Part shown: piece after piece, positions 1 through 64,000 of the stretch
Numbering within the stretch: the stretch's first letter is position 1
How the letters are laid out: every line of letters starts with the position of its first letter
Origin: Pecten maximus
Taxonomy: Eukaryota
Assembly (NCBI RefSeq): GCF_902652985.1
Contig: NC_047020.1
Span: 14,012,001-14,076,000 of the forward strand
Reading direction: 5' to 3'
DNA: 64,000 nucleotides
Program-made: the position numbers and the translations under genes
Notes under the pieces: generated by a model
What the model saw: the letters and a program-made list of their open reading frames with translations, nothing else
What the model was told of the DNA's origin: nothing
Database searches by the model: none

Positions 1-568
1 GGAGGTGCCAACAACCGTAATTCCAATACACTTCCTAAGTTTTTATATCTTATTTCATGAGAACATTAAGTTCACGTGTTTGTTCTAATCTGTATCACTG
101 ATGAAAGTTACATGCCATGTTTCTCTAGTTATTTTCCTTATCAAATATCTACCCCTTGCAAGGACAATCGCGTAGAGGATCGGGACATGTTTTTACTTTA
201 TTGCTAGGCCGTTAAGACATTTCATCAGATACTATACTATAACGTGAGTTTCTGTGATTTAACTTAAATTCCGATTGTAAGTAAACACAAATTTGATGAA
301 ATAAAATGATCATGTGTAGACGAAATCGTATTTCATCTTTTGAGGAAAACATATTAATCCTGATCCTGACATAAATCAGGGCGTGTAATGTTTAGGACTA
401 TAGACAAGATTAAGTAATCTAAGAAACAAAACATAAGAATAAGAGCAAGGGATGGTGTAAAGAGGATAACCCGTAACTAGCCGAAGCCATGAATTGTAAA
501 CAAATGATACCGAAAAGTAGGATGACAATTAAATGTCAATAACAGAATAGCAAACAGAACAATCAAAC

Positions 569-1172
569 CGAAGACAATCTCCCGGAGGGAACGGACAGAT
601 CTGATCGGCAAGTTCCATCGCGGAGTCATATGTGGTTTCATTGATGTTAAGACTATACAGAGTAGGAATGCAATAATGTCCTCATTAATTCAGAAACAAC
701 ACATACTAGAAGTAACAGAAATATAAACACTAAATCAAAACCAATGACGCTATTTCTAAAAGTTCTAAAAGTCAAGAAGGAAACTTCAGTAACAGTAATT
801 TTCAGTAAAACATCAAAACCTGGCTATCAAATAATTCCTCCAATTTTATATCTTAGCCAAAATTAGTTTAGAAAATGTTGTTTACAAATACGTATTAGTT
901 GTATATTGGTCTTTTGGCGGATAACCTGGTGTCACGTTTGAAATAATCACAGAGGTCCAAAACCAAGTTGACAACCTCGTCAACGACGAACCCAATCTGT
1001 GTTCTAGTCACAGCAGTAGAAAACAGGTATATGAGCAAAGGATGAAAATGTATTTTGATAATTTTACCCTTGTATATGGTTACCCACCAGAAGAACCATC
1101 CTCCCGATAATGCCAGACGACTATACATGCGAGTGTCAACACGCCTATTGTTACATGCCAGGGCCACCTCAT
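569..1172 (-). CDS. Putative 5' coding exons (1172-1084, 1003-926, 652-569) of a small secreted/membrane Cys-containing protein; gene probably continues off the left end
   Basis: Three AG..GT-bounded segments joined by phase-2 introns stay in one open frame: MRWPWHVTIGVLTLACIVVWHYREDGSSG|GTQIGFVVDEVVNLVLDLCDYFKRDT|SLNINETTYDSAMELADQICPFPPGDCL. The N-terminus is hydrophobic. The internal exons are 78 and 84 nt and preserve phase. Confidence 0.45.
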
Positions 1173-1966
1173 GACAGGACATGTAAAACGATAGCACCTG
1201 CAATATATGTAAATAACATGTAAAGCAAAAGGAAAACATTTAGATTTTCATGGACAGGTGAGGTGTAATTAACTCCCAGCACAAAGAAAGGTGACATAAT
1301 AGGAATTACATATCAGTCATCATCAAAATATTAACTCTCGGTCTATTGTCGCAGGCAAACGATATATATCTCTGTTAAGTGTCTCCAGAATCATTTAATA
1401 CAGCAGTAAGTTGTAAATTCTAATTTATCAGTGTTTTTGTACTGATTGTAGACAAGAATCAACAGGTAAATTAGGGGAATCATTCACTACATGTAAGCAT
1501 CAGGGTTCTGGAATTTCGATATACTAGTAAAGAATGTTATATTATGCGAGTCAATTACTCTTGAACTGTAAGTTTAATTGGAATGTCTGACCTTTAAGTA
1601 ACCCAGTAGTTCCTTAACAAATAGTTGATCGATTCTTCTTGAACTCTAAAGCAAACATGAGTTCCTACACTAAGGCATGTAGTGCTCAGTGTTACTTTAA
1701 CATCGGTTTTACCTGTTGGTTTACAAGGTATTCTCAAGACTTCAAGTGAGATATTAGTTTTGGTATATAGTGTTTTCGTTTAAACTGCTATTTCATGATT
1801 TATATTAGTTTAATGAAGTGGATTGAGCAAGGATTTCATGCAAGTGAAGGCATACCTTTTGGTCTAGCCACCTGTTACTGTCTCTATATTAATTAACTTT
1901 GATGTCTACACTTGTTTATTTCATTCGGAACTGCATCACTGTTATATTTGTTTATATTTATGTTAA

Positions 1967-1994
1967 AGTGTGTATGTGTGTGTGTGTGTGTGTG
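1967..1994. repeat. (TG)n microsatellite
   Basis: Directly visible TG run. Confidence 0.9.
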
Positions 1995-2139
1995 CAAGTG
2001 CTTTATGTAACATATTCTGTGTTTATCTTGTGTTAGAAAAATAGTTACTTCCCTTTAATTCCTTTGTTTATATTATGTATTTCATTTCAAAATATTTAGA
2101 CCAATTAATTTATAAGATTGTAATTATATTCGATCACTC

Positions 2140-2232
2140 AATCCACCATGGAAAGAATTTATATAGGCTTGCCTGTTATTCGATCCAATTGATATTAACA
2201 TCATGTCAATAAAATTTGTTGAAATGAAATAC
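2140..2232 (+). mobile_element. 3' tail remnant of a CR1-type LINE
   Basis: Short stem followed by caataaaatttgttgaaatgaaat, resembling the tail at 5092-5165. Confidence 0.3.
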
Positions 2233-5091
2233 CTTAAAGTAATTCAAAAGAGAAATGTTGTTACATATAAGATTACTGAAAATTTGAGTCGACCAGAAGT
2301 TCAAGATCCAAAAGGTATAACCGGAGATCCACGGACTGTAAATAAAACGTGAGTTTCTTATGTAGTAAAGGAAGTGCTCCTATACTATGATATAACACGG
2401 TGTCCTTAACCATGAATGAACCAATCAGCTGTCATATAAATGAGCGATGGACATTGATGTGTTATATTCAGGTCATATGGCCTTGCTAAACGCGAGAGAA
2501 ATGTCACTGGAAATATATTGTGACAAACGAGACAATGTATTAACTAGCGTTTGATACAGGAAAGACAGGGAAAGAACCAGACAGTGTGACGTGTTTCTTT
2601 TTCGTAGAATACACAATATTACGTTTACTCTTGCCTACATTATTATATTACGAGGTTTTTTAAAAACTAACCTATACAGTATGTATTACGTTCATTATTA
2701 CATCAATTCATTATTATATTACATGGAATGTAATAACTATGCAGGGTTACGTTTACTCGTGTATTCTTGCATACAGTATTATATAACAAAGACTATAAAA
2801 GATATACAGTATTACGTTCACAATACAAAATATACATTATTACATTAGGTTTTACAATAATATAGATCATAAAGTTTAATTATGTCAAATATCACGTGGA
2901 GTATAGGTGATCTTTTATTAAAGGGAAAAGGATCTACGATATTTCACACAAAGACATCGTCCGCTTTAATGGATATTACTATAAAATGTGTCATAAAACA
3001 TACGAAACTTTCATTTACCGTGGTGGATATTACGCGAGAAATGTAAATGGTGTACATGTATGTTGAAAGTCGGTGTTTAAATATCATCGGTACGATATCA
3101 ATGAAAACAAGTGTCAATATCTCCTGATGACAGTGAAAAAATGGAAGGTTTTTTTCAATTAATTTACTTTACTTGGTCTGTTACTTGGGAGGTGTTTCAT
3201 TGAAAATAGGACATAAAATAATTTGTATTAGAAACAATTTCACAAGTAAACATATGTCTCCCGTTCTTACCTTGGTTCGTCCCGTCTGGTTAATCCTACA
3301 TTGCCTAGTGGTGTGATATAATTGCCTGATTAGTCCTCTCCTTATCTGTAATGCATACCAATATGAGCATGTTTGCGATATATTAACTGTGCCGGTCCAT
3401 TGCCTACAGCAATATGTAGCACATGCTCCACACAGGTCCCTTATAAAGCGCAGTACAGTCCACAATGAGCTATGGTCATTCACATACGACAACAATGACA
3501 CATATGTCAGCGCCTATCATGCCTGTTATGTTCAGGTGACAGCACAGTCCCCAGGCGAAATTTTCATAGACTCAGTAATATAAAAAAAATAGAGAAAAAG
3601 TCAACGCATGTTAAAAAGTCACCATTAATAAAGAAATTTATGCTAGGTAATTATTTTCCCTTGTGTTGTAATAGTGCAAACAAACATGAACTCTGTTATG
3701 CAAACTGTTACGTAAGTAATATATACAGAACGCAAGAAATTTGATAGTTTACATTTTGTAGAATCGCTCCACTCCATAACAAATGGCAGAATAAACCACG
3801 AAATAAAACCAAAAATGTAAATTTATTACCAATTAATTTTTTGTCATCGGTAACTTTAATGCTTGTAGGTCATGTATTTATTACCAAACCATGCTTTATG
3901 GGAGGAGAAAACGAAGTGTATCTCGCGTCTGGTCCTTTTTTGTAAATATTTTGTAAAATCAGAACAGTAAAAAAAATCGGTTTCAGACTTGTGACACCTT
4001 CTTTTGGAATATCCTGTCACGATCTTACCATGGACAGGAGATACAATTTATGCCGCCCCTGATTTCATGCACAGCATAATTTGACATTGTCAGTCAAAGT
4101 GTATTAGACGTATATTTTAAGTTGTATTACATAATATGATCACAAGTTTCAACACTCAAAACGCATAAGGCAAACATTGTTACATGTACCACAGTGCTCT
4201 TCAGGCATTCACACGTGCTATGTGAGTACAAGTATTAAGTGGCATTCACACGTATAATTCAAGACGTGTTGATAAAATGTGAAACTATCAATATGCAAAT
4301 ATATGCATATAAATCCTTAAATGAAAACACGATGTGTTTCGGACTATTTAGATTATATTCAAAACTTTAAATACACGTGACATTTTACCTTCTCCTAGTT
4401 TACCCTGGATTACATAGAAACAGATAGAAAGGTGTTAAATGACTGAACAATATATGTTTAATTAACAACACAAAACAGCAGAATGTGCGATATATGATTT
4501 AATTAATTATTCAAACCAAAGACGAATACAATGGAATATAAGTATTAATATAATGGAACAGAATATAAAACTACTGTGTCGACAAGTTTTGAGTATGTAA
4601 ATTCAAAGTATTGTTTTCAAACATATACTTATTGTCAAAAATCTTGATATATGTATCAAAGGAAATTAGAAAGTTTATGAAAATACAGGTATTTTGAACA
4701 ATTAAGGAAAATTGACGTGAAAAAGTAATGTTCACTTTGATAAGTAAGAGTTCTTTACAGATTGTTAAATCATTATTAATCAGGTTCGTATAATAAAGAC
4801 AGAGTTAAGCAAACATATATTACAAACAATCACTGTGTGTTATCTGTGTGAGAATTGTCGGATTGTGCAATGGACAGCTCATCAATGTTTACCAAGAAGA
4901 CGACCGGGGTTCGAGTCATCAATCTGACTCGTAAAGGTGATCTTTGTCTACAAAAATATGTCTAGATCTCCTCTAGTCTCCTACCATATATCAAACCCGC
5001 TAACTTCTAGGCTCATATAATCCATAAGCAAGCAGAGTATCGGTATTCAGTTGAAGTTTTTCCATCAGACTAATCATATGCAGTACGTTTA

Positions 5092-5228
5092 GTTTAAACA
5101 TATTTTATTGTCTTCTGTGCAATCGGGATTGGGCACAAGTTATACAACTTATCTAAAGCCTTCTCCCTTAAATATTACAATCATAAATTACACAAATAAA
5201 TCGATATATAGGCTTACATATGTATATT

Positions 5229-5284
<56 letters not shown>

Positions 5285-6280
5285 TTTGGATTTAACATAA
5301 GTATTTATTTATTATATGCGTGCTTGCGACGATCTTTACCAATACCGGCGGCAAAAGTTGAAGCTTTCCACTGTTCCAAGCTCACTGCTTATACTAATGT
5401 CCAAATAATCCAATCCATGGTGAGCGTTCCCCTGATCATTCCTTTCTTTCTTTGAAATACGTTTCTCCTATGCCGTCGGTATTGGAAAAGATATAACCAT
5501 ACACTTGAAATAAGTAATTTGTACAAAAGTCGTAATTTAAAAGAGATATAAGGAAGATCAAAAGGAGGGGGGGGGGGGGAGGGGGGGGGGTTAGAATCTA
5601 TTTGAATCCTGAATGAATTCCTGAGTGTACATGAAAATGAGTTCGTTTTCTCGATCAGACAAGTTAGAATCTCCAAAGAGCAATAGATTTACGGTAAGGT
5701 GAATATATGTATTGAGATTACGAAATAGTGTTATTCTTTGGTCTACAACTAAATTGGCCCTAAATAAGTGATTTCTTAATGTACTGGCACGGTTCCTTAA
5801 ACGAGTATGTAAAATGTTATGTTCCCTTTCGCCATAGAAAAATAGTTCGGTAATTTATGTATATCTGTGTTGCGGATGGCATTTTTAAAGGCTGAAAGTG
5901 AAACAGTATGTCTTATGTTAAGGGGAACTGATTCCATTGTCTGATTGTAGAAGGAATGAAAGATTGATAGGAAGATTCTAGTCTGTTGTTTGGCAAAACA
6001 TAGTTTTCGGAATTGCAGAGATTGTGTGTGGAGTTATCAGAAACAAGACTAGGGAGTAGAGTGGTAAGGTAGCTAGGAGTAAAGTGATTATGTATTTTGT
6101 AAAACAGTAGTAGTTTTCTACGAGAACGACGCTGGGATAAAGGTTCCCAACCCGTTTCAGTATAAAGAGATTGTCTACTGGCATAAGAGGGTAGACCAGT
6201 GACAATGCGGCCAGCTTCTAGTTGTATTTTTTCTAATCTATCAGCGTCGGCTAAAGAACAGCCATCCCATGCAAAGTTCA
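5092..6280 (-). mobile_element. 5'-truncated CR1-clade (CR1-Zenon-like) LINE: ORF2 C-terminus plus 3' UTR
   Basis: ORF 5913-6281 reads WD..LEKIQLEAGRIVTG..LYTETGWEPLSQRR. The C-terminus VNLLLFGDSNLSDRENELIFMYTQEFIQDSNRF* ends at 5591. The 3' tail is ggagaagg...caataaaatatgtttaaac. Homologous to 44330-45990. Confidence 0.85.
5233..5282. repeat. (GA)n microsatellite inside the LINE 3' UTR
   Basis: Directly visible. Confidence 0.95.
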
Positions 6281-6999
6281 CAACACTATTTAAGGACAGT
6301 AAGAACGAAAGATCTATATATTCTATTCAGTGTTGTTCTATTTAGAGTATATTTTTACGTATATTTCGGTATAATACAATAATGCAATAACAAAGCTACT
6401 CTATACATATTTATAGTTATTATCAAACACACTGTAGTCTTCTCCTGTAAACACAAAAAGCAAACAAACGGGGAAAAGACAAGAAATACTTATTTGTCAA
6501 TTTCTTACACAGTCCCTGCATTCAAAATTTGAATTAACTTAAACATCCAAAGGAGCTTAAAAAGGTCATGTCATCAGGTGAATTTCATTAATTACGGCCA
6601 TGGCACTTCAAAATATAATGAAATTCTTTGCACACATAATCTACGATGTCCACTCACAGAAATATGTCAATCATGTCAACAAAATGTGCATCAGTGAAAA
6701 GTTACAAAATTTTACCTAGACCTTTAACTTTTATTTTTGTACCCGGTGTGTCCCGGCATATATTTTGTGAAGTGAACATTTTAGACCAAATTTCTTGTAA
6801 ATCGGACAATAAATACGAAAATTACCAGCCGGGCCATAATCAGAATATAGCGAAAATAAGAACATAATATCTATAAAGAAAATATTTAAACGATATAAAA
6901 ATATAAAACTTAATATTGTACGTAAATATTATATGGAATAAAAAGAAGAAAATAATACATAGAATATTTAGTTTGTGGTGTAGCATTGATACTGGCTAC

Positions 7000-7106
7000 A
7001 TGGGAAAGGAATTAATATAAGCTCTAAGCTTGTTTTCCCATCCCATAAAAAATATTTTTATATGTATTGATTATTTTGATTAATGAATAAAATATTGTTT
7101 AAACTA
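7000..7106 (+). mobile_element. Isolated CR1-type LINE 3' tail
   Basis: Ends aataaaatattgtttaaact, like the tail at 5092-5110. Confidence 0.45.
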
Positions 7107-7138
7107 ATGTCTATTTCGCTGAGTAAGTTTTAACAGAA

Positions 7139-7291
7139 TCACCAATCAAATATGTCACTTGTCCATCTAACAGAATTACATAAAATTCTGATGATGTCAC
7201 ATCCTACGTTGCAGAGGTCTTCATGCAGGTTCACTTCCTCGGGTTCGTCCAAACACTGAATTGTCGTCGCATAAGTCCATAGAAAGACTCC
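7139..7291 (-). CDS. Probable last coding exon of the pseudokinase gene
   Basis: ttttgtaag|GGA GTC... reads GVFLWTYATTIQCLDEPEEVNLHEDLCN..., in phase 0 with the micro-exon. Confidence 0.45.
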   Translation of the reverse strand, partial: GVFLWTYATTIQCLDEPEEVNLHEDLCNVGCDIIRILCNSVRWTSDIFDW

Positions 7292-7367
7292 CTTACAAAA
7301 CAATAATTCATTGTAATAATATACGTTCAACGCTAGTGTAAAAATAGATTGTACAAAAGACACATAC

Positions 7368-7390
7368 GATATCTACACCCTTCAATACAC
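7368..7390 (-). CDS. 23-nt micro-exon of the pseudokinase gene
   Basis: cccag|GT GTA TTG AAG GGT GTA GAT ATC|gtatgt, phase 1 in and phase 0 out. Confidence 0.5.
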
Positions 7391-7473
7391 CTGGGAGTAA
7401 GATGACGTAGAGCCAAAATGATATTAACAGCACCAAAAAATTGTTTAAATTGTACTTATAAATATACACTCAC

Positions 7474-7582
7474 GTAGTTGTTCAAAGTAGGGATGTTTAC
7501 GGAGCCTGGACGCTGAGATCCGTCGTTCCTTGTCCGGTTCAAGTAAATGTGCCACCAGATGATTAATTAAAGGAGGCGGATT
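7474..7582 (-). CDS. Pseudokinase exon, subdomain XI
   Basis: taaag|...NPPPLINHLVAHLLEPDKERRISASRLRKHPYFEQL|gtgagt matches the LL..DP..R.SA..LL.HP.F pattern. Confidence 0.85.
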
Positions 7583-7800
7583 CTTTAAGATAAAACAAAC
7601 TGTAAATAGTAACCGATGTTGTAGCTCTGTACGCTCTGAAAAGGCCGTAGCGAAATACTAACCCCTCAGCCTTACCCCTAGAAATGTTATTTCATTAGAT
7701 ATGCGATTAGCTGACGAGGAATCGACATGTTTTATAGCTATATTATAGACCGACAGAAGCTCGATATGATTCTTGTTGCTTTGGTTAGCCAGTCTGTTAC

Positions 7801-7925
7801 CTGGATTTGAGCTATTATCCCTTGCAGTAACTGACCGATGCTATGCATATCTCTTGCTTTGCCTTCCCAGATAAATCGTGTCAGGGGGTCGATTCCTTCT
7901 AGACGACATTCAGTCAGAAAATTTT
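7801..7925 (-). CDS. Pseudokinase exon, subdomains VIII-IX
   Basis: cacag|...ENFLTECRLEGIDPLTRFIWEGKARDMHSIGQLLQGIIAQIQ|gtaaca; DMHSIG resembles DxWSxG. Confidence 0.8.
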
Positions 7926-9955
7926 CTGTGTAAATATTCAAAATTTCTTAACATAAGCAGCACGAGTTACCAAAAGCATACTACGTTCACACTAAAGTAT
8001 TGAATTAAACAGTTCTTTCTGTGCATATTTTATTATAAATACGCATGAGAATTAGAAAAAGCATATTTACACAAATACGTTTGTCGCATTTATATCCGTT
8101 ATATTTTGTGTTTGCTATTTTAGCTTTCATTTTATTCATATAACACATATGCATAAAACATAATTATGTAATATTTTCCGCGCTTTCTGTGTACATTTCC
8201 GGAAATTATAACATTAAAAGTCGGTGGGAAAAATTATTTAAATCAATTTAAACATATTCATAATCTGCGATATGCAATTATAATTACATGCATGTTAAAA
8301 TATGTCATATCATATAAACTACGTGATTGAGTTACATTTCTAATAATAAAAATGCACGGAAATGATTGTCTTTAATGTTAAAGTTCACTCCGTGAACGAA
8401 TGATTCCACATGCCACTTAGGAATATGATATGTGACAGCGTCTGTGTCAGTTATATCATTAATTGAGATAGCAAATTAGAATTCTTGGCAGATAATAATA
8501 CCGAATCATATATATAAATTTGTTTACGTGCTTTCGAGAGATAAACCGACAACTCAAGTTGATGTTAAATGAAATATACAAGCCTATTTTTGTAGATGTT
8601 GTAAACAGAAAGGACAGGGAAACCTGGGATATTTATAGAGGTACAAACATGTGTCAGTGTGGTATTAATAGAACAAGAAGAGGGCATTTTTATAAAATGT
8701 TACGACACTATCACCTTGATATAATGAAAATGTCTTTACCTTCCGTTTCATCTAATTCTATTATACAATATAAAACTGGTTTAGTGAATGTGAAAATAGC
8801 ATTTTATTTTTTTCAGTTTTAAAACCTGTTGTATGTTGTATGTACGTAAAGAATACAAGCCAAAAATTGTATTGTATGTAGAATAGTGGACAGTCTGATA
8901 TTCTAGTTAAAGCATACATCTTCTTTGTGTTTATATCGGACAGGTTTGATATCTGTTTAACATGTGCAGTGAACCACGAAGGCTATTGATACAGCAAAAG
9001 GACGATGGAGTCATACAGCATACTTTGCAGGCTTTTGTAGAAGTGCATGCATTACAGGTGTGTGAAATATGCCAGAGTAGAATTTAGTCCCATCTTGATA
9101 ATGTCGTCCAACAATAAAGGCGCATTCCCAACACGTGTGCAGTATATTTGGAGCATCGGCATGCAGTATTGAAATGGATGAAATTCTAACAATGTGATTG
9201 ATTTATTCACGAAATTGATGGTGTATTTCTAGGACTATATCTGTGAGATAATGAATGAAAAAAATAAACAGCACAATTGAAGTGAGAAAGTTCAAGATTT
9301 CAACACCATCTCCAAACTACATTTCACCAAATCAAAGACATATCACGGCCATAAATCTGGAGTTATTTTGTTCACATAAATTGTGGTGGGGGATGTTCCA
9401 TCAACACCAAAATGTTATTCCTAAAATTGAAGAATTCAAAGGGAAATGCACGTAATGCCTGGCAAGTGTTTGGATATTTATTAGTTCCGTGTTTCAAACT
9501 TTTTTAAAGGAAAATGTAAAGTGCATAGAAAGTCTGAATATAAATACCGGATATTCTTTAGGAATGTTGATATTCAAATTATGTGTGACATTTAATAGAT
9601 ATTTATTTTCCCGTTATTCTATTACAGTTTTTCATTGTATAACATGATTATATGCTCACTCAAAAGCTTACCGTGAGCTGTCCACTATTTTGCCTGTATC
9701 CGTCCAAAAGGTTACACGTGACTGTCTAATAAATGCATTTTTTGTGTACTTGTTGGACTGATACAAGTAACTTATTAGACGGCTACATGGTATGTCGAAT
9801 ATAGCACGCAAATGTCAAAGGATGATGCCACAACTGTTTTTTTTAATTATATGGATATAGAGGCTTATAAAGAGTCTAATGTATCTATCAAATCATATCA
9901 GATAAGAGAACGGACATCAACGAGACATTTTTTATTCATTTAATCGCCTCCATAC

Positions 9956-10060
9956 CTCTGAGATGTTGCTTCTCAATACTCGTCCTTGTCATCACTGATA
10001 TGGACGGGAAGAATTGAATGGTGCTGGAGCCTAGCTCTGCATCCAACAGAAGCATGCCAC
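9956..10060 (-). CDS. Pseudokinase exon, subdomain VII region (no DFG)
   Basis: ccgaag|...GMLLLDAELGSSTIQFFPSISVMTRTSIEKQHLR|gtatgg; 105 nt, phase 1/1. Confidence 0.75.
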
Positions 10061-10722
10061 CTTCGGGGAGAAAATAATAAACTCTAAACAACATCTTGAA
10101 AGTGTTCTTAAATCAGTTTATCAAATTAACGTGTGTTATATAGATAATAAAACTAATGCCTACACGTTATAAAGCATAATCAAATTTATATTAGTGATGT
10201 CCAGAATTAATTAAATTTTTCGTGACATTTTGAAGCATTAAATGTAGTCAAATTGGTGGGTTACACATCGGAAAGCTATACAGATCAATAACTAGAAAGT
10301 GAAATGTGGTTTATGAAATTGAAACAATGTCTAATAAAACGAAATCAGATTTTGCTTAAACGGAATAATAATTGAAGAAATACAAAATAAAATTAGTGTA
10401 CAGGGTGTCTGTCAATAACAAAAAAAATATAAAACTATATGAAATATACATGTATCTGTAGACATAAGAACGAGCTCCGGTGTGTGACGGTTCGCTGACA
10501 AGTCGTCCGAGATAGATGTGGTATACAAACATATATTCCTGTAATACAAATCAATATGAAGAAAATGTAAACAGTCGACAGAATACGTTACATTTCGCAC
10601 TACCATTATTTGTCACTTTTCCTTTTTTGTTTATCGTATTTACTTAATGTTGCTGCATTTTCTTCTGTGTTAACATCTTACCTGTGTGACGTCTTAGTAT
10701 ACCTTGTGATGGTCATACCTAC

Positions 10723-10878
10723 CACCGATTCCTCCCAGAATCACGTCTTTCGAGTGCAGTGTCTCTATTCCGCGGACCAGCTGTTCCATGAAGATCCTCA
10801 TACCCTTGAGGTTATCCATAAACCTCCCCGCGTTCACCACAGACGTTAATACATCATGTCCTGTTATAGAGTTCAGCA
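10723..10878 (-). CDS. Pseudokinase exon, subdomains VIa-VIb
   Basis: tcag|...MRIFMEQLVRGIETLHSKDVILGGIG|gtaggt resembles (Y/L)..Q.L.GLEYLHS..ILHGD, with HGD replaced by LGG. Confidence 0.85.
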
Positions 10879-12347
10879 CTGACAGTTAATAACGTATATT
10901 TTCGTAAAGAATAAACAAAAACAGCTTTATGATATTTATTTACAAAACAAAAGCTTTCGAATATCAGAGGGAAAATATTGACTGTCTAACGGATATACTC
11001 TGGACAGATCGAGTTACCCTGTACAAGTACTCGAAACGATTAAAATAAATGTTTTGTCATTTGTTATTAAATTTGTTTTATTCAATATTGACTGTTGAAA
11101 TACAATAGAACTCGTTCGGCCTTTAACGTGCCTCTTTAAAACTAATTATCTATAAGCCATTTTTCTTTTTTTTAATCATTGATCGGTAAAATGGTTAAGT
11201 AAAAAATATGCCAATGTTCCTAAATAATACTATATTGCTATGTGATAAACTTTTAAACATATCCTAAACATCGAAAATAAGTCAACCTCAGAAATACGCA
11301 TATCCCAAAAACAAGCCTACCCCCTCAATAAGTATATCCTGAAAATAAATGTGGCAGTATGAGACTTATAATGATTATGTGTGGTGTTTTCCTGTGTTTA
11401 TATCAACTAAATGTATATATATAGTTTAAATTATTTTACGGGGGCACCAATTTAACTCTTTTTGCCATGAACATAAAAGGCAATGCATCCTTACTGTTAG
11501 TGTGTTATCTGTACCTGTTAGTTTCTTTACTTTGTATGACACCTTACAGACAGAGTGACATTTGGTTAATCTGTGACTGGCTTATCTAAGCAGATGTGGT
11601 GTTAAGATGAGGATGGGCTATATGCGATACCTGAGAAGTCAGTCAGGTGGATCGACAGCATAATTACAGTTAAGTCATTCCAAGGCTTGATATTTCATAA
11701 GTCTTTGTAATAGTTGTATAAAAGTAACCATCGTATTATGGTAGTATGCTGTATACAGTTAAGGTAGGGTATATGTGGTATTGATATTCAAATTAAAGAT
11801 AATTATTGTATCTTTATTTAGAAAATAGCCATGTGAGTGTTTCCATATTTCAAGAACATTGAAGGTCACCAGTTAATAATGTTCAGTAAAACATTGTGAT
11901 GAAGGAAATAACTAATGTATAGGTTATTTGTTAATGTCATTGAACAAGAGGATTAAATATTTACTATGGTTTCATTCACTTATACACTGAGGTGTCTAAA
12001 TTCCCAAAAATGGAGTTGGCGGGAAAACTCTTGTCCAATCATGCAGGGTATGTACTGTCCTTAAAGGTTTCATCCAAAAAGTACAATACTATGTACTGTT
12101 ACTGTATGCATTGTGTTTACATCTAGCAGTGAGAATGTACAGTCAGTTCTGTGTGAATTGCCATAATGATGTATCATTATTAATTATATTCAATAATGAA
12201 GATAATCGTATTCTGTGAAAAGTTTCTAAGAATAAACGTAATTAATGTGGTAACATTTAAAGTATAAAAAGTATGAAAATAAAAGTGTTTTCTAGAAATA
12301 GGGTAAACTGTTGTAATTGATTGAGTAAGAGTTATTTCTCTTGGAAG

Positions 12348-12413
12348 GTGAGTGAGTGAGTGAGTGAGTGAGTGAGTGAGTGAGTGAGTGAGTGAGTGAG
12401 TGAGTGAGTGAGT
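12348..12413. repeat. (GAGT)n microsatellite
   Basis: Directly visible. Confidence 0.95.
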
Positions 12414-13321
12414 AGAATTGTGTGTAACTATGTTTAGTATTTGTAATTTTAGGGGATTTGCTCGAGTCGTGTCCTAAAAGTAAAGACAATAAAAGAACCA
12501 GACTGGATCGTTCGAGTCACATATAGTGCATGCCAGTAGTTTCTTCAAAACTGACTTTTAAATAAACTTTTTTGAAAATGAGTCCTTAAAATTTTGTAAT
12601 GCTTTATAGTGTGAAAAAGTAATAACAATACAATAGCTTATGTTATGCATATCATAATAATAATATAGTTGCGACAACGATTACACTTTTTCTCACAAAC
12701 ATGACAACTAAGGTGTAGGAGTATATCAAACGAACACCAACAAAGATAAACAATATCCTGAAAGTGAACGTTTATTAAACCTGAAGTTACATGTCAAATG
12801 TACCGGCAAAATTTATCATTTATTCACATAGAACTTGAAAAATACAAAGAGAAAATCAAACTTCTGGAAGGAGGTTGCATTCCATGGAAACTTTGAAAAG
12901 AATAAAGAGTCAATACTGACAACACGACCCTATGCTATCATGCTCTGCATGCACGAAAGAAAGAAAAGCTAAGGAAATAATTTGCAGTGGGGAAAAACAG
13001 AGAAACAAAGTCACGCTTCAATGGCATTCACATCATGCTTTTAAGACATACAAATTATGTTCTATTCAGTAAATGATCTAATAATAACATGCGATGCTGT
13101 TTACATACATTATCTTCATTTCCTTCATCGGGTTTACAAAGGATACAATACACATTTTATGTGATAATGTTTATATACATTTTATGTTATGTGATAATAT
13201 GTTTACAAATAAAAACGAGAAATGGTAGTCATTTGGGATCATATAAATTTGACTGTAAAATAAAATAAAATAAAAACAATAGAAATACCGACATATCAAC
13301 AGAATCGTAAGTATATTAGGC

Positions 13322-13740
13322 ATTGATTACCTAGGACAAATACTACATTTATAGACTGATTAACTAGGACAAACACTAGTTTTAAAGACTGATAAACTAG
13401 GACAAACACAACATTTATAGACTGATTAACTAGGACAAACACTAGTTTTAAAGACTGATAAACTAGGACAAACACTAGATTTATAGACTGATTAACTAGG
13501 ACAAACACTAGTTTTAAAGACTGATTAACTAGGACAAACACTAGTTTTAAATACTGATAAACTAGGACAAACACTAGTTTTTAAGACTGATTAACTAGGA
13601 CAAACATAACATTTATAGACTGATAAACTAGGACAAAAACTACATTTATAGACTGATAAACTAGGACAAACACTACATTTATAGCCTGATAAACTAGGAC
13701 AAACACAACATTTATAGACTGATTAACTAGAACAAACACT
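13322..13740. repeat. Intronic minisatellite, 33-bp unit (AACTAGGACAAACACTAGTTTTAAAGACTGATW), ~12 copies
   Basis: aactag recurs at 13395, 13428, ... Confidence 0.95.
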
Positions 13741-14152
13741 CATGAATGAAGTATGAACTTCAAATGTAAGTTCAGTGTGAACTGCGAATGAAGTGTGAAA
13801 TCCATCTATTTATCTATTTGCATAGAAATATGACTATATGTTATGAACAGGAATAAAATAGAAAGTAAATGTGCACCTAAATTACAGTGTATACACATCC
13901 TATTTTTCCGACTTAAGTTTACATGCACCTTATTTGGGGATATTATAGCTTCTAAGCAGGTAAGCCCATGTACACTTTAATCAACATTTATTATACACAT
14001 CTGTTCACTTTATACTCCTGCTGAATGTTTCATGAAACCATTGCCATTTTGGAGACGAAATCAAAAGACACCGATTCGTATTATGTTTCAGACAGTAGCA
14101 TTTATAACTAATGATTCATAGTATGTATTTGATGACTCGTAAATCAACCTAC

Positions 14153-14288
14153 CTGGTGTGTACAGAAACATCATCTTGACGTAGCCATCCTCCTCGATGA
14201 CCCCAAGTAGCTCTGGAACAATGAGCACCTTTCCTCCAAACTCCAGGTAAAACAGAAGCTCCTGATCAAGAAAACATTTTGACTTCCG
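14153..14288 (-). CDS. Pseudokinase exon, subdomains III-V
   Basis: cccag|RKSKCFLDQELLFYLEFGGKVLIVPELLGVIEEDGYVKMMFLYTP|gtaggt resembles NIK FRAEEL...IVPLYGAVREGPWVNIFME. Confidence 0.85.
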
Positions 14289-14504
14289 CTGGGAAACAAA
14301 TTTTGAATAGTAAATATCTCAAGTCTTGTATATTACTAGTGTCATTACAATATACTTATCTGTTCACAGAGTGAAAATAAGTGCTTGGACAGTAGCCTAA
14401 GTAATATTATTCCATTATCATGCCGTTCATTAAATGTTATGTATTGTTCAGTCATATATCTATACATATCATCTGCGAGATCATTGTGCTTTATTTATTA
14501 TTAA

Positions 14505-15033
14505 ATTGTTATATTTAGAAAACAATAAATTTCAGATCAGAACACAGGACAGCTAGTTATATATAGACCAGAACTGTCACAGCTTGTTATATTTAGACCG
14601 GAATACATGAAAGCTTGTTATATTTAGAACAGAACACATGACTGCTTGATATATTCAGAAAAGAACATATGACAGCTTGTTATATCTAGAAAAGAACACA
14701 TGACTGCTTGTTATATTTAGAACAGAACATATGACTGCTTGTTATATTTAGAACAGAACATATGACTGCTTGTTATATTTAGAACAGAACATATGACTGC
14801 TTGTTATATATAGACCAGAATACATGACAGCTTCAGCTTGTTATATTTAGAACAGAATACATAACAGCTTGTTATATTTAGAACAGAACATATGACAGCT
14901 CGTTATATTTAGAACAGAACACATGACAGCTTGTTATATTTAGAACAGAACACATGACAGCTTGTTATATTTAGAACAGAACACATGACAGCTCGTTATA
15001 TTTAGAACAGAACATATGACTGCTTGTTATATT
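14505..15033. repeat. Intronic minisatellite, 31-bp unit (TGACWGCTTGTTATATTTAGAACAGAACAYA)
   Basis: tgact recurs at 14701, 14732, 14763. Confidence 0.95.
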
Positions 15034-15085
15034 AAAGACAGTTAAGTCAGAGAAACAGCTATGTACATTATGTATATGAACTTGC

Positions 15086-15232
15086 CTCAAGCATGAGAAA
15101 AGTAACAGCATTGTGGTCGTCACATCCACGACATAACGTCATTCTTCCAAATTGATCCTCTGTGAAGTATTTCCAATACTGGTAATGTCGGTTCAATAGG
15201 AATCCTTCTTCTGTAGATATGTTGTGCAGTCT
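15086..15232 (-). CDS. Pseudokinase exon, subdomains I-II; ends in a GC donor
   Basis: aatag|RLHNISTEEGFLLNRHYQYWKYFTEDQFGRMTLCRGCDDHNAVTFLMLE|gcaagt; 147 nt, phase 0/0. Confidence 0.8.
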
Positions 15233-15838
15233 CTATTAGATAAAAAAAATGAAGTAAAAACATGAATCAATTAATAAATAAAACACCCTTATTCACAACA
15301 TTTTGCGGAAGGAGAATTGATTTTTCCAAAACAAACGTTTGGCTTTTTCAATTGGGCGTACAGTAATTCTGATGATTGACTTTTATCTGCCATTATTAAT
15401 TAAACCATTCAAACTTGAATCTGTTATCATCCCATGTTCCTTTTATTTCGTTTTTATCATAAAATAGCGGTTTAAAAGAAACCCTTAAGCATCCAAATAA
15501 TAAGTCACTTGAAGTATTTCCAAAACTCCTTCAAATGGTTCGAATGCCAAAATTATCACCAAAATTATTTGATTCCGAGAACAAAATATAAAAACAGGTC
15601 TTGATATTTTCCAATTTTGCACTGTGCTGTACTTTATGTGTCGCAGTGATAATAACTATGAAAAAAAGTTTTACGACTTTGCTATGAAATGTTTAAATAC
15701 ATAGCAATGATTATTTGGTTAAATTTTGAAAGTTAAAATTTAAAAGAAATTGAAAGTTAATTTTAAAATAAACACGTGCAAATCGGAATAATTGTAGAAA
15801 GTCCTTTCAGAAATGTTAATTGATATTCACGAACTAAC

Positions 15839-16417
15839 CTGGTCTCTTAACAATCCTCTTTGACCTCCGATTGTTTTCCGCTTTTTGAGAAAACTTCTGA
15901 CGTAATATGGACTTGTTCCATAAATCAGCGGTACACCTTTTTTGCCATGTAGATCTACAACGGTCCCTGGTTTCATTTTGTTTCTGATCCTGTGAATGTT
16001 TTCTTGCCTGATTGGTTTCATTGAGACGATACGATCAATGTGATATGTGAGGAATGCATCTTGTTGTTCGGAATCCATTTGGACAGCATTTGAACCTGGA
16101 CCGTGGGAGTGTGCTTCCTCGGGAATAGCCAAAGCGGCGTCGCCGGATAAACTTGGTACAGGATCGGAAGAGTTTGCAGCTACAAGAACATCACAAGGAC
16201 GACCGGCTACAAAATCAAGGGGAGGTGCAGCTTTTTCAGGAACAGCTACAACACAATCACCCGGAAGACTGGCTTCGGAGCCAGGAGGGTGTACAGCTAC
16301 TGTAAGAACAGCTAAGTCGACATTACCAGGAGGACCGGCTACAGAATCGGGATAGCTTGCACGCACTATTGGGACAAGTACCTCTTCATCCTCTCTGACT
16401 GACGTTGTTGGGGACAG
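15839..16417 (-). CDS. Pseudokinase gene, pre-kinase segment (Pro/Ala/Val-rich, ends GGQRGLLRDQ)
   Basis: Open frame (ORF 15827-16366 extends upstream) with donor CAG|gttagt at 15839. The 5' boundary is uncertain (frameshift or 50-nt intron). Confidence 0.65.
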
Positions 16418-16467
16418 CTGGTTTTCATTTGTCAGAAGGGCATCAGCCGCCCGTCCAGAGTACTTAC

Positions 16468-18030
16468 CATGTATGTGTTCAAAGTGGGTGTGATTGGACG
16501 AATTCCAGCATCATAATATGATATCGCTACCTCCTTCAGACTGTTTGAAATTTTGCTCTTTTCGGTAGACACAGAATGTCTACGTAAGTTTGTTTGCTTT
16601 GAAAAGGGTAACAAAGCATTCCATAACATTCCACTCATAATTCTTTGTAGTTCAAACACAATACAAACGATCACACATGTCATTTGTAAGCTGAGTCCCG
16701 ATTCGATGGATGATGTGATCTGGTCTATCACAGTGCTATTTTTCAGGTTTTTGTGACTTTGCTCATAATCTTCGGTGGTGTTTTGTATGATTCCTGCTAT
16801 AGATATCATCTTATCGGTCTGTTGTGATCGCATCACTGCCAGCCATCGAAAACATTCATCTCGAAATCTCAAAATATTTTCCATTTCGCCATGTTGAAAT
16901 TTCGCCGAGGCGTAATTTCCGCTAAATGCTTTTGGTGACATGCTTTTCGTACTGGTTATAGTTGTTTCCAACCTGTCTCCAAGTAAAAAATTCCTTTTTG
17001 CATCAGTCTGAGGAAAATTTTTGAGACGTTCCACCGGATCCACGAGAACAGTTTCATCCATGGAAATACCTGGTGATTGTCCGTCAGTGCGTGCACACAT
17101 AGAGTCAGCATCAAAGTCTCTACCAAGGACGTCAGCATCATCTTCCAAACGATCTTCAGGTATATCGGTTTTGATAAATGGATTTTTGATTGGAATGATG
17201 TCATTCCTGCTGATTGGTAACAAATCAGCAGCTTCTTCCGAAGTAACTTTCCCCTTTCCAACAATTGCTCTCGGGTCGACAGTATGTGACATCTCCTTCT
17301 CTTCAGGCGAGCGCAATGTTCCAGCTGCTCTCTCGAGAGACATGCTCCTCTTACTGCTAGCATTTGTTTTCAACCTGCCGTCCAGTAATATATTTCTTTC
17401 CTTGTCTGTCTGAGGAACATTTTTGAGACGTTCTAATGGGTCCATGAGAATAGTTTCATCCATAGAAATACCTGATGATGGCCCGTCAGTTTGTGAATCC
17501 CACATGCATTCAGCCTCGGCAATATCAAAGTCTCTATCATTTTCTTTATCCAGGAAGTAAGCGCCATCTTCCGAACCGTCTTCAGATACATCAGTTTTGG
17601 TAAATGGATGTTTAACTGGAGTGATCTCATTCGTCTTCATTGACAAGACAGCATCATCTTCCGATGTAACTTTCCCTGTCCCAACATCTGTCCCCAAACC
17701 CTCGGTATGGGATATATCCTCATCTCCAGGCCAGTGATTGCTTTTAACAGATTCATCTTGGTTATCTCCAAGGTATTTTGAGTTTTTTGTAGCCTCTGTT
17801 TTCCCAATGATGTAGCATCCGTCGTAAATATCATTTTCCGGTGATATGAAGTTCAACGAACCATTGAAGTCAGATCCATTTTCAGGTGGTTCCCAGATGT
17901 CCGTTCGATAACGTACTAGTCCTTCATACACGTCTTGCTCACTGTATTTGACACTGTTGGTAAATTCCCACTTATCACCCCCGCTGCCTTTCTTTTGCGT
18001 CACCTCTTTTCTAGCCGGTTCACTCATCAT
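16468..18030 (-). CDS. Pseudokinase gene, large N-terminal exon (acidic low-complexity, internal duplication, hydrophobic segment)
   Basis: 532-aa ORF; acceptor ttacag| at 18070, in frame with ATG 18030; perfect donor ATG|gtaagt at 16468. Confidence 0.75.
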
Positions 18031-19174
18031 CGCTAACTTGATATACCCATCTTTTGGTTCACTATATCCCTGTAATACAATACCAACAGTACATTATTTT
18101 ATCTATTGTCCCTTATAAATAGTAAAACTCCTCATGTTTATATATATCTATCTAATTTATTTCATTTCTGTTTGCTAGTATGCTCATCATTTACTCAGAT
18201 TCAAATGAATTCGACTTTGATACCCGTATCTATGCTTGTTGATTGAAATTATATAACATGATTGTCCCAAACGTACAAAACAATTATCCTTCTTTAACAC
18301 ATCTAATTCAATGTAGATTTCCAATGCATGAGTAATACAATTATTTTATTAGCTATGATTCGATTGACCGTTTCTTAGTCAAGCGTACCTCTGGAAGAAA
18401 AGGGGGGAAAGTTGAGAGAAAGCAAAGCAGAATTTGACAAAAATAATTGTCACACTACTTCAGCTACATTAGATGCAGACAAGGAATGTCAAAAACCTCT
18501 GAAGAAAACGTGATGCTTAGGTGTATATTGACAAGGCGTCCATGGGCCACCGTCATTGTAATGGTGTAGACAAACTATTTTGTGGTACTATATATAATTT
18601 CACATAATATATTTAGATTATTTGAGATATATATATTATATATATACATGTATATATATATTAAGCATAATACATGTAATATGTAAATGTCTCTAAATGA
18701 ATATTGATGTTTTCTATTTTGTCAAGCAGTACTTCGCATCATAATCAACAAATGGAATGACCCCGATATTTGAACCCGGAAGTTATTCTACAGCGTACTT
18801 CGGTTGTTTATTTCCGCTATAAAGGGAAGTTTTTACGTAATAAAGGGGAAGTTTTACACATCTTTCCCCGTTCCTTCAAGTAGGCATCGTGATGTTTCAT
18901 GAAACATTTTCTTTAGATTGGTAAGTACATATTGTTTTAATGTTTTTGTACAATTGTACAACTATTCTGGAATTTTAACCATGGCGTTTCGGCAACTTCA
19001 GCTAGTCACTATCTTCTAGTGACCAGTGCACCGTATGTACATAGACTATCAGCAGTTTTTATCAAGTATTAACAATTTAAAAAATTACAATACTATATCA
19101 AATTTTTACGTATTATTTTATTTGTAATTTTATAGTCAGGGGCCAGTCTAGGTACATGTACAGGGCGCGACGAA

Positions 19175-19500
19175 TTACCCAAATCTACCCAAATCCACCT
19201 AAATCTACCCAAATCCACCTAAATCTACCCAAATCCACCCAAATCTACCCAAATCCACCTAAATCTACCCAAATCCACCCAAATCTACCCGAACCCACCC
19301 AAATCCACCCAAATCCACCTAAATCTACCCAAATCCACCCAAATATACCCAAATCTACCCAAATCCACCCAAATCTACCCAAATCCACCCAAATCTACCC
19401 AAATCCACCCAAATCCACCCAAATATACCCAAATCCACCCAAATATACCCAAATCCACCCAAATATACCCAAATCTACCTTAATCTACTATGTAAATCTA
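19175..19500. repeat. 10-bp tandem repeat AAATCYACCC, ~30 copies
   Basis: Directly visible; inverted copies at 20427-20463. Confidence 0.95.
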
Positions 19501-20499
19501 ACAAAATCATACTTAGAGCTTATAATTTGGGACAGTGAACTTGTAAAATCAATATTTTAGTGCACCATTGTCGCGTAAAGCAATTTTCAGTTTGACCATT
19601 ACCCTCCTCGTGGATCCGCCTTCCAGACCCATGTGTTAACATGGACAGACAAAATGATTAAAGCGAGCGGGGGTGTAAATATGCGTATGGACAAGTTTTA
19701 CCTTACAGACAGCTAGTATCGTTGACATATATCTTGTAAAAGTAAAAATCATACAGTTTAGAGCAGTTGTAAGTATTGTATGAAAGACATTAAGACAATA
19801 TGATATATATATGAATATATATAAGTAGACATTTTCAGTTATAAGGTAGTTTTTACAAGATATGTATAAAGTGACGTTTACATTAAAAAATACACGTTTT
19901 AAATTCAATATTTATCTATTGTTTTAAATTCGATATTTATCTATTCTCAATTGTTCTTTTATTTTTTTTATCAGAAACGAATATTATTTAATATAATAAA
20001 CTTTACAAAATCAAAAATATGCAATTGTACGTTCTAGAATTACGGAATAAAAAAAAATATCTTTAAAAACTGATGAGAAACGTGGGCGGAACACCTGACA
20101 CCTATCAGAAATATATATAAAAAAAAACTAATTCAATATTTTAAATGTCTATTTTTTGTTTATGCCTATTTCAATGTAATCAGTCAGTTGGCAATGAAAT
20201 ATGTTTAAAGTCAATCCATTTGAAAAGAAAATTAAACAAAAATACGAATATTACGACCCGTGCCAACATGTTAGCAGTCTTATAAGGGAGGTAACCCCTA
20301 CTTAATTTTGAATTTTAAACCAATCGACAAAGACCGTACGTAATAGGCCTAATCATTATAAAATGTTAAAAACATCTTTTTGATACGTTATTGATGTAAT
20401 GTATATCATTTTGTGTGGAATATATTGGTAGATTTGGGTGGATTTGGGTAGATTTGGGTAGATGTGTGCACACTGATATATTCGATGAATGAAATTATA

Positions 20500-22275
20500 C
20501 TCTACAATCTTATACCTTTGGGTGTATTGTATTCTGCTATGGTTTACACTGTAATCGTATGTACACTGTGGTGTTTGATGAACGAGTTTGACACTATAAT
20601 GTTATGAACACTTAGATGTTTTATGGACGAGATCGAACACTGAAATGTTCTGTACAATGGGATGTTTTATGGACTAGATCGAACACTGAAATGTTCTGTA
20701 CAATTGGGTGTTTGATGGACGAGATTTTTACACTGTAGTGTTCTGTACAAAGGGTTGTTTAATGGTCGAGATTGTACACTTTAATGTATTATACAATGAA
20801 ATGTTTGATTGACGAGATTGTACATTGTAATTTTATGTATATTGAGATATTTGACGGTTGATACTGTAACCTGTAATATTCTGTACAATGTTATGTACAC
20901 TGTGGTGTTTGATGGACTGGATTGTACTCTCTAATGTTATGAACACTTGCTTTAATTGAGTGCTTGATGGACGAGATTGTATTCTGTAATGTTATGTTTA
21001 CTGGAGTGTTTCAGGGACGAGATTGTATTCTGTAATGTAATGTTTACATGAGTGTTTTAGGGACGAGATTGTATACTGTAATGTTATGTTTACTGGAGTG
21101 TTTCAGGGACGAGATTGTTTTCTGTAATTTTATGTTTACTGGAGTGTTTTAGGGACGAGATTGTATTCTGTAATGTTATGTTTACTGGAGTGTTTCAGGG
21201 ACGAGATTGTATTCTGTAATATTATGTTTACTGGAGTGTTTTCGGGACGAGATTGCATACTGTAATGTTATCTTTACTGAAGGGTTTTAGGGACGAGATT
21301 GTATTCTGTAATGTAATGTTTACTGGAGTGTTTCAGGAACGAGATTGTATTCTGTAATATTATGTTTACTGGAGTGTTTCAGGAACGAGATTGTATTCTG
21401 TAATGTAATGTTTACTGGAGTGTTTCAGGAACGAGATTGTATTCTGTAATGTTATGTTTACTGGAGTGTTTTAGGGACGAGATTGTATTCTGTAATGTTA
21501 TGTTTACTGGAGTGTTTTAGGGACGAGATTGTATTTTGTAATGCTATGTTTACTGGAGTGTTTCAGGGACGAGATTGTATTCTGTAATGTTATGATTACT
21601 GGAGTGTTTCAGGGACGAGATTGTATTCTGTAATGAAATGTTTACTGGAGTGTTTTAGGGACGAGATTGTATACTGTAATGTTATATTTACTGGGGGGGG
21701 GGGGGGATGTTTATTGGAGTGTTTTAGGGACGAGATTGTATTCTGTAATGTTATGTTTACTGGAGTGTTTCAGGGACGAGATTGTATTCTGTAATGTTAT
21801 GTTTACTGGGGGGTTTTAGGGACGAGATTGTATTCTGTAATGTAATGTTTACTGGAGTGTTTCAGGGACGAGATTGTATTCTGTAATGTAATGTTTACTG
21901 GAGTGTTTTAGGGACGAGATTGTATACTGTAATGTTATATTTACTGGGGAGGTTTAGGGACGAGATTGTATTCTGTAATATTATGTTTACTGGAGTGTTT
22001 TAGGGACGAGATTGTATTCTGTAATGTTATGTTTACTGGAGTGTTTCAGGGACGAGATTGTATTCTGTAATGTTATGTTTACTGGGGGGTTTCAGGGACG
22101 AGATTGTATTCTGTAATGTTATATTTACTGGAGTGTTTCAGGGACGAGATTGTATTCTGTAATGTTATATTTACTGGAGTGTTTCAGGGACGAGATTGTA
22201 TTCTGTAATGTTATGTTTACTGGAGTGTTTCAGGGACGATATTGTATTCTGTTATGTCATGTTCACTGGGGTGAT
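20500..22275. repeat. 46-bp minisatellite (GGGACGAGATTGTATTCTGTAATGTTATGTTTACTGGAGTGTTTYA); homogeneous 20970-22270, degenerate to the left
   Basis: ggacgag recurs at 21061, 21107, ... Confidence 0.95.
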
Positions 22276-23429
22276 TGATTAATCTCCCTTCTTTGAACCG
22301 TTTATAGCTTTTTTCAACATGACTTCAGACAGTATTGTTCATTGATATCTAATCGATTGTGTTGGCTGTTATGAAATGAATTTGACAATACAGTCTTTGT
22401 CAGCAAAAGTGGTCGATTTGCATAAGCGTTTACACAAAAGATGTATTGGTCATGTGACAAGATATCAAACATATTGACATTACATTCATTTTGATCAAAA
22501 CACCACTTTCCTTTCTCACACTTTTAGAGTTTAACATCAGTGTTGATAACGAATGTTATGAAGTATATTCGTATACACAAAACGTTCAATGACAAGTATA
22601 CAATTTAATTCTGGCTATGTTAATTTATACAATATTTTAAACAATAACTACAATATACATCGGTATCTTTGATAACAATCATATGCTAGAACATCTTACC
22701 TGTTTTAATAGTAAGAAATGATTGATAATTCTCAATTCTTTCTTCGAACGTCAATCATTAATGGTTTACTTTCGTTTTAGCTGGTTTATCCAATTTGTAA
22801 AATTCCGGGTATCATTTTTTTTTATTTCATGCAATTTTAATGACAAAGCTGTTATCAGTCAATTAGATAGAATAACGAGCAAACCTATTTTATTTTCCCC
22901 AGTGAAATGGTCAAAGTACATGTAGGAAAAATAATCAGAAAATATTTCAGACATATCGGGAATGGGGGGAAAACCACGAACTTATAACAACACAAAGGTA
23001 AGGGGAAGTAACTTAAGAATGAAACATCTCACAACCTCCTCCACACTTACAGGGAACAACCAACCAATTGAAAAAATAGATTTTTGAAACATCCCCTGTG
23101 TATAGAAAGTTGAGCCAAGGATAAAATTCTGGCAGCCACTGATTGGCCAGTATGTTATGAAGTAAGAAAATAGATATGTAGCCTGATAGGTAACTATCCA
23201 TAAGAAATGTTGATATAAATTTCGTTAGCCCGATTTAATGTTTTTCCCAAAAGTTCAGGTAATAATAATCAACAGGTAAACATTTAAGATTTTTGAGATT
23301 TTTTACTGCGAAATTCACCCATTTTCAAAATGGCTACCTGGAGAAAATTTGAGCTGAAGGACCGAACTTTTTTTTTTGATAATGTGTTTTATGAGACCCT
23401 AAACTTTCGTTATAAACCATAATTGAATT

Positions 23430-24770
23430 GAATTCAAGAGTTTGAATGAACTACTCCAAAACGTACAAATACATTTATTTCTGTATATTGGTCAGACCAA
23501 ACGTCAATGTTACATATATCGCACGGGTCAGGGCTACCATCAACCGTTACAATTAACAAAAACAGTATTATCTTACCATTATAAAGATAAGTACATGTTA
23601 ATGTATCTAGTCAGTAGTATCATTATGTTTTTTGTTATTTTTTTGTTTGTTATTTTTTTGTTATTTTTTTTCTGTTTTTTTCTTTTTTTTTGCTTTTTTA
23701 GTTGTTAGAAGTTTAGTCGTGAACAATTGGAAACGACGGGCTTTTCCAATAGAATAATACACAGCGTGTAGTATTTGTCTATTTGTGGGTCCATCCCAAT
23801 CAGGAAAGCCCCGGAGAAGAAAGTCAATATCAAAATGACTGTTAAAACATTAACTATGAAGAGAAGTAAACAGTGTAGTTCTTTGATTATCAAACATATG
23901 AACAAAAATTAGAGTATGTACAACTGGACTAACAGTAAAATAGCCATCATGTTAATAAGAATAACTAGAGGAGTTTCGAAGTTGACATTAAATAATATTT
24001 GCTCTTCTGTTACCTTTTGTTTTGAAATTTGATGCATATTTACCCTCTCAGACATTGTATTTATTCGGGTTTTTTTCTTTTATTTTTCCTTGTTTTATTT
24101 TTATTTATTTATTTATTTATTTATTTCAATGCTGCAGGAGAGGGTGAATGAAGAAGATCAGAATCAGCAATGTTAATTGAACATTGTTGGGGGAAATCTG
24201 TAAAATAGATTTTAGTTCTGTATAATGGTGAGTTAAGAAAACCTAGTTTGCCAGAGAGGGTAGGGGTTATCATTTTGATTATTGATAAAGGGATTAGACA
24301 TTTTGTTAGTAATGAGTTGTCTGCATTGCATGTCTGTTATCTCGTATTACATATAGTGTTTCCCTACCTACTTCATCGTATAGTTTGCCATGCGATACCC
24401 CTGAATTACCATAGCTGCTTCTAGTTGTACAGATTTAAGAAGATATTTTGCCTGTTGTGTAAAGTCCCAAATAATGTCTGAATATTCCAAAAAATTGTCT
24501 AATAAATCCCACAGATATTTTAATTAATGGTCTTCTAATGACTTTAGTTTTGACATGGCTAAAATATTAACTCTATTGTAAGTTTTTTTGTATTCATTCT
24601 GTATGTTCTGTTTCCATGAAGCATCATTCTGAAGTATACATAAGTGCTTAAGTGAGTGTCTAGTTTTCTGCAAAATGTATGAGTTATTTGGTTTCATTTG
24701 GATTGAATTTAATGTCCCAATAGTTGTCCATTCACCTATGTTAGCAAGATCAGTGTTGAGATATAACAAT
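23430..24770 (-). mobile_element. Heavily decayed CR1-type LINE (ORF2 3' part)
   Basis: Remnant motifs LEYSDIIWD, VQLEAA and KLYDEVG.ETL (24330-24500), plus C-terminal DFLLRG...N.QIL.AV...I....RF (23727-23831). Confidence 0.6.
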
Positions 24771-25614
24771 ATAATTTTCAGTCAAACAGTTTTACAGATA
24801 TCCATTTCCCCCCATTATGTATATATTTAATTCAACACATTATGACATACGCCATTACATGTATGTTTACAACTAATGACCATTATACCATATTCTAGTT
24901 TCTTATAGAATGATAACAGTAGAGGTGATTTCAGAGAAGCATGAAGCTTTTTAACAATTGTGGAAATAGCACCAACAGAGCCTAGGTGTTCATAGCATTG
25001 ACAATATTCATTTGATCAGAAACCTCATGTTTAGTGATATTAATGTTGATTAGTGAATGCGAGTTTGGTAGTGAATGGGGGAGTGGGGCATTGGGTTGTG
25101 CTGTCTAGGGTAATTCGAGGTCAGGTGTTAATGTAGAAATGTGATAGTGAAGTGGTTGTTAGGAAGGTCTTCTTTGTCAGCTGGATAATGGTTTATTTAG
25201 CCGTTAGATTCAAGTGGTGGTATAGGAGATGTTGTATTAAAAAAAAATTATATCATTTAGTGATTTTTTAAGATTTGTTTTATATATATAGTTTGCTTTG
25301 CTTTTATCTCACGGATAAGTCTTTTGGAGGATTGCTACCTTGCCGTGGCCCGAAGGCTTGGAGCTTTCCTGGCAGGAAATGTATGAGCTCCTGTTATCTG
25401 TTGGTCAAACAATGTCATTTAGGTTCACGTTGATGAACCAGACCAAAATTAATACAATCCAGAAGCTCAATCTCGAAGCCGTTATTTGCGTCCCCTAAAT
25501 CTGAGTTCTCTTCTAAACTATCCAATAGGATAAAGAACACAAACACAAAAGTTGTATTTCCCAGCGACATAGGCACTGATCTGATGAAATCAATCACATC
25601 TAAAACAAATTCTG

Positions 25615-25919
25615 CCATCATCCAAATACATCAAAATCTGTAAACCCTCACCTCTCCATATTTTAATGAGCGCTCTAGTTACTTTGGTAAAAATATATGG
25701 AGCGGTAGATAGACCAAATGGTAACACTAAAAATTTGAAATATACCTTCTTAGAACCAAATGTCCAAGAAAAACCAAGAAATTTGGTATGAGGTGGAAAT
25801 ATATATATGTGATGATACGCCGAATGTATGTCAAATTTAATTAACCAACCCTGTTTTTCTATATACACCAAAGCCGTGCGTAAATCGTCATATTTTACAG
25901 ATTGTTTCCATAAATGTTT
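25615..25919 (-). repeat. Internal duplicate of RT segment 28533-28840
   Basis: Near-identical sequence, differing by 7-nt, 3-nt and 1-nt indels and a few substitutions. Confidence 0.95.
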
Positions 25920-26305
25920 TTCCTTTTTCCTAACAGGTTTCGACAATAATCGCTTAGCTCCCTCAAAAACATTTTTTACAAGTAAAGAATCAGTGGGAGA
26001 TGTTTTATCCACGATATTGTGTGCCCATCTAATGCCGTATAAAGCGTCAGTTAAACTTCCAACACTACCGTTCTTTTTAACCAAATATGATAAATATATA
26101 CACAAGATGAAAGTTTTAGTCGGAAAAATATCCTCTTCCTCAAAACTATTTTGACACGCCCACTTTTTCCATCGTAAAAAACCATGGCAGTATTTCCTAA
26201 CTGTACTGTCTGCTTTACACCCCTGTAGTAATTGTGGAACCGCCAACGCAAAGTCCTTTAGATGATCCGGAACCATATCGTATTCATCTTTCAAAGCATG
26301 TGCCA
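25920..26305 (-). pseudogene. Tyrosine recombinase N-terminal (core-binding) part; catalytic half deleted
   Basis: KADSTVRKY..GF.RWKKW...SPTDSLLVKNVFEGAKRLLSKP aligns with the copy 2 YR, then jumps into RT sequence. Confidence 0.85.
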
Positions 26306-26559
26306 CTAAACGTAAAAAATAAAAAACAAAAATATTCCAAAATAAGTATTCAACATGAAAATATATTATATTGTACACTTGTACACAAATAGCGAAACTT
26401 AAATTGTATTGTGATAGGAATAATATCCAATAATAAAGAAAAAACGTGTTAACAATACCTTCAAAATTTATATACATGTAAATACCGTAAGATCAGTTAA
26501 AATGAATGAACTTATCACCGAAAAAACGGTACAGAATCGATCAAACCAATCATGCGAAA

Positions 26560-27087
26560 AACTAAAAACCGAAAGTCGGTATATATACAGTACATGTATG
26601 TCTGTCAAAACACCGAAAACCAGTATAAGGATATACAATTACCATAACTCTCTGTCACGACACCGAAAAACGGTATAATAACACCGAAAACCGGTAACAC
26701 CGCAAAACGGTATGTATAATACAGTTATCATAACTGTCTGTCATAACACCGAAAACCGGTATATATACAGTTATCATAACTGTCTGCCATAACACCGAAA
26801 ACCGGTATATATACAGTTATCATAACTGTCTGCCATAACACCGAAAACCGGTAGATATACAGTTATCATAACTGTCTGTCATAACACCGAAAACCGGTAT
26901 ATATACAGTTATCATAACTGTCTGTCATAACACCGAAAACCGGTATATATACAGTTATCATAACTGTCTGTCATAACACCGAAAACCGGTATATATATAC
27001 AGTTATCATAACTGTCTGCCATAACACCGAAAAACCGGTATATATACAGTTATCATAACTGTCTATCATAACACCGAACACCGGTAC
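26560..27087. repeat. 46-bp tandem repeat inside PAT copy 1, between pol and YR (ATAACACCGAAAACCGGTATATATACAGTTATCATAACTGTCTGYC)
   Basis: ~8 near-identical units at 26714-27085 plus degenerate units to the left. Confidence 0.95.
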
Positions 27088-27239
27088 TGCGACAATATAA
27101 ACTGCTAATCAAATAAATCTTATAATACGATTCTCACCAAAAATGGTATCATGTCAAAGAAAATACTATGAATCAAAACAAAAAAGCTGTACACAAAATG
27201 TCCATATAAACCTATTTACATATGTGTACGTGCCTGATT

Positions 27240-29518
27240 ATCGAAAATCAACACGTAATGCAAGCATAGGAAATGCCAAATCTACATGTCCGAATATACC
27301 CTTTCCTGATCGGGAAGGGGTATAAAAATATTTCTGTCTGTAAGAATCTGTATTCCCTAATCCCCACTATAAAGCTCCGTCCGTCCGGATACACACAGGG
27401 CCAAAACCTACAAGACTTCCAAAAAGGAATGACAAGCGTGCCATATGCTTTACACATTTGCATATACCGGATAACTCTCGAAATGAGATACACTGGAGGA
27501 ACAAACTATCCATTAAAACCGGACCAACTAGCAGAAAAGGCGTCAATACCAGTGGACCCTGGATTCCAATACCTAGAATAAAATGTAGACACCTTACTGT
27601 TGTACCAGGAGGCAAACCAGTCCACCTCAAATGTACCCCAAAGGTCATCCAAAAACTGGAAAATACTTTTACTCACACCCCAATCGTCAACATCAACAAT
27701 TTTACTGATAAAATCAGCACACACATTTTCCTCTCTGGGGATCCATTCCATTTCCAATGAAATATGATTTTCTAGCATGAGCTTAAAAATATCAAGTGCT
27801 TCATTTTGCAGAGATGATTTCATGCTCCCCTTCTGAACAATTGAAACCACGCCCTGGTTATCTGAAAACCATTTAACCCGAGTTCCTCTCAATTCATTAA
27901 CAAGAGAACATAACACTCGATATACAGCTGTCAATTCCCTAAACGTCGAACTCTGACCTGCCTTGTTCTCAGTCCAAACTCCGTGTGCCACGCCCACTGG
28001 AGACTCCACACAATATCCACCGTACCCTATGCCACTAGCATCCGAATAAACTATTCTATTGCACTGTGGAGAATACTGAATGTCTCTAGAGTTGATACAA
28101 TTGATATGATTAACCCAGAATTACATCTGAGCTACAGCATTTTCATCCACAAAAATTCTGTCATTCCACGACTGGGCTTGTAAGATACACATACTGATAC
28201 ATTTTGTCATCAGCTGAGTAATATTACCCAGTACTATACTCATGGACATAATTTGACCAACAAAACTAGCTAAAGTTTTAACATGGACTGACCTGCCACT
28301 CTGAATAACATTCAACATATCAAAAACGCACACACGTGCTTTCTCTACTCGTCTCTGCGGTATAGATAAAATTCCCACTAAAGTATCGATATCTACACCG
28401 AGAAAAGTCATACACTGGACAGGATCCCACATGGACTTGTCTGCTTTGGGCACAAAACCCGACTCAATAATATCACTTTTCACTTTAGAACTCTGTTCTA
28501 ATAGCTTCAACTTGACAGTATTATGACACAATCCATCATCCAAATACATCAAAATCTGTAAACCCTCACCTCTCCATTTTTAATGAGCGCTCTGGTTACT
28601 TTAGTAAAAATATATGGAGCGGTAGATAGACCAAATGGTAACACTAAAAATTTGAAATATACCTTCTTAGAACCAAATGTCCAAGAAAAACCAAGAAATT
28701 TGGTATGAGGTGGAAATATATCTATGTGATGATACGCCGAATGTATGTCTTTAATTAACCAACCCTGTTTTTCTACAATGTATATACACCAAAGCCGTGC
28801 GTAAATCGTCATATTTTACAGATTGTTTCCATAAATGTTTGTTGACTTCTCTCAAATCTAAAATTAAAATTAAACGCTTTTTACCGCTGCTCTGAACCGA
28901 TACAGTCAATGGATTTGTGATATATGGCAATTCCTCACATCTCCCTATCAATTTACGTTTTTCTAAATCAAAAATAGCCTTCTCCACAAACCCTGCATGT
29001 TTCAACGCCGAAACGTTATTTTTAAATTCTCCCTTGTTTGGTTCCGAATAAAAAGGAATTTTATACCCAGTATCAATCACATCTAAAACAAATTCTGAAC
29101 AACCAATGTTCTTCCAGTATTCAATGTTATTTTTTAATCTACTTTTAACTAAAATGTCAGCCTGTCCTTGCTCATATTCAAAAAAGTCATTCGTTAGATC
29201 TCCTGAATCACGGACTCCTGTACAATCACTACTTGACAAATTATTTGTATACTTATCTTTAATGACTTGACCCTCTGTGGTCTCTATGTCCCTATGTCCC
29301 AGTCCTGGACTGTCCGGCCGACTTGTTGATGATTGGACAGTCTTTCCGAAAGTGTCGGAAGTCCCCACAGGCGTAACATGCTCCCTGATTTCCTCGTTGG
29401 CCACGAAAAAGATTACTCCCGTCAGAATGACGCACAGTAGAAATCTGACTTGAAGACCCCGCCGCAAAACTGGGACCTTGAGGCCCATACCTGGACCTCT
29501 GCCTGTTGAGAAAAACAT
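27240..29518 (-). pseudogene. pol: pol (RT, RNase H, MT-like) of copy 1, with frameshifts and stops
   Basis: ORF pieces 28751-29518, 28549-28812, 28121-28552, 27506-28009, 27248-27493; motifs KRLILDL, LPFGLS, YLDDG, SSTFREL, DWFAS. Confidence 0.9.
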
Positions 29519-30005
29519 CCTTCTTCTTTTTCTGTTTGTCTTTCAACCTTTTCACTGCTTTGTTCTCAGCACGAGAAATTTTCGTGTCGTCATCTGAATC
29601 ACTAGCAAGAGGGTTAGCTATATATTCATTGACTGTCCCCCAACCTGCCTCAGAACTTTCTGCTATTCTGATAAGTTTGTTCCTTTTATTAATCTTTTCC
29701 GACACTCGCCTCAGAATTTCAGAACAATATTCAAACTTGCTATTGTCAACATCCCATAACGCTTGTGTAACTTCCTCCAGAAGGTCCGAATTAAAGGAAT
29801 ACTGTTGCTTATTCCCATCACTTTTCCACGTGATACTTATGTCCTCCTTCAATTTTTTAATGTCTTTAGAAACGTCTCTCCCGTTCTGAATTTCAGCCAA
29901 CCTATTGTCCAAGTATTCCTTAATTTCACCTTTCTGGCTTTGTAGTTGTTGAAATATATCATTTAAGGTAACGCTACTGGCAGAATTCGAACTGCTGCCC
30001 TCCAT
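29292..30005 (-). CDS. gag: gag of copy 1 (CCHC knuckle CYACGDFRHFRKDC)
   Basis: ATG of MEGSS at 30005; homologous to the copy 2 gag (RNK.I.IA.SS..GW.TV..Y..NP.ASDSDD). Confidence 0.85.
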   Translation of the reverse strand: MEGSSSNSASSVTLNDIFQQLQSQKGEIKEYLDNRLAEIQNGRDVSKDIKKLKEDISITWKSDGNKQQYSFNSDLLEEVTQALWDVDNSKFEYCSEILRRVSEKINKRNKLIRIAESSEAGWGTVNEYIANPLASDSDDDTKISRAENKAVKRLKDKQKKKKDVFLNRQRSRYGPQGPSFAAGSSSQISTVRHSDGSNLFRGQRGNQGACYACGDFRHFRKDCPIINKSAGQSRTGT

Positions 30006-30058
30006 TAGTGAACATGTAAAATCGTCTATAAAATTTACGTGTGATCTGGTATACCTGT

Positions 30059-30135
30059 GTCGCCTGAATGACACGTATAGGCTATACCCTACCCAATTTG
30101 CACGTGCAAATACCAGTAACGCCACCTATTGGCAT
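30059..30135 (-). promoter_or_regulatory. Putative promoter in the A repeat of copy 1: CTCF-like motif (30117-30135), E-box GCACGTGC (30100-30107), Inr-like TCATTC block (30059-30074)
   Basis: These blocks are conserved with copy 2 while the flanking bases diverge. Confidence 0.55.
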
Positions 30136-31500
30136 ACCTCATACCGAAGAGAAAATAATTACATCCTAATTCCTACCGTCAACCGGTTGAAATTATATGA
30201 ATAATGTCCTGGTAGTTGAACAGTTGGCTTCAGACTCTGACTACATTGGTGGTGATATGGTCTCTATATTATCAATCGGGTTGTATCGTCTCTAGAAAAA
30301 CATTGGCTTCGGGGCAATCACGGGAGAACCAAAATATAGTTTTCTGTTTAGACTATACTATTTTAGTAACCCTGAAACACTGGAAATCCGTTCCGACGGG
30401 AAGGTCCTCTGGTTGGGCTTCGTGGTGGCTTGGAACAACAATAGTGAATAACACATATGGGTTTAAATAAAAACAATGACGCGGATCATCATGATGAGTC
30501 AAACAAAAAGAAACATACCACAAACTACAAAGACACACACACCGAACATTACACCAAACACAAAACCTACACAACCTGGAAGGTGGCCTTCCCCGATGCT
30601 CCCGAGATGGCAAACTAACCCAGGCAAAAACAACTCATTTGAAGAGCCTCCTGCTGGATTACTACACCCAAACATTCAAAACAAAGCATAACTTCCTCGT
30701 CCAAATAACCTACCAATCAGCCAGCGGCACCATAGAAATCAGCAAATATGACAAACCATTGAAATTCCATGGCAGGTGCCGACCATCACAAACAGACTCG
30801 CCGGTCGACACTTACCGGATTGGTGAGTCTAGCGACCTACAACCGCATCACCTCGGGACCAAAGAATACCAAAATCTAGGTTTCGGATCAATAGGCATTC
30901 CGCCCTAAACAACAAACAAGCAAAGGGTTTGGATGACTCTATCCAGGGTTACAACTGATATGGTATCCTTATGGACATATTAGCACAATGTTGCTGGTAC
31001 CAAACAGTTAACACCATGAACATTCATCGCGAATCAGGATAATAGTCAACAAATTTAAACAAATGAACATAACCGGTATGGTTTCATATCAAACGTTGAT
31101 CAATAACAACTCTCCCCTACGATCTTTTTCTTGAAGAGATTGAGGAAAAACTAGAGGAACATGCACATTAGTATACCACCTATACCATGTGCCAGTATAC
31201 AATGACCGTACAACAGGTCATTCTGCAATGATCGTCATCATGGACATTCTGCATTCACAGATTAAGCTTAATTCGCCCCCGTAAACTGCAGCTGTCTCTG
31301 TTACTCTTCACAGACAGGTAACTAATGCTCTGATTCAATGGCCATAATACTATGTACCTAGGGACCACCTAACACTGATAATAGGGATAGACACATTGAG
31401 GAAGTCACCAACAAACAAAACTTACATCCCTCTACAATCTCTTATCCATATTGCTATACCATCAATCCGTCTACCTTGACAATAGTCGGTGGTGAACATT

Positions 31501-32020
31501 TGTAACACAAAACTTGTGAAGTTCAATTTCATGTTTTGGGGATGTTTATTTCTTCAATAGCTGGTCAGTTCTTTCTTTCTCTTACTTTCCGGCCCTTCCG
31601 TCAGTCTGTGTTCGAGTGTGTCCTTGTGTCTCTGTCTCCCTGACCATACCATATCTCTCCCTTTTATAGCTTAGGGATTGCTTGACTTCTGTATGTATTG
31701 TATTGGATAATTAATTACCCCTGTCACCCTTCCCTACCTGTTAAGCGTATAGGCACACTGATATTGGTACTTACATAATCATACCGCTATTATTCTGGCA
31801 TATTGTGTTCATATTCCGTATCTGTATTTGACATGGTAATTTCTCATACTGACTAAATGACCCTGACCTGGTGCGTGTAGATCTCTATTCCAACCGATTA
31901 TGCCCAGGGATTGTTTCTGTTAAGATTATTACTGAGTGAAAATACTTATTAACTGATTAAACATTGGTACTTATTTTAAAATCCTTGAACGTATTCAATT
32001 CCATAAGTTATTTTGTAACA
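31501..32020 (-). mobile_element. Probable solo LTR (~520 bp)
   Basis: TGT...ACA termini. On the minus strand, TATAAAAG (~31661-31668) precedes AATAAA (~31545-31550). Flanks catt/tatt may be a 4-bp TSD with one mismatch. Confidence 0.55.
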
Positions 32021-32039
32021 TATTTCCTGATATTTCTGG

Positions 32040-33288
32040 TAAACATCGGATAACTATAATATGAACCCCCTCCCTCGAAGAAATATGCGCAAAGCTTACT
32101 GGAAACAGTCATCCGTAGGGTCAGCAGGAAGAGAACATTTTCCGTCCTTTCTACTTGAAAATTAACGACAAAACAGCCACACCCTACATTGCAAATGAAT
32201 TGGCAAAATCGATATCTGAAAACTCATATCACCTCGCCAGGTCCAGACGACATTCCATCTTAATCTGAATATCGACTTTTTGACATCTCACCCATTGAAA
32301 TATTTAGCATACCTCACTGGACAATTGCAACCTCAAAACATTAATCTCTCGTTGCATAATCAAGAAAACTCCTCCGCTCTTCCAGAATAATACAAAGTAG
32401 TTTTTTTGTCTTCTAAAACCCTTACCCACTTCGATGCATATTCCATACTCTACACTGACGGACCGAAGGATGGTGAACGAGTTGGAGCAACCTGCTCCTG
32501 TACAACTTATCAACGTTCTTTTGACTCCCAGACGGTTGTTTCAATCTTTCTACATGGGCGTCTGCGAATGTTTTAGCTCTGACTAAATTGGCAAATGCAT
32601 CAACAGAAAAGCAGTTATATGCTGAGATTTGTATGTCTGTTCTTCAAAATCTGAAATCCTTTTACCTCAAAATCTTATGATCCAAAACAGGATCCACAAA
32701 ATGAAATGTCAACTAACTCTTCTCTGATTTCCGGGGCATGTCGGTATCAGAGGAAATGAGAGTGCCGACACTGCAGCCAAGAATGCTTTTACCAAGCATC
32801 CCACAACAATAACATGTCCACATATATACATCAAATCGTCAATTCAATCTGTGATGCATGACCACAGTCAACAGCGATCGATGGTACCTTGAAACAAACA
32901 ATAACATATTCAAAATCAAGTGAAATATTGGTTTATGCCCTCCACAACGAAAATGTTGCAGGGCGGAAGTGGTCTTCACTCGACTTCGCACTGAACATTC
33001 CTGTCTTACATATAAATTCGCCACCTTTATGTTATGCATGTGACTCCCCATTCACTGTTGGTACACAATAAGAGAACTTAATTCTCTTTTGCGACAACAT
33101 GCAATTTACCATCCGATGTCATGTGTCACACTTTATCTGCACTGCGTGTTCATTCACCACGTGATTTTAACCCTAGAAATTCTAAAATTTCACATACCCC
33201 AGCCGTCTTAAAGTTCCATATATTGGTCGAAAATGACCATGGCCATCGCCGGACATGTAAACAAAATTAATCAGTCGATCAGTCAGTC
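32040..33288 (+). mobile_element. Decayed RNase H-containing LINE (I/Nimb-like), 3' portion
   Basis: LYTDGPKDGERVGA (~32448), PGHVGIRGNESADTAAK (~32731), EVVFTRLRT.H, CYACDSP; tail ends in (cagt)-like repeats. Confidence 0.75.
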
Positions 33289-33716
33289 ATGGATAATAGC
33301 TTCATTCAGTAGGGTTCAAAATCGTCCCCAATAGTGAGGATTGTTTATTAATCTAGCTTTTCGATGAATTTTTTTTCGTTGATTCATTTTTAGCCTTATT
33401 GTGTTATTTATTTATGATTTATCCCTTGGTTGAATAGACACTTTTGTGGGAATGAAAATATTGATAACGTGACTATAGTGTTATCAAAAGCATTAGACTC
33501 ATATTTTGAGGACAAATTAAAACTATTAAATAATGCATTCTTCATTCTATCAAAGTCAGGTTCTTTATATGTTCTATATATTTTTTTACTGTACCTGGCT
33601 TAATCTCAATATTATAACACAAATTTGATACAACAAATTTTGAAATCAGAAGAAAAATACGATATCAAAATATGTATACCGTGGTATGTAGATTTTTAAA
33701 AGGTGCTTTAAAAGAA

Positions 33717-34352
33717 CTATTCTACCATGTTTGCTATGCAACGCCAGTTTTGATTGGTTTAAAACCATGTATTATTTTCCAATAATACACGCTCGTGCCA
33801 ATAATACACGCCCGTGAGTCAAGGCTGTTACAATTTTATATATCTAATATTCACACACTTTATGTAAGGTTACTATAGCCGAGTGGGCTAATGGGTTAGT
33901 CTTTCGTTCAATTTTTATCACGACGCGAGTTCGAATTCTACGAGGCCCCTTCCTTGTTTTTTCTTTTCTTTTTTTTATCCCTTTTTTAATTTTCAAAATC
34001 AATGCCATATGATAGATGCTCTTGATCGTAGTACGGTAGTGTATGTAAAGAAATGTATATTTCATCAACAAATAATGCAATACTCAAGAAATAAATTACA
34101 AGGTTTTCCCGGGGTTTCTTTGCTGTTTTTCTATTAGAAAGAGGTCGATCTCAGAACTAAACAGTACATGGTAGAATAGAAATAATCAACTTTGACTCGT
34201 GTATTGTTGCAGGATATGCAACTCGGACTCGGATATTTTGCAATTTTAATTAATAACTCAGGCCTGCGGCCTTCGTTATTAATTTAATTGCAACATATCC
34301 TCGTCCTCGTTGTATATCCTGCAACAATACACGAATCATCGTTAATTATTTC
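33717..34352. mobile_element. Non-autonomous element: 14-bp inverted repeats (33717-33730/34166-34179), internal tRNA-like A/B boxes, then an ~85-bp-arm hairpin (34178-34352); possibly Crypton-associated
   Basis: ctattctaccatgt / acatggtagaatag; tagccgagtgg and gagttcgaattc; hairpin centred on ggcc-tgc-ggcc. Confidence 0.55.
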
Positions 34353-36664
34353 TTAAATAATCAGTCAAAGAACAGATTTAAAACCAACATTTTTTACACT
34401 ACAATTACCCTTATCGAAGATGTGGACTTACTAACTGGTTTACCCATTTGTAATGCAACGTAAAATTATCTATAAATACACAATGACGAGTCTTCGTCGT
34501 ATTAAGTTGTAGTTTCTTTTGTTAACAGTCCAAAGTGATAAGTGACGCATGAATTTGAATTCTTTTCTTCAAGAGAATAAAAAGCTAACGGTAAATATTA
34601 GACCTGTAGACAGAATTGAAGAACATGATTAAGTATTTTGTTATGATTCAATGTAGTTAATACAAATCAAGTCAGGAGTTTATATTAAAAAAAATACTTT
34701 GTCTGTACTGCTGAAAAGCAAGTCAATGATAGAATATGATAAACCATCGAAAACAAAATCAATTACTTGATATAGTCATTCATATATTTTATTAAGCCAC
34801 GGCAAAAGGCAAAAACATCATACAGTTGATAGATACAGGTACACCATTACCATGGCTACCCAAATTTTACATGTAAAGTTAAATATAAACTTTATGTAGT
34901 TTACAACAATTACGAAACAAGTTATATCAACTTATATTAATCACGCATGTTAAATCACTTAAATCTGCTTAACACAAACACTGTCTTCACAAACAACGGT
35001 AGAAATTTTTTTGTCATAATTATAGTTAATTAATCAGAAAACAATGGGTTTGACCACGTGTAGATAACATTCGATAACCAAGGGTTACACTACGATAAGA
35101 TCTATTTCACTTGAAATGAAGTTTAGCGTACAAGTGTAAACCTTGTAAGCGAAGATGCGTGAATTTGGAATATTGTTATTTTTTGTTTTTTATTGATATT
35201 TATTTTAGATTAAATATAGGATCTAGCTTATGTAGTTTAAATGAATATGTACAGGTTTTGGGAGAAGTAATATTATTCATTCTATATTTTCTGATATTTC
35301 ACAAGTGAAAAATATCACTTTTTTATTTGACAATCAGAACACTCCGGCATGTTATATGACGTCGTAGTGCAAGATAGAATGCATAACGTCACGATTTGGC
35401 GTACATTTGTGAGCCGATGACAGGTGACCGCAATGAATTCTGGGAGAGATTGAGCTGTATATTTTGCTATAAAATGTAATAAACAGAATAACAGTATCTT
35501 CAGTAATACCAAATATATTTCACTCGTGTTTGGTAATGTTATCTCTTTACGTAAAGTAATGTTCCTTTCTGTGATTAACTAACAAACGGCATGTAACGTC
35601 ATGTAATATTATGTAAATCGAAGTGACCATACAGATATCACATAAAATATTGTAAAAACAAAACACATTAAAAATACATTGAAGATTGGTTTAGAATATA
35701 TATAGGTAAACAAATCATCAATACAATCAAGTAAAATATATTGAATAGTGAAATTATTATCAAAACAAATCTGAATACTTATTCTGTCATAATATATGTT
35801 TACATAGTAAATACCGTTGAGTAGGGTGCATTGATAAACACTTTACATGAAAGGCAGGCTGAGACGTACAATCCTTTTATATTAGACAGTGTGTTGTATG
35901 TTAAAAGCATATACTATTATTAAATAGATCCTTCCGGATGTACCGGATTGGTCCAATAAGATTTGTATACCTGTTCGACAAGCCCACTAGCGCACCCATG
36001 TTTTTAGTTTATTACGTAATGTACAAATGTGCCTGTGCCATGCATAGTGCAATCAATAGAGGTGACAAACATGCCAGCTTTACACAATCAAGGTAAATCT
36101 GATGTCCTTTTTTATTTGTTTTAATATCTTCAACTGTACAAAAATAGTACATTTAACGCGTATACCTTATCTTAAATATTCATTTCTGTTTAAAATGTTA
36201 CATGGTCACATTTTTGAAGTACATACGTATCTTTATTGTGACTTGCTAGGTGTTATATTGTGGATGTGTTTACCGTCTGTTGTCTTAACTACTCGACATA
36301 TAGTTATATTATATATTGGGTTATATTACGCTGTACTGTATTATGTTGTGTGGGTATAGATTATAATGTTCTCAGTCATATATAGACAATTTGAGACAGG
36401 ATTTCAGAGATAGATATCGACTGGTAAAATCACAATGTTTTGAGAGATTAGTGAAAACTTGTGAATGTTGTATGATCGAAATGTCATTGGGAATAGCCAT
36501 ATTTCCCTGTGTGAGTACTGATATGATCATGGTCGTTGATGTGCTCGATGGTTCATTGTCACAACTTCCGGTTCTTGTTTTGAGAAAGTCATATTTCCTG
36601 GGTTTCAGCTTAATTTTCATGGCGAGTGCCATCGATGGCACAGAGGACACTTACCCTTATCGGG

Positions 36665-38208
36665 TACCAGTTCGTATTGCCCCTGTACAATTCACCAGTT
36701 CGTATTGCCCCTGTACAATTCACCAGTTCGTATTGCCCCTGTACAATTCACCAGTTCGTATTGCCCCTGTACAATTCACAAGTTCGTATTGCCCCTGTAC
36801 AATTCACCAGTTCGTATTTCCCTGTACAATTCACCAGTTCGTATTTCCCTGTACAATTCACCAGTTCGTATTGCCCCTGTACAATTCACCTATTGGTATA
36901 ACCCCTGTACAATTCACCAGTTCGTATCACCCCTGTACAATTTACCTATTGGTATCACCCCTGTACAATTTACCTATTGGTATCACCCCTGTACAATTCA
37001 CCAGTTCGTATCACCCCTGTACAATTTACCTATTGGTATAACCCCTGTACAATTCACCAGTTCGTATTTCCCCTGTACAATTCACCAGTTCGTATTTCCC
37101 CTGTACAATTTACCAGTTCGTATTTCCCCTGTACAATTTACCAGTTCGTATTTCCCCTGTACAATTCACCAGTTCGTATTTCCCCTGTACAATTTACCAG
37201 TTCGTATTGCCCCTGTACAATTCACCAGTTCGTATTTCCCCTGTACAATTCACCAGTTCGTATTTCCCCTGTACAATTCACCAGTTCGTATTGCCCCTGT
37301 ACAATTCACCAGTTCGTATCACCCCTGTACAATTTACCTATTGGTATCACCCCTGTACAATTTACCAGTTCGTATTTCCCCTGTACAATTTACCAGTTCG
37401 TATTTCCCCTGTACAATTTACCAGTTCGTATTTCCCCTGTACAATTCACCAGTTCGTATTTCCCCTGTACAATTCACCAGTTCGTATTGCCCCTGTACAA
37501 TTCACCAGTTCGTATTTCCCCTGTACAATTCACCAGTTCGTATTTCCCCTGTACAATTCACCAGTTCGTATTGCCCCTGTACAATTCACCAGTTCGTATT
37601 TCCCCTGTACAATTTACCTATTGGTATAACCCCTGTACAATTCACCAGTTCGTATTTCCTCTGTACAATTCACCAGTTCGTATTTCCCCTGTACAATTTA
37701 CCTATTGGTATAACCCCTGTACAATTCACCAGTTCGTATTTCCCCTGTACAATTCACCTGTTCGTATTTTCCCTGTACAATTTACCTATTGGTATAACCC
37801 CTGTACAATTTACCAGTTCGTATTTCCCCTGTACAATTTACCAGTTCGTATTTCCCCTGTACAATTCACCAGTTCGTATTTCCCCTGTAAAATTTACCTA
37901 TTGGTATAACCCCTGTACAATTCACCAGTTCGTATTTCCTCTGTACAATTCACCAGTTCGTATTTCCCCTGTACAATTTACCTATTGGTATAACCCCTGT
38001 ACAATTCACCAGTTCGTATTTCCCCTGTACAATTCACCTGTTCGTATTTCCCCTGTACAATTTACCTATTGGTATAACCCCTGTACAATTTACCAGTTCG
38101 TATTTCCCCTGTACAATTCACCAGTTCGTATTTCCCCTGTACAATTCACCAGTTCGTATTTCCCCTGTACAATTCACCTGTTCGTATCGCCCCTGTACAA
38201 TTCACCTA
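36665..38208. repeat. 28-bp minisatellite, ~55 copies, two interspersed variants (CACCAGTTCGTATTTC / TACCTATTGGTATAAC + CCCTGTACAATT)
   Basis: ccag recurs at 36667, 36695, 36723. Confidence 0.95.
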
Positions 38209-38755
38209 CCATTTATTCATATATTTCTTATCTTTAATCAACTTTGATGTAGAATTTCGTCTTGGTTTTTCATTGGTAAAAATATTATATGACTAAATTC
38301 TAATCAACTGGTATTACTACATTGTAAACAATACATCCTGTATTGTTTTAGGAATGGGAGAATGAAGCATAGTACATGGTTTACAGCATTATAAATACAT
38401 ATGGGTGTTCACTGAACAGCATTTAAATGGCGGCTTTTGAAAACGATTCTTAGTTCATTTCTCTCCGTTTTTGACACAGGGGTAACCCCGAGTCATAGGG
38501 ATTGATATGAAAACCGGAAATGGCAGCGGTAAAAAGACAGGTACTGCCCTCTACCGGGCTCTCTGAACAATATTATAGTACACACTAATTTTGCATCTGC
38601 TGAACGGAAGATGTGAAAGCATTACTTTAGTTAATGCGGTTCCTATAAATTAGTCATAATCATATCAGTATTACATCATTTCCTTCTTATAGTATATTTT
38701 TGTGTGTTTACATGTTTATTTCGAAGCTAAAAGCTAACCTGCTGTAGCCATACTG

Positions 38756-38842
38756 TTCTCCTACAATCTCTGTTCGTGCCTAATGCCAGAAAACACACAA
38801 ACACTTGAATAAATTGCAAACGGGGCGACCGACCCGCGTACT
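38756..38842 (-). repeat. Split direct repeat B2
   Basis: Copy of 39326-39412. Confidence 0.95.
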
Positions 38843-39152
38843 AGTTTATTAATTGCCATGAAATACATACATTTCACAATGCAAACTTTTACACTAACGA
38901 TGTACACAGCCAAAACAAGTTATATTATTTCCATCAAAATACCCCTACAAAAAATACGATGACCATGAAAGCACTCAACATCGCACAGACTGTCGGTAGG
39001 CAATGTATGTACACTACCTACATTGTGTATATACACAAAAATGTATTTCTGAAGACAGTCACGAACTGTCACGCCCGCGACGTTGTGTGCTAATCCAATA
39101 AACCTTTCTGCAATAAAAGCAGATTTAACAACAAAACAAAATTTGTATCGAA

Positions 39153-39326
39153 AATTTTAACGAAAGCTGACCGTGTATACGCCTAAAAGGTCGTCGCCTG
39201 AATGACACAACCACGAACACGCACGTGCTTCGCAGGTAGCATATAGCGCCACCTAGCGGTCCGCTCTACTATAGGAGAAATTAATTTCGTTCTTATTCCG
39301 CCTAGTCAAACGAAAGAAATTACATT
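39153..39326 (-). repeat. Split direct repeat A2
   Basis: Copy of 43355-43528. Confidence 0.95.
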
Positions 39327-40409
39327 TCTCCTACAATCTCTGTTCGTGCCTAATGCCAGAAAACACACAAACACTTGAATAAATTGCAAACGGGGCGACC
39401 AACCCGCGTACTGTCGTATACCTAAATTCCTGGAAACTAACAATCTCTCCTCAAGGGAATCCTTTACATAACAGTCTTTCGCATTCTCCGATTTCCATCT
39501 GCCGTGCCTCTTAAATATTCTGTCTGCCACTGTTAAATTAGCCGCGCTTGTTGCTCCGCCGGACCGTAAACTGTGTAAACCATATTTACTGATATCAGAT
39601 ACGAAAGGAGAGAACACTTGAATAAATAACTCGCGCATCCGCGTATATGACAGAGGTTTGTTCTCATCGCGCAAAATGAAACCATTGCTGGTCTTAGTAA
39701 TAGATCGAAAAACATAGCGATCTGAACCAAGTATTAACTCCGCGATATCAATATACCTCTCCAGATTGGATACCGGACATAACTTAGTATACGTCCTAGC
39801 TTTTACAACATGGTCACCGTCCCTATAAATATCAGTCTTGCTCTGACGAATTGAAATAGTCATATGACTTTCAGAAAATTCAATGTCGCACATACGTATG
39901 CTAAGTAATTCTGATACGCGTAAAAAACCTGCATAGGCTATCAAGCAACCACAAATTGTACGCTGCGAAAATAAATCTTTGTCACTGTAATTCGCAGAAT
40001 ACATAGATTCTAACAGTTCTGGAGTAATAGGGTCCTTCCTATTCCTCGGTGTAGACAAACGCCTCTTTGCTCCCTCGAGAATGTTCCTCACTAATAATGA
40101 ATCAGTGGGAGAATCCCTCCCAATGATAGAATGCGCCCATTTTAAACTATAATAGGCTTGTATAACCGGGCTTGACGTCGCATTATGCTGGACTAAACAC
40201 GCGAGATAGAGAGCAACATGGATGGCCCTAGCCGGAAAACACTCCACCTCAGATAACCCTTTTTTCAAGGCCCAGTCCTTCCAACGTACGAATCCCTGGT
40301 AATACCCTTTCGTTGTGCTACTGGCTTTACTTTCGGCCAAAAGTTGAGGGAGGAGACTGACGTATCCGACTAAGGCCCCAGGCAGCTCTGCTATTTCCCG
40401 CTTGAAAGC
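39306..40409 (-). CDS. Tyrosine recombinase (YR) of copy 2
   Basis: Catalytic residues present: GFLRVSEL (R), SKTD (K), HSLRSGGA (HxxR), HGRW, KDCY (Y). No N-terminal ATG; the ORF-track start at 40436 is TTG. Confidence 0.92.
   Translation of the reverse strand, partial: AFKREIAELPGALVGYVSLLPQLLAESKASSTTKGYYQGFVRWKDWALKKGLSEVECFPARAIHVALYLACLVQHNATSSPVIQAYYSLKWAHSIIGRDSPTDSLLVRNILEGAKRRLSTPRNRKDPITPELLESMYSANYSDKDLFSQRTICGCLIAYAGFLRVSELLSIRMCDIEFSESHMTISIRQSKTDIYRDGDHVVKARTYTKLCPVSNLERYIDIAELILGSDRYVFRSITKTSNGFILRDENKPLSYTRMRELFIQVFSPFVSDISKYGLHSLRSGGATSAANLTVADRIFKRHGRWKSENAKDCYVKDSLEERLLVSRNLGIRQYAGWSPRLQFIQVFVCFLALGTNRDCRRNVISFV
39326..39412 (-). repeat. Split direct repeat B1
   Basis: Copy of 38756-38842. 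Confidence 0.95.
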
Positions 40410-40563
40410 CTGCGAAAATATGTTTAAACAAAACAAAAATACTAAATTAAAATGTAAGCAGTAAGTTGCTTATATACATATAGTGTCACATCCAAAACGC
40501 CCCTATCAAAAAACCACCACCAGGATTTCACGTACTAGTATGGAGTACGACCATCGTAAACAG

Positions 40564-42982
40564 TTATAGGTTAATACATTTAGCATTGTTAAAATTTAAC
40601 CTCAGAGCAATCATCTTGAAAGGAAGATCAATCCTTCCGAACAGACTTATTCCCTTAGGATCCTTTGTTAGTGGGTAAGTATATAAATTCCACCACCTCT
40701 GGTATAAAGCCACCACCACTTGGACATAAAAATGGCCAAAAACTGGCTGACCTCCAAAGAGGTACCACCATGGTCCCATATGCGCCACACTGCTGCATAT
40801 AACTAAGGACACGATGCACTATGCATACTGGTGGAACATACCACCCGTTTACACCTTGCCAATCGGCTGTAAACGCATCCATACCGGATGACCCCACATT
40901 CCAATACCTTGAAAAATACACAGGTAACTTGTTATTGTTATCGCTGGCGAACCAGTCTATCTCGTGGGGTCCCCAAAGGGAATCAAAAAACTGAAAAATA
41001 TCACTGGAAACACCCCAATCATCACAATCGACAATACGACTTATGAAATCTGCCTTTTCATTCTCGTTTCTCGGAACCCACTCGATATCAATTGATATAC
41101 AATTTCTTAAACAGGTGTAAAATATAGATAATGCAACCTTCTGCAAGTCGGCCCTCATGCTGCCCTTGTTTACAATAGATACAACATTCTTATTGTCCGT
41201 GTACCATCTGACCCGTCTACCCTGAAAGACGTACACAAATGACGTCATGACCCTGTCCACAGTGGACAGTTCTCGCCAAGTAGAACTCCTACCGGCTTCA
41301 ACCTCGGACTACATACCGTGTGAAGTACCCATAGGGGTATTCATGACGTACCCGCCGTATCCTGTATGACCCGCGTCGCTAAAAACAATAGATTGACAGG
41401 AATTATCATTAATGAACTTTTTCCCATTAATTTCGCTAACAGATTTGTCCCAAAACTTGAGTTGTTCAACGCTTTGACCCGACAACACTATGTCGGCGTT
41501 CCACGAAGGGGACAAAGCCACGTCTATACTCAACCATTTTGTCATTATGTAGACAACGTTACCCAAGATATATGACATAGAAATGATCTGTCCAACAACA
41601 GAAGACACCTTTTTAACCCTCACAACTCCTCTCTCCTCTATATCTGTTATTACCCCTGAAATACTTGAACGTAACTTTGTCAATCTGACATCGGGAACTT
41701 TTAAAATACCCAAAACAGTGTCAATATAATTCCCGAGGAAAACTAATTGTCTGACAGGCAACCAAGTAGACTTCTCTGGTTTCGGCACAAACCCGCTCAA
41801 AATCAAATCATTCTTGACCTGACTGGATATAGAAGCACACACTTTCTCATCTCTATGAGTACCTAACCCATCATCTAAATACATAAGTATTTCTTTGCCC
41901 TCGGATCTCCACTTCCTAATCAAAGGCCTGGTTAGCTTTGTGAAAATGTAACAAGCCGAGCTAAGACCAAACGGAAGTACTTTGAATTTAAAAAATTGCA
42001 CCCTGCCCCCCAAACGCCAGGAAAACCCTAAACATTTTGTATGGGGCTCAAAAATATCAACATGATGGTATGCGGAATGAATATCAAACTTAAAGCGAAA
42101 ACTATCTTTCTTGATGAATTGCATGGCTACCCTGATATCCTCAAACTTCACACTGGTCTTCCATAAATGATGGTTTACATGCCTTAAATCTAAAATGAGA
42201 CGTTTCTTTCCATTACTCTGAACAGAAACCGTTAAGGGGTTGACAACGTAGGGCATTTCCTTACAAACGACTACAAGGTCCCTAGCTATCAAATCTCCAA
42301 TGGCTTCCTCAACGAAACTCGCATGCTCCATAGCTGACCGATTATTACGTAAGAATACAGAAGTAGGGGTTGAATAAAAAGGTATCTTATACCCGATATT
42401 TATAGTGTCAAGAATAAAATCGCTACAACCAATGCTCTTCCAGAACTCTAAACGATCACACAAACGCCCCTTTACTCTTATATTGACTTGACCCAACTCA
42501 TATTCGTAATAATCGTCAGTAAGGAAAATGTCATTATACTCATCTTTCAACAGTTCATTCTTTCCCGATGGCTGGTACACCTTTTCCTTGATTAGGACAC
42601 TCGTTCCTCCAATGCTGGAAAGATCCACAGCCGTAGCATGCTCCCGATGACCGGCCTCGTCGTTGTCCGTATGCGTGCGCGTGTGTGCCGCCGCCTGTAC
42701 CGCCGAACTGGAACATAGGGACTCCACGTGCACTGAACCAAGGCTCTTGGCCTTGGGGTCCACGAAAGGGCTGCTGGAAATTAGGAAAATTACCACGCAT
42801 GCCCACAGCGCCGCTGGACTTGCCAAAGCCCGTAGACTTCTTTCCTTGTATTTTCCCTTTCTTCTTTTTAATAGCTCGGTTTTCTGCTCTGTTGATTTTT
42901 CCCTCGTCGTCGGAATCACTGGCAATGGGATTGTTTTCATATTGCCTAACTGTTTCCCAACCTCCATCACTAGAGTCAGCAA
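40564..42982 (-). pseudogene. pol: pol of copy 2: RT (YLDD), RNase H and DNA adenine-methyltransferase-like domain; one in-frame TAG (41309-41311) and a frameshift near 40665
   Basis: ORFs 41309-42982 and 40655-41260 are in the same frame; motifs KRLILDL, FDIHSAYHH, LPFGLS, YLDDG, FSDA, SSTWREL, DWFAS, WYVPP. Confidence 0.92.
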
Positions 42983-43349
42983 TTTTGATATGTTTGTTCC
43001 TTTTTGAAATTTTATCTTGCAGACTAGTCAACAACTCGCGTGCGTAGTCTTCTTTGTTGTTGTCAAGCGCCCAACTTAACTGACCAATGTCTTCGGAAAG
43101 TTCCGAATTAAATCCGTGCTGGACCTTGTTACCCTCAAATTTCCACTTGAATGAATTTTCTACCTTTAACTTTTTCACCTGTGTTGCCACGTTTACAGCA
43201 GAACCTTTCACTTCGGCTTTGAGCTCACCTATCTCATGACGCAAACTGTTATTTATAATGTTAATATTGTTCCCTTGCTCTTTTACAGCATTCCAAATAT
43301 CTGAAAGACTAACGTGGTCTTGTCTCTGTAGCTCCTCAGTATCCGCCAT
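42555..43349 (-). CDS. gag: gag of copy 2 (CCHC knuckle CYGCGSFQHWRNEC), overlapping pol
   Basis: Intact 264-aa ATG ORF immediately after A1. Confidence 0.92.
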   Translation of the reverse strand: MADTEELQRQDHVSLSDIWNAVKEQGNNINIINNSLRHEIGELKAEVKGSAVNVATQVKKLKVENSFKWKFEGNKVQHGFNSELSEDIGQLSWALDNNKEDYARELLTSLQDKISKRNKHIKIADSSDGGWETVRQYENNPIASDSDDEGKINRAENRAIKKKKGKIQGKKSTGFGKSSGAVGMRGNFPNFQQPFRGPQGQEPWFSARGVPMFQFGGTGGGTHAHAYGQRRGRSSGACYGCGSFQHWRNECPNQGKGVPAIGKE

Positions 43350-43354
43350 GAATG

Positions 43355-43528
43355 AATTTTAACGAAAGCTGACCGTGTATACGCCTAAAAGGTCGTCGCC
43401 AGAATGACACAACCGCGAACACGCACGTGCTTCGCAGGTAGCATATAGCGCCACCTAGCGGCCCGCTCTACTATAGGAGAAATTAATTTCGTTCTTATTC
43501 CGCCTAGTCAAACGAAAGAAATTACATT
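43355..43528 (-). repeat. Split direct repeat A1 (5' terminus)
   Basis: Copy of 39153-39326. Confidence 0.95.
43395..43464 (-). promoter_or_regulatory. Putative promoter in A1: CTCF-like motif GGGCCGCTAGGTGGCGCTA (43446-43464), E-box (43423-43430), Inr-like TCATTC block (43395-43410)
   Basis: Close match to the canonical CTCF core; conserved in A2 and in copy 1. Confidence 0.6.
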
Positions 43529-44329
43529 ACTGTATGTTATCGTAGGGTTGACCTATATAGTAACTTCACTTCGGTTCCGATTGTGTAATTAATACACAAC
43601 ACTGCAAATTGCCGGTAATACGCCAAGTTACCTTGGATTCAAATATTCGACGTAGAAGGTAGAAGTATTGAAGTGATGGGAAAGATTGACGAGTAAATAT
43701 GGACTTCGAAAGATTACCGATAGTGCCAGTTTGTCCTCGCTATTTTTAGATGGAGTTTTGTTTGTACAACATACTGAATCGCCCCAGATATTAAATCCGG
43801 AAAAATATAAGTGGCCTAATTTATTTACTCATTATTTTATTCAAACGCTAAAAGCGTGTAAATTTACGCCACTTTGTGTGAAGCTTTTATTAGAAATATC
43901 TTTTAATTATTGTGTTTGCTTTATTAAATGGAATACCACAGTTTAAATGTATCGGGACATTTGACCCGGTCGCTGGTTTGTGTGTCAGTTTTGCCTTGTG
44001 ACCCGTATGTTCATCGAGACATTTCACCCATCTTGTTTACCGTCGTAGACTTTCTTTTGGTTTAAACTGTATTTAATTTGGTTATAGCAATGGTACATAC
44101 AAATAATACAAATATAAGGATACAGAAACAAGTACTTGGTACTTATATTAATCCGTCTCCTGATGTAGATATAGACTATGGACTGATATTGACAAAATTA
44201 ATAATACATTTGTCATATATATTTATATATATATAATATGTGCAGGGAAGAGAAAAAGAACGGGTGCAGGGGTCGGGTTGGGGATTACTTGGTGGCATCG
44301 GGGTTGGCATCAAAAATGCAAGAATGGAA

Positions 44330-45990
44330 CAAACACTGGTTATTTATCATCAGAGTTCATAACAGATATGTACTTACACTATATGATATAAGTATTGGGA
44401 CTGTACATGTATTTCTGTAAATATGTACTATTAATATATAGTAAAACAATACAAACACAAAATTTTAACGAAATCTGCGCCATACAAAGTGTATATAAGT
44501 ATCGCGACGATAAATAGGATTTCTAGCATAAAGACAATAGTAATTTCAGAAACGTTTAGATTGAATGATGAAACTTTGAACACAATCAAAAATAACTTCG
44601 TTGAACTGAACAGGGAATTCTGGACTACCATAGAGTAAAAGGTTAACATTATAGTTAGGAGGAAGGCGATTAAAACATTGAAGTCTAAGCTGCCGGTAAT
44701 TGGCACAATGGAGGAGGAAGTGTTCAGTAGTTTCAGTAGACAGATTACACGAACACATAGGGCCATCAACTAAGTTTCGAGCGAACAGATGAGTATTCAA
44801 AGAGCTGCAATTCATTCTTAGACGTGCATGATGAATCTAGCCGTGTCTGCTTCTGCAGTGGTAATAGTGCTGAGGGACAGAGTGAGCAGAAAGAGTTTCG
44901 GAGTTAAGGAATGTTTTTAAGTTAGTTATGGACGGATTGGATTTGATGTTTTCAGGAAGTGTGTTCCATAAATCAACAGAAGAGGATATAAAAGAATCTT
45001 TATAGAGTTTTGTTCGACAGTTTATTTGACAGAAATTATTAGCTCTTCTTGTGTTATGAGTATGAATATCAGATTGACGAGAAGGTAGGAAGTTATTCAG
45101 ATAAGGAGGGCACTGACCATGAACAATCTTGTGGAATTGAATAATTTTATGCTTTCTCCTGCGAGCACTAAGGGGGTCCCAACCGGTTTCTACATAAAGT
45201 CTAGCGTGGCTTGTGAGTTTAGTTGCACCAGTCACGATTCTAACTGCTTCTAGCTGTATATTTTCAAGAATCTGGTTTTGGCCTAGAGTTAGGTTGTCCC
45301 ATACAATATCACCATATTCTAATAGGGGTCTAATGAAAGTATAATACATAGTTTGAAGAGACTTACTGTCAATACTAAATTTGAGGTTTCTAAGTAAACT
45401 AAGTTTTTTAGAGGCTTTACTAGTTATATATTGGATATGGTCAGTCCAACTCCCGTTAGCAGATATTGATACACCGAGGTGTTTATGGCACGTTACTTCA
45501 GTTAGGGAAATGTTATTCATGATCAGGGGTGGATGGATAGGTTTGTCAAGTTTCTTACTTACAGTCATTGTAACAGTTTTGTTAGGATTAAAATTTACGA
45601 GCCATGTTTGAGACCACTCATGAATTTTGGTTAGATCGTTATTTAACTAATTTGTGGCCAGACCCGGTGACTCCACTTCGACATATAGAGACGTATCGTC
45701 AGCAAATAGTTTTATATTACAATGGATGTCATGAACAATATCATTTATGAAAATTAAAAATAGTAATGGTCCTAAAATTGATCCCTGGGGAACTCATGCT
45801 GTGATATATGCTAAATAAGATTGCTTACCATTTATAACAACACGTTGACAACGATTTTTTAAGTAATCCGTGAACCAAGTAAAAAGATTTCCTGTGATAC
45901 CCAACGATCTTATTTTAGAAAGAAGGCCTCGAAGTCAAACCCGGTCAAAGGCCTTGCTTATGTCACAAAATACCATTCTGATTTCTAAAC
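44330..45990 (-). mobile_element. 5'-truncated CR1-clade LINE; RT domain to 3' UTR, with stops
   Basis: VFCDISKAFDRV, VPQGSILGPLLFLIFINDI, LFADDTSL, LEYGDIVWD, QLEAVRIVTG, CSC...ET.EHFLLHC, ...IQSKRF*. Confidence 0.92.
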
Positions 45991-48959
45991 TTTATTTTGT
46001 GATCGTAATATACCTGATCAGAATACTATGCAATGCGATAATTATATATTGGTAGCTATTTTCAGAGATGTGTGCTATTGTAAAAATGCAAACGATGCGG
46101 TTAACGTGGGATTTTTCCCACGCCGTTAGGCGGCAGGTTTCTTTCAACACTTCGTATACGGACGTACCTGTTTGGCCTTGGGTCAAAATTAAAACAAAAA
46201 CACACCGGAGTAATACATAATACCTTTATTAGAATTTGTCAACAGTGAACTAGGCAGGTGAGACATTGTTTTCTCATTCAACAAAACATTTCTGTTTATA
46301 ATTGGCCTGAGCAGAATTTCGAACTCGAAAAGATCGATACCACTACTTACGTTAGAAACTGTCAGTGGTGAAATTTTACAGCGGTACTTCGCTGTCATTG
46401 ATGATTTCTGATTGTGTAATCATACTGCCTACAAACAAGCATATATATATATCCTTTTGAATAGAATAACACCCCGTAATAATGATATACACAATAGCCT
46501 GATGCTAACAAACCGTTTGAGATCTACGTTTTTCAAAGCCAGCTAGTTTTCATTCAATTTCATTGTGATAAATGCCTAATTAAATGGGATATCAACACTT
46601 TAATTTGTATTATTTTATGATTTGACATTTTAATCTAGATTAAAACACCCGATACACATGACTTTCATTTTAAAAAAAGTCTTTTTTTTGGAAATGCAAA
46701 TTTTATATCTCAAATCTAGATTGTTAATGAATTCACGAAAATATAGTGTACAGAAAAATTGAATAGAAATAAGAACCGACCTATATCTACCGTAGATTTT
46801 AGACATCATTCTATTTTTATTAGCTGATTGGTCATAACGTTGCCATACCAAATAAACCCAATAGGATAAATGAAATGTGGTCTAGATCTAGATCTTGCAC
46901 AAAACAAACATTGCCTCTAATTCTAGCTTTTAGAGCCACAACCTCTTGCATCTTTGCTAACGAAGATATGTTTCAATGCTGCTACATGTACAGTTCATCC
47001 AGTTTGGGCATTCGAACTACATTTTCACCTGACAGATGCTGCAGATTAAAAATAAAGTGTTCTAATTTTGAAATTGATGATTTGATATCATCAATTTCAA
47101 AATTAAGTAAGTTATACATTCAGATATCACTAACATAAATTATCATTAAATATACATACATATGTATCATGCAGTTGCAGTTATGTATATGGTACATATA
47201 CTATTGTGGAGAATATTTGATGTAATGTACTTACAAAAAAATGTAAGTGAAAAACAAAATTCCACTTCAAATTGATTTGAACTGTACATGTGAATGAATG
47301 TGTTTTTTTTATAGATAATTTGTAGCTACACAGTATGGAGTGTAAACATATAACATAGAGTGCTATATGAAAATCATGTTCACTCTAATGAGCGATTAAG
47401 AAATCGCCACAAGTCTGAGCTGATATGAGCATGTAATTCTAAGTTTTGAATGCTAATTATAAATTAGTTTGATGTGCCCGTCAGTGATGCCAATGCCGTA
47501 TATATAATGGTATACCCTGCCCTGTCTACATTCGCATTCTCGGCCTCCAGAGTAGTTTAGCATACCCAGGTGTTTTTTTGTACTTATATATTAATTACAC
47601 AATTGAATATGTTTTAATGCAAATGAAGTGTAACTAGCTCAGTATGTAGCTAGTTTTCTAATCCGATACTGAAACCTTAAACCTATAGTCAAAGATGATT
47701 AACATCTAGTTTATGTTATCATAAAGACAGTCTTAGGAATTAAAATTCTGTGTATATCATGCAGGTGAAACATTGAGATCTATAGGTTATTATTCAACCC
47801 CTCCCACCTTCCCTCCCATGCTGATACGGGTGTGCTCGACACCCTTTTATTACCTGGACAGTTCAGGCCTCAGGTTATCTTTCAATACACTGGTCAATTA
47901 GAGTTACACAGGCATGTTGATTATATCTTCCGGGAAGTTCCCAAGTGTGAGGAATTAATCTTAAAATATGGTAGAAATAACTTCCATAACTGTGAATGTA
48001 TTAGGTGGCTAAAAGAGTAGGATGGAGTAAGAAATATGTCTTATTGTCCAGTAAATCTATATAAAACAAACTATGATAGCAAGGGAAAGCAAACAAATAT
48101 GTCATACAACAAATTGAATCTAATTAGTCAATCATATATAGTTCATTATCTTACATCAAGGAAAAGCAATAATATAAACTGGTGATGGCGTCACTTTTTT
48201 GTTATTAAGATATAGAATACCACATAAGTATGGAAATCATCACATTTTACTGTGTCCTGCACTCACAATTTCTTGCATATTTTGTAATATGTAATTAACC
48301 ATTGATAATATCTTAAATACATTTTTTTCTTATTTTGTGTTATCAAGTTCATGTGGAATTTAATTTGCATAATAAGGATTTTGGAATTATAAAACATAAA
48401 TAAGTGAAAGCGTTACGTTATAGCATAAATATAACAAGATTCTAAAAAGTTGAATGATAAGCAACCTTTGTGTTGATTATTGAATCATTTTACAGTTTAT
48501 TCAAGTGTCTTCAATATTTTGATTTATGTCTTACATAAAAGATTAATATCCAGCTCAGACGGCAATTGGGCCGTGATTCATGAATGATTACAAAACTTAT
48601 TTGAAGTACTTCTCGGTCAAATAAACCCCTACTATTTTACATACAATACAGTTGTGCAACATGAAGAACATTTTGGTCCAATCTCTGAAAATGATGCCAA
48701 TTTCAGGCCCAGTTTCCTCCGTTTCAGTTAATACACAAGTCCGTTTCGTCACCTAATACAAGGGGGCGCAAGTCCTGCACCCTCCAAGTCCATTATCCTT
48801 CTCCAGGTTGATACCGCTACCATATCAATCAAATTAAGTAACTCTGATAGATCTATAACGTGTACCAGACAGAATGGAACAACATACGCTCGTACTTTGC
48901 TTGTCATTAAGATTATTGGAAATGATGAATATTTACAAATTATTCTTCAATTGTTGGAT

Positions 48960-49865
48960 AAATATTAAGTAAACTTTATACGCATCACAAAAAGAAATTG
49001 TAGCTGAAAGGTTCTTGCTTTTTCCAACCGAGTCAAAATATAACAAACAAAGGGCCATAACTCGTAAAATATAGTCAAATGAAATAAACGCAACTTCATG
49101 AAATGGTAATTAAGCATACCCAGTTTGAAAAAAAAAAGGTTATTGATGGTGGGAAGAGACCTCCGAACAAACCACATAATGCCTGAATTAAATAAGTTCC
49201 ACAAAGGGCTTATCCTCTGTCCATATCTCTAGTTAATGTTGTCAAATCAAACTGCAGTTCAGGAAAACACAATTTTATGTCATGGTTATGAAACATACCA
49301 AATCTGAAAACTTTGAAGAGATTACCAGACAAACCACATTGATACATGATGCCCAGGCCAATTTAACTAAGTTCTACAGTGGGCCTTGTACACAACTTAT
49401 GTCATGGTATATGTATACTAAGTTTGAAAGAAATTGATTATTTAGTGTAGGAGATCTCCACACAAACCCAATGTATTTGCTATACAATGACCATATTTGG
49501 CAAATATGCAATACTGTTACTCAAAAACGTGAATGACGACAACAAAGCCCATCTAATTTGGCTTTGGGAATTCGAAGGGATAGTGTAACTCCAAAACGTT
49601 ACATATGCCGAATATCTGTGACATCCATTGATAAACAGTGCTAGTCATATGACATTGACGTTTATTGATCAACTATACTAGCCATGTGCCATTCATGTAT
49701 TGATAAACAGCTAACACCAAAACTACTAACATTTGAAAACCAACGTAACCGAAACTAGGGTGACAACATTAGCTTTCCATCTTCTTTGAAGAAATTAACT
49801 AATGAAATTAAAAATTGATTCTAGCTCTCCATCTTCTTTGAAAAAAACGAGCTAATAAAATTTAA
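48960..49865. mobile_element. Decayed Helentron/HINE-like remnant
   Basis: aaagggccataactc core motif; duplicated tagctyyccatcttctttgaa..gagctaa terminal hairpin (49769-49860). Confidence 0.35.
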
Positions 49866-50129
49866 AAAATGATTCAAAGCAGTGACTTAAACTGTAATGC
49901 ATTTTCAACACATCTTTCAAATTTTCAATGACATGTTCCAGATCACAAAATATTACATAGTCAGTATACATATCCACTCACAGTATAATCCATACTTAGA
50001 ATTATCCAATATCAATAATACTATTAGCGAATCTAAATATAATATCAAAGCATTGTAGCCAAATGATCTCAATAGAATAGAAACTAGATAAGAGCAAAAA
50101 TAGAACCTTATTTTGGGCACTTATACTAA

Positions 50130-50620
50130 ATTTGGGCCTGTAGCATGCTGGGATGAAGGGCTACAAAGTTTGTTCAAATAAATAACCTTGACCTTCATTC
50201 AAGGTCACAGAGGTGAAATAGGCTATAATCTTCACACGACTTCTTCTCAATAAGCAAGAGGCACAGGGACCTGATATTGGGCCTGTTGCATGCTTGGGTG
50301 AAGGGCTACCAAGTTTGTTCAAAGAAATAGCCTTGACTTTCATTCAAGGTCACATGGGTCAAAAAGGCTATAATCTTCCAACGACTTCTTCTCAATAACC
50401 AAGATGCCCAGGGACTTGATATTAGGCCTGTAGCATGCCGGGGTGAAGGGCTACAAAGTTTGTTCAAATAAATGACCTTGACCTTCATTCATGGTCAAAT
50501 GGGTCAAAAAGGCTATAATCTTCAAACGACTTCTTCTCAATAAGCAAGAGGCCCACGGACCTGATATTGGACCTGTAGCATGCTTGGGGGAAGGGCTACC
50601 AAGTTTGTTCAAAGAAAACA
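50130..50620. repeat. 145-bp tandem repeat, ~3.3 copies (HINE-type core repeat)
   Basis: gaagggctac at 50155, 50300, 50445, 50590; internal accttga..tcaaggt palindrome. Confidence 0.9.
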
Positions 50621-51250
50621 TTTTGAATCCATGAAATAGTGCAATTATTTTCATTATCATAGTCACGAAAATAGTATTAGGGTGAAGTAGAGTACTCGAC
50701 TTTTCAAATTACATTACTACATTTTACAACACCCAGAATAAGCTCCGCCTACCTCTCTCATGACTGCAAAAAAAAAATGTGCACCCCTGTGTCTTCAGTA
50801 TTTACAGTACTTTGATTAATGTAAGAAAACAGTAATAATATTATATAGATCCTAGTTAATTAGCGGTACAATTTACCCTATATAATGACGTTGGCAATAT
50901 TGTTAGCGTATGAGGAAACTAGTTAAGGACAGCCTGTTAGTCTCTTACCTAAGACATGGAGAGATAGCATATTTTATATACACAATATGTTACACTGAAA
51001 TAAGGATATGAATTAAAATGAAGAAAAAAAAAACCAAAACAACAACAACATCAGCACGAGTCATCCTTCTTCAAACAGGAGTTGTATGAATTGGAAGACA
51101 TCCTCATTCCCAGTGTCTGGTTCTCTTCGTTGCTTAGGGCTGTAAAAGGCGAAAATAAAGTCATTAGTTTACAATTCACATTTTTATTATTTAAATGAAG
51201 ATTATCCAAAAAGTTTAAGAAAAAGATATATTTTTGTTGAATATACTTAC

Positions 51251-64000: not shown

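Follow-up and report, generated by a model that had tools for sequence, protein, structure and literature searches.

How a tyrosine-recombinase (YR) retrotransposon produces its recombinase has so far been a matter of guesswork, with frameshifting proposed for layouts in which the reading frames overlap. The question is raised by an element on the minus strand of a 64,000-nucleotide stretch of the Pecten maximus genome (NC_047020.1, positions 14,012,001 to 14,076,000; hereafter the window), which runs from A1 at 43531 to B2 at 38756 in the order gag, RT/RH/MT and YR, followed by B1, A2 and B2. Its pol ends at about 40564 and its YR frame is closed upstream at 40470; as the two do not overlap, a ribosomal shift from pol into YR is impossible. 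In this respect the element differs from Ngaro, for whose YR Poulter and Butler 2015, cited in PMC13003380, proposed a frameshift in the pol/YR overlap. The available portions of the Pat1-like descriptions (PMC4157794, PMC3266345) give no route of YR expression.

The focal element is a Pat1-like YR retrotransposon (Table 1). Its pol matches the Pfam families RVT_1 (E 1e-12) and RVT_3 (E 5e-3) and its YR matches Phage_integrase (E 3e-6). The methyltransferase behind RNase H matches Dam at E 6e-4 and 19.9 bits, under the cut-off of 28.1; PF05869 is present in the related pol proteins P0137, P0140 and P0141. The gag-RT/RH-YR order, the methyltransferase domain with its weak Dam match and the A1-B1-A2-B2 repeats are those of PAT elements, and the Gag zinc finger, the co-oriented YR and the inner repeats behind YR are those of the echinoderm form of the Pat1-like layout, as defined in PMC4157794. 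The Pat1-like elements of the PAT group, DIRS order, share with the focal element the zinc-knuckle gag, RT/RH/MT and the co-oriented YR, and have the same repeats with the inner pair behind YR (PMC4157794, PMC3266345). A DIRS1-like identity was rejected, the element having only direct repeats and neither inverted terminal repeats nor an internal complementary region. The split direct repeats would fit a Ngaro-like element, but the weak Dam match does not. The copy is decayed: its pol contains in-frame stops at 41311 and 40657 and, relative to RNA contigs, short indels near its end.

Table 1. Features of the focal element and of copy 1 in the window (a slash marks a splice boundary)
Feature	Position	Strand	Remarks
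A1, 5' split direct repeat	43355..43531	-	97.7% identity with A2 across 177 bp
gag ORF, 264 aa, ends at its own stop codon	42555..43349	-	CCHC knuckle ~42597-42638
GT donor of the sequence-only reading, gag codon 12; rejected	43312..43313	-	weak, unconserved, no joint
TTT CGT in gag frame, predicted +1 ribosomal frameshift into pol	42762..42767	-	+1 frame open from 43027
pol frame	40564..42766	-	RT ~42196-41732, RNase H, methyltransferase-like ~41026-40757
Putative non-canonical donor AAG/ATGAGTAT	42536..42546	-	exon end 42544, phase 1 in pol frame
Family-specific second donor, phase 0 in pol frame	42317..42325	-	GC in focal copy; GT in L041, L043 and X1/X3/X5 contigs; rival route to AG at 40410
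GT donor joined to 40409 in RefSeq model P0001	40750..40751	-	matches X5 loose end; phase 2 in pol frame
GT donor of 191-nt GT-AG intron, run X2	40599..40600	-	pol-frame phase 2; YR not kept in frame
Pyrimidine tract and AG acceptor (AG 40411-40410)	40410..40438	-	phase 0 in YR frame; used in RNA; conserved
Predicted phase-1 acceptor	40424..40425	-	AA in focal copy, AC in most sister families; exon would start at 40423
Tyrosine recombinase frame	39306..40423	-	integrase domain ~39977-39462; first ATG 40004
B1 repeat	39326..39412	-	98.9% identity with B2 across 87 bp
A2 repeat	39153..39329	-	pairs with A1
B2 repeat, 3' end	38756..38842	-	pairs with B1
Copy 1, decayed element of another family	25920..30005	-	YR cut off at 25920
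Copy 1 signals	TTT CGT 29408-29403; donor AAG/ATAAGTAT, exon end 29257; AC 26313-26312, AG 26307-26306	-	AC and AG both phase 1

A genome protein search yielded 462 candidates, of which 150 were scored and 120 of those places taken for comparison; with 14 earlier loci and the two copies in the window the set comprised 136 loci in 33 families. An earlier sequence-only reading had claimed that YR lacks an ATG for about 140 codons and is apparently expressed by splicing onto a conserved acceptor. The acceptor is indeed present, with an exon starting at 40409. In the focal copy the first in-frame ATG lies 136 codons past it, or at codon 156 of the stop-to-stop frame 40469-39306, but the claim does not extend to the sister loci L041-L044, which have an ATG at codon 83 (and L044 a further one at codon 48). 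The N-terminal part of YR is conserved with copy 1, as stated (42% identity across 126 aa); the YR of copy 1 is itself not ATG-less, having an in-frame ATG at codon 8, and its AG, said to occupy the homologous position, is present but located 8 nt further upstream and in phase 1. An in-frame ATG upstream of YR, which the reading had regarded as evidence against itself, occurs in 8 of the 23 families with an open YR frame, at scattered positions; in 5/23 the first ATG is among codons 1-30 and in 10/23 it comes only after codon 30. The start codon is thus unconserved among families whereas the acceptor is conserved. A pyrimidine tract and AG precede the start of YR homology in 51/51 tabulated family representatives (seven acceptors in the acceptor/YAC tabulation having been set by hand), which is more than chance, and the phase-0 CAG is kept in all 20 tabulated members (13 + 7) of the focal element's clade.

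RNA contigs from 4 of 24 listed runs were compared with positions 39335-43560, for the focal element's family only. In run X2, recorded as RNA, a joint removes 40600-40410, a 191-nt GT-AG intron, alongside an unspliced contig. A contig of run X5 breaks off at the acceptor; its eight loose letters agree with the end of the exon that precedes the GT at 40751, and the element contains no other match of this kind. The RefSeq model of this locus, P0001, labelled Pecten maximus, has the same intron. Together these data establish the AG at 40411-40410 as a working 3' splice site, and with the conservation of the acceptor they support splicing into it; spliced RNA entering at 40409, whose absence would have spoken against the reading, was found as a joint in one of the four runs and as a loose end in another. 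Both RNA-indicated donors, 40600 and 40751, are in phase 2 of the pol frame, and neither splice keeps YR in frame. Since assembled contigs cannot rank expression levels, the RNA depth of YR relative to pol was not used as evidence; gag or pol parts without RNA cover prove nothing.

The cover of YR exceeds that of pol and gag in X2, X3 and X5 and, although contigs cannot rank levels, could be taken to reflect an internal promoter in the pol end from which YR is made from its own ATG on a short RNA, the conserved non-GT motif described below then being a U1-binding element spliced only accidentally. U1 binding guards the full-length RNA of EVD (PMC5580714), the RNA joints begin in the pol end, many database homologues start M-F-x-Q and an ATG is found upstream of or early in YR in 13/23 families. 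Yet the ATG positions are scattered, ten families including the focal one have none before codon 30, both RNA joints put the upstream ATGs out of frame, and a gag-YR join in frame exists in contig L303 (see below). We therefore regard this explanation as very unlikely.

Which donor, then, is joined to the acceptor? The sequence-only reading had proposed GAC CAC/gttagt, and this site is found at 43314/43313, 12 codons into gag and in phase 0, so that a 12-codon gag leader would be spliced from 43313 to 40409. The phase fits and the site is kept in 3/3 full-length copies of the family. It scores, however, less than 4.5 bits on a donor weight matrix, has no comparable phase-0 counterpart in the first 40 gag codons of any of seven sister families, and no joint to it is among those listed for the four runs; a contig of X1 crosses it unspliced. 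A leader of this kind is extremely improbable. Because the codon-12 donor is weak, unconserved and without a joint, the mRNA likely consists of the whole of gag plus YR with pol removed; of the proposed spliced subgenomic mRNA the splicing into the YR acceptor stands and the short gag leader falls. A conserved canonical in-frame GT donor was not found in gag or early pol of the focal clade. Among the contig matches listed from the four runs, whose assemblies tend to lose rare RNA forms, no joints to 43313, 42543 or 42322 occur; the contigs cross all three sites unspliced, 42543 being passed by a contig of X1 (39383-42646) and one of X5.

A conserved site of another kind lies at the gag/pol border. 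The motif G/[ACT]TRAG[TC]A is present there in 27 of 29 testable families (four of the 33 lacked gag or RT and were left out) and in 91 of 96 copies; the families share ancestry and are not independent counts. The two negative families are single decayed copies, each one base off. In pol the background amounts to 10 sites in 53,878 nt, or 0.032 per family. At +1, the first intron base, 21 families have A, five T and one C; none has G. Among metagenome contigs of other hosts, of which 80 loci were kept of 521, 14 of 19 families have the motif, and 3 of the 5 negative ones contain a GT or a near-match at the same place. A weak GT site stands at the gag/pol border of the metagenome loci L274, L287 and L291, where others have the non-GT donor. 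The motif is in phase 1 of the pol frame in families with gag/pol overlap, where it encodes D-K/E-Y, and in phase 0 in families in which gag and pol are fused, where it encodes K-I-S. Two reading phases and different residues mean that it is kept as nucleotides and that protein constraint cannot explain it.

The motif agrees with the consensus of major-spliceosome donors at every position except +1 (AG/ATRAGTA reaches 8.0 bits on a donor weight matrix if +1 is ignored), and it is without the minor-spliceosome motif ATATCC. Judged by its letters, the donor appears to be of the U2-type AT-AC/AT-AG class, a major-spliceosome 5' site with A at +1. U2-type AT-AC introns are rare, numbering 24 among 610,067 introns of five species (PMC1557818, Table 1), and in these and in hybrid AT-AG introns the 5' site likewise follows the consensus except at +1 (PMC1557818, PMC6280755). 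In reporter assays, AT, TT and CT donors of this form are used, with cuts at +1 but also at -1 and +5 (PMC6280755). The known U2-type AT-AC cases are single host introns (PMC1557818); the Pat1-like site, by contrast, is conserved in dozens of transposon families and begins with A, T or C at +1.

That the site is used follows from genomic copies that have lost the predicted intron. All-against-all comparison of the 136 loci revealed ten junctions that remove RT or RNase H. Two of them, in different families, run exactly from the non-GT donor to the AG before YR, whereas the other eight end at unrelated places. The copy L088 lacks 2085 nt relative to L090, and L137 lacks 2026 nt relative to L120; in both, a G is kept on each side, the removed piece is AT...AG, and the split A/B repeats are retained, as expected of retrotransposed spliced RNAs. 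The evidence consists of DNA, not reads, and both copies come from families with fused gag and pol. A gag-YR join in L096 was set aside as a deletion; it lies in an 8-nt microhomology away from splice signals. Spliced genomic copies were searched for in eight overlap families, the focal one included, and none was found.

The AT-AG junctions of L088 and L137 are out of frame with YR and prove the donor but not YR expression. Splicing brings a stop to the second codon in 12 of the 14 fused families; as in Copia elements (PMC5580714), the spliced message would encode Gag only. For the fused families a -1 shift at the junction was also considered, but in most of them that frame closes one or two codons ahead of it, and the idea was rejected. 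In ten fused families (L072, L078, L081, L085, L086, L089, L090, L100, L128, L134) the dinucleotide at donor position +5, in phase 1, is GT in nine and GC in one. A cut at this +5 GT could possibly join Gag in frame to phase-1 YR acceptors, making the site a 4-nt donor toggle.

A gag-YR join was found in the metagenome contigs L303 and L286, which are 99% alike and were counted once. They contain a gag with TTT CGG and its own stop, and no pol; the +1 frame continues into YR in the predicted phase. When they are aligned with L281, a relative that is unspliced, similarity (78% aa) sets in precisely at the residue that follows the phase-1 AG of L281; this relative stands in here for the contig's own unspliced parent, and the contig may be of DNA or RNA origin. 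Protein searches for spliced fusions recovered nothing but pol proteins and predicted gene models whose donors vary, which were not counted as support, and a search of viral contigs returned only eight distant phage integrases (21-25%). In the bivalve gene models P0001, P0002, P0124, P0131, P0146, P0152 and P0162 assorted upstream exons are joined to the same acceptor, likely because gene predictors require GT donors.

The phases pose a problem in the focal family. The non-GT donor is in phase 1 of the pol frame and the AG at 40411-40410 in phase 0, so that a join of the two is out of frame and a phase-1 acceptor is needed. The sequence-only reading had itself noted that the acceptor of copy 1 is in a different phase; this is correct, and the conflict arises because both the conserved donor and the acceptors of copy 1 are in phase 1. 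A phase-1 YAC occurs no more than 18 nt ahead of the AG in most overlap families with an AT donor (18 of 23), in 2 of 6 families with a TT donor and in none of the 14 fused families; with an automatic choice of acceptor the numbers are 17/23, 0/6 and 0/14. Counted from the AG it stands at 3, 6, 9 or 14 nt, a spacing that in most cases is too short for a branch point; in the focal clade the spacing is always 14 nt, with no indels. In that clade the YAC would likely be the 3' end of a putative U2-type AT-AC intron, although neither the RNA contigs nor the genomic copies showed a junction there. The focal family is one of the 5/23 that lack a phase-1 YAC. Its phase-1 letters at this place are AA, which L048 and L067 also have, and it has an AC in phase 0. 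The frame behind the AA at 40425-40424 reads Ile-Phe-Ser-Gln, which matches the N-termini of relatives with a plain phase-1 AG. The in-frame junction of the focal family likely lies 14 nt upstream of the AG used in RNA; otherwise another donor register is needed.

One such register would be a cut one base earlier in the same donor, which yields a GA-AG intron with exon end 42545 in phase 0 and brings pol in frame to the AG at 40411-40410, the YAC 14 nt upstream serving as a branch-point element. Non-canonical donors are cut at -1 as well as at +1 (PMC6280755), and the AG both works in RNA and belongs to a phase-0 CAG found throughout the 20 tabulated clade members. Arguing against this register, which we consider rather unlikely, both spliced genomic copies are cut at +1, sister families with the same donor have phase-1 acceptors only, and the YAC stays in phase 1 whether it is 3, 6, 9 or 14 nt away.

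The lack of a phase-1 AC in the focal family also favors a route by way of a canonical phase-0 donor at 42322, or by the RefSeq route, in which 42130 is joined to an exon of 51 nt (40802-40752), with the same AG as acceptor and the AT donor being only regulatory or serving a Gag-only RNA, as in Copia. The donor reads CAG/GTAAGT (8.9 bits) in L041 and L043, and contigs of three runs have T at +2; P0001 is an in-frame predicted model, and four fused families contain phase-1 GT donors 64-85 nt behind the non-GT donor. The site is, however, family-specific, being absent in the 11 relatives checked, contigs of X1, X3 and X5 cross it unspliced, and the first intron of P0001 is a gene-model prediction. 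This route is unlikely.

In the model that we prefer, YR would be made from a spliced RNA without pol, in which the non-GT donor AG/ATGAGTAT behind gag is joined to the acceptor zone before YR. Gag ends at its own stop in the focal element, and a second signal is predicted to lead ribosomes past it. Of 14 overlap families, 13 contain TTT CGN in the gag frame within the final 300 nt of gag, but of 11 fused families only one does; the 14th overlap family has it in a separate listing, and in overlap families the +1 frame is open from TTT CGN into pol. UUU_CGN is the +1 frameshift motif of influenza PA-X and plant amalgaviruses, where it is located in the ORF1 frame within an overlap with an open +1 frame encoding the polymerase (PMC5052127); the Pat1-like motif differs in residing in a retrotransposon and in that the shift is a prediction. 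Whichever RNA they translate, most ribosomes would terminate after Gag. A minority would slip +1 at UUU_CGU and go on in the second frame, reading RT/RH/MT if the RNA is full-length and YR if it is spliced. The full RNA would thus yield Gag and Gag-Pol (Gag-RT/RH/MT), and the spliced RNA Gag and Gag-YR. As the donor pairs with U1 everywhere except at +1, splicing would be partial and full-length RNA would be left for packaging. Two low rates, multiplied, would keep the recombinase scarce; control of dosage, which the sequence-only reading also had in mind, may be their purpose. We consider it probable that the recombinase arises in this way, from a pol-less RNA spliced at the non-GT donor and a shift at UUU_CGU.

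In retroviruses, env is expressed by weak splicing that removes pol while full-length RNA is retained. The same is proposed for the gene downstream of pol in the focal element, with the difference that the donor follows gag rather than a leader and that the product would be a frameshift-dependent Gag fusion. The spliced Gag RNA of the Ty1/Copia element EVD (PMC5580714) offers another parallel, as a splice at the end of gag parts structural from catalytic products. In contrast to EVD, the Pat1-like splice would drop pol whole, the RNA runs on into YR and the donor has no GT; the likeness extends to the fused families, in which the splice brings a stop two codons after gag. The sequence-only reading was right in its acceptor and in its idea and wrong in its donor: its observation is partly confirmed and its interpretation partly supported.

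The remainder of the window contains further traces of mobile and repetitive DNA. In copy 1, YR is truncated by a duplicate (25615-25919 versus 28533-28840, 95.5%) of part of the element's own RT region, and a tandem array of 46-bp units occupies 26570-27090, between its pol and YR. Among families the pol-YR spacer ranges from about 150 to more than 1,700 nt, and in the families of L055 and L077 it contains tandem arrays of about 90 bp; these arrays and that of copy 1 lie inside the predicted intron. Elsewhere in the genome, at G000:C17 ~6.9-7.4 Mb (L332-L341), more than ten decayed fragments of related YR elements are clustered. An open frame at 44840-45646 on the minus strand, without a Pfam match, is presumably similar to the C-terminal portion of a LINE reverse transcriptase. 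Minus-strand open frames of 553 and 227 aa lie in a GC-richer stretch at 15827-18093; they gave no Pfam or Atlas match, that at 16435-18093 having no usable Atlas match. Tandem arrays are located at 36665-38208, 54616-56200, 20571-22420 and 19117-19548, with units of 28, 35, 46 and 10 bp, and several long open frames of the window are products of such arrays.

In the available portions of the DIRS-order literature (PMC7192593, PMC6681497, PMC3266345, PMC9210276, PMC4157794), neither spliced YR expression nor non-GT donors nor UUU_CGN shifting is described, and the same holds for those of PMC9341512, PMC13003380, PMC12477816 and 10.64898/2026.05.21.726589; Poulter and Butler 2015, Poulter and Goodwin 2005, the Repbase reports and supplements lie outside this coverage. 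The findings raise the prospect of a conserved two-switch program in animal Pat1-like retrotransposons, new to the literature, in which a PA-X-type +1 shift would decide between enzyme and Gag, and a major-spliceosome intron whose first base is selected to be other than G (AT-AC, AT-AG, TT-AG, CT-AG) would decide between reverse transcriptase and recombinase; we regard the case for this general claim as evenly poised. For the Pat1-like group the analysis provides exact, testable coordinates for the expression of pol and YR. Dozens of non-GT donors shaped by natural selection, each with its paired 3' end, become available as well, a class otherwise rare, and the analysis explains why gene predictors that require GT invent varied exons onto Pat1-like YR genes. 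If the two-switch program is real, these elements would hold more functional non-GT U2 donors than any other natural set, with a last intron base that co-evolves with the first, and the site of the fused families may toggle between Gag, when cut at +1, and Gag-YR, when cut at the +5 GT.

Follow-up and report, generated by a model that had tools for sequence, protein, structure and literature searches.

A CTCF-like site in the predicted promoter of Pat1-like retroelements of Pecten maximus

The terminal A repeat of one clade of tyrosine recombinase (YR) retroelements in Pecten maximus carries a CTCF-type site. On balance, we favour the reading that this site binds the host's CTCF and helps the element's own promoter to stay open at any point of insertion. 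Selection appears to maintain the site for the benefit of the element and not as an exaptation by the host. The analysis is centred on the window, a stretch of 64,000 nt of the 918-Mb Pecten maximus assembly; genome-wide counts refer to the whole assembly.

The window contains two related YR retroelements, both on the minus strand, to which the coordinates of all element features below refer. Element 2 has the order A1, gag, RT, RH/MT, YR, B1, A2, U, B2. Its 5' terminal repeat A1 (43355..43527) is 97.7% identical to A2 (39153..39325), and B1 (39326..39412) is 98.9% identical to B2 (38756..38842), the 3' end of the element. The A termini are real, as the flanks of genomic copies diverge precisely at the ends (43527, 39325 and 30198). 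Between the repeats lie a gag-like ORF with a zinc knuckle (42555..43349), a reverse transcriptase ORF that is terminated by a stop in this copy (41309..43027; PF00078, E 1.7e-12), an RNase H/DNA adenine methyltransferase-like region (40655..41308; PF05869, E 6e-4, and PF13456, E 5e-3, both under the cut-off) and the tyrosine recombinase coding region (39414..40408; PF00589, E 3.8e-6), whose columns R, K, H-x-x-R, H/W and Y are invariant in the family alignment save in single copies. A GT..AG intron of 191 nt (40409..40599) is located 5' of the recombinase, and its spliced joint is present in contigs of runs X2, X4 and X5 of one study. Under this donor, the upstream ATG of the window copy is out of frame with YR. 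The interval between MT and YR also holds tandem repeats in many families (e.g. window 26563-27086). The unique region U (38843..39152) carries AATAAA at 38845-38850, immediately 5' of B2.

Element 1 belongs to a second family and is a rearranged copy (25506..30198) with its own A1 repeat (30029..30198), ending in B2. Compared with its full-length relative L074, it lacks the 3' part of YR, B1, A2 and U, which are replaced by a duplicated RT piece. Long ORFs without Pfam matches are found elsewhere in the window at 15827-18093, 44837-45646 and 51215-53143 (minus strand), the last with internal repeats. By structure and domains, element 2 is an echinoderm-form Pat1-like element (PAT group, order DIRS), because the window elements show the defining features given in the available text of PMC4157794. 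These are split direct repeats A1-ORFs-B1-A2-B2 with internal repeats 3' of YR, RT/RH and tyrosine recombinase on one strand as in PAT-like elements, a knuckle of the form CX2CX4HX4C in the Gag of both elements, and a methyltransferase-like domain that is absent in Ngaro. PF05869 matches this domain in both window elements at E 6e-4 and 7e-3, under the curated cut-off, and the region is kept across families.

Three blocks recur in the A repeats on the minus strand: GTGTCATTCWGGCGAC at 43395-43410, 39193-39208 and 30059-30074, GCACGTGC at 43423, 39221 and 30100, and AGGTGGCG at 43449, 39247 and 30120. The CTCF-like site is the 19-mer GGGCCGCTAGGTGGCGCTA in A1 (43446-43464), differs from it by one change in A2 (GGACCGCTAGGTGGCGCTA, 39244-39262), and reads ATGCCAATAGGTGGCGTTA in element 1 (30117-30135), where it overlaps a CCAAT word. 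A sequence check of A1, A2 and element 1 bore out all motif positions of the first-pass annotation, on the minus strand. The annotation had placed the site 63 bp from the terminus in both families. This spacing is exact in A1, A2 and element 1, where it reflects the shared descent of the two window families; it varies between 57 and 68 nt over 14 families, and a functional constant of 63 bp was therefore rejected. The proposal that each full insertion delivers two sites of the same orientation likewise applies to A1 and A2 of element 2 and not to element 1, which carries one site instead of two because its A2 was lost. In both window families the A1 and A2 sites point in the same direction, and no convergent CTCF pair is formed. 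A third CTCF-like match (38542-38560, minus strand) lies in the host flank, about 200 nt beyond B2.

From 108 YR matches listed in the assembly, 60 were sampled, most of which show split direct repeats; together with the window copy they represent 24 families at 80% YR identity. The CTCF-like site is confined to a single clade of 10 of these 24 families (support 100/99), among which YR identity is 39-74%. Scored with a vertebrate CTCF weight matrix, it reaches 13-25 bits in seven of the ten and is degenerate in L066, L119 and L070. No A-repeat site of 11 bits or more was found in the 13 scorable outgroup families, L087 having been dropped as it shows no detectable repeats. A metagenome scan returned 80 loci, 36 of which were placed in the tree. 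Eleven of these contigs fall in the clade. In six, from four families, the site is present at the corresponding position; the remaining five have no readable A repeat. The clade thus comprises 14 families (10 host and 4 other), which are related and so not independent samples.

CTCF likeness was assessed with the fly core AG[GA][TG]GGCGC, taken from the available text of PMC3483547, plus an upstream CC. At the aligned position, 11 of the 14 clade families match this core within one mismatch, window family 2 exactly, and the other three have two or three mismatches. Of the shuffled A regions, only 3.9% contain a match of this quality at any position, and 2 of 20 outgroup loci have one somewhere in the scanned region, which is about chance level. 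Core identity across the 14 families is 0.82 versus 0.32 and 0.33 in the columns on either side. Upstream of the core, variation falls mostly on letters tolerated by CTCF (R 12/14, M 14/14, Y 12/14), and the foreign family L213 has AGAGGGCG, in which the two degenerate positions of the core are both exchanged. The motif can hence still be described as CTCF-like and common to families, as initially noted. The pattern indicates that the clade has kept the site over a long time, both in this host and in others.

The same motif is enriched in host DNA outside the elements, which strengthens the CTCF-like reading. CCRMYAGRTGGCGC has 394 matches in the assembly against 3 for its reversed control, and CCNNNAGNNGGCGC has 1734 against 457. 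By hand count, R-K occupies the two free core positions in 65 of 96 matches of CCNNNAGNNGGCGC on C1, with 25% expected. On the chromosome-scale C1, 23 of 30 strict matches lie outside these elements and 7 are their A repeats; among further hand-picked matches, 3 of 12 belong to the elements. CpG o/e is 0.94 at 27 distinct non-element sites versus 0.72 in their flanks (p=0.009). From the enrichment and the R-K bias we infer that the host uses a motif with CTCF-type degeneracy and that the elements vary within it. CTCF-type motifs also occur in tandem, as in an 87-bp repeat with a strict motif in each unit (L147-L151, C1:51600779-51601207) and in a similar short array at C2:762368-762537. The CTCF-like site of the elements is probably bound by CTCF. 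No CTCF gene was located in the assembly by a zinc-finger family search, a search for similar host fingers, fetched loci and one degenerate pattern, none of which is sensitive, so that absence is not implied.

We predict that the A repeat holds a TATA-less promoter composed of the CTCF-like site, a CACGTG E-box, a TCAKTY initiator (Inr) and a DPE-like word. In A1, the E-box is the block GCACGTGC at 43423..43430, and the initiator-like TCATTC lies at 43402..43407 with a predicted start site at 43405. The DPE-like word ACACG follows at 43374..43378, corresponding to +28 to +32, the position at which the DPE consensus RGWYV is found. With at most one mismatch to RGWYV, a word at +28 occurs in 16 of 27 families (four exact), and +28 is the best of 22 offsets, the next best reaching 12 families; for this comparison the first Inr was taken per locus, a choice that is probably incorrect for a few outgroups, and 3 of 30 loci gave no Inr call. 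The DPE-like word at exactly +28 lends support to the earlier reading of TCATTC as an initiator, with the start site remaining a prediction. E-box and Inr are common to clade and outgroups: CACG[TA]G is present in 11 of 14 clade families and CACGTG in 14 of 20 outgroup loci. Read by eye, some outgroups show CCAAT, CRE-like TGACGTCA or GC-box words in place of the CTCF-like site, which sits in the upstream-activator slot of the predicted promoter. Its distance to the Inr is 42-85 nt (9 families), compared with the tighter 57-68 nt to the terminus (14 families), a result that speaks against a simple promoter reading. RNA-library contigs span YR, B1, A2 and U, and the intron is spliced on the element sense strand. 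Contigs cover the 5' half of the element sparsely; as assembled sequences they do not resolve where transcription begins, and the sparse cover is given no weight.

A two-stem hairpin whose loop is conserved joins the end of B to the first 54 nt of A. In element 2 it extends over the B1/A2 junction (between 39326 and 39325) at 39272..39333 (z -4.2 / -4.8), and over 14 folds z ranges from -2.6 to -6.1. Covariation lies above all 500 shuffles in the 14 clade families (87.8% paired; two-sided changes in 11 of 21 pairs) and, for the inner stem, in 33 families (92.6% paired, 9/9); relatedness inflates these tests, and slid controls are far lower. Insertion ends map to the bubble that separates the two stems; this point is on the 5' arm in most groups, whereas the L078/L080/L088 group has it on the 3' arm. 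The junction hairpin is for this reason likely the recombinase site, separate from the CTCF-like motif. Left flanks of 34 insertions prefer T-A-A. Integron attC sites are folded single-strand substrates of tyrosine recombinases with two stems and a mismatched bubble. The hairpin shares with them the two stems and the mismatched bubble, a crossover at the bubble edge and a short, relaxed target preference; unlike attC, it is the junction of a eukaryotic retroelement and has a conserved loop sequence. A folded, attC-like single-strand substrate for YR is plausible given that DIRS-1 makes single-stranded cDNA, as stated in the accessible part of PMC7192593, and in double-stranded DNA the hairpin arms could simply be inverted binding sites. 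Element 2 is flanked by identical CAGTA at 38751-38755 and 43528-43532; other sequencing runs lack the insertion, and these empty alleles have CAGTA once. Flanking repeats of 4 bases are seen in L315 and L058 and none in most copies. Target-site duplication as a rule was rejected, as no regular duplication was apparent by eye in other full-length and solo copies.

Transcription would start at the Inr, some 120 nt into A1, and end early in B2. Because of this start, the RNA would lack the 5' half of the hairpin, the CTCF-like site and the E-box, which A2 would restore during reverse transcription. This would explain why every full copy carries two sites of the same direction. Selection would act on the element's own expression or on its protection from flanking chromatin. 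The scattering of sites, chiefly through solo A-U-B remnants, would be a by-product.

The motif could instead be a replication or integration signal at the foot of a longer B-A hairpin, which Gag, RT or YR would recognise in RNA or in single-stranded cDNA; the CTCF likeness would then be coincidental or secondary. Pairing of B with the spacer or motif exceeds that of shuffled B in 10 of 14 families (DNA parameters, p<=0.025), with matched changes in L066, L119 and L069-L071, which counts against the promoter reading, and the A-side site is degenerate where B pairing is strongest (L066, L119, L070). A signal read from a single strand would also agree with the fixed distance between motif and junction, with the A2 motif copy lying within RNA-library contigs, and with the single-stranded cDNA of DIRS-1 (PMC7192593, accessible part). 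However, window family 2, which is among the best motif matches, has no pairing partner in B, and pairing therefore does not explain the site. As L062, L213 and L215 keep the motif sequence unpaired as well, pairing is not the whole constraint, and it may fix the spacing. The core is moreover kept in sequence, whereas positions in the true stems are free to covary; the motif is missing from outgroup families that share the hairpin, and host DNA outside the elements is enriched for it. We regard this alternative as rather unlikely.

The first-pass annotation had suggested a self-insulating retrotransposon that disperses chromatin boundaries. CTCF at A1 and A2, complemented by reverse B sites in some families, would then form barriers or loop anchors, shielding the element, and seed host boundaries. 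The site does hug the element edge (57-68 nt), and L070 has a strong reverse-strand site in both B1 and B2, L067 weak ones, so that a pair facing inward could arise. Only in these two families was a reverse site in B scored, and an inverted AGGTGGC is present inside B in L069-L071. Yet in most families the sites face the same direction, the A-side site of L070 has decayed, and the A2 site, as an obligatory copy of A, follows from the repeat structure. In the available texts, no orientation pattern is described for the CTCF boundaries of echinoderms or flies (PMC13317027), and no orientation-dependent CTCF boundaries are identified in squid (PMC10658182). With a clade-restricted site in the upstream-activator slot and an obligatory A2 copy, self-insulation is unsupported, and we consider it quite doubtful as an explanation.

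Dispersal of sites is seen in the genome-wide counts. At least 193 element-borne sites are present, a lower bound given by exact matches to a hairpin-arm-plus-core pattern (control 0). The 41 copies of family 1 include 19-20 solo A-U-B units, 6 A1, 3-4 A2 and 12 unclassified copies. Solo units (L037-L059, L019-L023) outnumber full-length copies in this family and could originate when A1 recombines with A2 or when YR acts between two junctions in a circular intermediate. Through these copies and solo units the elements scatter CTCF-like sites, as vertebrate TEs do. Against a seeding of boundaries, they supply just 7 of the 30 strict C1 matches. Motif divergence is low in 13 old copies (6/221 versus 126/1838, p=0.013), but that of the hairpin arm and the Inr is equal, and the pattern therefore points to selection on the master lineage. 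In the old copies of the family examined there is no sign of host retention of element-borne sites. An argument for exaptation from motif retention in old copies was rejected because it is confounded by subfamily structure and similarity-based retrieval. As the elements account for the smaller part of host motifs, and their sites show no motif-specific retention in old copies compared with other functional parts of A, the proposed role in dispersing boundaries finds no support.

We give little credence to binding by a host factor other than CTCF whose motif is similar, either another zinc-finger protein or, at the CCAAT of L072 and L074, NF-Y. The unsuccessful, insensitive searches for a CTCF gene would fit such a factor, as would CCAAT, a word that coincides in part with the site in 2 of 14 families and is also present in the outgroups L104 and L116. 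Against it, the degeneracy pattern fits the fly CTCF core as published in the available text of PMC3483547, and molluscan CTCF orthologues are reported in that of PMC10658182. That the CTCF-like motif is the YR binding arm, named in the annotation as a refutation, is disfavoured, as insertion ends map to a separate hairpin, also in families without the motif.

Promoter support by CTCF, the reading we prefer, bears on the role of CTCF outside vertebrates and on the promoters and recombination sites of PAT and Ngaro elements, which are largely undescribed in the literature searched. The polymorphic insertion, with an empty allele at the window copy, allows a direct test of whether one added site changes mollusc chromatin, and dissection of the A repeat yields coordinates at which the start site, poly(A) signal and recombinase site can be tested. 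A further, unlikely possibility is that the clade, in several hosts and over long spans of evolution, has recruited CTCF beside a folded recombination site as an edge barrier that insulates every new insertion, with solo A-U-B units seeding working sites in invertebrate genomes. If true, it would provide a selfish-element reason for CTCF sites and a natural comparison of filled and empty alleles for testing CTCF in spiralians. In agreement with the first-pass annotation, no report of a CTCF site in DIRS-order elements was found in the accessible texts of the literature searched; the same holds for reports on self-insulation and on attC-like hairpins of DIRS elements.

SpPat1 and the PAT elements of Lottia and Nematostella resemble the element described here in their A1..B1-A2-B2 repeats, Gag zinc knuckle, RT/RH, methyltransferase-like domain and same-direction YR (PMC4157794, available text). 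The promoter anatomy, CTCF-like site, junction hairpin and YR intron found here are not described for Pat1-like elements in that text or in the accessible literature searched. In the annelid Dimorphilus, also a spiralian, CTCF motifs mostly occur singly and at promoters, near start sites, and a role in expression has been proposed (available text of PMC7854359), which is similar to the arrangement in the A repeat. The Dimorphilus motifs belong to host genes and have ATAC support, whereas those reported here belong to transposons. CTCF sites borne by vertebrate TEs are described for the mouse B2 SINE, HERV LTRs, MER20, zebrafish SINE3-1a, HATN9_DR and non-autonomous DNA transposons (PMC7786948, PMC9341505 and PMC7182764, in their available portions). 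In these cases as in ours, a mobile element carries and spreads the CTCF motif. The vertebrate cases rest on ChIP or footprint evidence, mostly concern single families and are discussed as host exaptation. In contrast, the site reported here is recognised by its sequence, and it is kept in 14 families, in several hosts and inside the element's own predicted promoter.
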